Shown in pieces: positions 1 through 54,313 of a stretch of 54,313 bases of DNA (the stretch's first letter is position 1; the number at the start of each line of letters is the position of its first letter). The stretch comes from Candidatus Hydrogenedens sp. (lineage in GTDB: Bacteria > Hydrogenedentota > Hydrogenedentia > Hydrogenedentales > Hydrogenedentaceae). Location: NCBI GenBank assembly GCA_049968235.1, contig JBMFRC010000022.1, positions 1 to 54,313 of the forward strand. The letters run 5' to 3'. A model generated the notes under the pieces. It did not search any database. It saw nothing but the letters and a program-made list of their open reading frames with translations, and was not told the origin of the DNA. Both the position numbers and the translations under genes were made by a program.

Positions 1-1
1 C

Positions 2-697
2 GCAGGCTGGACAAATCAAAATAGAGGAAAAGAAAATGCAGAGGAGTTTATTAAAAAAAGTTTTCCTTCATTGATGGAATACTTAAAACAATATGAAGAG
101 AAAGCAAAAAAACGAGATGACCAAGGCGATTATTGGTGGGAACTTCGCAAATGTGCCTACTACCCCGAGTTTGAGAAGGAGAAGATTATTTACATTGAAA
201 TAATGACCGATAATTGGGAAGAAGGTTATGAATTTCCATGTTATACATATAGAAATGACACATGCTTTGTCTTAAATACCGCCTACATTATGACAGGTAA
301 AAATTTAAAATATATACTTGGATTATTGAATTCTAAATTTGGTAGTTATTTGGTAAAGCAACATGTTACTCAGCTTCAAAAAAGGCAATTTAGAATGTTG
401 GCACAATATGTAAACAATTTTGAGATTTCCCCCATCACGTCAGGGAACGAGGGCTTGGTGAAGCGTATAGAGGAACTCGTAGATAAAATCCTGGCGGCAA
501 AGAAAGATAACCCGCAGGCGGATACAAAAAATTTTGAAGAGGAAATAGACAAGCTTGTTTATAAATTGTATAATTTAACGGAAGAGGAGATAAGGATAAT
601 TGAAGGAGGGGAAATAACTCCGTGCTACTCCGTGGAGAGAGAAAAAAAATACTCCACCACAGAGACACAGAGAAACATAGAGAAGCAAAAGGGATGA
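2..697 (+). CDS. 5'-truncated CDS: C-terminal TaqI-like target-recognition domain of a type IIG restriction enzyme / N6-adenine DNA methyltransferase (Eco57I/PglX-like)
   Basis: The reading frame is open from the window edge (AGWTNQNRGKENAEEFIKK...) into the tracked ORF. Motifs such as YIMTGKNLKYILGLLNSKFGSYL and DYWWEL are typical of the TaqI_C specificity domain found at the C-terminus of type IIG RM / BREX PglX methylases. Confidence 0.5.
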   Translation, partial: AGWTNQNRGKENAEEFIKKSFPSLMEYLKQYEEKAKKRDDQGDYWWELRKCAYYPEFEKEKIIYIEIMTDNWEEGYEFPCYTYRNDTCFVLNTAYIMTGKNLKYILGLLNSKFGSYLVKQHVTQLQKRQFRMLAQYVNNFEISPITSGNEGLVKRIEELVDKILAAKKDNPQADTKNFEEEIDKLVYKLYNLTEEEIRIIEGGEITPCYSVEREKKYSTTETQRNIEKQKG

Positions 698-939
698 GAA
701 ATAAAATTAAAAATCTTGTTGTGAAACCATTCGTCTATACATTTTATCCCTATATACCCTGCGAGAAAAGAACTGTATACGAGCGCATACAATAATTAAA
801 TCCGCCGTATACGTGTTTACACATATCCAACGGGAAAATTAAGATAAATCGATTATGATGAAAAATTTTCGCCTCTATATTTTTCAATCCGTATAGGAAA
901 TGCACCTTTTTTTTTGTATCATAAAAACATATGGGGTTT

Positions 940-2226
940 TTATTTTAGTTTGGATATGCCTTTTTGGGCGATGTCTGTTCGGTAGTGCATCCCGTCGAAG
1001 TGAATTTTTTGGATAGCGTTATAAACTCGCTGGACGGCGGATATGAGGTCTTTGTCCCAACCTGTAACATTGAGGACGCGTCCACCGTTTGTGTATAGTT
1101 TACCATTTTGTTCTATTGTACCAGCGTGGAATACAACGATATTGGGGTCTTTTTCTGCTTCTGTTATGCCTGTGATTTCTTTGCCTTTTTCATAGGAGCC
1201 GGGATAGCCCTGACTTGTTAGAGCGACGGTAACGCAGGCATAGGGGGAATATTCAATGGAGTATTTATGTAGTGTTTCTTCTACTACAGCCCAGAATAGA
1301 GGGACTATATCGGATTCCATACGGGGTAGTATGGCTTGTGTTTCCGGGTCTCCGAATCGGACATTGAATTCGATAACATACGGATTTTGTTTGGGGTCTA
1401 TCATTAATCCGGCGTATAAAATACCTTTGAAGGGTGTATTTTCGTCCGCCATTGTTTTTATGGTGGGTTTTAATATTTTTTTCAGGATTTTGTTTTCGAC
1501 TTCTGGTGTAACGACAGGTGCTGGGGAATAGGCGCCCATACCGCCGGTATTGGGACCTTTGTCGTTATCAAACACGGGTTTGTGGTCCTGACTGCTTGTA
1601 AGGGGTAGAATATGTTTCCCATCGGAGAAAGCAAGGATACTGGCTTCTTCGCCGGTAAGGAATTGTTCGATGAGTACTTTTTCGCCTGCGGAGCCAAAAA
1701 CCTTTTTGCTTATTGATTGTTCTATGGCGAGGAAAGCGGTTTCTTCGTCATGGGCAACAGTTACTCCTTTTCCTGCGGCGAGTCCATCAGCCTTTATCAC
1801 GAGAGGCACGCCATGTGCACGGACATATTCTTTTGCTGAGTATTCGTCGGTGAATATGGCATATTCTGCGGTTGGGATTCGGGCTTTTCGCATTAATTCT
1901 TTGGCGAAGGATTTACTGGCTTCTAATTGTGCGGATTTTGCAGATGGACCGAATACGGGGATATTTTCTGTTCCTAAAAAATCTGTAATGCCTAAGGCAA
2001 GGGGCTCTTCGGGACCGACGACGACCAGATGTATTTTCTCTTGTTTTATGTAGTCCTTAATGGCTTTGAAGTCTTTTATATTGATAGAGGTGCAGGTGGC
2101 TTTTTCCAATTTTTTAATACCCGGGTTGCCGGGGATAGCATATACATGTTGAATTTCCGGGCTTTGATGGATTTTCCAGCATAGGGCATGTTCTCTTCCG
2201 CCACTGCCTATTACTAATATCCGCAT
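940..2226 (-). CDS. purD: phosphoribosylamine--glycine ligase
   Basis: MRILVIGSGGREHALCWKI N-terminus, ATP-grasp core and full PurD length (428 aa). Confidence 0.95.
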   Translation of the reverse strand: MRILVIGSGGREHALCWKIHQSPEIQHVYAIPGNPGIKKLEKATCTSINIKDFKAIKDYIKQEKIHLVVVGPEEPLALGITDFLGTENIPVFGPSAKSAQLEASKSFAKELMRKARIPTAEYAIFTDEYSAKEYVRAHGVPLVIKADGLAAGKGVTVAHDEETAFLAIEQSISKKVFGSAGEKVLIEQFLTGEEASILAFSDGKHILPLTSSQDHKPVFDNDKGPNTGGMGAYSPAPVVTPEVENKILKKILKPTIKTMADENTPFKGILYAGLMIDPKQNPYVIEFNVRFGDPETQAILPRMESDIVPLFWAVVEETLHKYSIEYSPYACVTVALTSQGYPGSYEKGKEITGITEAEKDPNIVVFHAGTIEQNGKLYTNGGRVLNVTGWDKDLISAVQRVYNAIQKIHFDGMHYRTDIAQKGISKLK

Positions 2227-2272
2227 AGAAATTCCTCCTTATTATCGAAGACTATTGTTTATGTTCGTAAAT

Positions 2273-2908
2273 TTACTGTCCTTTATCCCGTTGGGGTATA
2301 TTTTCCGAAGGGGGTGTTGCTTTGCGGTCGAGAAATTCCGCAATTGTGCGGTCATAACGGGATGTGCAGAAAAAAGCTTCCTGTGCGAGGCGATAACGGG
2401 TTACGAAAGAGACACAGCCATCATGAGCCCGCATTTCGTGCATGACAAGTGGGTAGTAAATTCTATCCACGACGACGGTAACATATCGGAAATTTTTGGC
2501 AGCGGAACGAATCATGGTTATACCGCCGATGTCAATCTGGTCGAACAATTCATCTACTGAACCTGCGGATTGTTCAATAATTCGTGGTATGGGTTTAGGA
2601 TTCACCACGACGAGGTCTATTTCTGGGAAATGGTATTGTTGCATTTGTTCCAGGTGTAGTTTGTTATCACGCAAGGCAAGCAGTCCAGCGTGTATTTTCG
2701 GGTGTAATGTTTTGAGCCTTCCGCCGAGTATTTCAGGGATACCTGTGTATTCTCCAATATATATAGAGGGAATACCATGTGCCTGTAATAACTCATTTGT
2801 GCCGACAGTTGCAATTATTTCCACATGATATTCGTGCAAAAATTTTGCAAATTCAATCAGTTCGCTTTTGTCGTAACAACTGATGACCGCTCTTTTTATC
2901 TTTTGCAT
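2273..2908 (-). CDS. purH: IMP cyclohydrolase domain (PurH N-terminal MGS-like domain) as a stand-alone protein. The ORF could start at the GTG at 2962, but the ATG at 2908 has an AGGAGA RBS.
   Basis: VISCYDKS...VGTNELL...GGRLKTLHPKIHAGLL...VVVNPKP...IDIGGITMIRSAAKNF is collinear with the PurH IMPCH domain. The ORF ends roughly where the AICARFT domain would begin, and purD starts 46 bp downstream. Confidence 0.75.
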   Translation of the reverse strand: MQKIKRAVISCYDKSELIEFAKFLHEYHVEIIATVGTNELLQAHGIPSIYIGEYTGIPEILGGRLKTLHPKIHAGLLALRDNKLHLEQMQQYHFPEIDLVVVNPKPIPRIIEQSAGSVDELFDQIDIGGITMIRSAAKNFRYVTVVVDRIYYPLVMHEMRAHDGCVSFVTRYRLAQEAFFCTSRYDRTIAEFLDRKATPPSENIPQRDKGQ

Positions 2909-3039
2909 GGGTTTCTCCTGAGACATTGGTTTTATGTTTGTATTTGTATGAGATAATTGCACTCATTGCAAAAGCCCGGAACTATATATAAATTTTTTAT
3001 AAGATACATTTTAACATAAAGTTCAGGTTCTTTTTGCTG

Positions 3040-3909
3040 TTATAAAAGTGAATTTTTTTCGTCATCGAAGGTTACGGTTATTTCCCCCTTTAATAGTTTC
3101 ATAACTTCTTGAATATCAATCCATGCTTTCTTTTTATCTGCAGGATTTCTCAATAGATATGCAGGATGGTATGTAACCCGCATGGGAATCCCATGATAAT
3201 TGTGCCATTTTCCCCTCAATTCGTTCAGAGTCGCATCGGTTTTCAGTAGTGTTTGTGCAGAGATTCGCCCTAAAGCACAAACGACTTTGGGACGAATTAA
3301 TTCCAGTTGTCGGATTAAATAAGGCTCGCAATTCATTACTTCCATAGGATTGGGGTCGCGATTATTTGGGGGACGGCATTTTAAGACATTGCAAATATAG
3401 ACATCCTCACGACGCATTTTCATACCTTTGACGATAATATCGGTCAATAATTGCCCTGCTCTTCCTACAAAGGGCAGTCCCTGACGGTCTTCTTCCGCTC
3501 CGGGTGCTTCTCCTACGAAAACCAACTCTGCGTTTGGGTTACCGTCTCCGAAAACAGTATTTGTTCTATCTTCATGAATAGGGCATTTTTTGCATTTTGA
3601 TACCTCTTGATTTATTACATCAAGTTTTTGTTGTATGTCGGAGATAATCGAGGTTTTTCTTACTTGTTCATATACCGTGTTCGGGTATGCCATATCATTC
3701 GTATTTGTCAATGAGGTCCTAACATCTTCATTTTTTTCACTACTATCTCTTATTTGTGCCATTTGTTTTGCGTAGGATTGTGCATCAAAGGAATTCCATC
3801 GCTCCAGAAAGTCAGGAGAAACAGTAATTGCTTTTTTATATTTGGATTCTTGCTGTAAAAGACTTAACAATTCATTGAGTATTTCTTGTATCTCTTTTTG
3901 AAAGTTCAT
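3040..3909 (-). CDS. udg: uracil-DNA glycosylase, family 4, with an ~110-aa N-terminal extension
   Basis: VFGDGNPNAELVFVGEAPGAEEDRQGLPFVGRAGQLL and YICNVLKCRPPNNRDP are family-4 UDG motifs. Confidence 0.85.
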   Translation of the reverse strand: MNFQKEIQEILNELLSLLQQESKYKKAITVSPDFLERWNSFDAQSYAKQMAQIRDSSEKNEDVRTSLTNTNDMAYPNTVYEQVRKTSIISDIQQKLDVINQEVSKCKKCPIHEDRTNTVFGDGNPNAELVFVGEAPGAEEDRQGLPFVGRAGQLLTDIIVKGMKMRREDVYICNVLKCRPPNNRDPNPMEVMNCEPYLIRQLELIRPKVVCALGRISAQTLLKTDATLNELRGKWHNYHGIPMRVTYHPAYLLRNPADKKKAWIDIQEVMKLLKGEITVTFDDEKNSLL

Positions 3910-3994
3910 TAAAAAATCCTGTTCTATTTTTTGTATATAATATATGCAAAATTAGTTTAGGTGATAACTATTTTAATAAACCTTAATCTGAATT

Positions 3995-4507
3995 TTGAAA
4001 TCAATGAAGCCTGAAGAGGTAATCATATATCAACTTGTCAGTAAACATCTAACACTGGCTACAGCGGAATCGTGCACAGGTGGACTTATTTCACATCGTC
4101 TAACGAATGTTTCCGGTTCATCGGCAGTATTTGTGGGTGGTGTTATCGCCTATAGCAATGAAGTTAAAAAATCCCTGTTAGGAGTTTCGGAATCTTCATT
4201 AACGGAGTATGGAGCAGTGAGTAATCCTGTTGCCCTCGAAATGGCTACAGGTGTTTGTAAAAGATTAAATAGCGATATTGGTGTAGGAGTAACAGGTATT
4301 GCGGGACCTACAGGAGGGACCCCGGAAAAGCCCGTAGGTCTGGTATATATTTCTGTTGTCTGTCTACCTTATAACATGCATGTAGTTAGAGAGTGTCAGT
4401 TTCATGGGACACGTTCCGAAATTAAACAGCAGACATCAGATTTCGCTCTGGAATTATTGCTTGAAATATTAAATAACATAAAGGGAAGGAGAGATATTCA
4501 TGAATAA
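3995..4507 (+). CDS. pncC: CinA C-terminal-domain protein (nicotinamide-nucleotide amidohydrolase PncC-like)
   Basis: LATAESCTGGLISHRLTNVSGSSAVFVGGVIAYSNEVK and GVGVTGIAGP are CinA_C motifs. The gene overlaps the dnaE start by 8 bp. Confidence 0.8.
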   Translation: MKSMKPEEVIIYQLVSKHLTLATAESCTGGLISHRLTNVSGSSAVFVGGVIAYSNEVKKSLLGVSESSLTEYGAVSNPVALEMATGVCKRLNSDIGVGVTGIAGPTGGTPEKPVGLVYISVVCLPYNMHVVRECQFHGTRSEIKQQTSDFALELLLEILNNIKGRRDIHE

Positions 4508-7500
4508 TGAATTTGTTCATTTACATACACATTCTGAATATAGCATATTGGACGGAATGTCAAAGATTGAGGATTTAATTCGCCTTTGCTATAAGTATCG
4601 TATGCCTGCGTTAGCATTGACAGAGCATGGGAACATGTTTAGCACAGTCCCCTTTTATAGAACTTTGAAAAAATTGAAGTCGGGGAGTGATTTTCAACTC
4701 AAACAAATCATTGGTGCGGAATTGTATGTGGCCCCTGAAAGCAGGACTGATAAAAAAGCAAAAGAATTTGACCGGAGTTATTATCATCTTCTCTTACTAT
4801 GTGAAAATGAAATAGGGTATAAAAATCTCTGTCGATTAATTACCACAGGCTATATGGATGGTTTTTATATTAAACCTCGAGTGGATATGGAATTGTTATC
4901 GGAATGTCATGAGGGATTAATTGTAAGTAGTGCCTGTATTAGCAGTCGAATTGCAAAAGCCATTTATTATGATAAGAAGGATATGGCTGTAGATACATTG
5001 AATAAACTTATAGATATATTTGGGAAGGACCATGTATTTTTAGAAATTATGTATCATTCTTTGCCGGATGAGGACAAGGTAAACAGCGGTATTATCGAAT
5101 TATCAAAAAGATATTCCATTCCGTTGATTGCAACTCAGGATTCCCATTATACAAATCCGGATGATGCGGAAGCGCATGAAGTATTATTGTGCATTCAATC
5201 ACAAACGACACTGATGAATGAAAATCGGTGGCGATTTGGTAGTAATGAATTTTACTTTCGCAGTCCACAAGAGATGTACGAGATATTTAAGGATTATCCG
5301 GAAGCGTGCAAGAATACAGTCCGGGTCGCAGAGATGTGCAAAAGTGATATTATTAAAAAACATGATTTAATTCCTAAATACAAACCCGAAGATAATTCGG
5401 ATAGTTATACTTTTTTGAGAAAATTGATTGATGAAGGATTTAAGAAGAGATTTGGTGATAAAATTCCACCGGGTTATAAAGAGCGTGCGGAGTATGAATT
5501 ATCTGTAATTGAACAATTAAAATTTGTAGATTATTTTCTTGTGGTATGGGACATTGTCCATTTTGCCCGAACACGGGGTATTCCTGTGGGTCCGGGTAGG
5601 GGTTCTGCGGCAGGGAGTCTCGTGGCGTATCTTCTGGAAATCACGGATGTTGACCCTATCCGCTATCAACTCCTGTTTGAGCGATTTTTAAATCCGCAAC
5701 GCGTGAGTATGCCTGATATCGATATAGACTTTGCAGATGACCGTCGGATGGAGCTTGTCAAATATGCAATTCAGAAATATGGGCAGGAGAATGTCGCACT
5801 TATTGCAACATTTCAACGCTCAATGGCAAAGAATGTTATCCGTGATGTAGGTCGTGTGCTGGGTATCAATTATGGGGAAGTTGACGAGATTGCGAAGATG
5901 ATTCCCAAAGGGGCACATAACTTGAATGAAGCTATGCAAAAGGAGCCAGAACTAAAAAAGCGAATAGAATCGGAACCTAACTTACAGCGATTATGGAAAT
6001 TAGCCCTGAAATTAGAAGGGACTGTCCGTAATTCCGGTATACATGCGGCAGGGGTTGTTATCTGCGATAAACCGATTGTTAATTATATTGCTACTTTCAA
6101 AGACAAAAATTCTGAGTTTATATCCACGCAGGCAGAAAAGGAGTGTGTGGAGGAATTAGGTTTATTAAAAATGGACTTCTTAGCCCTAAAAACATTGAGC
6201 GTTATTCAAAACGCATTAAAATTGATAAAAAAACATAAAGGCATTGATTTAAATATAAACGAAATCCCTCTGAATGATGAAAAAGTATATAAGATGCTTC
6301 AAGATGGAAATACATTAGGCGTGTTCCAATTAGAAAGTGGAGGAATGAGAAAAACTGTGGTTCAATTAAAGACGCAGTCATTTGAGGAAATCACCGCTCT
6401 GGTGGCACTATACCGTCCCGGACCCATGAGGTATACGGATGTATTTATTGAGAACAAACTGAATCCAGCAAGGATTCAATACTGGCATCCGATGTTGGAA
6501 CCTATCGTGAAAGAGACCTATGGAATACCTATCTATCAGGAGCAGGTCATGCAAATAGCCCAACTTTGTGCCGGTTTCTCATTACCCGAATCAGATATGT
6601 TGCGTCAGGGTATGGCTAAAAAGAAAGCGGATATTGTAGAAGCGAGACGGTTACCGTTCATTGAGGGCTGTGTAAAAAACGGAATTGATAAACAAACTGC
6701 GGAACAAATTTTTGCCAATATTGAGGATTTTGCCAATTACGGTTTTAACAAATCCCACAGTGTTGCATACGGAATTCTGGTCTATCAAACTGCCTATTTG
6801 AAAGCGAACTATCCCGAAGAGTATATGTGTGCATTGTTAAATAAGGAAGTAGAAAACCTTGATAAAATCTCCCTGTATATTCAGGAATGCAACCGGATGG
6901 GTATTTCCATACTTCCGCCGGATGTAAATAAGAGTGAGGCAGATTTTTCAATTGAAGATAAAGCCATCCGTTTTGGATTGAGTGTTATCAAAAATGTTGG
7001 TACAGGTGTTTGCGAATTAATTGTGAACGAGCGAGAACAACACGGTCCTTATAAAGATATTTTTGATTTCTGTTGCCGACTGAATCCACGACAAATCAAT
7101 AGGCGAGTGCTTGAAAATTTGATTAAAGCAGGGGCAATGGATTCATTCGGGCTAACTCGAAAAAGCCTTTTCGAAATGATAAATGTAGCCATTGCAGAGA
7201 CTCAACTCATCAGCAAAGAACGCTCCTCCGGACAAATAAGCCTTTTTGGTGAGGTCCCCATTACAACTTTCAATAACAATATCCGCAATGAAATTATCCA
7301 GAAGGAAGAATGGCACTTATTGCAGAAACTCTCTTATGAGAAGGAAGTAATAGGAATCTATATCTCGGGACACCCATTAGAGCAATATAAAGATATGTTA
7401 AAATTATGGACTACACCCAACGATATTATTGAAAAGAAACAGGAAGGCGAAGATATAATTTTTGGAGGCATCATTTCTGAAATTAAATATTATGACAGTG

Positions 7501-7982
7501 CGAAGGGGAGAATGGCTTTTGTTAAATTGGACAATACCGAACAGCAATATGAAATAACATGCTTCGCAGATACCTATGAAAGGTCAAAGGATTTGATAAA
7601 TGAAGGAAATATAGTGCTAATTCATGCACGCGTTAATTGTAGAAATTCAAAACGCGGATATATCGCTCGTATGATTATTCCTCCCGATGAGTGTATGATT
7701 TTTGCCCGTACTTTCCATATTCGGGTGGATTCTACAATCAATGAGGATACTTACGAAAAAATCATGGATATATTCGCACATAATTCCGGTGACTGTGATG
7801 TCTTTTTTCACTATCAGGATTTTGCAAAACAAAGAGAAATCATTATTCAGGCAAATCTGGGTATAAAAGTTCCGGCTAAAATACAAATTATTGCTGAGAT
7901 AGAAAAAATTATAGGGGAAAAGAACGCATGGTTTAGTGCAGGAAATTTATTGCCTGTATCTTATAACGGGAAAAGTAGATAA
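4500..7982 (+). CDS. dnaE: DNA polymerase III alpha subunit
   Basis: FVHLHTHSEYSILDG PHP domain, polymerase core and OB fold; 1160 aa. Confidence 0.95.
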   Translation: MNNEFVHLHTHSEYSILDGMSKIEDLIRLCYKYRMPALALTEHGNMFSTVPFYRTLKKLKSGSDFQLKQIIGAELYVAPESRTDKKAKEFDRSYYHLLLLCENEIGYKNLCRLITTGYMDGFYIKPRVDMELLSECHEGLIVSSACISSRIAKAIYYDKKDMAVDTLNKLIDIFGKDHVFLEIMYHSLPDEDKVNSGIIELSKRYSIPLIATQDSHYTNPDDAEAHEVLLCIQSQTTLMNENRWRFGSNEFYFRSPQEMYEIFKDYPEACKNTVRVAEMCKSDIIKKHDLIPKYKPEDNSDSYTFLRKLIDEGFKKRFGDKIPPGYKERAEYELSVIEQLKFVDYFLVVWDIVHFARTRGIPVGPGRGSAAGSLVAYLLEITDVDPIRYQLLFERFLNPQRVSMPDIDIDFADDRRMELVKYAIQKYGQENVALIATFQRSMAKNVIRDVGRVLGINYGEVDEIAKMIPKGAHNLNEAMQKEPELKKRIESEPNLQRLWKLALKLEGTVRNSGIHAAGVVICDKPIVNYIATFKDKNSEFISTQAEKECVEELGLLKMDFLALKTLSVIQNALKLIKKHKGIDLNINEIPLNDEKVYKMLQDGNTLGVFQLESGGMRKTVVQLKTQSFEEITALVALYRPGPMRYTDVFIENKLNPARIQYWHPMLEPIVKETYGIPIYQEQVMQIAQLCAGFSLPESDMLRQGMAKKKADIVEARRLPFIEGCVKNGIDKQTAEQIFANIEDFANYGFNKSHSVAYGILVYQTAYLKANYPEEYMCALLNKEVENLDKISLYIQECNRMGISILPPDVNKSEADFSIEDKAIRFGLSVIKNVGTGVCELIVNEREQHGPYKDIFDFCCRLNPRQINRRVLENLIKAGAMDSFGLTRKSLFEMINVAIAETQLISKERSSGQISLFGEVPITTFNNNIRNEIIQKEEWHLLQKLSYEKEVIGIYISGHPLEQYKDMLKLWTTPNDIIEKKQEGEDIIFGGIISEIKYYDSAKGRMAFVKLDNTEQQYEITCFADTYERSKDLINEGNIVLIHARVNCRNSKRGYIARMIIPPDECMIFARTFHIRVDSTINEDTYEKIMDIFAHNSGDCDVFFHYQDFAKQREIIIQANLGIKVPAKIQIIAEIEKIIGEKNAWFSAGNLLPVSYNGKSR

Positions 7983-8059
7983 ATCTTTTGTCTATTTACA
8001 AGAGAAAGTGTGTATTGCTCTTAAACAAGACTTAAACAGGATATAATGTGGTAAGAAAA

Positions 8060-9379
8060 TTAAAATATGAATTTGAATACCCATGCATGTTGACAGGGGA
8101 TTTGTGCAGGTGAAACGCATGGGGTTGTTATTATCCATTCACCATTGCCATCCTCTATGGGGACTGCTATGTCTGTGCCTAATAGGCTAACCTTTGGCAA
8201 AGTCTGGAATTCGTTGGATTTCGGAATAGCCCATTTCTCAGGAAACCATTTCAAAGCAATGGCATAGATAGTATTTCCCTTACGTGTGAAACGGAAATTT
8301 TCCATCTTCGGAGCGTCTTTCCATACATCCGTTCCGTAGATGGCATCACCGTTAACTTCCAACCATTTGCCCATCTCCAATAACCGTTCCTGCATTATCT
8401 CCGGTATGCGTCCATCTGCGGAGGGACCTATGTCCAAAAGCAGGTTACCCCCGCGTGAGACATTGTCAATCAGCAAATGAAGCAATTCCGTCGTGCTACG
8501 ATAACAATCCGCATCTTCATTCCTATTCAGACCGAATGACTTACCCATACCCTGGCACTCTTCAAACCTACCCTCTTTAATCAAATGCCCATCAGGGATA
8601 CTCCCATACTCAGGTGTTGCAAAACCTCCATGTATATTACGACAATCTTTGCCCCAGCGGTCATTTATGGCAATATCTTTTGGTACAGGCGATTCATTGA
8701 ACAGCCATGCTAAAAACTCTGTGCTACGCCAGACGGAACTCGGATGGTCCCATTCGCCATCAGGCCAGAACACATCCGGTTGATAACGCACTATTAAATC
8801 CTTCATTTGCGGTAGCATGTATTCATCTACATATTTTTTTACATCCGTGTTATATAATGGATTAAACCACTCGTACATACAATAATAAAACCCCATTTTT
8901 AACCCCACTTTCCGAACGGCAGTTATTAAATCGCCCGCTAAATCTCGATGTGGACCTATATCCACAGAATTCCAATTCCAACTATGAGGTGCCTGCCAGA
9001 GACAGAAACCCTCAACATGCTTCGAAGTCAATACGACATACTTTGCCCCCGACCTTTTAAATATATCTGCCCATTGGTCCGGGTCAAAAAGTTCCGCCTT
9101 GAACATCGGAGCGAAGTCCTGATACTTAAATCTTTCACCATATTTATCCTTATGAAACTTCCATGTTTGGCTGTTTTTATCCTCCATGTAATACCAATAC
9201 CATTCCGCATACTGGTCTTTCGGTCCCCATGAAGGCACAGAATAAACACCCCAATGAATAAAAATTCCAAATTTAGCATCTTCAAACCATTGCGGATTAG
9301 GTCTTTGGTCTAACGATTCCCATGTCGGTTCATATCCTGCACAAATGCCTGTGCAGATAAAAATAAGCAATAAATTCAT
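8060..9379 (-). CDS. alpha-L-fucosidase (GH29), secreted
   Basis: Signal peptide MNLLLIFICTGICAG, then FGIFIHWGVYSVPSWG and YVVLTSKHVEGFCLW, which match GH29 signatures. Confidence 0.85.
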   Translation of the reverse strand: MNLLLIFICTGICAGYEPTWESLDQRPNPQWFEDAKFGIFIHWGVYSVPSWGPKDQYAEWYWYYMEDKNSQTWKFHKDKYGERFKYQDFAPMFKAELFDPDQWADIFKRSGAKYVVLTSKHVEGFCLWQAPHSWNWNSVDIGPHRDLAGDLITAVRKVGLKMGFYYCMYEWFNPLYNTDVKKYVDEYMLPQMKDLIVRYQPDVFWPDGEWDHPSSVWRSTEFLAWLFNESPVPKDIAINDRWGKDCRNIHGGFATPEYGSIPDGHLIKEGRFEECQGMGKSFGLNRNEDADCYRSTTELLHLLIDNVSRGGNLLLDIGPSADGRIPEIMQERLLEMGKWLEVNGDAIYGTDVWKDAPKMENFRFTRKGNTIYAIALKWFPEKWAIPKSNEFQTLPKVSLLGTDIAVPIEDGNGEWIITTPCVSPAQIPCQHAWVFKFIF

Positions 9380-9836
9380 AAAAATACCCTTTCACTTTTC
9401 ACAAATTTTATGATACCACAAATCATGTTTTATATATCCCTCTTCCCCACATCCTCTTTGAATAATAACTTATATATTTTTTATCCTCATTATTAAACAC
9501 GAACAGAGTGTTAATATCAGATTTTTCTGATTTGGGGGATAGGGAGTATGTCGCCCAAGAGTTTATAAGATTAAGATGTCGGGATTTGTCTCCGATAGAA
9601 TTTTGTTCACTGTATCTGTCGAGGGGAATATTTAAATACCTCCGTAAAATATTTTTACAATCCTGAGATAAAACGGTTATGACCCGTGAATTGAAAATTA
9701 TTTTCAGATAGTCTTTGGATGATAGGAATACTATTTTACTGTCTTATTTTTTTTCACCCATTTTATTTTGTATATCACATTGGTTTAAGTTGTTTTGTTT
9801 GTAAGAAAAGGTAACAGTGTCTATGGCTCAAATAAT

Positions 9837-11291
9837 CTATTCCAATCCAAGTCGTTTGATTCTATATTGTAGGGTTGTTCGTTTAATTCCTAATAATTCA
9901 GCGGCACGAGTTTTGTTCCAATGGAACTTTTCTAAGGCTTTGAGGATTAGTTCTCTTTCCAGTCGTTCCGTATGCTGTTCCAGAGAAAGGTCTTCTTTAT
10001 CTTGTTGCTCATTTTTGATTTCGGATTCTACCTGTCGGTTTGTTTCTATATAGTTTTGTAATTCAAAAGGCATCTCATTTATCGTAACCTGAGGTCCTGT
10101 TGCTAAAACGATAGCACGTTCCATTATATTTTCCAATTCGCGGATATTACCGGGCCAGGGGTATCGTAAGAATAAATCAATAACCTCATCATCAACTTCA
10201 TATACCTCTTTTCGCAACTCCATACTAAATTTGTTTAAGAAATGTTCTACCAATGCCGGTATATCATCCGGTCGTTCCTTTAACGGCGGAACGTATATAG
10301 AAAACACGTTTAGGCGATAATAGAAATCTTCACGAAATGTTCCCTGAACAATTGCCTGTCTTAAATCACGATTCGTTGCAGCTACAATCCGCACGTCTAC
10401 TTTAATAGTTTCTGTTCCACCTACGCGTTCGAACTCTCCATCCTGAAGTACGCGTAGTAGTTTTACCTGAACACTGGGGTCAATTTCACCCACTTCATCG
10501 AGGAATAAAGTTCCCTTATGAGCCCGTTCGAATCGCCCTTCCCTTCTTGAAGTAGCCCCTGTAAATGCTCCCTTTTCATGACCGAATAGTTCGCTTTCCA
10601 GTAATGTTGGAGCTAATGACGCACAATTCAATGCGATAAAAGGTTCATCCCGTCGTGGACTTGCTTCGTGGAGAGCCCTTGCTACAAGTTCTTTCCCTAC
10701 ACCACTGGGACCTGTTATTAGAACCGAACTTTTGGTGGGTGCTACTCGTGCAATAATTTGACGTAGTTGTCTTGTTTGTGCACTTTCTCCTACCAGATGT
10801 TGCACAGAGGGATGTATCCATGTCTGGGCTCTGTTCGTATTTTTTATTTGTATTTGTTTTGCCAGTTTGGAAATTTTATTTTGTAAAACCGCCAATTGGA
10901 AGGGCTTTGTAATAAAATCGTGAGCCCCTAATCGCATTGCTTCAACAGCGATTTCGATAGTCCCATATGCGGTGATAATAATTACTTCTGTTTCGGGTGA
11001 TACACTTTTAACATAACGTAGGACATCCATACCTGACTTGCCGGGCATACTTAGGTCTGTAATCACAATGTGATATAAATGACGGGTGATTTTGTCTATA
11101 GCCTCCTCACCCGTAGATGCATTACTTACTTTGTAACCCATTTCCAGGAAAGTTTGAGAAAGCAAATTCCTCATATTTTCCCGGTCATCCACAATAAGAA
11201 TGTGAATAATGGCTTCTTTTTCCTGTGTGTTTGTTGACATATTTTTTAAATTTTCCTTCTCGGTTGGTGCTGAACAAATTGTGTTTTCCAT
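9837..11291 (-). CDS. sigma-54-dependent response regulator (NtrC family: REC + AAA+ + Fis HTH)
   Basis: ILIVDDRENMRNLL receiver domain; ITGPSGVGKELVARALH Walker A; GHEKGAFTGA (GAFTGA motif); C-terminal HTH LLGIKRTTLQYRIKRL. Confidence 0.9.
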   Translation of the reverse strand: MENTICSAPTEKENLKNMSTNTQEKEAIIHILIVDDRENMRNLLSQTFLEMGYKVSNASTGEEAIDKITRHLYHIVITDLSMPGKSGMDVLRYVKSVSPETEVIIITAYGTIEIAVEAMRLGAHDFITKPFQLAVLQNKISKLAKQIQIKNTNRAQTWIHPSVQHLVGESAQTRQLRQIIARVAPTKSSVLITGPSGVGKELVARALHEASPRRDEPFIALNCASLAPTLLESELFGHEKGAFTGATSRREGRFERAHKGTLFLDEVGEIDPSVQVKLLRVLQDGEFERVGGTETIKVDVRIVAATNRDLRQAIVQGTFREDFYYRLNVFSIYVPPLKERPDDIPALVEHFLNKFSMELRKEVYEVDDEVIDLFLRYPWPGNIRELENIMERAIVLATGPQVTINEMPFELQNYIETNRQVESEIKNEQQDKEDLSLEQHTERLERELILKALEKFHWNKTRAAELLGIKRTTLQYRIKRLGLE

Positions 11292-11293
11292 TG

Positions 11294-11611
11294 TTATCCA
11301 TTCCCAAATAGTTTTTCAAATTCCTTTTTTGCTTTATTTTTTTGTTCTTCCCATGAGGTATCCGAATTTCTTTCTTTCATTTCAAAATCATCACAGAAAT
11401 TCGGTCCTTCACGGTCTGCTATCTTTTCTGTATTGGGTATCATACAATCATTAGGTTTTCCCGGTGTATACCATCTACAGCTATTGCAACAATGCAAGTA
11501 TGCATTACATTTCGGACATGTTTCCTTTACCCCCGGCTGTTTTTTTGTAATGCTTTCCCAAGGATTTCCGCATCTATAGCAACTTTTCATCGAAAAATCC
11601 TTAAAAATCAA
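11294..11611 (-). CDS. small Cys-rich zinc-ribbon protein (hypothetical), directly upstream of and co-directional with the sigma-54 regulator
   Basis: It has 10+ cysteines in CxxC / CxxC / CCxxC arrangements (CYRCGNPW...CPKCNAYLHCCNSC...). There is a 2-bp gap to the downstream regulator gene. Confidence 0.5.
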   Translation of the reverse strand: MIFKDFSMKSCYRCGNPWESITKKQPGVKETCPKCNAYLHCCNSCRWYTPGKPNDCMIPNTEKIADREGPNFCDDFEMKERNSDTSWEEQKNKAKKEFEKLFGNG

Positions 11612-11720
11612 TTTTAATTAAAATATTACTTTTTAATTGGATTTGTCAAGTTATTTTTACTTTTATGTGGCTATCTTTAAAATGTTGTATAATTATAATA
11701 TAAAGCATAGAGGTAATAAA

Positions 11721-12029
11721 ATGTCATCTGCGGGGACGCAAAAGAAAAAACAAGTTAAAGATGAAAATTTAATAGAATTTCCGAGACTCTATCGGGTTTT
11801 ACTACATAATGACCATTATACGACTATGGAATTTGTTGTTTACATTTTAAAGACTATTTTTAATAAATCCCATGATGAGGCTGTTCGTATAATGTTAAAA
11901 GTTCACCGTGAAGGAATTGGAGTGGCAGGCATTTATGTTCGTTCTATTGCGGAAGCAAAGGTAGAATCGGTCCATCACATAGCCAGGGAAAACGGGTTCC
12001 CCTTAAAATGTTCCATTACCCCTGAATAA
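11721..12029 (+). CDS. clpS: ATP-dependent Clp protease adaptor ClpS
   Basis: PRLYRVLLHNDHYTTMEFVVYILKTIF...AVRIMLKVHREGIGVAGIY matches the ClpS core. The ATG at 11721 has an AGAGGT RBS, and the longer tracked ORF is probably an upstream extension. Confidence 0.9.
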   Translation: MSSAGTQKKKQVKDENLIEFPRLYRVLLHNDHYTTMEFVVYILKTIFNKSHDEAVRIMLKVHREGIGVAGIYVRSIAEAKVESVHHIARENGFPLKCSITPE

Positions 12030-12094
12030 TTTTTACAAAAATGATGTTATTATATGTGGATATACAATCGTTATAGTAGAAAAAGGCTACATAT

Positions 12095-14374
12095 ATGTTA
12101 AGTAAAGAAATACAAAAGGCTATAGGAAATGCGTTAAAAGAAGCAAGAAAAAGACGGCACGAGTATTTGTGTCCCGAACATTTGCTATATGTCTTATTGG
12201 ATGACCCTTATGGCAAGGAAATTCTCCAATACTGTGGATGCAATATTGAACGATTGCGAAAGAAACTAAATACTTTTTTCGATGAATATATTGCAAAAGT
12301 ACCTAAAAGTGTGGAATTGAATCTTCAACAAACACCTGCTTTTGACCGGTTAATCCAGCGTGCAGTATATCATGTTCAGAACTCAAGTAAGTCCGAAGTA
12401 GATGCGGGTGATATTCTTGCTGCATTGTTTGAGGAAGAAGATTCACATTCCGCATACTTTCTGTATCAAGAAGGTGTTACCCGCCTGGAAATTTTAGAAT
12501 ATATTTCTCATGCTAACCGTTATGAACGTTATGAACAGGGTCCAGATGTTGTTAGAGAACGAGAAAGGGAAAGAAAAACAAGTAGTGTTTTAGAGAGTTT
12601 TACAGTTAATCTTGTTCAGAAAGCACGAAAAGGGAAAATAGACCCGGTAATAGGTCGGGAAAAAGAGATTCAAAGGGCTATCCGTGTTCTTTGCAGACGA
12701 AGGAAAAACAATCCTGTTTTTGTGGGAGAACCCGGAGTAGGCAAGACAGCCATTGTCGAAGGATTAGCCCAGCGTATAGCAGACGGGAAAGTTCCTGATT
12801 CTATGAAAGATGTAGAATTATATATGGTTGATTTACCCGGTATGCTTGCAGGGACAAAGTATCGTGGAGACTTTGAACAAAGAATAAAAACTTTAATTAA
12901 TGAAGTATTGAAAAAGAAGAATGCTATACTCTACTTTGATGAAATCCACACTTTAGTGGGGGCAGGTAGTACAACAGAGTCCAGCATTGATGCAGCATCT
13001 ATTTTGAAGCCTTTTTTAGCAAGCGGTGAATTACATTGCATCGGGGCTACAACCTACGAAGAATTTAAGAATCATTTTGAAAAAGATAGAGCACTATCGA
13101 GACGGTTTCAGAAGATTGATGTTAATGAACCTACTATAGAAGAATGTATCCAGATTGTTCGTGGACTAAAAGGGCATTATGAACAACACCATAAAGTAGA
13201 ATTTACAGATGAAGCATTGGTCGCCTCAGTTGACCTATCCGCAAAGTATTTGAATGACCGTTTTCTGCCGGATAAGGCAGTAGATGTGCTGGATGAGTCC
13301 GCCGCAATGGTTCGTATTGAATCGAATGAATTTCCTATTACTGTGGATGTAAAAGATATTGAACGGACTATTGCTGATATGGCACAAATTCCATTACGCA
13401 CTGTTAATTCTGCCGACCGTGAGAAACTTAAGAACCTGGAAGGGGAATTAAAATCCGTTGTTTTTGGACAGGATGAAGCCATAGAAATGGTGGTGAAATC
13501 TATTCGCCGTTCTCGTGCCGGTTTAGGGAAACCTAATCGTCCGATAGGATGTTTTCTATTTACCGGACCTACCGGTGTTGGAAAAACAGAGGTTGCCAGA
13601 CAACTTGCTTTCATTTTAGGGAATCATTTCGCAAGATATGATATGAGTGAGTATATGGAAAAGCATGCAGTAGCACGATTAATCGGTGCTCCCCCAGGGT
13701 ATGTCGGATTTGAACAGGGCGGTATCCTTGTAGATGAGATACGCAGACATCCATACACGGTTCTTTTATTGGATGAAATAGAAAAGGCACATCCCGATTT
13801 GTTTAATATATTACTTCAAGTAATGGACGAAGCTACCTTGACTGATAATATGGGAAAGAAAGCAGATTTCCGAAATGTAATCCTTATTATGACTTCCAAT
13901 GCAGGTGCCCGTGAATTATATTCCCAATCTATCGGTTTCACAATGTCTCAAAGTGATGCAGAACGAAAAAGTTTGAAAGCCATTGAGCAAACAATGTCTC
14001 CAGAATTCCGTAACAGATTAGATGCTATCGTTTCATTTCATCCTTTGAACATTGAAGTAATGAAAATGATTGTAGATAAGTTTGTTAATCGTATTAAATC
14101 GCAACTCATAGAGAAACAAGTGGCGTTGGAATTAAGCCCAACTGCCCGTAGATGGTTAGCAGAAAGGGGATATGATGCTCGTTTGGGAGCAAGACCTTTA
14201 GCACGACTTATTCAGAAAGAGATTGAAACACCTCTTGCGGATGAGATATTGTTTGGCAAATTAGAGCATGGCGGATATGTATATATTGACATCTCGTCAG
14301 ACGATAGGATTCATTTTAATTTTAACCAGGATAAAACTACTTCAAATAAAAAAGAACCTCTTTCAACATTGTAG
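12095..14374 (+). CDS. clpA: ATP-dependent Clp protease ATP-binding subunit ClpA
   Basis: Clp N-domain plus two AAA+ modules (GEPGVGKTAIVEGLA; GPTGVGKTEVARQLA), 759 aa, immediately downstream of clpS. Confidence 0.95.
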   Translation: MLSKEIQKAIGNALKEARKRRHEYLCPEHLLYVLLDDPYGKEILQYCGCNIERLRKKLNTFFDEYIAKVPKSVELNLQQTPAFDRLIQRAVYHVQNSSKSEVDAGDILAALFEEEDSHSAYFLYQEGVTRLEILEYISHANRYERYEQGPDVVRERERERKTSSVLESFTVNLVQKARKGKIDPVIGREKEIQRAIRVLCRRRKNNPVFVGEPGVGKTAIVEGLAQRIADGKVPDSMKDVELYMVDLPGMLAGTKYRGDFEQRIKTLINEVLKKKNAILYFDEIHTLVGAGSTTESSIDAASILKPFLASGELHCIGATTYEEFKNHFEKDRALSRRFQKIDVNEPTIEECIQIVRGLKGHYEQHHKVEFTDEALVASVDLSAKYLNDRFLPDKAVDVLDESAAMVRIESNEFPITVDVKDIERTIADMAQIPLRTVNSADREKLKNLEGELKSVVFGQDEAIEMVVKSIRRSRAGLGKPNRPIGCFLFTGPTGVGKTEVARQLAFILGNHFARYDMSEYMEKHAVARLIGAPPGYVGFEQGGILVDEIRRHPYTVLLLDEIEKAHPDLFNILLQVMDEATLTDNMGKKADFRNVILIMTSNAGARELYSQSIGFTMSQSDAERKSLKAIEQTMSPEFRNRLDAIVSFHPLNIEVMKMIVDKFVNRIKSQLIEKQVALELSPTARRWLAERGYDARLGARPLARLIQKEIETPLADEILFGKLEHGGYVYIDISSDDRIHFNFNQDKTTSNKKEPLSTL

Positions 14375-15497
14375 GAAGTTCGGCAACAATTGTCCGGGGA
14401 TTTAATCGTAAACTAAACTCTGTATTTGTGGTATCCCAACAATATTTTTTACACTGAATTACTTTTTGCCTTACTGCGTGGAATTCTGCTGACCTCCATA
14501 TTTCATCTAAGGGTTGTTCTCGCAAAGATAGGTTACTTTCAATATCGCAACAGGCTCCTATTTTCCCATTAGGAGTAACAGTACAATCTAGAAAACCTGC
14601 AAAGCATGTAAAAATATTTTGCTGTATGAAACTTTTTGATATACCGCTATAGAAACGGTCCGAAGTTGTTAAAATCCCTTCTGTTTTGCAAAGATTTTTC
14701 GCTTTTGTTAATTCATTATCAAGTTCCTGAAGTTCTTTTTCGTTAAAAAATAATTCTTCCCATACCTTTTCGTTTTTATAACGGTGCAGAAGATTGGAAT
14801 GAATTGGTGCAAATTTTATTTGAACGGCCCCCAATTTTTTAGCAAGAGGAACAAGAGATGATATATCCTTAAAATTCGTCTTTGTCATGACCGTATTAAT
14901 GCTAACACGAATTTCAGGGGCAATACAGCGAATATTTTGAATACCGGCAATTGTTTTTTGATACTGCCCCTTCCCACGGATAGCATCATGGATCTTTTCA
15001 TTTGCACTATCCAGAGAGAAAGAAATTGTTTTTAGCCCGGAGTCGCGAAGTGTTTTCGCTCTATCTATATCAATAAGAGTCCCATTTGTGCATAAATGTG
15101 TAGATATTTTATTTTTCTCTGCACAACAAATAATTTCCTCAAGGTCTTTTCTTAATAAGGGTTCACCTCCGGATATGGAAATAATAAAAGTCCCCAGTTT
15201 TTTCGCTGATTGTATTATGGATTTCCATTCTTCCGTTGTTAATTCGTCAGGGTTAGAATGTTCCCGTAATTCACAAAGCCCACACATTACACAACGGAGG
15301 TTACAGCGATAGGTTACAAAAGCGATGAGGATAGGTAGGTAAGAAGGTATGGTTCTACGCCATCGGCTCCATAGAACATTTAATATTTTGAAACCTGAAT
15401 ATAAGGGAGCGATAAAACTCATTTTTAGTTCAGAAATAGTAGGTTCATGTTTGTCTCTGTTGAATACATTTATACACTTCTTCAAATACTGTATCAA
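14337..15497 (-). CDS. radical SAM protein with C-terminal SPASM-like Cys cluster
   Basis: CNLRCVMCGLCEL (CxxxCxxC), GGEPLL, and a C-terminal CFAGFLDCTVTPNGKIGACCD...CKKYCWD cluster. Confidence 0.75.
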   Translation of the reverse strand: MIQYLKKCINVFNRDKHEPTISELKMSFIAPLYSGFKILNVLWSRWRRTIPSYLPILIAFVTYRCNLRCVMCGLCELREHSNPDELTTEEWKSIIQSAKKLGTFIISISGGEPLLRKDLEEIICCAEKNKISTHLCTNGTLIDIDRAKTLRDSGLKTISFSLDSANEKIHDAIRGKGQYQKTIAGIQNIRCIAPEIRVSINTVMTKTNFKDISSLVPLAKKLGAVQIKFAPIHSNLLHRYKNEKVWEELFFNEKELQELDNELTKAKNLCKTEGILTTSDRFYSGISKSFIQQNIFTCFAGFLDCTVTPNGKIGACCDIESNLSLREQPLDEIWRSAEFHAVRQKVIQCKKYCWDTTNTEFSLRLNPRTIVAELPTMLKEVLFYLK

Positions 15498-16674
15498 CGG
15501 AAATAGATTTTAAACATATATTATTAGTGCAAAAAGAGAAGCGGTAATTATAGGCATTTAAACAGGGACTGCAGGCAAGATGAGCATAAAGGATATGAAC
15601 ATGTTTTCCCACAGGTGAAAACAGAATAGGCGTTTCAGGTCCGAATAAAACAACAATATTAATATCCGAAGTCGTTGCAAAATGAGCAGGTCCACTGTCG
15701 TTGGTCACAAGGACATCACAGAGGGTATAGAGAGTTAGCAAGTCCTCAAAATCTGTTTCTCCTGCAAGATTGATAAAATAATTTCCACCTAATTCGTTTT
15801 CAAACCTGGTTAATGATTCTCGTTCTTCTAAAAACCCTGTTAATACAAAAGTTATATCGGGATATTGGTCAATCAGTTTCTTTGCTAATTGGATATAATT
15901 TTCTATATCCCATTTTCGGACATGTAGCAGGTCATGTGTATTGGGGGTAAAAATAATATATGGTTTATTTTGATTTGTTACATTATCCTTTCCTAATAAT
16001 TTTTTCCACTTTTCCAATCGTTTATTGTCAGGTGTATAGCGTGGGATAATTATATCTTCATGGTAAAAGGGTACTTTTAACAGAGGTATTTCGCCGGGAG
16101 ATTCTTTCATTGCTTCGACCATTAAAAGGTAAGCATAACTTACATGTATATAGGGATTATAACCTACTTTATGTGTCATCAAATCCCCTCGATAAGGAGC
16201 ATCATGTAAGAACGCATGCATTCCTATTCGTGCTCTAGCACCACTCAAGAAGGAGATTATTGCCGAACCTCTTGAAAAGAATTCACAGTCAATAGCAGTA
16301 TCAATTCCTAATTTTCGACATTTAATAATATACTTTATTACATCACAAACAAGCGTCCAAAAATGGGATGTATCGATTTCTATAATATTTTCTTTCGGTA
16401 AAACTCCTAAAATAGGTAATACAAAACAGTTTTTATTAAAGGCACAAACATATACATTATTTTCCCCAACCCACCTTTTTGCTTTTTCAATCGCAGGGCA
16501 TGCCAGAACCATAGCCCCCTGTTCAATAAGTTTAATAAATAGAATCTTTTGAGGTTTGTGAAATTCAGTTTTGTATCTACAAAAAATATTTGTGAATTTA
16601 TTGAATATTGTTAATAAAAAACATAAAAAAACTCCTATCCAACGGTCTAAAAATCGTATAGTATCCGATTTCAA
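15445..16674 (-). CDS. glycosyltransferase family 9 (heptosyltransferase-like)
   Basis: The C-terminal TNDSGPAHFATT motif and overall GT9 layout. The start as tracked overlaps the radical SAM gene. Confidence 0.8.
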   Translation of the reverse strand: MKSDTIRFLDRWIGVFLCFLLTIFNKFTNIFCRYKTEFHKPQKILFIKLIEQGAMVLACPAIEKAKRWVGENNVYVCAFNKNCFVLPILGVLPKENIIEIDTSHFWTLVCDVIKYIIKCRKLGIDTAIDCEFFSRGSAIISFLSGARARIGMHAFLHDAPYRGDLMTHKVGYNPYIHVSYAYLLMVEAMKESPGEIPLLKVPFYHEDIIIPRYTPDNKRLEKWKKLLGKDNVTNQNKPYIIFTPNTHDLLHVRKWDIENYIQLAKKLIDQYPDITFVLTGFLEERESLTRFENELGGNYFINLAGETDFEDLLTLYTLCDVLVTNDSGPAHFATTSDINIVVLFGPETPILFSPVGKHVHILYAHLACSPCLNAYNYRFSFCTNNICLKSISVDTVFEEVYKCIQQRQT

Positions 16675-16698
16675 ATCCCTGCTCCTTTTGATAAGTTC

Positions 16699-17364
16699 TT
16701 AATTCTCTTTTTTTTCGGGAGATTGAATAATAAACTCGTAAACTCCTAATATAGGCTTAAAAGTGCCATCATCCATTTTTAATTGTATAATCTTGCCTCT
16801 TGCATCAAAAGCGGTCAATATAAAAGTTTTATTACCTATAACATCCGAAGGTAGATTAAAATTTCCAGTCCAGAGTCCATCACCTGCAACTTCATCTCCA
16901 TTTTGCCCATCATCTTTAAGGTCAAAAGAGATAGAAGTCCCAAATATGTTTACAGATACCGTGTCTACAATATTAAGGGTATCAGTTATTTTTGCAGATA
17001 GTTTTAAAGGTGTTCCAGCAGTAGGATATTCAGGTGCTATTTTTATTTCTGTAAATCCAATAGAAATACTTTCTTTTACTTCTTCTTTTGCTGTTTCACT
17101 GGAACTGTAGATATGTACTCGAAAAGGGTCTGTCTCTATCGGAGATGTAGATGCTCCTAATCCGGATTGTTTTAAACAATCAAGAACTTTTGCGATTTCA
17201 TCTATTGTTCCAGTAACACTTAGAGTCAATTCGAGGGCTTCAGTATGAATGAAACAAGAGAATGATAATGCTAAAAAGACAGACAAGCATAATACTTTTC
17301 GCATAGAAATTCCTCCTTTCAGAAATAAATGAATAAGAATATTTGTTTTTTGGTTATATATCAT
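16699..17364 (-). CDS. secreted hypothetical protein
   Basis: N-terminal signal peptide (MRKVLCLSVFLALSFSCFIH); no recognisable catalytic motif. Confidence 0.45.
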   Translation of the reverse strand: MIYNQKTNILIHLFLKGGISMRKVLCLSVFLALSFSCFIHTEALELTLSVTGTIDEIAKVLDCLKQSGLGASTSPIETDPFRVHIYSSSETAKEEVKESISIGFTEIKIAPEYPTAGTPLKLSAKITDTLNIVDTVSVNIFGTSISFDLKDDGQNGDEVAGDGLWTGNFNLPSDVIGNKTFILTAFDARGKIIQLKMDDGTFKPILGVYEFIIQSPEKKEN

Positions 17365-17448
17365 AATTTTATTTGTTTATACTAACTTACCTGTTTTACT
17401 ATATACAAAAAAAAGAAATATTTACAAAGAGAGAAAAGAGGATATGGT

Positions 17449-18261
17449 ATGTTAGCAAACAAATTTTTTATTGTTCCTATTGTTCTAATGATAGGTATTG
17501 TTGTTATTGGTATTTACTCATGGTTTTTTGCACAGCCTCGTTTGACCCGAGCCCAAATGGAAAAAGCGGAAGAAGCCCTGAAAAAGATAAAACAAATTGA
17601 AGAAGTAGCCAAAGAAGAAAATAAAACAAATCCGAACGATACAGGAAAAGATATGCAAAAACCAGTACCCTCAGAAAATCAAAATGTATCCCCTAATACA
17701 AACGCTGCGGAAGAAATTCCTATTGAAAAAATGCCTGAAAAGGCTCCCGATATATTCAAAGTTTGTTTTGAATGTTCTAACGGGAACTTTATTATAGAGT
17801 GTCGAAAAGAATTGGCTCCTATCGGTGTCGAACATTTTTACGAATTATTGAAAGTTAAATTTTATGATGGTGCTCGATTTTTCCGTGTAGTGCCGGGATT
17901 TGTCGTTCAATTTGGTATTGCGGGAGACCCACAATTAAATATGAAATATGGGGAAAAGACCATAAAAGATGAACCGGTTAAAACGAGCAACTTAAAAGGC
18001 ACAGTTACTTATGCCAAAACATCAATGCCGAATTCTCGCTCAACGCAATTATTTATAAATTTGGAAGATAATATTCGATTAGATTCAATGGGTTTTGCTC
18101 CCTTTGCCCGTGTTATTGAGGGAATGGAGGTTGTAAATCGAATTAATCCAAAGTATGGAGAGACTCCTGACCAGATGATGATAAAATTACAGGGCAACAA
18201 CTACTTAGAACGAATGTTTCCCGATTTAGATTATATTAAACGGGCATATTTTGTGAAATAA
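17449..18261 (+). CDS. cyclophilin-type peptidyl-prolyl cis-trans isomerase with N-terminal membrane anchor and low-complexity linker
   Basis: TM helix FIVPIVLMIGIVVIGIY; cyclophilin core FYDGARFFRVVPGFVVQFG...TQLFINL. Confidence 0.85.
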   Translation: MLANKFFIVPIVLMIGIVVIGIYSWFFAQPRLTRAQMEKAEEALKKIKQIEEVAKEENKTNPNDTGKDMQKPVPSENQNVSPNTNAAEEIPIEKMPEKAPDIFKVCFECSNGNFIIECRKELAPIGVEHFYELLKVKFYDGARFFRVVPGFVVQFGIAGDPQLNMKYGEKTIKDEPVKTSNLKGTVTYAKTSMPNSRSTQLFINLEDNIRLDSMGFAPFARVIEGMEVVNRINPKYGETPDQMMIKLQGNNYLERMFPDLDYIKRAYFVK

Positions 18262-18289
18262 TAGTGTTCAATAAAAATTCCACCTGTTT

Positions 18290-19129
18290 CTATTTTTTCT
18301 CATCGGGGTAGACGGGTAAGGGGATTCTTTTTACACTTTTCCGCGACAAAATTCCCAATAGAAAACGATAGGTTTTAGGGAAATGTCTCCCGAAGAAGAT
18401 AGAAAGGATTCCATGCTTTGTAATAATCAATTCAGGTTTTCGATGGTATAGTGCATAAACAATTTGTTTACCTGCTTTTTCTGTTGGCAGGACTAAAAAT
18501 GAAGGGACCGGGTCAGGACGGTCTGTCAATTCTCCATATTTATTTTTGTGCCGTATCTCACTTTTTACGAATCCTGGATTAATTAGAGTTACAGATACGC
18601 CCATAGGTTTCAGGTCATAATAGATACATTCTGAGAGAGCAACAACTGCAAATTTACTACTACAATAAGGGGCGGATAATGGAGTACAAACCCTCCCGGC
18701 GACACTTCCAACAATGCCCAATCTTCCTCTTTGCTTTATCAGAAAGGGAAGGGTTAATTCAATGGTATTAATAACACCAAAGAAATTTGTTTCAAACTGT
18801 CTGCGAAAATCTTCTACCTTCAATTGCAGAATATGTCCTGGTACGCCAATCCCTGCATTGGCTAACACTACATCTAATTTTCCCCATGTTTGGATTACTC
18901 TCTCTACGGCATTTTTTAATTCTTCGTAGTTTGTAACATCAGCGACAAAAAATTCTGCTATTCCTTTATTTTGAATAATAGTTTCTTTAACTTTTTTCAG
19001 ACGGTATTCTCTACGGGCAATTAGGGCTACCCGGGCTCCTTCTTTTGCAAATTCATAAGCAGTTGCTTCTCCAATACCAGAAGAAGCCCCTGTAATAAGA
19101 ACTACCTGGTCAGTAAATCTACCTGCCAT
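18290..19129 (-). CDS. short-chain dehydrogenase/reductase (SDR)
   Basis: VVLITGASSGIGEATAYEFAKEGARVALIARR (TGxxxGxG), NAG, and the YxxxK region. The start MAGRF has a strong AAAGGAGGG RBS, and the longer tracked ORF is probably an extension. Confidence 0.85.
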   Translation of the reverse strand: MAGRFTDQVVLITGASSGIGEATAYEFAKEGARVALIARREYRLKKVKETIIQNKGIAEFFVADVTNYEELKNAVERVIQTWGKLDVVLANAGIGVPGHILQLKVEDFRRQFETNFFGVINTIELTLPFLIKQRGRLGIVGSVAGRVCTPLSAPYCSSKFAVVALSECIYYDLKPMGVSVTLINPGFVKSEIRHKNKYGELTDRPDPVPSFLVLPTEKAGKQIVYALYHRKPELIITKHGILSIFFGRHFPKTYRFLLGILSRKSVKRIPLPVYPDEKK

Positions 19130-19143
19130 ATAACCCTCCTTTT

Positions 19144-19623
19144 TTAACGAAGTCTTTGTAAAGGTTGTCCATTGAAACAAAGTGTATTTCCACAAATATC
19201 TGCGGATACCGTCTGGTTGTTTCCCATATAAGAGACAGTTGCCACTATCTTATTTCCCTGTACCCTCCAACTTCCAGTAATATTTCCTACCATAGGATGG
19301 GAAGCAACTGCCTGTCCCCCGGGATTTAAACTAACCTGAACTACTCCGTAAGGAGTAGGAACGCTCCATGCGGTACCTGTAAAATCGGGTGGTCCCTGAG
19401 GAACAACAGGAGCCTGGTATTGCGTTTGTGGTGTTTGAGGAGGTGGAACTATGGGTGTAGAAACTGAAGGTGTGGGAGTTGATGAAACGCCAGAATTTTC
19501 AGTATTCGTTTTTGATGCAGGTTGAGGGGTACTGCTTGAAAGTTGATTTTTTAATCCTGCCACAAGGGGTAATCCTAAGATTACTGCGAGGACAATAAAA
19601 AAAATAATCAGTCCCCGTTTCAT
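19144..19623 (-). CDS. small secreted/anchored protein with Pro/Thr-rich linker (paralog 1)
   Basis: N-terminal hydrophobic anchor, Pro/Ser/Thr-rich linker, C-terminal domain with LNPGGQAVA...QGNKIVATV...CGNTLCFNGQ. Confidence 0.5.
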   Translation of the reverse strand: MKRGLIIFFIVLAVILGLPLVAGLKNQLSSSTPQPASKTNTENSGVSSTPTPSVSTPIVPPPQTPQTQYQAPVVPQGPPDFTGTAWSVPTPYGVVQVSLNPGGQAVASHPMVGNITGSWRVQGNKIVATVSYMGNNQTVSADICGNTLCFNGQPLQRLR

Positions 19624-19644
19624 AAAATTTCTCCTATATAAAGG

Positions 19645-20100
19645 CTAATTAGCCCTTTTGATTTCCTTGTCCTGGAAATAGATTTTGTCACCGTAAATAT
19701 CACATTCAACGGTATGCGTTTTTCCCTGAAAATCAATAGAAGCTATAAGTTTAGGTCCATTAACGCTCCATCTCCCAACAAGTCGGTCTGTTCCTATCAT
19801 TTGTATTGCAATGGCTCTTAGCTCAGGGGGAACCGTTGCTACTGCCTGTCCCCCAGAATTTAATGTTATTGTTACAGGTGCGGGAATGGAAGGATGTTTT
19901 ACGACCCATGATGTCCCTGCTAAATTTGTTTCATTAAGTAATGGAGGAGCAGGTTTCGGTTTGTTTCCGGGCTGTGCTGGCTCTTCCTCCGAAGACATAG
20001 CCATCTGTACAACAATTATGTTTTTTATAACGGCTAAAAATGGAACTCCAATTACAAGAAAAATAATCAAAAAGAAAATCCCTAATATTTTTTTATTCAC
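19645..20100 (-). CDS. small secreted/anchored protein (paralog 2 of the preceding gene)
   Basis: Same architecture; LNSGGQAVATVPP...NGPKLIASIDFQGKTHTVECDIYGDKIYFQDK aligns with the paralog 1 C-terminal domain. Confidence 0.5.
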   Translation of the reverse strand: MNKKILGIFFLIIFLVIGVPFLAVIKNIIVVQMAMSSEEEPAQPGNKPKPAPPLLNETNLAGTSWVVKHPSIPAPVTITLNSGGQAVATVPPELRAIAIQMIGTDRLVGRWSVNGPKLIASIDFQGKTHTVECDIYGDKIYFQDKEIKRAN

Positions 20101-20323
20101 TATTAAAGTCTCCTAATAATTAAAAATTCATGTTTTTATGGATATATTAATTTTATAGAATATTATATAATTATATATAAGAACGCACTGAAATTGTAAA
20201 ATGAAATCAAAAAGAAAATAAACACTTGCCTTTTATATAATTTTTTGTTAAACTTCTAACAATTATATCGTATATATTTTAATGCAGATAGTATTCAAAT
20301 AAGGGTCAATCTATTTTTGTGAT

Positions 20324-21112
20324 ATGCGAGCCAAATATTTACAAAAATCCAGTTCGAAATTGCGTGCTATATACAGGTTAGTTTTCCTATTTTTTATTAT
20401 GGCTCCTATTCTGTTTTCCTTTCGCTGTCTGGTCTATCCTATTTCTTTTTTCTCCGAACCAACAGACCGTAAAATCCGACGATACTTATTACATACATGG
20501 GCAAGAATTTTTGTAATGGTTTCGGGAATAGAAGTTCATCTTGAAGGGAATATTCCCGAAGTTCCCTGTTTTATCGTTGCGAACCATATTAGTTATATAG
20601 ATACCCTTTTACTTCACTATGCAACAAAGTGTATTTTTGTAGCACGAGGTGATGTGGAACACTGGCCTGTTATTGGTTTTATTGCCAAAAAACTTTATAT
20701 CATTTTTATTGACCGTTCAAACCGTTTAGATACAAAAAGAGTAAACGAAGAAATTAAACATGCCTTGAAAATGGGTGATGGAGTGGCAGTCTTTGCAGAA
20801 AGTCGAATTTCATGTGGAAAAGATGTCCAGCCTTTTCGCCCCGCACTTTTAAGTGCTCCTATAGAATGTAATATGCCAGTACATTATGCAAGTATTACTT
20901 ATGAGGCAATAGAGGGAACGCCACCAATAAGTTATTTCGTTGCATGGTGGAGACCCGAACCCTTTACTTACCATCTTCTGAGATTGTTAGGTTATCGAGG
21001 ATTTAAAGCACGCGTTATTTTCGGAGAACAACCTATATATGGAACCGACCGAAAGGAATTGGCAAATCATCTCTGGCAAAATGTGCGAAAAAATTTTATA
21101 CCTATACATTAG
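20324..21112 (+). CDS. 1-acyl-sn-glycerol-3-phosphate acyltransferase-like (LPLAT/PlsC family)
   Basis: N-terminal TM segment, then FIVANHISYIDTLLL (HxxxxD acyltransferase motif) and VAVFAES. Confidence 0.8.
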   Translation: MRAKYLQKSSSKLRAIYRLVFLFFIMAPILFSFRCLVYPISFFSEPTDRKIRRYLLHTWARIFVMVSGIEVHLEGNIPEVPCFIVANHISYIDTLLLHYATKCIFVARGDVEHWPVIGFIAKKLYIIFIDRSNRLDTKRVNEEIKHALKMGDGVAVFAESRISCGKDVQPFRPALLSAPIECNMPVHYASITYEAIEGTPPISYFVAWWRPEPFTYHLLRLLGYRGFKARVIFGEQPIYGTDRKELANHLWQNVRKNFIPIH

Positions 21113-21123
21113 GGAAGAGGAAA

Positions 21124-22422
21124 ATGATGAATAAAATCGTTATATCAAAGGGAGAAAGCAGTCAGATTTCCAAAGAAATTATCCAGAATATAAAAAATAT
21201 CTTAGAAAAATTTGGTCCACGGGAACCCGGTTCGGAAAGTGAATATAAGACTCAAGAATATTTAGCAGAAGAATTGAGTAAATATACCAATTCTGTGGTT
21301 ATAGAACCTTTCACTGTGGCTCCAATGGGTCTTCTTTTTTTCTTCCCTGTAACGGGTATTATCGTTTTTTTTAGTTCCGCTATACTCAATCATCAACCCT
21401 ATATTGCATTTTTGGGATTAGTTATTTCCTTGGCAATTATTTGGTTCCAATTCGGACAATACCGAAAGTTATTAGATCCGTTTCTTCCTAAGAGACAATC
21501 CAATAATGTCTGTGCCCGATGGAGCCCTTCAGGGAAAAATATAACTCAACGAATTATTTTATGTGGTCATGCAGATAGTGCTTATGAAATGCGATATAAC
21601 CAATGGGGGAGATTATATATAAAACTTGCGGTTGTATCTATGATAATAAGCATGCTGGTACTACTTTTCCTATCCTTACTTTTTTCGTATGAATATTTCA
21701 AAGGAGAGGAATTATCATTTATCCCGGATAGTGTCCAAAAATTTACCTTTTTATTTGGAATTATATATGGTTTGATTGCAGTTTCTTTTATAAGATTTTC
21801 GCGAGTAGTTCCCGGTGCCAATGACAACTTGACTGGAAGTGTTACTGCCGTTGAAGTATTAAAATGGTTTTCTAAACATCCTTTAGAAATACAAAATACG
21901 GAAATTGTATGTTTAATAACAGGTAGTGAAGAGGCTGGTTTACGCGGTGCTATGGCTTTTGTTGAAAACCATAAAGAAGAACTAAAAAATCTTCCTACCG
22001 TTGCTCTATCTATTGATACTTTAGGTGATTTTGCTGAATTGGGAGTTATTGTTCGCGATTTAAATGGTTTATTAGCTCATCATAGAGGAGTTATTTCACT
22101 GCTATATCAGGCGGGTTTAGATTGTGGAATTCAGTTAAAACCTATTACTGTATTCTTAGGCTCTTCCGATGCCACCGCTTTTACTCGTGCTGGTATCCCT
22201 GCTTCCGGTTTGGTTGCTATGGACCCCGGGCCAGCTCATTATTACCATACGCGATATGACACAGCAGATGTCTTGAACGAAGAAACATTATCTACGGGAT
22301 TTACTATCCTTATACAGGCAGTTAAAAACTACGACACTTATGGACTACCAGAAAAAGGATATATTCCTGTCCCTCAGAAGAAACGGCAATTAGAAAAATC
22401 AGAAGAGTTGGCAGTTGGATAG
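21124..22422 (+). CDS. M28-family zinc peptidase with inserted transmembrane segments
   Basis: ILCGHADSAYEM (H.D), ANDNLTGSVTAV (D), GSEEAGLRGA (EE) and HTRYD (H) are M28 metal ligands. There are multiple hydrophobic helices between the N-terminal and catalytic parts. Confidence 0.75.
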   Translation: MMNKIVISKGESSQISKEIIQNIKNILEKFGPREPGSESEYKTQEYLAEELSKYTNSVVIEPFTVAPMGLLFFFPVTGIIVFFSSAILNHQPYIAFLGLVISLAIIWFQFGQYRKLLDPFLPKRQSNNVCARWSPSGKNITQRIILCGHADSAYEMRYNQWGRLYIKLAVVSMIISMLVLLFLSLLFSYEYFKGEELSFIPDSVQKFTFLFGIIYGLIAVSFIRFSRVVPGANDNLTGSVTAVEVLKWFSKHPLEIQNTEIVCLITGSEEAGLRGAMAFVENHKEELKNLPTVALSIDTLGDFAELGVIVRDLNGLLAHHRGVISLLYQAGLDCGIQLKPITVFLGSSDATAFTRAGIPASGLVAMDPGPAHYYHTRYDTADVLNEETLSTGFTILIQAVKNYDTYGLPEKGYIPVPQKKRQLEKSEELAVG

Positions 22423-22456
22423 GTTTTCCCAAAACAATTTTATAAGTTTGCGAGCC

Positions 22457-22700
22457 CTGAACAAGTGGTTTAAGAGGCAGGGTATAAATTATACATGTTT
22501 TTACGAGATAGAATCCCGATGAGAAATTAAAATACAAGAGTCCGTGTCTCACTTTTCATATTTTATTTGCTATTTTCTGTTCGTTTTTCTATCTTTTTGT
22601 TATCTATACATATCACTCATTATACATCCGTTTTAATTATATACAGTCATTAACAAGAAATGATATGCTCCTCTCTCTATCCCTCTCCGTGTTCTCCGTG
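22457..22700 (+). repeat. dispersed ~250-bp intergenic repeat, copy A
   Basis: About 80% identical by eye to 31122..31377. Shared blocks include GTATAAATTATACAT, TTACGAGATARAATCC, ATGAGAAATTAAAATACAAGAG, CGTTTTTCTATCTTTTTGTTATCTAT and ATTAACAAGAAATGATAT.CTCCTCTCTCT. Confidence 0.8.
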
Positions 22701-23054
22701 CCCTTCTGTGTTCTCCGTTATATTTCAGTTAAAAATCATATTTTAGGATCGAATAATCACTTGCCTCAATAAATCCACACACTTTATCTATATCGACCCT
22801 TTATGAAATGGAAGCATACACATAAATGAACGCAAACAAATAAACACACAGGTTTGCCTGTTTGATGTGTATATTTTGGGTTCTTTGTTTAGAAGTGCGA
22901 TGATGTTACAAATGTAAGATTTTTTATTAAATTGCAATTATTCATGCAAAAATAAGATAATATACGATGTGTTTTTTGAGTTAGATAATCTTTCTAATAG
23001 GAATTTTTGTTTTTAGCAAAATTCTAATATAAAACTGATTAATGGAGTAAAATT

Positions 23055-26000
23055 ATGAACAGACCAATGTATACACTTGATGGTAACGAAGCGGTTGCCA
23101 CTATTGCTTATCAGGTAAATGACGCTGCTGCTATTTATCCTATTACCCCGTCTTCTCCAATGGGCGAATTTATGGACCAATGGGCAGCAGAGGGCAGGAA
23201 AAATATATGGGGGAATATTCCCCAAGTGGTGGAGATGCAAAGCGAAGCCGGAGCCGCGGGTGCTGTTCACGGAGCCTTGCAAGCAGGTGCTATTACAACC
23301 ACATTTACAGCTTCGCAAGGTTTAATGCTTATGTTGCCGAATATGTACAAAATTGCCGGTGAACTCACTCCTACTGTATTTCATGTTTCGGCTCGTTCCC
23401 TTGCTATTCATGCTCTTTCCATTTTTGGAGACCATTCAGATGTTATGGCAGCCCGCACAACGGGTTTTGCCCTTTTGGCTTCTGCTTCTGTACAGGAAGC
23501 AATGGATTTTGCTTTAATTGCCCAGTCATCGACATTAAAATCAAGAATTCCATTTCTGCATTTCTTTGATGGTTTCCGCACTTCTCATGAAGTTGTGAAA
23601 ATAGAAATGCTTACTCAGGAAGATATAAGAGCTATGATAGATGAAGAATATGTTCGGGCACATCGGGAAAGAGCCTTAAATCCTGATAAACCTATAATTC
23701 GTGGAACCGCTCAAAACCCGGATGTGTATTTTCAGGGTAGAGAGACCTGTAATCCATATTATTTATCATGCCCTGCTATTGTTCAGGAATATATGGACCG
23801 TTTTGCAAAAATCACAGGTAGGCAATATCATCTCTTTGACTATATAGGTGCTCCCGATGCAGAAAGGATATTGATACTAATGGGTTCCGGCTGTGAAGCA
23901 GTAACAGAAACCATTGATTATCTCGTAAGTAAAGGAGAAAAAGTCGGTGCTATAAAAGTCCGTCTCTATCGTCCGTTCAATGTTCAGGCTTTTATTAAAA
24001 CAATACCTGCTTCCGTAAAGAAAATAGCGGTATTAGACCGTTGTAAAGAATCCGGTGCACCTGGAGAACCTCTTTATCTGGATGTTGTAAATGCAATTAC
24101 TGAAGCCTATACAAACGGTGAAATTAAAGTAATTCCAAAGATTATCGGTGGCAGATATGGACTTTCTTCCAAAGAATTTACCCCTGCAATGATTAAAGGT
24201 GTTCTGGATGAATTATCTAAAGATAAACCCAAAAATCATTTTACTGTTGGAATTCAAGATGATGTAACGCATACCAGCATTGACTACGACCCCAGTTTCT
24301 CAACCGAAGACCCCAGTGTGGTTCGGGCTGTTTTCTATGGGTTAGGTTCTGATGGAACTATAGGAGCCAACAAAAACTCCATCAAGATTATCGGTGAAGA
24401 TACTCCGAACTATGCTCAAGGATACTTCGTTTACGACTCTAAAAAGTCGGGGTCAATGACAGTGTCCCATCTACGGTTTGGACCAAAAGAAATTCATTCA
24501 AACTATCTTATTACGCGGGCTAATTTTGTAGCATGTCACCAATTCAGTTTCATCGAAAAATATGATATATTAAAACTGGCAGAAAACAATGCTATTTTCT
24601 TACTAAATAGCCCTTATGGTCCCGATGATGTGTGGAACTACTTACCCAAAACCACCCAAAAACGCATAATTGATAAGAAAATCAAGTTCTATGTAATTGA
24701 TGCTGTGAAAGTTGCTCGCGACGCTGGAATGGGTGGAAGAATTAATACCATTATGCAGACTTGCTTTTTTGCTATTAGTGGAATTTTACCGCGAGATAAA
24801 GCGATAAAAGCCATTAAAGATTCTATAAAGAAAACCTATGGGAAACGCGGAGAAGCCATTGTCCAGAAGAATTGGCAGGCTGTCGATATGACATTAGACC
24901 ATCTTCATGAAGTTCAAGTGCCAGACCAGGTAACCAGTTCATTCGATTTTGCACCACCTATTCCCGATGAAGCTCCAGATTTTGTAAGAAATGTGTTGTC
25001 AAAAATTATTGCAGGAGAAGGTGACGAAATTCCTGTAAGTCAACTACCAGTAGATGGAACATTCCCTACGGGAACTACTAAATGGGAAAAACGGAATATT
25101 GGTCTCGAAATCCCTGTATGGGACCCCGAGGTTTGTATCCAATGTGGCAAGTGTGTGATGGTGTGTCCGCATGCGGTTATCCGTGCAAAAATATATGACC
25201 CGAAATATTTAGAAAAAGCACCACCTACCTTCAAATCAACAGAACCCAAGTGGAAAGAGTATAAACATCTACGATATACATTACAGGTGTCTCCAGAGGA
25301 CTGCACAGGTTGCGGATTATGTTATGAAGTTTGTATTGCGAAGAATAAGAAAGAAGTAAAAAATCGTGGTGTAACAATGCAACCCCAGGCACCCCTTCGG
25401 GAAATGGAACGGGAAAACTGGAACTTCTTTGAAACTATCCCTTATATTGAGAGGTCTCAGGTTAACTTAAATCTGGTCAAAGATATTCAATTGCTTCAAC
25501 CCCTTTTTGAATTCTCAGGTGCTTGTGCCGGCTGTGGTGAAACACCGTATGTGAAATTGATGTCCCAGTTATTTGGTGACCGGATGTTAATTGCCAATGC
25601 AACCGGCTGTTCTTCAATTTATGGTGGAAATTTACCTACAACGCCATGGACTACCAATGCAGAAGGTAAAGGTCCTGCATGGAGTAATTCGTTATTTGAA
25701 GACAATGCAGAATTTGGTATGGGAATAAGAGTGGCGGTAGATACGCAATTAAGTTATGCACAGTATCTTCTGAAACAATTAGAAACGCAGATAGGGACAG
25801 AATTGATTTCCGCTTTATTAACAGCCAACCAGACAACAGAAGAGGGAATTAAAGCCCAGAGAGAGCGTGTAAACATTCTTAAACAAAAATTAAGTAATTT
25901 AGATAATCCTCTTGCGAAGGAATTATTATCTGTTGCAGATGTTCTTGTTAAAAGAAGTGTATGGGTTCTCGGCGGTGATGGTTGGGCTTATGACATTGGT

Positions 26001-26669
26001 TACGGTGGACTTGACCATGTAATTGCGTCTAATCGTGATATAAATATTTTAGTTTTAGACACAGAAGTATATTCTAACACGGGTGGACAATGTTCAAAAG
26101 CAACACCTCGTGCTGCAGTTGCTAAATTTGCTGCAGGTGGGAAACCTGCTCCTAAGAAAGACCTCGCTCTGATGGCAATGACTTATGGCACCTGCTATGT
26201 AGCAAGAGTTTCAATGGGTGCCAATGATGCTCATACTGTAAAAGCCTTCCGTGAAGCAGAAGCCTATCCTGGACCTTCTTTAATTATCGCTTATTGCCAT
26301 TGTATTGCTCATGGTTACAACCTTATTATGGGGTTAGAGCAACAAAAGAAAGCAGTAGCCACAGGTCATTGGCAACTTGTGCGGTATAACCCACTACTAT
26401 TGAATGAAGGTAAGAACCCACTTCAATTAGACTCAAAAGGTCCTTCTATGCCATTACAGGAATATGTATATAATGAGACCCGTTATAAAATGTTATCCTT
26501 AAGCAATCCTGAAATGGCTAAAACGCTCCTGGATGAGGCTCAACGGGATGTAAGGATGCGCTGGAAATTATATGAATACTTAGCATCTATGACTTGTGAT
26601 GAACTACAATCAGAAATGAAAAATATTCAAGAAACCGTGGTAGAAAACCAAAATAATGGTATAAGATAA
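23055..26669 (+). CDS. nifJ: pyruvate:ferredoxin (flavodoxin) oxidoreductase
   Basis: 1204 aa. Canonical PFOR N-terminus [38 protein letters not shown], two 4Fe-4S ferredoxin motifs ([12 protein letters not shown]; [11 protein letters not shown]), and a TPP domain [10 protein letters not shown]. Confidence 0.95.
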
Positions 26670-26680
26670 GGAGTTGGAAA

Positions 26681-27682
26681 ATGGTAGATTTAACAACAAA
26701 CTATATCGGATTGAAACTCAGAAACCCCCTTGTTGTTTCACCTTCCCCTTTGTGTGACAACATTGATAACATAAAACGAATGGAAGATAGAGGTGCTTCC
26801 GCTGTTGTTTTACATTCATTATTTGAAGAACAAATTACTTTATTAAGCCATGAATTAGATACCAATCTTTCGTATGGTGCTGAGAGTTTTGCAGAAGCCA
26901 TTACCTATTTCCCCGACTTAGGTGATTTTCGTATGGGTCCCGATGCTTATCTGGAGCATATATATAAAGCAAAGCAATCCGTTTCCATTCCTATTATGGG
27001 TAGTTTAAATGGCGTATCAAAGGGGGGGTGGATTGAATATGCCAAGAAGATTCAAGAAGCCGGTGCGGATGCCCTTGAACTCAATATCTATTTTATTCCT
27101 ACCGACCCTAATCTAACAAGTGATTATGTCTCCAATATGTATGTTGAACTGGTTAAAGAAATTAGAAAAGTAGTTACTATTCCCTTAGCCGTCAAAATAG
27201 GTCCTTATTTCAGTTCTCTGCCGAATGTGGCTAAAAGACTGGCTGAAGCCGGTGCCAATGCTCTGGTTTTCTTTAATCGTTTTTATCAACCCGATTTTGA
27301 CCTTGATAATTTAGAAGTTACCCCTCATATCAATCTTAGCACATCCAATACTTTATTACTTCGCTTACGCTGGGTGGCTATTCTATATAGTAGGATTCCT
27401 ATTGATTTTGCAATTACAGGTGGAGTTCATACAGCAGAAGATGTAATAAAATCCATGATGGCAGGCGCAAAAGTATCTATGATGACTTCAGCACTGCTAA
27501 AATTTGGCATACCTCATTTATCAACCGTTCTGAAAAAATTAGAACAATGGATGAATGAACACGAGTACGATTCTATTGAAATAATGCAGGGAAGTATGAG
27601 CCAGAAGTCGGTAAACGAACCTGCTGCATTTGAACGGGCAAATTACATGCATGCAATTACTCGCTATACCGCAGGGAGTTAA
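26681..27682 (+). CDS. dihydroorotate dehydrogenase-family TIM-barrel flavoprotein (PyrD/PreA-like), function uncertain
   Basis: [14 protein letters not shown], a central Lys-containing loop and C-terminal GGV...G resemble DHOD class 1 / dihydropyrimidine dehydrogenase catalytic barrels. There is no Fe-S C-terminus. Confidence 0.6.
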
Positions 27683-27749
27683 TTGAGCATAACGCATATT
27701 AAAAATATTTCAATCATTAATAACTGTTTCCTTTTGTTAATTTTATAAA

Positions 27750-29897
27750 ATGGCTTCTTTAAATCCTGACCAAATAAAGGCTGTTCATGCGAATGAATCG
27801 GCTGTGTTAGTTTTATCGGGGGCTGGAACAGGAAAAACAAGGGTTATCGTCGAACATATTATCTGGCTGATAAATGAGATGGGAATTTCTCCGGAGCGAA
27901 TTCTTGCAGTTACCTTTACCAACAAATCTGCCGGTGAGATGAAGAAAAGAGTTCTTGCCCGAATTAATCAAACAGAAAAACAGCCATGGGTAGGAACATT
28001 TCATTCGTTCGGACTACAATTTCTACGGAAATATGCTTCTCACATCAATCTCAAAAATAATTTCATACTTATAGATGATGATGACCAGATTTCACTTCTG
28101 AAAAAAATTTTGAAATCGAACCCTATCCTTTTAGAGCAATTTACACCCCGTGATGTTCAGGTTTGGATAAGTAGATACAAACAAAATATTTCCGAGCCTA
28201 AAGATAGCAAGATAACTCCACCCAATTCCCATTTCCTTAAACTTTGGGATATATATCAGAATACTTTATATTCACAAAGTATGGTGGATTTCGATGATTT
28301 AATTTCTCTCCCTGTAAAAATCTTGGAAGAACACAGTTCCATTCGTGAAAGAATGCACCATTACTTTACGGATATATTGGTTGATGAATTTCAGGATACA
28401 AATCATGCCCAATTTCGCCTTGTCCAGGCATTAAAAGGCACACATAATCGTGTCTTTGTCGTAGGTGATGAAGACCAATGTATTTATTCCTGGCGAGGGA
28501 GTGATTTGAATAATATACTGAATTTCCCCCAAATTTTTCCAGGTACTGCTATATATAGGTTAGAACAAAATTACCGTAGTACAAAGAATATTTTATTGTT
28601 AGCTAACAAATTAGTTGAACATAACGAAAACCGTTTGGGTAAAAAACTATGGACTAAAAATGACGAAGGGGAAAAAGTTCAATTTTACTGGGCGAATACA
28701 GATGAAGAAGAAGCAGAATGGATTGCCAATGATATACAAAAAAATCAGTATCCTCTGGAAGAAGTTGCCATCCTATTCCGTACCAACCATCAGTCTCGCC
28801 CTTTTGAAGAATCTTTCCGAAAAAGAGGTATTCCACATATTGTCATCGGGGGTATTCGTTTCTATGCCCGAAAAGAAATCAAAGATATTATTGCCTACCT
28901 TCGTCTTATTACTAATGAAGAAGATGACGATGCATTCCGCCGAATTGTAAATGTTCCTCCCCGCAATTTAGGACAGGTAAGTCTGCAACAAATTGAAGTA
29001 TACGCAAAACAAAGACAAAAACCTTTGTTCCATGTTTTACAGTTTATCGAACACGACGAAACTTTTCCTCTACGAATACGAAAATCCATCAAAGAATTTG
29101 TGGACTTGATAAATGAAGTAAAATTAGTTTCAAAAGAAAAAACAGTAGGGGAAATTGTTAAATATTTACTTGAAAAAATAAACTATTGGGAATATATAAA
29201 TAATATTGCAGAAAAAGAAGGGAAAGACCGCGAAAAAAGTATTCATGAATTTATTACTATATGTGAACAAAATTCTGCAAAAGAAAAATCCCTTCTTGAA
29301 TTTCTACAAGAATTTGCTCTGTTGTCCGATTTCGATACACAACAACCACAAAAAAATGCCATTCATCTATTAACCTGCCACAGTGCAAAAGGACTCGAAT
29401 TTAACTATGTTTATCTAACAGGTTTAGAAGAAGGTCTGTTTCCATACCTTGATGAAGATGATCCCTATGCAGATATTGAGGAAGAACGGAGACTTTGTTA
29501 TGTGGCTATGACCCGTGCTCGAAAACGACTTGTTCTCTCCGGGTCTGCATCCAGATTATATTATGGCAGGCTAATATCAGATAGACTTATGTCTCGTTTC
29601 CTGCTTGAAATGGACCTAAAGAATGTAGAAGTATATGGTATAAAGAAAAACATGGAAACTAAAAAAGTAATGAATTCCGTGCCAGAGAAAAAATTATCAC
29701 CCATAAAAGAAAAGGAAAAAGGAGAATACCGTTTGGGAACAAGAGTCCGACATGCTAAATTCGGATATGGCGTTGTTTTAAATACAGAGGGTAGTGGCGA
29801 TAAAATGAGGGTAAGAGTTCGTTTCGAATCTGGTAAAATAGCAGTTCTGGTTGTTAATATGGCACCAATGGAAATTATTGAGAGGAGAAAAAATTGA
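27750..29897 (+). CDS. pcrA: ATP-dependent DNA helicase, UvrD/PcrA/Rep family
   Basis: VLSGAGTGKTRV (Walker A), DEFQDTN, LEQNYRS, TCHSAKGLEF, and a C-terminal Tudor-like domain GTRVRHAKFGYGVV. Confidence 0.9.
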   Translation: MASLNPDQIKAVHANESAVLVLSGAGTGKTRVIVEHIIWLINEMGISPERILAVTFTNKSAGEMKKRVLARINQTEKQPWVGTFHSFGLQFLRKYASHINLKNNFILIDDDDQISLLKKILKSNPILLEQFTPRDVQVWISRYKQNISEPKDSKITPPNSHFLKLWDIYQNTLYSQSMVDFDDLISLPVKILEEHSSIRERMHHYFTDILVDEFQDTNHAQFRLVQALKGTHNRVFVVGDEDQCIYSWRGSDLNNILNFPQIFPGTAIYRLEQNYRSTKNILLLANKLVEHNENRLGKKLWTKNDEGEKVQFYWANTDEEEAEWIANDIQKNQYPLEEVAILFRTNHQSRPFEESFRKRGIPHIVIGGIRFYARKEIKDIIAYLRLITNEEDDDAFRRIVNVPPRNLGQVSLQQIEVYAKQRQKPLFHVLQFIEHDETFPLRIRKSIKEFVDLINEVKLVSKEKTVGEIVKYLLEKINYWEYINNIAEKEGKDREKSIHEFITICEQNSAKEKSLLEFLQEFALLSDFDTQQPQKNAIHLLTCHSAKGLEFNYVYLTGLEEGLFPYLDEDDPYADIEEERRLCYVAMTRARKRLVLSGSASRLYYGRLISDRLMSRFLLEMDLKNVEVYGIKKNMETKKVMNSVPEKKLSPIKEKEKGEYRLGTRVRHAKFGYGVVLNTEGSGDKMRVRVRFESGKIAVLVVNMAPMEIIERRKN

Positions 29898-30970
29898 ATA
29901 TTAACGAATTAAGAAAAAAAATCGATGAGATTGACCAGAAAATCATTAGCCTTCTAAATGAACGAGCCTACTGTGCTCAAGAGATAGGCAAAATTAAAAG
30001 TGGTTCACAGGCACCTTTTTATGTACCCGAACGCGAAAAATCCGTAATAGAAAAATTACTACAATCCAATCACGGTCCATTAGATGAACGGGCTATCCGT
30101 TCCATCTATCGCGAAATCATGAGTGCCATCCGTTCCCTTGAAAAACCGACCAGCGTTGCCTTCTTAGGACCTCGCGATACTTTCAGTCACATGGCTGCCT
30201 TACGTGTATTTGGCACCTCCGCCGAATATCATCCATTGCCTTCTTTTGCAGATGTATTTACAGAAGTAGAACGACATCGCATCGATTACGGAGTTGTTCC
30301 TATTGAAAGTTCAACGGGTGGTTCTGTAAGTGATACTCTGGATTTATTTATCAATTCAGAATTGAAGATTATTAATGAAGTTCTCCTCCAAATTTCTCAG
30401 AACCTCCTTGCAAAATGTCCCATTGACCAGGTTCGTCGGGTATATTCAAAAGATAATGCTCTACTTCAATGCAGAAATTGGCTTCGGGCAAATCTCCCCG
30501 GTGTTGAATTAATTGAGGTATCCAGTACCGCAGAAGCCGCAAGACGCGCTTCTCAAGAACCCAATACTTCTGCTATTGCCAGCAAATTAGCCGCAGAAAC
30601 TTATAATCTCGAAATTATCGCAGAACATATTGAAGACATTCCGCATAACTATACAAGGTTTGTCGTTTTAGGACATCAAATTGTAGAGCCTACCGGAGAT
30701 GACAAAACATCGCTCCTTTTATCGGCAAAAGATAAACCCGGAGCCTTGTTCAACCTTCTTATGCCCTTTGCTGAATTTAACATTAATTTAACCCGTATTG
30801 AATCCCGTCCGTCTCGCCAAAAACCCTGGGAATATGTATTCTTCATTGATTTTCTCGGGCATATCAAAGATGAAAAGGTTCACCAAGTTATTGAGGATGT
30901 TAGTGACCGAGCAAGAGACCTGAAAATATTAGGTTCATTCCCTCGTGCTACTATTGAACTCGAAGCATAG
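29894..30970 (+). CDS. pheA: bifunctional chorismate mutase / prephenate dehydratase (P-protein)
   Basis: CM domain ELRKKIDEIDQKIISLLNERA, PDT domain, and C-terminal ACT domain (ESRPS). Confidence 0.9.
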   Translation: MNINELRKKIDEIDQKIISLLNERAYCAQEIGKIKSGSQAPFYVPEREKSVIEKLLQSNHGPLDERAIRSIYREIMSAIRSLEKPTSVAFLGPRDTFSHMAALRVFGTSAEYHPLPSFADVFTEVERHRIDYGVVPIESSTGGSVSDTLDLFINSELKIINEVLLQISQNLLAKCPIDQVRRVYSKDNALLQCRNWLRANLPGVELIEVSSTAEAARRASQEPNTSAIASKLAAETYNLEIIAEHIEDIPHNYTRFVVLGHQIVEPTGDDKTSLLLSAKDKPGALFNLLMPFAEFNINLTRIESRPSRQKPWEYVFFIDFLGHIKDEKVHQVIEDVSDRARDLKILGSFPRATIELEA

Positions 30971-31121
30971 AGATACATAAAAATTGATTATTAATGAGTA
31001 TCGAGGAATAAGTTCTATATCTTCATCTTATTTACACAAACCCATTGACTAACACTATCTTATTTATTTTATCAGACTAATAAAAAAAGACTTGACAAAT
31101 ACTTTATTTTGTATGAGACCT

Positions 31122-31377
31122 CTGAACGATTGTATAAGAGGTCGGAGTATAAATTATACATTTTCTTACGAGATAAAATCCTAATGAGAAATTAAAATAC
31201 AAGAGCCTATATCTCTCTTTTTACCCATTTTATTTGTTATTTTACATCCGTTTTTCTATCTTTTTGTTATCTATGCATATTTTCCCTTTTGCTCTCTTAA
31301 TTTCCCATACATCCTCTTCAAATCATATGCAGTTATTAACAAGAAATGATATACTCCTCTCTCTGTGTCCTCTGTTG
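31122..31377 (+). repeat. dispersed ~250-bp intergenic repeat, copy B (same orientation as copy A)
   Basis: See copy A. It ends in a 16-bp-stem hairpin (31361..31411). Confidence 0.8.
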
Positions 31378-31960
31378 TAAAAAGAATATAATCACCACAG
31401 AGAACACAGAGAAAACATCATATACTGTTTAACAATGCATAAAATAGTAAGGATGAAAGCCTTTGCTCTCCCCAGTTCGTTTTATATCCTTCGCTCTCTA
31501 TCCACCTCTGCTCAAATTCCTCAATGGTATCACCTCTTGCATCTGTCTCTAAAAAATATCTGTAACGGGTCGGTTTCTGATGAGGCATCTCGTAATCTAT
31601 AAAAAAAACTTGTTTGCTCTATCTTTTCGGTATACAGCAATGACCTTTCTTCATTTTTAGTTTTTCCTTGTTTTGTTATTTAACCCACAATAGTTCTGCT
31701 GTATTTATACTACTTCTCTCTATTCTCGTTTCATTTTTTCTCTCACCCCTTCTCGTATATAATTTATATCATCTAACTCGGATGACTTATTCAAAACTCT
31801 CATGTATATTTTCATGCTCAGGTAAAATATGCTTATTTGTATTTATTCCTTTTATAAAACCTATTAATAATAAGCCTTTGTTAGATACAGAGGCTATGGT
31901 CTGAAAGATAAGCGAAGAATGTCACAGTAAATACTGCGTATTTTAGAAAACATCCTGAGA

Positions 31961-32062
31961 ATTTGGATAAAACAAAAAAGCAAGGATAGTAATAACTTCC
32001 TTCAACCACACCTTCAAGGGTGCCTTATTTGGATAAGGCAAAAAAGCAAGGATAGTAATAAC
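31961..32062 (+). repeat. CRISPR-like mini-array: two 36-bp direct repeats (2 mismatches) separated by a unique 30-bp spacer
   Basis: R1 31961..31996 ATTTGGATAAAACAAAAAAGCAAGGATAGTAATAAC; R2 32027..32062 ATTTGGATAAGGCAAAAAAGCAAGGATAGTAATAAC; spacer TTCCTTCAACCACACCTTCAAGGGTGCCTT is not repeated. Confidence 0.3.
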
Positions 32063-32286
32063 ATTTCGCGTAAATGCATTTGCAAAGCATGAGTTTCCAA
32101 AAAAAAAAAAGAGTTTATGTATGTGAGGGAAATACTGTTTAGTTGAGAAGAATATGGAAAGAACCGTGGAGTAATCTGGGTAGATCTAGAGACTGAACAA
32201 GTAATCGGGGCAGGTCCCTATAAGCAAGATGTGCAATAGTTTATGATGTTATATCTTTTGTCTGTAATGAATAGAGAAATTCAGAA

Positions 32287-32982
32287 TTATTTTTCATGCA
32301 GATAGGGGATGGGGTCTTTTTCCCCCACTGCTTTAAAGGCATTTAGTCGTTCAATACAGGTTGGACAAATTCCACATGCTGTTTCCTCTCCACCATAGCA
32401 ACTCCATGTATGTGCATAATCCACCCCTAACTGAAAACCCAGTGCTAATATTTCTTTCTTTGATTTTTTCAAAAATGGCGCATGAATCGTAATACAATGT
32501 TTCCGATTTAATGCAAACACCTGATTTATTTTTGTTACAAAAGATTCGGTACAATCCCAGTATCCATATTCATCTTGAGCCTGTGCAGAATAAAATACAT
32601 CCGTAACCCCCAATGACTCTGCCCATGCAGAACCTATCGCTAAAAATATCATATTTCGATTAGGTACATAGGTTGGAGGTTGGCCTCGTTCCACAACAGG
32701 TATATCTTTTAATTGGGGCACATCCTTTCCACCTAATATCAATGCCGAACCATCTTTCAAGAGAGGAGCCATAACAGAAAGGTCTAAAATGTGATGGTGT
32801 TTCATACTTAAAGAATTCATTTGCCATTTTGCACACTCAATCTCTCTAGAATGTTTCTGTCCATATAAGAATGAAAGTCCGTACACATTCTTGTATGATT
32901 CCTCTTTCACAAGGTAATGTAAAAGTGTTACTGAATCCAGTCCACCACTAATTAGTAACACACAATTCTTAGTATGCTCCAT
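32287..32982 (-). CDS. queC: 7-cyano-7-deazaguanine synthase
   Basis: CVLLISGGLDSVTLLHY PP-loop and C-terminal Zn motif CGICPTCIERLNAF. Confidence 0.9.
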   Translation of the reverse strand: MEHTKNCVLLISGGLDSVTLLHYLVKEESYKNVYGLSFLYGQKHSREIECAKWQMNSLSMKHHHILDLSVMAPLLKDGSALILGGKDVPQLKDIPVVERGQPPTYVPNRNMIFLAIGSAWAESLGVTDVFYSAQAQDEYGYWDCTESFVTKINQVFALNRKHCITIHAPFLKKSKKEILALGFQLGVDYAHTWSCYGGEETACGICPTCIERLNAFKAVGEKDPIPYLHEK

Positions 32983-33138
32983 ATTCTTTTCTCCAACAAT
33001 ATTAAAATTTTTTATAAAAAATTATAAAAAATGTTGAAATATACAATTTTATTTGATAATATAATTTTATATACAATATATTGTGGTTATAAAATAATTG
33101 TAACCTATAAATAGTATACAACATATAGGATACTTAAT

Positions 33139-34752
33139 ATGAGCCAATTTATCCTCGTATATGCTCCCGCGAACATTAAAGACATTAAAGTTTTCACTCC
33201 TAAACGCTCCATTGCTGTTATGGCTCAGTTGCTGCAAGATAACCATATAAATTCAACAATTTATGATTTTGGTATTCCCGAAGCAATTCAATATTACTCT
33301 AATGATATAACAAATAAATGTATTAGTAGAAATGAGACAAAAGAGAACAAAATAGGATTATGGCTTTCCAGGGTATTGGGAAATGGAAAACAGAAAAGAG
33401 ATATTAAAAATTCATACCTCCGTTGGATATATCAGAACATAAAAATTTCTTCCCATACCGTTTGTGTATTATTCTGGATAGAAAACAGAGAAGACCTTAT
33501 CGTTGCCCGTATTCTTGCTGATGAAATAAGAAAAGAAGAAACTGCAAATAAGGTTCATATTATAGGAGCAGGACCCTATTTAAATCATACAGGTCCCTAT
33601 GTTATTACCAATATTCCCGAATTCAATGGTATATTGATAAATCACAGTGAAATTTCCGTTCTACCTTTATGGGAACATCTTACCTCTGAGAAAGATTTAC
33701 ATTCAGTTCCTAATTATGTGTACCTCGAAGGAAACGAAATTCGTGTTGGACCTGTAAATCGCTTTTTAAGCCTCGATGATTTGCCAATTCCCTCTTATGA
33801 TAACTATGATGCCCTCCAGATAGGAGGAAAATTAAATATATTTACATTGGAACATGTAAGAGATGGTAGATTAGGCTATTCGGAACCTTATTCGCTCAAA
33901 CCTTATGTAAGTGCGAGTCCGGAAAATCTTCTGGAGGAAATAGGGAAACTCAGAGAAAAATACAGCACATGGACATTCCATATTGAAGGAGAGATGGCAA
34001 ATTCTACTGATGTTCAATCATTATCTTTGGCTTTATTAAAGTCTCCTCACTTTATAACATACTCCCGTAATTTCCATTGCTTAAATATTCAAGGGGATTG
34101 GATTCATAGTTTACATCTTTCTGGCTGTCGTGCTGTTTCTGTAAATGTGCCTACGGGCAGTCAACGATTGTTATCAAAATATTATGGTATTATGCGAACC
34201 ATCAGTTCTTTAGAAACTGCTATATCTGCCTTTGTCGCTTCTCATTTCTTCACCTCTATACAATGTTCCTACCCCTGCCCGGAGGAAGACCGTCATACCT
34301 TTTCTGAAACTTTACGATTTATAAAACGAATTAAACCCGATAGTGTCAAAGTTACACCTGTTTACCTTTTACCCGATTCCATGTGGTGGGAAAATATGAA
34401 TTCGTTTAACTTTAATGTAAATTCAACAGAATATATAGAATGGCTTGCAGGTGAACCGAGTTCGACGAAATACTTGCAATGGAAACCTTATGATTTATCA
34501 ACGATGATTGATGAAATTGTAAAGTTAAGTGTAACGCCTCAAACAGATTCCCTGATGGGTATTATTACTCATGTTTTACAAATATCAAAGGAACAAAAAT
34601 TCTTCAGGAATTTTTTTGAAAAAGTCCTTTTAGAAGGCGATGCGGATAGTCTGCAAGGTATGATTTCTCAGTTTAATAATCAATTAAAGAAAAGAATTCA
34701 CGAAGAAGAGTGGAATGTTAGAAAATATAATTTCAAAGCAGTTGCAAATTAA
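33139..34752 (+). CDS. B12-binding-domain / radical-SAM-like protein that lacks the CxxxCxxC cluster (probable non-catalytic homolog)
   Basis: The N-terminal domain resembles the cobalamin-binding domain of class B radical SAM enzymes. LDDLPIPSYDNYDAL...FTLEHVRDGRLGYSEPYSLKPY...SPENLLEEIGKL follows the usual rSAM template (dLdsLPfPdYd...TSRGCPxxCxFC...spe.v..Ei), but no Cys triad is present. Confidence 0.45.
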   Translation: MSQFILVYAPANIKDIKVFTPKRSIAVMAQLLQDNHINSTIYDFGIPEAIQYYSNDITNKCISRNETKENKIGLWLSRVLGNGKQKRDIKNSYLRWIYQNIKISSHTVCVLFWIENREDLIVARILADEIRKEETANKVHIIGAGPYLNHTGPYVITNIPEFNGILINHSEISVLPLWEHLTSEKDLHSVPNYVYLEGNEIRVGPVNRFLSLDDLPIPSYDNYDALQIGGKLNIFTLEHVRDGRLGYSEPYSLKPYVSASPENLLEEIGKLREKYSTWTFHIEGEMANSTDVQSLSLALLKSPHFITYSRNFHCLNIQGDWIHSLHLSGCRAVSVNVPTGSQRLLSKYYGIMRTISSLETAISAFVASHFFTSIQCSYPCPEEDRHTFSETLRFIKRIKPDSVKVTPVYLLPDSMWWENMNSFNFNVNSTEYIEWLAGEPSSTKYLQWKPYDLSTMIDEIVKLSVTPQTDSLMGIITHVLQISKEQKFFRNFFEKVLLEGDADSLQGMISQFNNQLKKRIHEEEWNVRKYNFKAVAN

Positions 34753-34790
34753 TTTCAAAATGATATTAACAAAACAAGGGAAAAAGTAAA

Positions 34791-35714
34791 ATGGATATAA
34801 CCGTAGTTGGTTCCATAGCATTAGATTCCGTCGAAACTCCCTATGGAAAATGTGAGTTAGAATTGGGTGGTGCTGCAACATATTTTTCCATAGCTGCTTC
34901 CTTTTTTACACACGTAAATATGATTGGTGTTATTGGAACCGATTTCCCGAGTGAATATATTCAGATATTAAAATCACGAAATATTAATATCGATGGATTA
35001 AAAAAAGTGGAAGGAAAAACCTTCCGCTGGTCAGGTCGCTATCATAAAGACATTAATCAACGGGATACATTGGATACACAACTTAATGTTTTTGAAACAT
35101 TTAACCCCGACATATCCAAAGAAATCGCACAGGTTCCCTATTTATTTCTCGGAAATATTAATCCTTCTTTACAATTAGATGTATTACGCCAGACATTCCC
35201 GCGTTTTACAGGCATGGATACAATGAATTTATGGATAGAAACGACACCGGACGATTTACAGGAAGTTCTGAGTCGTGTTGATATTCTTTTTATTAATGAT
35301 TCTGAAGCGAAACAACTTTCCGGTGAAGACAATTTGAAAAAAGCCAGTAGAGAAATACTTGCATTAGGTCCCGATGTACTGATTATCAAAAAGGGAGAGC
35401 ATGGTTGCATGTTATTCTTTGAGGACGAAGAAAGTTTTATGTTACCTGCATACCTATTAGAAAATGTTGTGGACCCCACAGGTGCTGGTGATAGTTTTGC
35501 AGGTGGTTTTATGGGTTACATCGCCTATAAAAACAGCATCGAGCCCGAAATATTACGACAGGCAACAGTAATTGGCTCCGTAGTCGCCTCTTTTACATGT
35601 GAATCTTTCGGACCTCGCCGTCTGTTATCCCTGACCGGGGAAGAACTTAAAAAACGCTGTTACGAATTTATTCAACAAACTCGCCTTCATGACCTTCCCC
35701 AATTCCCATTTTAA
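34791..35714 (+). CDS. PfkB-family carbohydrate/nucleoside kinase
   Basis: N-terminal GG motif and C-terminal DPTGAGDSFAGGFMGYIA (PfkB signature 2). Confidence 0.85.
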   Translation: MDITVVGSIALDSVETPYGKCELELGGAATYFSIAASFFTHVNMIGVIGTDFPSEYIQILKSRNINIDGLKKVEGKTFRWSGRYHKDINQRDTLDTQLNVFETFNPDISKEIAQVPYLFLGNINPSLQLDVLRQTFPRFTGMDTMNLWIETTPDDLQEVLSRVDILFINDSEAKQLSGEDNLKKASREILALGPDVLIIKKGEHGCMLFFEDEESFMLPAYLLENVVDPTGAGDSFAGGFMGYIAYKNSIEPEILRQATVIGSVVASFTCESFGPRRLLSLTGEELKKRCYEFIQQTRLHDLPQFPF

Positions 35715-35815
35715 TACCATTCCCTTTTAATAAAATAAGTAGTTGAATAGGTAAGATGTAAACTTCCATAATTACTTCCATAAAGAAATTTAAATCCACT
35801 CAAGGAAGTAAACCC

Positions 35816-37293
35816 ATGCCTAAAAAGAATCTCTACTTTCCCTTTTATTACATGTTGCTTGTTGCTTTTATTTTCTTGTCTCTACCTTCATTCACGGAAG
35901 AACTTGAAATTAATCTTGTTTATACAAATGACATCCACGATAATATCCGGCCCTCATATTTTGGTACGGGGGGGGGTTACCTTATATCGCTGGTTTTGTA
36001 AAACAATTAAGAGCAGAAAAACCTAATGTTATATTAGTTGATGCTGGTGATTTGACAGATAAAGGTGATATGGTCGCAGATGTGACTAATGGTGAAATTA
36101 TGTATCAGGCAGTTGAAAAAATGGGTTATCAGGTAATGGTTATAGGCAATCATGACATCAAAAAAGGGATTGAACAACTGTGTAAGTTAAAACAATTAGC
36201 CCCATCTGTGGAAATTGTAACCACAGATTATAAGGAAGGATTGGACAATTGTTTCAAACCCTGGGTGATAAAAAAAATAGGAGATTTTCCTATCGGTTTT
36301 ATAGGGATTATCAATTTCCGAATTGAAGAAATAAAATCTGCTATTGAAGGGATGAAACGCAATGAATGTCATTTTTTTATAGCCTTATGCCACTTAGGAA
36401 GCGGTACTTGCAAAGCCATATCCAAAAAAATTCCTGAAATATCAATATTCGTTTCCGGACATACACATGAGGTATTAAACGAAGCGATAGTATGTCCAGA
36501 AACAAATGCTATTATTGTTCAATCCGGTTCGCGTGCCATACGGGTTGGATATTTAAGAATAATTGTTGATACAAAAGAACAGAAAAATAAGAGTTATGAG
36601 AACAAATTGGTTGAGTTAAGACATGATTTAATTAAACCAGATGAAGATTTATTAAACTGGATATATGCTGAAGAGAAACGGGTATGCCCCATCGCTTCCG
36701 AATTTTTAATTGACAATAAAAAAACGATTAATGCCAGCCAAATTGCGATTCTTACATCGCTTGCTATTAAAGAAAAGACCCATGTAGATATTGCATTTTG
36801 CCCACCAAAACTGATTCGCAATGTTTTCCCACCAACCCAATTAGATTATAACGCTGTGTTCCTTACTGCAGGACATCGGGCAATAGAACAAGAGTGGATT
36901 CAAATCACATTAAAGGGCAAGCAGATTGAACAATATCTTAAAGATATATTAAAAAATCACTGGGATATGACCGAATGTGCAGGTATGGAATTCCATTATG
37001 AGAATAATACTTTACGAGACACTAATTTAAATGGTGATAAAGACTACAAAATTGCTATCTCAAAAACAGAATTTCAGAACCAATTATTACGGTCTTTACG
37101 AATGAGTGGTGAAAATAATATAGAAGATATTAAAAATGGAGCCATAGAATATGATTTTACATACATGGATGCTTTATCAGAATTTTTGAAAAGAATAAAA
37201 GAAAGTAGTTTAACCCTGGATGAGTATGTAGCCAGCATGAATATAAAAAACAGTGATATAAATAACCAAAATAATGATGAAATAGAAAATTAG
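35816..37293 (+). pseudogene. secreted 5'-nucleotidase / calcineurin-like metallophosphoesterase interrupted by a frameshift in a G9 homopolymer (35968..35976). It is tracked as two ORFs, 35816..36001 and 36052..37293.
   Basis: ORF1: signal peptide + LVYTNDIHDNI (metallophosphoesterase motif I) ending in ...YFGTGGG. The -1 frame continues without stops as GGGLPYIAGFVKQLRAEKPNVILVDAGDL...VIGNHD (motifs II and III). Adding one G or deleting two Gs restores a single ORF. Confidence 0.7.
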
Positions 37294-37324
37294 AAAAACA
37301 TTTTTTGCAGTTATTTAGATAGTG

Positions 37325-38695
37325 TTATGAACTAATCTGTTTCACGACATCTTCAATTAATTTACGGATTTCATTCATTCGTTTTGGAGTATCTGCTTCT
37401 ACCCGCATAACTAACTTTGGTGATGTATTTGAAGCACGAAGGAGTCCCCAACCATCCGGAAATTCGATTCGTGCTCCGTCAATAGTTATTACCTCGTAGC
37501 CTTTTTCCTGAAAATGTTTCGTAGCCTTTGCTACCACATCGAATTTCTTATCGTCAGAACACGGAAACTCCAGTTCAGGTGTGGAATGTCTTTTAGGAAT
37601 GGTATCTAACAATGCACTTAGAGGTTTTCCTTCATTGGCAATTAGTTCCAGAAGTCTGCATGCGGAATAAATCGCATCATCAAAACCGTACCAGCGATGT
37701 TTAAAGAAAATATGTCCACTCATTTCGCCTGCTACCTGTGCCTTTAACTTAATCATGGCAGATTTGATGTGCGAATGTCCTGTCCGCCACATAACGGCAT
37801 TTCCACCTGCTTTTTTTATTTCCTCATACATGCTCCGTGAACATTTAACCTCACCCAAAATCGTTGCGCCGGGTTTATTTTTTAAAATATCCCTTGCAAA
37901 TAGCACTAACAATTGATCGCCCCATAACATTTTCCCTTTATCATCACATCCACCTAATCGGTCAACATCTCCATCAAAGGCAATGCCGACATCCGCTTTA
38001 TGTTTTTTTACTGTTCTAATTAGTTCTTTCAGATTAGATTCTTTGGTTGGGTCAGGATGATGATTCGGGAAATTACCATCTACTTCACAATACAAAGGTA
38101 TTACTTCACAACCCAATTCCTTGAATAAAGGAACCGCAACTACACCACCGACGCCATTGCCTGCATCTACAACTACTTTTAATCTCCTTTTTAATGTAAT
38201 GTCCTTCAATATTCGTTTTTGATACTTCGGTACAATATTTAGTTTTGTAATAGACACTTCTTTTCTGCGAACAGGGAAATTTCCCGCTTCTACATACTTG
38301 CGGAACTCCTGAATTTGTTCTCCATAAATAGTAGTTTTTCCGACACCTATTTTTAAACCATTGTATTCTCCTGGATTATGGCTGGCTGTTATCATTAAAC
38401 CGCCATCTACTTCAAGGGTATTCATTGCAAAATAGGTCAAAGGCGTTGGAACCTCACCGATATCGATAACATTCATTCCTGCCCCTGTAATCCCATCAAT
38501 CAAAGCATGGCTAAAACTTTTACTACTAATCCTACCATCTCTACCAACAACCACAAGATTATTATGGATTGCCCGTTTTGCCTTCATATACGCCACATAC
38601 GCTTTCCCCAAAAGTTCCATAATATCTTCGGTTAAATCCTTGCCCGCAATACCACGCAAATCGTACTCACGAAAGATGTTCGGATTAACATTCAT
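37325..38695 (-). CDS. phosphomannomutase / phosphoglucomutase (alpha-D-phosphohexomutase family)
   Basis: Active-site TASHNPGEYNG, Mg loop FDGDVDRL, and sugar-binding GEMSGH. Confidence 0.9.
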   Translation of the reverse strand: MNVNPNIFREYDLRGIAGKDLTEDIMELLGKAYVAYMKAKRAIHNNLVVVGRDGRISSKSFSHALIDGITGAGMNVIDIGEVPTPLTYFAMNTLEVDGGLMITASHNPGEYNGLKIGVGKTTIYGEQIQEFRKYVEAGNFPVRRKEVSITKLNIVPKYQKRILKDITLKRRLKVVVDAGNGVGGVVAVPLFKELGCEVIPLYCEVDGNFPNHHPDPTKESNLKELIRTVKKHKADVGIAFDGDVDRLGGCDDKGKMLWGDQLLVLFARDILKNKPGATILGEVKCSRSMYEEIKKAGGNAVMWRTGHSHIKSAMIKLKAQVAGEMSGHIFFKHRWYGFDDAIYSACRLLELIANEGKPLSALLDTIPKRHSTPELEFPCSDDKKFDVVAKATKHFQEKGYEVITIDGARIEFPDGWGLLRASNTSPKLVMRVEADTPKRMNEIRKLIEDVVKQISS

Positions 38696-38763
38696 ATATA
38701 ACTCCTTTCTTTTTTATGGATATATTGTAAATAAATTGTCCAATATTATAAAAATGAATGTAT

Positions 38764-39945
38764 CTATTTTTTTTCTTCTGTCCATAACATAACAAACCTT
38801 GAAATCATTTCACTTGTGTTATAAATTTTTTGCTCATCAATGTTTAATGTCGTATCTTCAATCTGATTGCAACATATTGGTTTTTTATCTTTATCCAGAC
38901 CCATAATTGTAAAACCTTTATATCCATGTGAAGTCAGTATATACGATGCAGTGGGTAAAGGCAGGCAATCGGCTTTTTGTATTTTTAGAGAAAGATGATG
39001 CTTATCTATAAATTGCATAATTTCTTTATCTACATGAAAAGTGAATATCATCCTTTCTTGAGAAATGATATGTAAATCCCCTGAACCGACCCCTTCTATA
39101 TTAATAAATAAAGTTTCTTTTTTAGGTAAAGGATTTTTCTTTAAGAAATGACGCAATCCTGACATCCAGCATTGATACGCTCCTGAGAAAACAAAATGTA
39201 TTTCTATATCCTTCAAGGGTTGTTCAGAAAAAATTTCTGCCAGCCCTAATAAACATGCCACGCCTGAAGCATTAAAATTAGCCCCTCGTGTATCCTCTTC
39301 ATTTGCTGTTGCAATAAGAGCAATGAAACTCATCGTTCCTAAGATAATCCCTGTAAATACCCGGCAAAACATGGAAATATTATCCTGCCATGGGACAATA
39401 TTACTTAATTTATCACGAATACTTATCCCTAAAATTGACAGCATACAAATCACAATTATGTGATGTAACACAGGAAGAAAATTTATCACCTTTTTAGAAT
39501 AAAAAAAATGGGAAATGCCACAATCGTAGTTTGCATGGAACACAATCCTGTATTTAGGTTCATCAAATACCTCCTGATTTCTTATAACTGTATGGATGTT
39601 TTGTGATTGGTACTCCGGAATAAATTTTGAAAGGCTAAAATACCCTAAAATTTCAAGAAAGTAAAGGGAAAAAATGACTAACCCGTAAATAAATCCTGCT
39701 AATGGGAAAAATATAGATAATAATATAACAAAGATGAATTCTATCCAATAAAGTATGAAAATCTGAAATGTCTCACGGTAGCACGTAAAGGCTTCTATAA
39801 CAGGTTGTAAGCCCATGTGCAACAATCGATTCCGAATATATTCTGAACAAAGCAGTTCCCCTTCGGTCCCATATCTCCTTGTTATCGTTGCTCCTGCTAA
39901 ATAATTAATATCATCATTTATCTTTGTTGATGTATCCATATCCAA
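38764..39945 (-). CDS. polytopic membrane protein with split M28-peptidase-like domain (paralog of 21124..22422, possibly non-catalytic)
   Basis: N-terminal RYGTEGELLCSEYIRNRL (M28 N-lobe), central cluster of hydrophobic helices, C-terminal ANFNASGVACLLGLAEIFS (M28 Asp-region). Several metal ligands are not obvious. Confidence 0.5.
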   Translation of the reverse strand: MDMDTSTKINDDINYLAGATITRRYGTEGELLCSEYIRNRLLHMGLQPVIEAFTCYRETFQIFILYWIEFIFVILLSIFFPLAGFIYGLVIFSLYFLEILGYFSLSKFIPEYQSQNIHTVIRNQEVFDEPKYRIVFHANYDCGISHFFYSKKVINFLPVLHHIIVICMLSILGISIRDKLSNIVPWQDNISMFCRVFTGIILGTMSFIALIATANEEDTRGANFNASGVACLLGLAEIFSEQPLKDIEIHFVFSGAYQCWMSGLRHFLKKNPLPKKETLFINIEGVGSGDLHIISQERMIFTFHVDKEIMQFIDKHHLSLKIQKADCLPLPTASYILTSHGYKGFTIMGLDKDKKPICCNQIEDTTLNIDEQKIYNTSEMISRFVMLWTEEKK

Positions 39946-40046
39946 TTTTTATTTTATACCTATTCTAAATATAATAAATAAAATTGTTTTGTAATGATAT
40001 CCTTTATAATAGCAAAAATGTGCTATTTCTATTTTGAAAGGACAAT

Positions 40047-40496
40047 ATGCGAGCAGTGGTTCAGAGAGTGTTAAATGCAAGTGTAACAGTTGATAATCAG
40101 ATTGTAGGCAAAATTGGACATGGATTGCTTGTTTTGCTTGGCATAGATGAACAGGACACCGAAACGGATATTCAATATACAGCGGACAAAATTATTGGTT
40201 TACGTATATTCAATGATGCGGAAGGCAAATTTAATCTATCGTTGGAAGATGTTAATGGAGAAATGTTGGTTGTATCTCAATTTACCCTACATGGAGATTG
40301 CCGTCGTGGAAGAAGACCTTCTTTTAGCACATCTGCAAGACCCGAAAAGGCAATTCCTTATTATGAAAAATTTGTAGAAATAGTTCGGAATAGGGGTATT
40401 CATGTAGAAACAGGAATATTTGCAGCACACATGCTAGTCTCATTAGTAAATGATGGTCCTGTTACTATATTGGTTGATTCGAAAAAGGTTTTCTGA
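40047..40496 (+). CDS. dtd: D-aminoacyl-tRNA deacylase
   Basis: [33 protein letters not shown] and SQFTLHGD match Dtd. Confidence 0.9.
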
Positions 40497-41455
40497 TGCG
40501 TATCCTTATTGCAGGCACAGGGAAATTAGGTGTTTGTGTTGCTGAACCATTAATAAAAAGTCAACACCAGATTATTGGAATCCTTCAAAATGGCAGACAA
40601 ACCCGGGGGGTACGACGATTCACCAATCAGGTGTTTTTGGGTCTCTTCGGTGGACATGATAGTATTCTTCATTTTGCTTGGAAAAACCACATTCCTGTTT
40701 TCTGGATTGATAAAATGGATGAGGAAGAACTAAAACCAATAAAAGAATGCTCCCCCGACCTTATTATCACCTGTGGTTTCGGTATTATTTTTAAAAAGCC
40801 AATATTGTCCCTTCCTAAAATCGGTTGTATTAATGTCCATTCATCCTTATTACCACGCCATCGGGGTCCGAATCCCTTTTATGCAGTAATACGGCAGGGT
40901 GAAACACAGTCCGGAGTTACTTTTCACATTATGGACGAGGGTATTGATACCGGTCCTATTGTTGCACAGCAATCCTTTCCTATTCTTGACACGGATACCG
41001 CTTATTCGGTATATTGTCGGGCTTCTGAAATGGCGAAAACGATGGTGCTGGATGTTGTAAACCGTATTACAAAAGAAGGATTGCATGGAGAACCCCAAAA
41101 CCCTGACCTATCTTCTTATGACCCGAAACCTACCGTAAATGATGCTATTATTCACTGGAATGTTCCTGCTATTGAAATTGACCGTCAGATTCGTGCCTTA
41201 TCCCAGACTATTCTGACACGCTTTACATACAAAGGTAGAACCGTTTTCGTAACCCGTGTCAGGGTTAATGAGAAAGAAATAACTGCAAAACCGGGAACTG
41301 TCCTCCATGCCCGTTTTCCTGCGGAGATTGCAACTGCGAAAGGTTCCATTACATTACTTTCTGCGTTTACCCTTTCTCCAATAATGTGGCTTTGGCCCCG
41401 TAAAAGAACACTTTCCATTGGGGAAGTAATATGCACTGAAACAGAAGAAATTTAA
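40496..41455 (+). CDS. formyltransferase-family protein (Fmt-like)
   Basis: INVHSSLLPRHRGPNPFYAVIRQGETQSGVTFHIMDEGIDTGPIVAQ is the formyl_trans_N catalytic motif (HxSLLPxxRG...D). The N-terminal region is atypical for canonical Fmt. Confidence 0.7.
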   Translation: MRILIAGTGKLGVCVAEPLIKSQHQIIGILQNGRQTRGVRRFTNQVFLGLFGGHDSILHFAWKNHIPVFWIDKMDEEELKPIKECSPDLIITCGFGIIFKKPILSLPKIGCINVHSSLLPRHRGPNPFYAVIRQGETQSGVTFHIMDEGIDTGPIVAQQSFPILDTDTAYSVYCRASEMAKTMVLDVVNRITKEGLHGEPQNPDLSSYDPKPTVNDAIIHWNVPAIEIDRQIRALSQTILTRFTYKGRTVFVTRVRVNEKEITAKPGTVLHARFPAEIATAKGSITLLSAFTLSPIMWLWPRKRTLSIGEVICTETEEI

Positions 41456-41481
41456 CCCGTTAAAACAATAGGAATCTGGAA

Positions 41482-42090
41482 ATGGAAGAAATCATCATTC
41501 GAGAATACCTCGATGAAGACAGAGAAGAGTGGCTAAAAGTTCATGCTTTAATAATGACTATTTCACATGCGTGGAATTTTGTTATTCAAGAACGACCTAC
41601 TTATGAAGGACATCAGAGTACACGATTGGTCGCTATTTGTGATAATAAAATTATCGGATTAACAGACGTTCAATACGAAAATGAACCGGGTGAACTCTGC
41701 TGGAATAAGGATAGTCTGGGAGGTTATGTTCTTGAGTTTGGAAGACTTCCTGAATATAAAGGTAGAAACATTGGTAAACAATTAATTGATGCTACAGTAC
41801 AGGATGCCATCAAAAAAGGTTTTCATCGTTTGGAATACTGGAGTCAGGACCGAAATGCGCAGAGATTCTATCGCCGAGTGGGAATGAAAGAAATTGGGCG
41901 ATATTATCGATTTTATATCAAACCTCCCAAAGACCTGGCAGATTCCTTTGCACAAAAAGGAATTGCAGTTGATTGTCTTTATGGAGGGTGTCTGCCTGAG
42001 GAATGGGCAAATGTACAGCAAGAGTTTGAAGTTATCTACAAACATCCACAGGAACCACACCTTTGTATAGGTTTTGAAATACGATTTTAA
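41482..42090 (+). CDS. GNAT-family N-acetyltransferase
   Basis: RNIGKQLIDATVQDAIKKGFHRLEY is the acetyl-CoA-binding motif A region (R/Q-x-x-G-x-G/A). Confidence 0.7.
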   Translation: MEEIIIREYLDEDREEWLKVHALIMTISHAWNFVIQERPTYEGHQSTRLVAICDNKIIGLTDVQYENEPGELCWNKDSLGGYVLEFGRLPEYKGRNIGKQLIDATVQDAIKKGFHRLEYWSQDRNAQRFYRRVGMKEIGRYYRFYIKPPKDLADSFAQKGIAVDCLYGGCLPEEWANVQQEFEVIYKHPQEPHLCIGFEIRF

Positions 42091-42107
42091 ATGGAGGAAA
42101 ATAGAAG

Positions 42108-43466
42108 ATGATTAAAAAAGAGTTTGCTATGTTTTTAATAATGTTGTTTATGTCCTTTAACTATCTCTATGCAGAAGAAGGAGTTTTTGCAGGGGCTTCT
42201 ACTATGGATATTACACCAGAGCCAGGCAAAGAAATGCCTGGCGGTTTTAAAAAAGCATTTTCTAAGGGAGTACATGACCCATTAGAACTTAACACACTGG
42301 TCCTGAAAAATGAAAATATGGCTATTGCTATTGTGTCTATTGATTCCTTATTCATTCCGGGAGATATTGTTGCAGGAGTTCGAGCGAAAATTAAAGAGAA
42401 AATCCCTTTACTACCCCAAAATATTATCATTTCCGCATCACATACCCATCATGGAGGTCCCATAGTGGATGTCTTCTCATCTGAACGCAACCCTGAATAT
42501 TGTACTATGGTAGAAATGAAAATAGTAGAAAGTATTCTAACAGCGTGGAATAATCTTACAAAGGCAAGAATAGGTTTTACAAAAGGTGAGCAAGAAGGTA
42601 TTGCTTTCAACCGCCGATTTTATATGAAAGATGGAACAGTTGTAACACATCCGGGGCGTAAAAATCCTCAAATTATCGCACCAGCAGGACCTATAGACCC
42701 AGAAGTATTATCTATGTTTATTACAAAAGAAGATGGAACCTTATTAAGTGCTGTTGTTAATTATGCCTTACATGGGACGGTTTTCAGTGGCTCATTCTAT
42801 TCTGCTGATTATGTTTATCATCTTCGCGATTTTTTAAGAAAACAATGGGGTCAATCTATTCCTATTGCCTTTCTGAATGGTGCCTGTGGAGATGTTACGC
42901 AGGTAAATAACTTACGGGAAGAAGAATCGGTGGAATCGGGTCCGGAATGGTCTAAACGAATAGGGGAAACCCTTGCATGTAAAGTGTATCAACTTTATTT
43001 ATGGACAAAATATCAAGATACAGTGACAATAGATGCTACTACGGAAACTATCCGTGTTGCTTTTCGTAATTTAGATGAAGAAAGGTTTCAGGTGAAAGCA
43101 GGATTGGGCTCTGGCCAATCTGAAATATATCAGAGAGAAATCCAATTATTAAAAGAGATGAAAGAGCGTATGGGAGGTAATGTTGATGTTGAAATTACTG
43201 CTATGAGAATTGGGGATTTAGCAATTGTAAGTAATCCTACAGAATTATTTTGCCGGTTAGGTCTGGATATTAAAAAATCATCGCTGGCAAAATATACCAT
43301 GATTGCTGAAATTTCAAACGGCTATACCGGTTACTGTCCAACGCCGGAAGCCTTTGACGAAGGGGGATATGAAATACTAACCGCTCGCAGTAGTTTTATG
43401 GAACCCAATGCAGGAATAAAAATTGTACAAACTTCAAGGAAATTATTATCTAAGTTGTTTAATTAA
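42108..43466 (+). CDS. secreted hydrolase, neutral/alkaline ceramidase-like (tentative)
   Basis: Signal peptide, then GASTMDITPEPGKEMPGGF... and SASHTHHGGP, which resemble the N-terminal domain of neutral ceramidases. Confidence 0.45.
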   Translation: MIKKEFAMFLIMLFMSFNYLYAEEGVFAGASTMDITPEPGKEMPGGFKKAFSKGVHDPLELNTLVLKNENMAIAIVSIDSLFIPGDIVAGVRAKIKEKIPLLPQNIIISASHTHHGGPIVDVFSSERNPEYCTMVEMKIVESILTAWNNLTKARIGFTKGEQEGIAFNRRFYMKDGTVVTHPGRKNPQIIAPAGPIDPEVLSMFITKEDGTLLSAVVNYALHGTVFSGSFYSADYVYHLRDFLRKQWGQSIPIAFLNGACGDVTQVNNLREEESVESGPEWSKRIGETLACKVYQLYLWTKYQDTVTIDATTETIRVAFRNLDEERFQVKAGLGSGQSEIYQREIQLLKEMKERMGGNVDVEITAMRIGDLAIVSNPTELFCRLGLDIKKSSLAKYTMIAEISNGYTGYCPTPEAFDEGGYEILTARSSFMEPNAGIKIVQTSRKLLSKLFN

Positions 43467-43501
43467 AATGTTTTTTGTTAGATAGGTCAGATGTGTTGGA
43501 C

Positions 43502-45124
43502 CTAAATAATTTTTATTAAGGAGGGGTCGTATTCTTCTGGTGGTTTATATCCCAAAAGATTACAAAGTGTTCCTGCTACATTACTTAAGCCGGGATTTTG
43601 TACGCCACTTAAGTGAAAGCAATTTTTCTGAGAAAAGTCCTTAATGATAAACGGAACGGGATTTAATGTATGGGCTACATGAGGTTCACGCTTACCTTTT
43701 TTTTCTGTGAAAAGTAGGTCTGCATTCCCGTGGTCTGCAGTTACTACCAGGACACCTTCTACCGCTTTAACTGCATTGTAAATTCTTGTAAGGCATAAAT
43801 CTACCGTTTCTACGGCAATACGAATCGCAGGGGCTATCCCTGTATGTCCTACCATATCACCATTCGCAAAATTCAATCGTATAAATTTATAATTCCCTGC
43901 TTCAATCTGCCTCAGTACGGCATCTGTTATCTCTCCTGCTTTCATCCATGGTCTCTGCTGAAATGGCACCTGGTCCGATGTAATCTCCTCAAATAATTCT
44001 AAGTTCGCGTCCACATAACCCGACTTATTTCCATTCCAGAAATAGGTTACATGTCCAAACTTTTGTGTTTCAGATATTGCATAACTCTTTACGCCCGAGG
44101 CACAAAGATATTCACTAATTGTCCCCTCAATCAATGGCGGTTCTACTAAAAAATTCTTCGGAATAAATTTATCCCCATCATATTGTGTCATTCCCGCATA
44201 AAAGACATTCGGTCGTCGTTTGCGGTCAAAATAGGGAAAATGCTCCTCTTCAAATGCACGCGATAATTCTATTGCGCGGTCTCCGCGAAAATTGAAGAAA
44301 ATAACTGCATCCCCATCCTCTATTGTCCCTACGGGTTGACCGTTTTTGACAATTACAAATTCACCTAAAAATTGGTCATTTACAGTAGGGTCCTGATAAT
44401 AAAATTCTACCGCTTCTTTCGCCGATGAAAACTGTTTCCCTTCACCTAAAACATGAGCCTTCCAGCCACGCTCTACGATACGCCAATCCGCTTCATATCG
44501 ATCCATCGTTACCAGCATTCTACCTCCACCTGACGCAATACAATAATCCAATCCACTTTGATTGCACTCTGCTAATACCTGTTCCAATTGCTCTATATAT
44601 ATCAGAGCGCTTCGTTCTGCTACATCTCTTCCGTCTGTTAATATATGAACACGCAGTTTTGGAACGCGTTCTTCAGCACAATGTTTGATAATTGCCAGTA
44701 ACTGGTTTATATGGCTGTGTACATTTCCATCTGATAACAAACCAATAAAATGTAAAGTTCCTCCTTCACGAACTCGCTCCATAATACTTTGCCATGCCTT
44801 GCCCTGATAAATTCTTCCTTCCGCTATGGATTCATTTACAAGCCGTGCTCCCTGTGCGAAAACACGACCTGCTCCCAGGGTATTATGTCCTACCTCTGAA
44901 TTTCCCATGTCATCATCACTGGGTTGACCTACCGCTGTCCCATGTGCCTTTAATTTCGTGAATAACGGTTCTTCAAATAATATGTCCAGCATGGGTGTAT
45001 TTGCCATATACACGCCATCACTTTCATCGCGTTTTCCTATACCTATACCATCCATGATAACCAGAACCAGTGGACCCGGATAGGGTGTGTAGTTATCTAA
45101 TTTTTCTAAAGTACGAACTTGCAT
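43502..45124 (-). CDS. gpmI: 2,3-bisphosphoglycerate-independent phosphoglycerate mutase
   Basis: PLVLVIMDGIGIG, catalytic Ser region, ADHGNAD; 540 aa. Confidence 0.9.
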   Translation of the reverse strand: MQVRTLEKLDNYTPYPGPLVLVIMDGIGIGKRDESDGVYMANTPMLDILFEEPLFTKLKAHGTAVGQPSDDDMGNSEVGHNTLGAGRVFAQGARLVNESIAEGRIYQGKAWQSIMERVREGGTLHFIGLLSDGNVHSHINQLLAIIKHCAEERVPKLRVHILTDGRDVAERSALIYIEQLEQVLAECNQSGLDYCIASGGGRMLVTMDRYEADWRIVERGWKAHVLGEGKQFSSAKEAVEFYYQDPTVNDQFLGEFVIVKNGQPVGTIEDGDAVIFFNFRGDRAIELSRAFEEEHFPYFDRKRRPNVFYAGMTQYDGDKFIPKNFLVEPPLIEGTISEYLCASGVKSYAISETQKFGHVTYFWNGNKSGYVDANLELFEEITSDQVPFQQRPWMKAGEITDAVLRQIEAGNYKFIRLNFANGDMVGHTGIAPAIRIAVETVDLCLTRIYNAVKAVEGVLVVTADHGNADLLFTEKKGKREPHVAHTLNPVPFIIKDFSQKNCFHLSGVQNPGLSNVAGTLCNLLGYKPPEEYDPSLIKII

Positions 45125-45223
45125 AAAGAAATCCTTTTTTATTGAAACATTATTAAAATTAAAAAAAGTCCCGAAACAATAATCAAAAAGAAAGTGACAA
45201 TTATAATATAGAGTAATAAAAAA

Positions 45224-45802
45224 TTAACTGATATCCACCCCTACTTTTGCGAGTGCTTTGCGGAGGTCATCGGGAGTAAAAGGCTTTTGCAGTAGAATTG
45301 CTGCTCCCAATTCTAATACACGATTTGCTACTTCTCCTTGATAATAGCCTGTCATGGCTATAATATGAATATGTGAAGTTTCTGGGTTTGTTTTAATTCT
45401 TCGTGTAACCTCAAAGCCATCAAGCCCCGGCAATCGCAAATCAAGAAAGATAATATCCGGCTGGAATGTTGCAACCATCTGTCCTGCATCAAATCCATCC
45501 ATTGCCATCTCAATCTGGAACGGCGTCTGTGCCCTTTCCAGAAATCTACGAATAACAGAAATCACCGCCTTCTCATCATCCACCACAAGTATTTTTACTC
45601 CCGCATTACCTAAATCTTCATGGATAGGCATATTATTCTCTCGCAGAAAACGGAGCAAATCATCTCGGCGGATTCGGCGATGTCCACCTGGTGTTTTGAA
45701 AACACGTATTTTGCCTGCTTCTGCCCATTTACGAATTGTATCTGCCGTAACATGACAATATTTTGCTACATCGGATGTGCTGTAAGAAAGTCTTGATTCC
45801 AT
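45224..45802 (-). CDS. response regulator with N-terminal excisionase/MerR-type HTH and C-terminal receiver domain
   Basis: YSTSDVAKYCHVTADTIRKWAEAGKIRVFKTPGGHRRI (HTH_17-like), then KILVVDDEKAV...IIFLDLRLPGLDG...K (REC with phospho-acceptor Asp). Confidence 0.8.
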   Translation of the reverse strand: MESRLSYSTSDVAKYCHVTADTIRKWAEAGKIRVFKTPGGHRRIRRDDLLRFLRENNMPIHEDLGNAGVKILVVDDEKAVISVIRRFLERAQTPFQIEMAMDGFDAGQMVATFQPDIIFLDLRLPGLDGFEVTRRIKTNPETSHIHIIAMTGYYQGEVANRVLELGAAILLQKPFTPDDLRKALAKVGVDIS

Positions 45803-45967
45803 ATCGTTTCCTATCCTTTGTTTTGATTGAATTTATTGAAAATTTTATAAATTATACTTATATAGATTGGTTTTTTTCAACTTTTAAATATTCTGTTAAA
45901 AAATATTTTTAATTGATATTTCGATAATTCATTTTATTATAGAATGTTCAGGATGGAATATAGAAAA

Positions 45968-46043
45968 TGGAGCTGGAACGGGGAATCGAACCCCGGACCT
46001 GGTCATTACGAGTGACCCGCTCTACCGACTGAGCTATTCCAGC
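45968..46043 (-). tRNA. tRNA-Thr (anticodon CGT)
   Basis: The minus-strand 76-nt sequence GCTGGAATAGCTCAGTCGGTAGAGCGGGTCACTCGTAATGACCAGGTCCGGGGTTCGATTCCCCGTTCCAGCTCCA folds as a cloverleaf (7-bp acceptor stem, GTTCGATTC T-loop, anticodon loop CTCGTAA) with an encoded CCA. Confidence 0.9.
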
Positions 46044-46111
46044 ATACCACAATGTAGGCACTTTTTCTTACAATGTTTTGTTCTGTTCCCATTTAGACCT
46101 TGGAATAAAAA

Positions 46112-46187
<76 letters not shown>

Positions 46188-46435
46188 AACCGAAAAAAAT
46201 TATATCAAATTCAACCCATCATTTCAACTTATGCTTTATTTCCTATCTTTCTATATCCTCATTTAAATTTAAATACTATTCCGCAGATATGATTTCTCTA
46301 CTTCATTTTTACTTAAAATTTTAAAAATTTCGTTATTTGATAATATTGGATGTTTTCTAAATTGATTATCTCTAAATTGTTTATTTTTTATCTTGCGTGA
46401 TAATGATTATGCTTTATATTCCTTTATAAAAATAA

Positions 46436-46467
46436 ATAGAGGAAAATCCCGAAAGATTTTCCTCTAT
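46436..46467 (-). terminator. Rho-independent terminator of htrA (minus strand)
   Basis: Perfect 13-bp stem ATAGAGGAAAATC / GATTTTCCTCTAT with a 6-nt loop, 22 bp after the htrA stop. It is followed on the minus strand by the T-rich tract ATTTATTTTTAT. Confidence 0.6.
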
Positions 46468-46489
46468 TATCACGGATAGAAAGTATATC

Positions 46490-48034
46490 TTAGTTCGTTG
46501 GAATTACTATATAGTATTCAGAACCTTTTTCATTTTTTAATTTAAGCAGGATACTATCCTTACCGCTATTTTTCTTCAAGGCATCCTCAAATTCATTTAC
46601 ATCTTTAACAGGAATACGATTGACCTCTTTAATGATAGTTCCTTCTTGAACACCACGTAATTGGGCAGGAGAACCCGGTTCTACTTCAGTTACCAATACA
46701 CCTTCACCCTCTTTATAACCGAATTGTTTTGCAAGGTCTGTGGTTAAGTTCTGAACAGAAATTCCTAATTCAACTTTTTTCCCTTCTTCAGTTGTTACAG
46801 ATACACTACCTTCTGTGGGTTTTTTGCCTACATCCACTTGAATTTCCATCTTCTCACCATTACGAATGAGAACTAAACTGACACGGGAACCCGGTTTTGT
46901 TGAGGCAACCCGATTTCGTAATGAGGGAGCATCTGTTACAGGGAAGCCGTTAAATTCAATGATAACATCATCTTTCTTAATGCCAGCTTTTTCTGCGGGA
47001 GAGTCTTTTTGCACTTCGGTTACCACGGCACCTTGTGTATCTTTAACCCCGAGCCATTCTCCTAATTTGGGGTCGAGATTTTGTATTCCGATACCTAAAA
47101 ATCCGCGTTCAACGCCTCCTGTATCCCGTAATTGATTAACAACATATTGTACCATGTTTATGGGAATAGCAAAACCGACGCCCATATAACCCGGTGCCAT
47201 ACGATTTGTTGAGAATATGGCGGTGTTCATTCCAATGACTTCACCATCTAAATTAATCAATGGCCCACCTGAATTACCCGGATTAATTGCTGCATCCGTT
47301 TGAATAAAATCTGCATAATCTACAATATTCAGGTTTCCTCTCCCTTTGGCACTGACAATACCTGCTGTTACTGTATGTTCTAATCCGAACGGATTCCCTA
47401 TGGCTATAACCCATTCGCCTACTTTAATCTTGTCAGAATTCCCTAAGGCTAATGGTTTTAATCCATTAGCATCAATTTTGATTAATGCAACATCGGTTTC
47501 GGGGTCAGAGCCTATTTTTTTAGCAACATATTCTTTACCATCACTTAATTTAACAGTTACTTTATCTGCTTTCTCTACAACGTGATTATTGGTGACGATA
47601 TATCCGTCTTGTGAAATAATAAAGCCAGAACCTGCCCCGATGGGTAGATTGCGTTTCTTTTCTGTATCAGGTTTTGGGGGTTGTTTTCTCCTGGGCTGTT
47701 GCCACATATCTTCATCATCGAAGAATCGGAAAAAGAAATCAAACGGAGAGTCAAAAGGCGACTGAAAAGGACTCATAGCAGAGACTTCTTTCTCAATGGA
47801 AATAGAAACTACACCATCGGAAGTCTTTTCTGCTATCTGAGCAAATGCTTCACCTAAACTTTTTGCCGCTTCTATCCCGGAAGCGGTATTACTCTGAGCA
47901 GATACTTTAGGAAGTTCAAGAATACTTCCTTTCGTAGAATGATTTGTTCCATAATAATAGCCAAATACAAACCCAGCAAATACCAATGCTATAATTAATG
48001 GAACTACTTTACGCAATTTAGTAAACATATACAT
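46490..48034 (-). CDS. htrA: periplasmic serine endoprotease DegP/HtrA family (trypsin-like domain + 2 PDZ)
   Basis: Signal/TM N-terminus, catalytic triad motifs (TNNHVV; DVALIKI; GNSGGPL), and two PDZ-like C-terminal repeats. Confidence 0.9.
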
Positions 48035-48126
48035 TCTCCTTTTTTACTGATTAAGGTTTTAAAATCACTTACTAAAACGAAGGAGAGTAAAATAGAGTTA
48101 ACTAAAATAAATTATATAAATTTCAA

Positions 48127-49497
48127 TCACCCGTAAATAATGCCTAATGGTGGGTATTCCTTCCATTTTCCTCGCGTAAAGTCCGGAAAATCTTGAGGTG
48201 TACCGCGTTGGGCGACAGACCGTTCACTTAATTCTGAAACCACACTCCATGAGGCCGCATCGTAAACATTCAAATCTGTAGGTAAACCTTTGCGGAGACA
48301 TTCAATTAAACGGAAATCCTCAATGAAATCCATTCCACCATGTCCGGCTCCTTTGGCAGAATCCTGCATCGCTTTCCATAAAGGATGTTCCCACTCATTT
48401 GTATAATTCTCCAGAGGCTCAAATTTCTCCTCTTTTGTTAACCCTTCTACGAAAATACGCGGAGGATAATCCATAATGACGCCTTTTGTTCCCTGTACCG
48501 TATTAATTCGGCTGTAAGGACGAGGCAAATTTGTGTCATGCACGATGTATATTGTACATCCATTATAAGTTTTTATAATGCTTAAGTTCACATCCCCTAA
48601 CACATATTTTTCATTTCTACGGGGGTCATCCTCAGGTAGCGTTTTTTGGTATTCTTGGAGGCCTCGAGATTTGCTACTAACAGAAACTAAATACTCAAAC
48701 TGATCTCCGCGATTGATGTTCATATATTGAGCTACGGGTCCCAATCCATGTGTGGGATATAGATTTCCGTTTCGTTTCATCGAATGAGCACGACGCCAGA
48801 GCCCTTCTCCGTCCTTGCTGAATTTTACGCCTCTTAAATCATGTAAATAACCGCATTCTCCATGAATAATCTCGCCTAGCAGTCCCTTGCGGACCATGTG
48901 GAGCATCATTAATTCCGTTCGATTATAGCAACAATTCTCCATCATAACGCAGTGTTTCTTATACTTCTCTGCAGTTTCGACCAATTGCCAGCATTCCTCC
49001 AATGTTACTGCTGCAGGCACTTCCGTCGCTGCATGTTTACCATTTTCCATCGCAGAAACACACACAGGAACATGCCATTCCCATGGTGTTGCTGTGTAAA
49101 CTAAATCTAATTCTTCTGTTTCACACATTTTTTTAAAATCCAATTCCCCATTTGAATAACATGTGGGTTCTGGCTGTCCCGCATCTACAACCATCTTTTT
49201 TACGCGTTCTACTTTTTCAGGAACAATATCACAAACAGCTTTCAGTTGCACACCCTCTATCTTCAATAAATTCCTTACATGATTGGTGCCCATACCTCCT
49301 ACACCAACAAATCCGATGCGAACCGTTTTCATTGGAGGAGCGGAGAAGAGTTCTGCTGGGGCAGGGGCGGTGCGAATGGAATTTGTTGAAGGTTGATTTT
49401 GTGCAGAGCCTTTCATCGCAAATATCATTGATGCGACACCAGAAAGCGATAAAAACGACCTCCGCGAGAATTCAAAATGTGTGGTATCTTTTTTCAT
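48127..49497 (-). CDS. Gfo/Idh/MocA-family NAD-dependent oxidoreductase with twin-arginine signal (GH109-like)
   Basis: Tat motif SRRSFLSLSGVASM; Rossmann motif IGFVGVGGMGTNHV; family-typical EKP and C-terminal domain. Confidence 0.8.
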   Translation of the reverse strand: MKKDTTHFEFSRRSFLSLSGVASMIFAMKGSAQNQPSTNSIRTAPAPAELFSAPPMKTVRIGFVGVGGMGTNHVRNLLKIEGVQLKAVCDIVPEKVERVKKMVVDAGQPEPTCYSNGELDFKKMCETEELDLVYTATPWEWHVPVCVSAMENGKHAATEVPAAVTLEECWQLVETAEKYKKHCVMMENCCYNRTELMMLHMVRKGLLGEIIHGECGYLHDLRGVKFSKDGEGLWRRAHSMKRNGNLYPTHGLGPVAQYMNINRGDQFEYLVSVSSKSRGLQEYQKTLPEDDPRRNEKYVLGDVNLSIIKTYNGCTIYIVHDTNLPRPYSRINTVQGTKGVIMDYPPRIFVEGLTKEEKFEPLENYTNEWEHPLWKAMQDSAKGAGHGGMDFIEDFRLIECLRKGLPTDLNVYDAASWSVVSELSERSVAQRGTPQDFPDFTRGKWKEYPPLGIIYG

Positions 49498-49619
49498 ATT
49501 CCTTGTTCCTTAAAATTTAGTTTAATGATGTTTTTGCTTATTTGTTTGTGAAATTAATAATATACTGTCATAAACATTAAACTTTATTTAAATACAAAAA
49601 ATCAAAAAAGGAAGGAATT

Positions 49620-50036
49620 ATGGATGCTTACTTATTTATTTGCCTCGGAACAAGAGATGTTCAAATAGAAAATTCCATTAATTTAGAAGGGGATTTGCAT
49701 AAAACTTTAGAAGAGTGTAAATATCCATGGAAAGAGAAAGATAAAAACTTTCGTGGGTTAAATGTTCGCAAATTGGGACATTGGTTATATGATAATTTTG
49801 ATAAAGTTAAAGAAATAATTAGAATACCATTAAGTGAACCATTTTTAAATCACATAGAAAATGAAAGTCATACTATAAAACAGATTTATCTTATCGCTAC
49901 GGACCAACAAAAAACAATTGAAGAAAGTGCAAAGGAACATTTAGAAAGAGATACCTGTATAATAGCAGATTTCTTAAAAGAAAAATTTTTCCCGTATTTC
50001 TTTACTAAAAAAAGATGCTTACCCTTCCCGATATAG
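49620..50036 (+). CDS. N-terminal part of a CARF-HEPN (Csm6/Csx1-like) protein. It is out of frame with the next ORF at an A7 tract (50007..50013).
   Basis: The first strand MDAYLFICLGTRDV resembles the CARF beta1 plus G[TS] motif. A 22-bp overlap with the next ORF and insertion of one A fuse the two frames (…FFTKK-K-MLTLPD…). Confidence 0.5.
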   Translation: MDAYLFICLGTRDVQIENSINLEGDLHKTLEECKYPWKEKDKNFRGLNVRKLGHWLYDNFDKVKEIIRIPLSEPFLNHIENESHTIKQIYLIATDQQKTIEESAKEHLERDTCIIADFLKEKFFPYFFTKKRCLPFPI

Positions 50037-51112
50037 TTACTATTACTCTCAATGATCCGCCCAATAGCTATGATTTAATGATAAAAGAATTTAGTGATAA
50101 GTTAGGGAAAATTTATGGAGATAATGAAAATCAATATTTAGTCTGTGCAGAAATTACAGGAGGGACCCCTCACATTAATACATCTATTATTTTAAATTGT
50201 ATCAAATTTTTTAGAAACAAAGTTACATTTATCTATAAACCTGAAAATTCAAACGACATTAGGTCTCTTAATATTGCCAAATATATATTAAGTTCATATG
50301 AACATGAAAATTTAAAACAACTTGTTGAAAGATATGATTTTGATGCAATTGTGCAGAATAAAAATTATTCAGACACAATCGGAAAGTTATCTTTATCTGC
50401 GTGCTATAGAGGAAACTTTGATTTTTTTTTTTATAAGAAAGAAATAGACAAAATGTATGATAATGTACCTAAAAATATGCTTGAGATATTAAGAAATGAT
50501 GCGTCTAAATTATGCGAAAAAGAACCCAATTCAATATTTAATGAACTTTACTGGAATACAGTAATTATGTGGAAGCGAGATGAGTGTGCAAATTTTATAG
50601 GAAGAGTCTGGAGGATTATGGAAGCATCTCTTCAATATTCATTGCTTGAAATTGTAGGATGTACATGGGATGAAATGAAGGAAAACTCAAATAAAAAAAC
50701 TTTTGAAAATAAATTTAGAAAGTGGGCAGAAGAAAATAAAGAGTTTTTAAAATATTTAGAAAAACAACAACATATTGCTCCTAATATGCCTATGCTTATT
50801 GCTTGTATCGATTTTCTTTCAGAGAGGGGACCGAACAGGGATAAATATAAAAATATTCAAAAGTGGGCGCAAAAACTGAGATCTTTTGCAACGATAAGAA
50901 ATAAATCAATTATAGCACATGGTTTTTGTGACATATCTAAGGAGATGATTAAGAATACCCTTGAAGATAAAGAAGAGGATATACTTATTATTGTTAGGTC
51001 ACTGATTGAAAGTGTAGGGATTCAATTGTCGGAGGAGAATCCATTTGATATTTTTAAAGAACTTTTAATAAATATTAATGAACAATATTTGAATGAAACT
51101 CTATATGTTTAA
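50015..51112 (+). CDS. C-terminal part of a CARF-HEPN (Csm6/Csx1-like) protein: CARF core motif plus C-terminal HEPN Rx4-6H motif
   Basis: LVCAEITGGTPHINTSIIL resembles the CARF D/N-x-T-G-G-T-K motif. ATIRNKSIIAHGF contains R-x6-H (HEPN Rx4-6H) about 65 aa from the C-terminus, as in Csm6. This gene looks visibly AT-richer than its neighbours. Confidence 0.5.
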   Translation: MLTLPDIVTITLNDPPNSYDLMIKEFSDKLGKIYGDNENQYLVCAEITGGTPHINTSIILNCIKFFRNKVTFIYKPENSNDIRSLNIAKYILSSYEHENLKQLVERYDFDAIVQNKNYSDTIGKLSLSACYRGNFDFFFYKKEIDKMYDNVPKNMLEILRNDASKLCEKEPNSIFNELYWNTVIMWKRDECANFIGRVWRIMEASLQYSLLEIVGCTWDEMKENSNKKTFENKFRKWAEENKEFLKYLEKQQHIAPNMPMLIACIDFLSERGPNRDKYKNIQKWAQKLRSFATIRNKSIIAHGFCDISKEMIKNTLEDKEEDILIIVRSLIESVGIQLSEENPFDIFKELLININEQYLNETLYV

Positions 51113-52064
51113 CAATCTTAGTTTTACAGTTCAGCGGGTTAGTTTTTTAGCGGAGGAGCCCTTGTTGGTGCCAGAATATAAGGGTTCGATGATTCGTGGT
51201 GCATTGGGTCATGCCTTAAAAAAAGTTTCCTGTGCGTTGAAGAGGTTTACCTGCCCGGAGTGTCCTATTCGTGAAAAATGTGCTTATAGTATGTGCTTTG
51301 AGACTCCTATCCCAAAATCATCAGAGATTATGAAAAAATATCCTAAAGCACCTCATCCCTATATTCTCGAACCCCCTATTGAGTCAAAAGAGCGTTATGA
51401 ACCCGGCGAGGTATTTGAGTGTAATTTAACCCTTGTTGGTAGAGCAAAGGATTTCTTACCGCATTTTATCTATGCACTTGATGTGATGGCTGAGGAAGGT
51501 TTCGGTAGAGGACGAGGAAAATCTAAACTTATATCCCTTGATTATCTTACTCCTGAAAACAAATGGAACGCCCTATATTCGCCTGAGGCAAATGAATTCT
51601 TAGGGGAACCGTATTCCTTCAAGATACAGGATATTTTGCAAAAGAAAGAGCAACTTTTGTTGGATAAGAGAATAGAAATACAATATATAACACCTACACG
51701 ATTAGTTATAGACGGGAATCTCCATGATACGGGAGAAATAGCATATATCCTACCTGGATTACTTCGTAGACTTACTTTGTTGCAATACTTCTTTTGTGGT
51801 GGTTATTTAGAAAAGGATGTGATTTCTCTAGTAGAAGCGGGGAAAAATCTACAACCTTTACATTCTGCATTCCAGTGGCAGGATTGGGTCCGTTATTCAT
51901 CTCGTCAGGATAGAAAAGTAATTATGGGAGGTTTTATAGTGTCGATAGTATATGAGCAAATTCCTTCTGAAATCCTTGAAGTTCTTTGTTGGGGTGAAAG
52001 GTTACATATTGGCAAAGGAACTGTGTTCGGATTAGGTAAATATAATCTTCTGCCTGCAAACTGA
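51093..52064 (+). CDS. Cas6-like RAMP-superfamily protein (solitary, no CRISPR array nearby) with a Cys cluster
   Basis: N-terminal LLVPEYKGSMIRGALGHALKK parallels the Cas6 N-terminal strand-helix (e.g. PfCas6 FKVPYNHQYYLQGLIYNAIKS). The extreme C-terminal glycine-rich loop HIGKGTVFGLGKY follows GxGxxxxxGxG. There is a CxxC...C...C cluster (CPECPIREKCAYSMC). It overlaps the upstream stop by 8-20 bp and sits 4 bp before the next gene. Confidence 0.55.
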   Translation: MKLYMFNNLSFTVQRVSFLAEEPLLVPEYKGSMIRGALGHALKKVSCALKRFTCPECPIREKCAYSMCFETPIPKSSEIMKKYPKAPHPYILEPPIESKERYEPGEVFECNLTLVGRAKDFLPHFIYALDVMAEEGFGRGRGKSKLISLDYLTPENKWNALYSPEANEFLGEPYSFKIQDILQKKEQLLLDKRIEIQYITPTRLVIDGNLHDTGEIAYILPGLLRRLTLLQYFFCGGYLEKDVISLVEAGKNLQPLHSAFQWQDWVRYSSRQDRKVIMGGFIVSIVYEQIPSEILEVLCWGERLHIGKGTVFGLGKYNLLPAN

Positions 52065-52068
52065 CAAC

Positions 52069-53232
52069 ATGTGCGATACGATTGTTTTTGTAGATAGTCA
52101 AAAAGTTTTATTTGCAAAGAATTCGGACCGTGAGGTAAACGAATCTCAGGTTCTTCTCTGGCAACCGCGTAAAAATTACACGAAAAATGAATTACTACAA
52201 TGCACATATATAACCATTCCCCAGGTTCGTGAGACCTATGCCATTTTAGTATGTAAACCTACATGGATGTGGGGTGCTGAAATGGGGACGAATGAGTTTG
52301 GCGTTACTATTGGGAATGAAGCGGTATTTACCAACCAACCTTATGCTAAAACAGGTTTGACAGGGATGGACCTGATTCGTCTTGCTTTAGAACGGTCCAT
52401 CACCGCAAAACAAGCATGTGAAACAATTATTCAACTTATAGAAATTCATGGTCAGGGTGGAAATTGTGGATACAAAAAAACGACCTACTATCACAACAGT
52501 TATATAATCGCAGATACCCAGGAAGCTTATGTTCTTGAAACCGCTGACAAGAAATATGCTGTGGAAAAAGTTTATGGGTGTCGTGCTATTTCCAATGGCT
52601 TGACTATTAAAGATTTTAAGGAAAAATACAGCAGTCAAATTAAAAGTTACTTTACTCGGTGTAATCAACGAAGAAATGCTATGGAACAGTGCAGACAAAA
52701 AACTCTGACCGTATCGGATATGTTTCAACTACTTCGTTCCCATAAGAATGAAAACTATTATCCAGAATATCATTGGTTTCACGGAGGGATGGATGCACCC
52801 TGTATGCATGCGGGCGGACTCTTCCTTAATTATCAGACTACTGCGTCATGGGTTGCAGAACTTACTCCTAAACATTGTGCCTATTGGGTTACTGCAACTT
52901 CAACTCCATGTATCAGTCTATTCAAACCTGTAAATATATCACAACCTTTAAGTAATAAATTTTGTAATACAAAAGGGGAACTTAAAGATTCTTTCTGGTG
53001 GAAACATGAAAAATTCCAACGACTGGTTATGAAAAATCCTTCACAAACCTTTCCTGTTTTTATTGATAAGAAAAATCAGATGGAAAACGAATGGCTTCAA
53101 AAACCCCCAGTCTCTGAAACTGCTTTCCTCACACATGAACAATTACTTTCTCATTGGACCGCACAGATACTTAAACTTAACATACAGGATACCCGTCCTA
53201 TATGGACACGTTACTTCTGGAATAAAATTTAG
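52069..53232 (+). CDS. secernin-like peptidase (MEROPS C69 family, Ntn-hydrolase with Cys2 nucleophile)
   Basis: MCDTIVFV...VLFAKNSDREVNE...PTWMWGAEMGTNEFGVTIGNEAVFT...GMDLIRLALERSITAKQACETIIQLIEIHGQGGN is collinear with eukaryotic secernin / C69 dipeptidase signatures, as far as I recall them (WLWGAEMGANEHGV...; GMDLVRL...HGQGGN). Confidence 0.7.
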   Translation: MCDTIVFVDSQKVLFAKNSDREVNESQVLLWQPRKNYTKNELLQCTYITIPQVRETYAILVCKPTWMWGAEMGTNEFGVTIGNEAVFTNQPYAKTGLTGMDLIRLALERSITAKQACETIIQLIEIHGQGGNCGYKKTTYYHNSYIIADTQEAYVLETADKKYAVEKVYGCRAISNGLTIKDFKEKYSSQIKSYFTRCNQRRNAMEQCRQKTLTVSDMFQLLRSHKNENYYPEYHWFHGGMDAPCMHAGGLFLNYQTTASWVAELTPKHCAYWVTATSTPCISLFKPVNISQPLSNKFCNTKGELKDSFWWKHEKFQRLVMKNPSQTFPVFIDKKNQMENEWLQKPPVSETAFLTHEQLLSHWTAQILKLNIQDTRPIWTRYFWNKI

Positions 53233-53671
53233 AACAACTTCTACATAAAAAGCCGAAGCAAAAAAATAAACAGTAAGATAACAATTCCATCCTTTTACTA
53301 ACCAATCAGTGCAAAATTTACTCATATTCATAAGTATGATTTACCTTTGAGTACCCCGTTGAGGTGCTATACTATTCACATAATAAAAATTAGATATAAG
53401 ATAAAAATTCATGATTCTAATCCTATTAAAACTTGAATAATCTTTATTCTCAATACTTTATTTTGCAGAGTAATGTTTTAACTTGGAAACTAGTTTCTCC
53501 CCAGGGGACATGGAGATGCCCCGGAGTTTCATCCAGATAACCCCACCAGTTCATATAGACCTATAAGTTTTCCTAATATGTAGATTTATCTTTGAAAACA
53601 TAAAGTTTATAATAATTATATTATTAATTTATATAATATATTAATATTATTATATCAATTTCCTTTATTTA

Positions 53672-54283
53672 TTATTTACAAGGATGGTAATTATATTTAT
53701 TACACGGTATGTTATCGGCTGTTTTTATTCGAGAAATTCCCCATATTTTTTTACAGTTTAAATCTAACCATATGACACCCATTATTTGCTTTTGAGTATA
53801 TTCGTCAATATATGTAAAATCTATTTCCCATACATATGAAGAAATATATTGTTTTTCCCCTCTTTTGTCAAACTCGAACTCATTTTTATTCGGGGCGATA
53901 ACTAATTTAGGTATAACATTATCTAATATTTTGGGATTATATGTATTTACATCCAGTTCTTCTTTTATCAGTTCTCTCGCTTTTTGATATATAATTGTTA
54001 TCGGAGGTTCCTCTGGAATATCTACTTTTGTAGGACAAGGAAATTTTCTATAAAAAAATCTTTTAATGGTTTTCTCTGTCTTTGAAAGAGAAACAATAAA
54101 TGTCTGAGAACGGTCAGGAATACCATCCAATGAAAAATATAAAATTATATTAAGTAAATCTTTTGACGAATCGTTTTTTATTTTATAGCAATTTTTATCT
54201 TCCGGGAAATCGAAATATTTTAACAACTTATTAATTTTTTCAATGAAAATTTCTTCTTGCGAAGAAATATCCTTTTCAGACAA
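53672..54283 (-). CDS. hypothetical protein (AT-rich, Lys/Asn-rich)
   Basis: Long ORF with no recognisable motifs. Confidence 0.35.
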   Translation of the reverse strand: MSEKDISSQEEIFIEKINKLLKYFDFPEDKNCYKIKNDSSKDLLNIILYFSLDGIPDRSQTFIVSLSKTEKTIKRFFYRKFPCPTKVDIPEEPPITIIYQKARELIKEELDVNTYNPKILDNVIPKLVIAPNKNEFEFDKRGEKQYISSYVWEIDFTYIDEYTQKQIMGVIWLDLNCKKIWGISRIKTADNIPCNKYNYHPCK

Positions 54284-54313
54284 AGAATCTATTTGCTTTA
54301 AAGAAGTATTATT

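What the first reader, a model, noticed from the sequence alone, without database searches (positions are those of the whole stretch)
52069..53232. Secernin-like (C69, Ntn-hydrolase) peptidase fused into the putative defence operon
The protein begins Met-Cys (a Cys2 N-terminal nucleophile after Met removal) and is collinear over >150 aa with eukaryotic secernin / C69 dipeptidase signatures, as I recall them (WxWGAEMGxNExGV; GMDLxRLxLER...HGQGGN). Bacterial secernin-like proteins are uncommon and, as far as I know, functionally uncharacterised. Operonic coupling to CARF-HEPN and Cas6-like genes, with only a 4-bp spacing, suggests an effector or maturation protease role.
Basis: partly seen in the sequence, partly recalled or inferred. 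Interest (0 to 1): 0.6.

Follow-up and report, generated by a model that had tools for sequence, protein, structure and literature searches.

The report
Secernin-like hydrolase beside stray cas genes
The gene is a genuine bacterial relative of animal secernins (a cysteine N-terminal-nucleophile amidohydrolase), but the family is common in bacteria and its position behind two CRISPR genes is peculiar to one lineage, so it is probably an ordinary metabolic enzyme and not a defence component.

Summary
The ORF is real: 52069-53232 (+), 387 aa, Met-Cys start, 4 nt after cas6. It is secernin-like. It is 33-35% identical to authentic vertebrate secernin-1/-2 over about 300 aa (E 7e-50 and 1e-53). Cys2 aligns with the secernin-2 nucleophile. 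A confident model (pLDDT 91.7) has the Cys-Ntn-hydrolase fold.

The interpretation mostly fails. The family is not rare: at least 7,889 protein clusters and at least 594 species genomes across many phyla. Linkage to csx1-cas6 is confined to one monophyletic Hydrogenedentota clade (window plus 9 loci, same flanks). It is absent from 82 other loci, whose recurrent neighbours are class-III aminotransferases, DUF6206 and amine oxidases.

Related Cas6 genes elsewhere lie in complete type III loci without any secernin-like gene. The csx1-cas6 pair has lower GC than its neighbours, lacks a CRISPR array or effector genes on this contig, and csx1 is frameshifted here.

Best reading: a resident cytosolic amidohydrolase of unknown substrate, behind which a detached type III csx1-cas6 fragment was inserted once. 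A defence role is not excluded but has no support. Interest is low.

The parts
52069..53232 (+). Secernin-like Cys-Ntn amidohydrolase gene (387 aa, Met-Cys start; MEROPS C69 in the secernin sense)
   Evidence: ORF. BLASTP to authentic secernin-1/-2 gives E=7e-50 and 1e-53. AF2 model pLDDT 91.7. Foldseek top hit is 5iau, a C69 Cys dipeptidase, then PVA/BSH/AAT. Invariant residues include C2, D3, K17-R21, N83 and N176.
51093..52064 (+). cas6 (pre-crRNA endoribonuclease), 4 nt upstream of the target gene
   Evidence: PADLOC Cas6 1.2e-86. Pfam CRISPR_Cas6 5.4e-9. NCBI names the identical protein P0241 as Cas6.
49620..50036 (+). csx1 5' fragment (N-terminal CARF part), ended by a frameshift
   Evidence: PADLOC CARF_HEPN/Csx1 N-terminal match 2.3e-13. 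tblastn to the intact L004 Csx1 covers residues 1-136 in frame +1.
50015..51112 (+). csx1 3' fragment (rest of CARF plus HEPN); overlaps the cas6 start
   Evidence: PADLOC Csx1 4e-49; Pfam Csm6 HEPN 1.1e-8. tblastn to L004 Csx1 covers residues 116-507 in frame +3.
50007..50013 (+). A7 homopolymer where csx1 changes frame; A8 would restore one ~504-aa ORF
   Evidence: Sequence and two-frame tblastn alignment. Relatives have intact Csx1 of 504-510 aa.
48127..49497 (-). Divergently transcribed GFO/IDH/MocA-GH109-like oxidoreductase; conserved left flank and probable original neighbour of the secernin-like gene
   Evidence: 81-92% identical in all clade loci. A 48%-identical homologue lies 3.3 kb upstream of the secernin-like gene in the cas-free Hydrogenedentota locus L011.

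Best explanation
The gene encodes a cytosolic cysteine N-terminal-nucleophile (Ntn) amidohydrolase of the secernin branch of MEROPS C69. Inferred mechanism: methionine aminopeptidase removes Met1, so no internal autoproteolysis is needed. The free alpha-amino group of Cys2 then activates its thiol to attack a small amide substrate, such as a dipeptide or an aminoacyl- or acyl-amine. Conserved Asn83 and Asn176 would act as the oxyanion hole and D20/R21 would orient the nucleophile, by analogy with bile-salt hydrolase and penicillin V acylase. It is a resident metabolic gene of Hydrogenedentota. In one ancestor of this clade a detached csx1-cas6 fragment of a type III CRISPR-Cas locus landed between the GFO-like gene and the secernin-like gene. 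The hydrolase now lies 3-4 nt behind cas6 and is probably co-transcribed with it, without taking part in CRISPR function. Shown here: the identity, the fold, how widespread the family is, that the linkage arose once in one clade, and the amine-metabolism neighbours elsewhere. Inferred: the catalytic mechanism, the substrate class, the insertion scenario and co-transcription.
For: Identity: 33-35% identity to named secernin-1/-2 over about 300 aa, E 7e-50 and 1e-53, with the Cys aligned. The model has pLDDT 91.7. Best PDB folds are the C69 Cys dipeptidase 5iau (E 1.4e-13, TMq 0.66), then PVA, BSH, AAT and PLBD1. C2, D3, K17, S19, R21, N83 and others are invariant, and N18, D20 and N176 nearly so, across 92 bacterial sequences, and all are kept in the cas-linked clade.
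How widespread the family is: at least 7,889 clusters at E<=1e-3 and at least 594 species genomes in Hydrogenedentota, Planctomycetota, Myxococcota, Actinomycetota, Nitrospirota, Gammaproteobacteria and others.
Lineage restriction: Csx1 and Cas6 are found by blastp only in 9 of 91 loci. All of these that extend far enough share the GFO flank, and most also HtrA. The clade is monophyletic in 100/100 bootstraps and its nearest outside relative is L011, which keeps the GFO neighbour.
No Cas family appears among 137 nearest neighbours of the other 82 loci, either in the 25 Pfam families listed or in the complete PADLOC list of 14 families. Their recurrent neighbours are Aminotran_3 (12 loci, some with 4-nt overlaps), DUF6206 (7 loci) and flavin or copper amine oxidases.
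Cas6 relatives at 34-51% identity lie in full type III loci with Cas10, Csm or Cmr, Cas1-2, a Csx1 homologue and a 62-repeat array, but no secernin-like gene.
csx1-cas6 GC is 0.327, against 0.38 for the hydrolase, 0.427 for GFO and 0.37 for the contig. There is no CRISPR array in the window or in the clade loci, and none of the 25 PADLOC families listed of the 75 matched for the rest of the contig is a Cas protein. csx1 is frameshifted here while the hydrolase is intact. Divergence from eukaryotic secernins is barely raised in the cas-linked clade (p-distance 0.667 against 0.647), so there is no sign of neofunctionalisation.
Against: The 3-4 nt cas6-hydrolase spacing is kept in 8 of 9 relatives over considerable divergence (hydrolase 57-74% identical, Csx1 38-70%). 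The trio has therefore stayed together for a long time, and selection for co-expression cannot be excluded. No substrate is known for any secernin (PMC9140057), so 'metabolic amidohydrolase' is a class, not a demonstrated activity. Whole genomes could not be inspected, so I do not know whether these organisms keep a type III effector complex and arrays elsewhere, or a second secernin-like paralogue. The neighbourhood survey covered 91 loci, not all of the 7,889 or more homologues. In the NJ tree the clade is sister to all other sampled bacteria (75/100), not nested within other Hydrogenedentota, which may reflect AT-bias or long-branch effects.
Confidence: 0.75

Rival explanations
1. The hydrolase has been co-opted in this Hydrogenedentota clade as an accessory of the Csx1-Cas6 module. 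It might be a protease or amidase that matures or degrades a Cas component, removes a toxic product of Csx1 activity, or acts as a second effector.
For: It is on the same strand with 3-4 nt spacing behind cas6, and csx1 and cas6 overlap. This is conserved in 8 of 9 clade loci. No terminator-like site lies between the genes. Protease effectors are known in type III signalling (own knowledge: CalpL, Lon-SAVED).
Against: The linkage arose once and is inherited together with identical flanks. It is absent from 82 other loci and from type III loci with related Cas6/Csx1. The protein has no CARF, SAVED or other sensor domain. It shows no accelerated evolution or altered active site. csx1 is disrupted in this contig while the hydrolase is intact. 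No literature link was found.
Confidence: 0.07
2. It is a classical PepD/PepDA-type C69 dipeptidase used for peptide catabolism.
For: The best solved-structure match is the L. farciminis C69 dipeptidase 5iau. Many homologues are labelled 'dipeptidase', 'C69 family dipeptidase' or 'peptidase U34' by their sources.
Against: No sequence-level similarity to any PDB chain, including 5iau, was found even with a family profile at E<=10. Identity in the structural alignment is only 14%. The protein is far closer to secernins, whose substrates are unknown. Recurrent neighbours elsewhere are aminotransferases and amine oxidases, not peptide transporters or peptidases.
Confidence: 0.15
3. It is a catalytically inactive, secernin-1-like scaffolding protein.
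For: The review cited says vertebrate secernin-1 lacks autoprocessing and proposes a non-hydrolytic role for it (PMC9140057).
Against: Cys2 and the conserved polar positions checked (all but one of which the vertebrate secernin-2 sequences also share) are kept in the 10 cas-linked sequences and in nearly all of the 82 other bacterial sequences.
Confidence: 0.03

Closest known systems
Vertebrate secernins (SCRN1-3; MEROPS C69, Pfam PF03577)
   Same: 33-35% identity over about 300 aa with the shared motifs KNSxR, WxWGAEMGxNxxGV, GNEA, GMDLxRLxLER, HGQGGN and FKP. The nucleophile Cys aligns with that of secernin-2. It has the Ntn fold. The function of both is unknown.
   Different: The Cys is residue 2, directly after Met, whereas in secernin-2 it lies about 11 residues in. 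The C-terminal ~100 aa helical region did not align with the vertebrate proteins by BLASTP. Bacterial and eukaryotic sequences form separate clades (100/100).
PepDA, C69-family cysteine dipeptidase of Lactobacillus farciminis (PDB 5iau)
   Same: It is the best solved-structure match (Foldseek E 1.4e-13, TMq 0.66), with the Cys-Ntn alpha-beta-beta-alpha fold.
   Different: Identity is only 14% and the similarity is undetectable by sequence or profile search. PepDA is about 75-80 residues longer. It is a demonstrated dipeptidase, whereas this protein is untested.
Choloylglycine hydrolase family (bile-salt hydrolase / penicillin V acylase, C59)
   Same: Same fold (Foldseek E about 1e-9). From my own knowledge, not tested structurally here: the Met-Cys start is exposed by Met removal, and conserved Asn residues sit at similar positions (N83 and N176 against BSH N82 and N175).
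   Different: 10-15% identity, a different subfamily, and no steroid or penicillin context.
C45 acyl-CoA:6-APA acyltransferase / 'carcinine hydrolase' family (Pfam PF03417)
   Same: The Pfam AAT hit is above its cut-off (27.5 against 23.2 bits, residues 43-230). The fold matches 2x1c/2x1d/2x1e. Some homologues are named this way by NCBI.
   Different: C45 enzymes are proenzymes cleaved at an internal Gly-Cys site, whereas here the Cys is at position 2. NCBIfam C45_proenzyme scores 31 bits against a cut-off of 85.
Type III CRISPR ancillary protease effectors (e.g. CalpL, Lon-SAVED; own knowledge)
   Same: The only shared features are adjacency to csx1/cas6 and being a hydrolase of amide bonds.
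   Different: It has no cOA-sensing domain, no recurrent association with cas loci, an unrelated fold, and linkage confined to one lineage.

Membership tests
Secernin branch of MEROPS C69 (Pfam PF03577) | Ntn-hydrolase alpha-beta-beta-alpha fold | tested here: met
   AF2 model pLDDT 91.7, pTM 0.92. 98 PDB matches at E<=1e-3; all of the 50 listed that carry a functional name are Cys-Ntn hydrolases, with the C69 enzyme 5iau on top.
Secernin branch of MEROPS C69 (Pfam PF03577) | Significant, collinear sequence similarity to bona fide secernins | tested here: met
   BLASTP E=7e-50 (secernin-1, P0123) and 1e-53 (secernin-2, P0214), 33-35% identity over 304-314 columns.
Secernin branch of MEROPS C69 (Pfam PF03577) | Cysteine nucleophile at the mature N-terminus | tested here: met
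   Cys2 follows Met1, is invariant in 92 bacterial sequences, and aligns with Cys12 of secernin-2. Actual Met removal cannot be tested here.
Secernin branch of MEROPS C69 (Pfam PF03577) | Score above the Pfam Peptidase_C69 gathering threshold | tested here: inconclusive
   22.5 bits against a cut-off of 23.0, and only residues 75-159 matched. Many close homologues carry a precomputed PF03577 hit.
Secernin branch of MEROPS C69 (Pfam PF03577) | Amide or peptide hydrolase activity | not testable with these tools
   This needs an enzyme assay. No substrate is known even for human SCRN2/3 (PMC9140057).
PepD/PepDA-type C69 dipeptidases | Sequence-level homology to characterised dipeptidases | tested here: not met
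   phmmer and a family-profile hmmsearch against all PDB chains, which include 5iau, gave 0 hits at E<=1 and E<=10. Identity in the Foldseek alignment is 14%.
C45 autoproteolytic acyltransferase/hydrolase (AAT, PF03417; NCBIfam NF040521) | Family model score above the curated cut-off, and an internal autoproteolytic Gly-Cys site | tested here: inconclusive
   Pfam AAT passes (27.5 against 23.2 bits) but NCBIfam C45_proenzyme fails (31.2 against 85). The nucleophile is at residue 2, so there is no internal propeptide.
CRISPR-Cas type III ancillary / CARF-signalling effector | Recurrent co-occurrence with cas genes in independent lineages | tested here: not met
   Only one monophyletic clade (9 of 91 loci) with identical flanks shows it. 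No Cas family was found among 137 neighbours of 82 other loci.
CRISPR-Cas type III ancillary / CARF-signalling effector | A cyclic-oligoadenylate sensor domain (CARF/SAVED) in the protein | tested here: not met
   No such hit in Pfam, NCBIfam or PADLOC. In the model, the N-terminal ~290 residues form beta sheets with flanking helices, the C-terminal ~90 residues are helical, and the best PDB match (5iau) aligns over the whole length.
CRISPR-Cas type III ancillary / CARF-signalling effector | Presence in type III loci that carry the related Cas6/Csx1 | tested here: not met
   L092-L095 are type III-A/B loci with Cas6 at 34-51% identity. L092/L093 also have a Csx1 homologue at 32%. tblastn found no secernin-like gene in any of them.

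The most novel reading that the evidence does not exclude
In this Hydrogenedentota lineage a housekeeping secernin-like Cys-Ntn amidohydrolase has been recruited into a stand-alone csx1-cas6 operon and contributes to type III CRISPR signalling. It might process or inactivate a Cas protein, or detoxify a product of Csx1-induced dormancy. That would be the first Ntn-hydrolase accessory of CRISPR-Cas and would give a functional handle on the enigmatic secernin family.
Probability: 0.06. Interest if true: 0.55.

Novelty: new member of a known kind. Interest (0 to 1): 0.15.

Why it matters
As it stands it matters little. The gene is one more member of a very large, already annotated but biochemically uncharacterised bacterial family ('peptidase U34', 'C69 family dipeptidase', 'secernin'). 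Two modest points are useful. First, bacteria hold thousands of close secernin homologues (about 35% identical to the vertebrate proteins) with a simpler Met-Cys architecture. In Actinomycetota they repeatedly sit beside class-III aminotransferases, DUF6206 and amine oxidases. This is a tractable lead to the unknown substrate class of secernins, perhaps aminoacyl- or acyl-amines. Second, the case shows that tight operon-like spacing to cas genes can arise from a single insertion next to a resident gene, so guilt-by-association needs independent recurrences.

Tried and rejected
- AFDB50 fold search: the library was unavailable, so vertebrate secernin models could not be compared structurally. 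I replaced this with direct sequence comparison. A recalled SCRN1 sequence served only as bait to retrieve authentic, source-named secernins.
- PDB sequence searches with the single protein and with the family profile gave no hits.
- The first batch Pfam scan of neighbours exceeded the residue limit. It was repeated after dropping 8 very long ORFs.
- CRISPR-array searches in the window and clade loci with the repeat finder, TRF and a k-mer spacing script found none.
- Rfam on the whole window found only two tRNAs.
- The promoter and terminator scan of 49300-53800 gave fewer promoter-like sites than shuffles and no convincing terminator, so it was uninformative about transcription units.
- The PADLOC hit 'RtcR_PspF2 CARF_AAA_HTH' (1.4e-118) was checked. 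The contig's only sigma-54 activator is the NtrC-type gene at 9837-11291 (-), with a receiver domain and no CARF, so it was rejected as relevant.
- A literature search for secernin together with CRISPR, CARF or Csx1 found no paper joining them.
- dN/dS was considered and not run, because synonymous sites would be saturated at 57-74% amino-acid identity.

Full report
**Observation.** The window holds an ORF at 52069-53232 (+), 387 aa, ATG start, beginning MCDTIVFV. It starts 4 nt after the stop codon of the upstream gene (51093-52064). That upstream gene is a clear Cas6 (PADLOC PDLC01477 E=1.2e-86; Pfam CRISPR_Cas6 5.4e-9). Further upstream are two overlapping ORFs, 49620-50036 and 50015-51112. 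Together they make up a Csx1 (CARF+HEPN): the 138-aa piece matches model positions 3-111 of one PADLOC CARF_HEPN model (2.3e-13) and the 365-aa piece matches positions 102-435 of a Csx1 model (4e-49).

**What the protein is.** Library profiles give only weak signals. Pfam AAT/C45 scores 27.5 bits (cut-off 23.2). Pfam Peptidase_C69 scores 22.5 bits (cut-off 23.0) on residues 75-159 only. NCBIfam C45_proenzyme scores 31 bits against a cut-off of 85.
- Neither the protein nor a 28-sequence family profile finds any PDB chain by sequence.
- An AlphaFold2 model built on that alignment is confident (pLDDT 91.7, pTM 0.92).
- Its best solved-structure match is the C69 cysteine dipeptidase of Lactobacillus farciminis (5iau, E=1.4e-13, TMq 0.66, 14% identity). 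Next come penicillin V acylases, bile-salt hydrolases, isopenicillin-N acyltransferase and PLBD1, all Cys-Ntn hydrolases.

To test 'secernin versus PepD-like' I needed authentic secernins. I used a human SCRN1 sequence recalled from memory strictly as bait. It retrieved source-named secernins, for example P0121 'secernin-1 [Pan troglodytes]' at 98% identity to the bait, and secernin-2 of sharks and rays. The window protein aligns with Marmota secernin-1 at 33% identity over 304 columns (E=7e-50).

So the protein belongs to the secernin branch. Its relation to classical PepD/PepDA dipeptidases is visible only at the fold level. M1-C2-D3 and K17, S19, R21, N83 and many other polar positions are invariant, and N18, D20 and N176 nearly so, in 92 bacterial sequences, and all are kept in the cas-linked sequences. 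This argues for an active enzyme.

Cys is a permitted residue after Met for methionine aminopeptidase (established knowledge). The nucleophile is therefore probably exposed simply by Met removal, as in many bile-salt hydrolases (own knowledge, not tested). According to a 2022 review, secernins are assigned to C69, have no crystal structure, and their substrates 'remain elusive' (PMC9140057).

**How common the family is.** Hundreds of full-length relatives lie at about 50% identity. Their sources name them 'peptidase U34', 'C69 family dipeptidase', 'secernin', 'dipeptidase' or 'carcinine hydrolase/isopenicillin-N N-acyltransferase family'. The statement that bacterial secernin-like proteins are uncommon is refuted.

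**Is the cas linkage meaningful?** Relatives at 57-74% identity all show the same arrangement: HtrA(-), GFO/GH109-like(-) | csx1(+)-cas6(+)-hydrolase(+). They are L001-L009, several annotated as Candidatus Hydrogenedens or Hydrogenedentes. Csx1 is intact there at 504-510 aa, and the cas6-hydrolase gap is 3-4 nt in eight loci and 53 nt in one. The right flank varies.
- Relatives at about 50% identity have no cas neighbours (L010, L011).
- Across all 91 fetched loci, blastp finds Cas6 and Csx1 only in those nine.
- The 137 nearest up- and downstream ORFs of the other 82 loci contain no Cas family, either in the 25 Pfam families listed or in the complete PADLOC list of 14 families.
- In an NJ tree of 100 sequences the cas-linked genes are monophyletic in 100/100 bootstraps. 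Their closest outside relative is L011, a Hydrogenedentota locus where a 48%-identical GFO homologue still lies 3.3 kb upstream of the hydrolase.
- The clade is hardly more diverged from eukaryotic secernins than other bacteria are (p-distance 0.667 against 0.647).

**Origin of the csx1-cas6 pair.** Cas6 relatives at 34-51% identity lie inside complete type III loci: Cas10, Csm2-5 or Cmr2-6, Cas1-Cas2 and Csm6/Csx1. In L092/L093 the gene just upstream of Cas6 is a Csx1 homologue (32% identity over 363 aa), and L093 carries a 62-repeat CRISPR array. None of these loci has a secernin-like gene.

In the window the csx1-cas6 pair has lower GC (0.327) than the hydrolase (0.38), GFO (0.427) and the contig (0.37). 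No CRISPR array exists in the window or in the clade loci. The window is an entire 54,313-bp NCBI MAG contig. Its other genes are housekeeping: DNA Pol III alpha, PurD, iPGM, UvrD, QueC, prephenate dehydratase and others. None of the 25 PADLOC families listed (of 75 matched) for those genes is a Cas protein.

The simplest history is a single insertion of a detached type III csx1-cas6 fragment between GFO and a resident hydrolase gene, followed by vertical inheritance.

**The csx1 frameshift.** In this contig csx1 changes frame at an A7 run (50007-50013). An eighth A would restore ...FFTKKKMLTLPDIVTITL..., collinear with the intact 507-aa L004 protein. Both halves are otherwise free of stop codons. 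This is therefore either a recent inactivation or a homopolymer assembly error. If it is real, the hydrolase stays intact while its supposed partner is broken.

**What the family sits next to elsewhere.** Clustering of neighbours shows no universal partner. In Actinomycetota a class-III aminotransferase recurs in 12 loci, twice overlapping the hydrolase gene by 4 nt. DUF6206 recurs in 7 loci. Flavin amine oxidases (453 aa, 4-nt overlap in L090 and L091) and copper amine oxidases also recur.

**Conclusion.** The identification as a secernin-like Cys-Ntn hydrolase is right. The claims of rarity and of a defence or maturation role are not supported. Best explanation (confidence about 0.75): a resident cytosolic amidohydrolase of unknown small-amide substrate, probably co-transcribed with an inserted csx1-cas6 remnant but functionally independent of it. 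A lineage-specific co-option into CRISPR function cannot be excluded (about 6%). It would need genetics, biochemistry or independent recurrences to be taken seriously. No paper links secernins with CRISPR, CARF or Csx1. Novelty: a new member of a known, uncharacterised family. Interest is low.

Noticed in passing
window 50007-50013 (within csx1, 49620-51112): csx1 is split into 138-aa and 365-aa ORFs by a one-base shortfall in an A7 run. A8 would restore a ~504-aa Csx1 like those of the relatives. Both halves are otherwise intact, so this is either a recent pseudogenisation or a homopolymer assembly error.
   Followed up: partly
window 49620-52064; loci L001-L009: A stand-alone csx1-cas6 pair, with no CRISPR array or effector genes nearby, is kept at the same chromosomal position across a Hydrogenedentota clade. 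Cas6 (54-85% identity) is better conserved than Csx1 (38-70%). Whether these genomes keep type III effector genes and arrays elsewhere is unknown.
   Followed up: partly
L033 9895-11568, L062 11218-12453, L068 1980-4735, L081 7607-8467, L034 11394-13339, L087 11219-13326, L090/L091 ~11197-12645: In Actinomycetota the secernin-like gene repeatedly sits beside, and sometimes overlaps by 4 nt, a class-III aminotransferase, DUF6206 and flavin amine oxidases. This may be a conserved amide/amine catabolic cassette that could reveal the family's substrate.
   Followed up: partly
window 71-697 (+): A 208-aa ORF matches only the C-terminal end (positions ~1073-1246 of 1247) of PADLOC Type IIG restriction-methyltransferase models. 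It is apparently a gene truncated by the contig start.
   Followed up: no
window 53233-54283: An AT-rich 440-bp intergenic region with a 13-nt tandem repeat (53616-53652) is followed by a 203-aa ORF on the minus strand (53672-54283). That ORF has no hit in Pfam, NCBIfam or PADLOC, and it lies at the contig end.
   Followed up: no
window 45971-46043 and 46115-46187 (-): Two tRNA genes (Rfam RF00005, 70.6 and 73.1 bits) lie between the MerR-HTH/receiver regulator gene and htrA.
   Followed up: no
L093 1-4430; L092 1-9894: Two contigs share the helicase (DEAD/MZB), csx1 homologue (481 aa, no Pfam hit) and cas6 genes. Upstream of them L093 has a 62-repeat CRISPR array (repeat contains TGAAAAAGGGATAGAAACG), while L092 has csm genes and cas1-cas2. 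This is the closest intact relative of the window's csx1-cas6 module.
   Followed up: partly
window 9837-11291 (-): The strong PADLOC hit to 'RtcR_PspF2 CARF_AAA_HTH' (1.4e-118) most likely comes from this NtrC-type sigma-54 activator (receiver + AAA+ + Fis HTH), the only one on the contig. It has no CARF domain, so it is a false lead for CARF signalling.
   Followed up: yes
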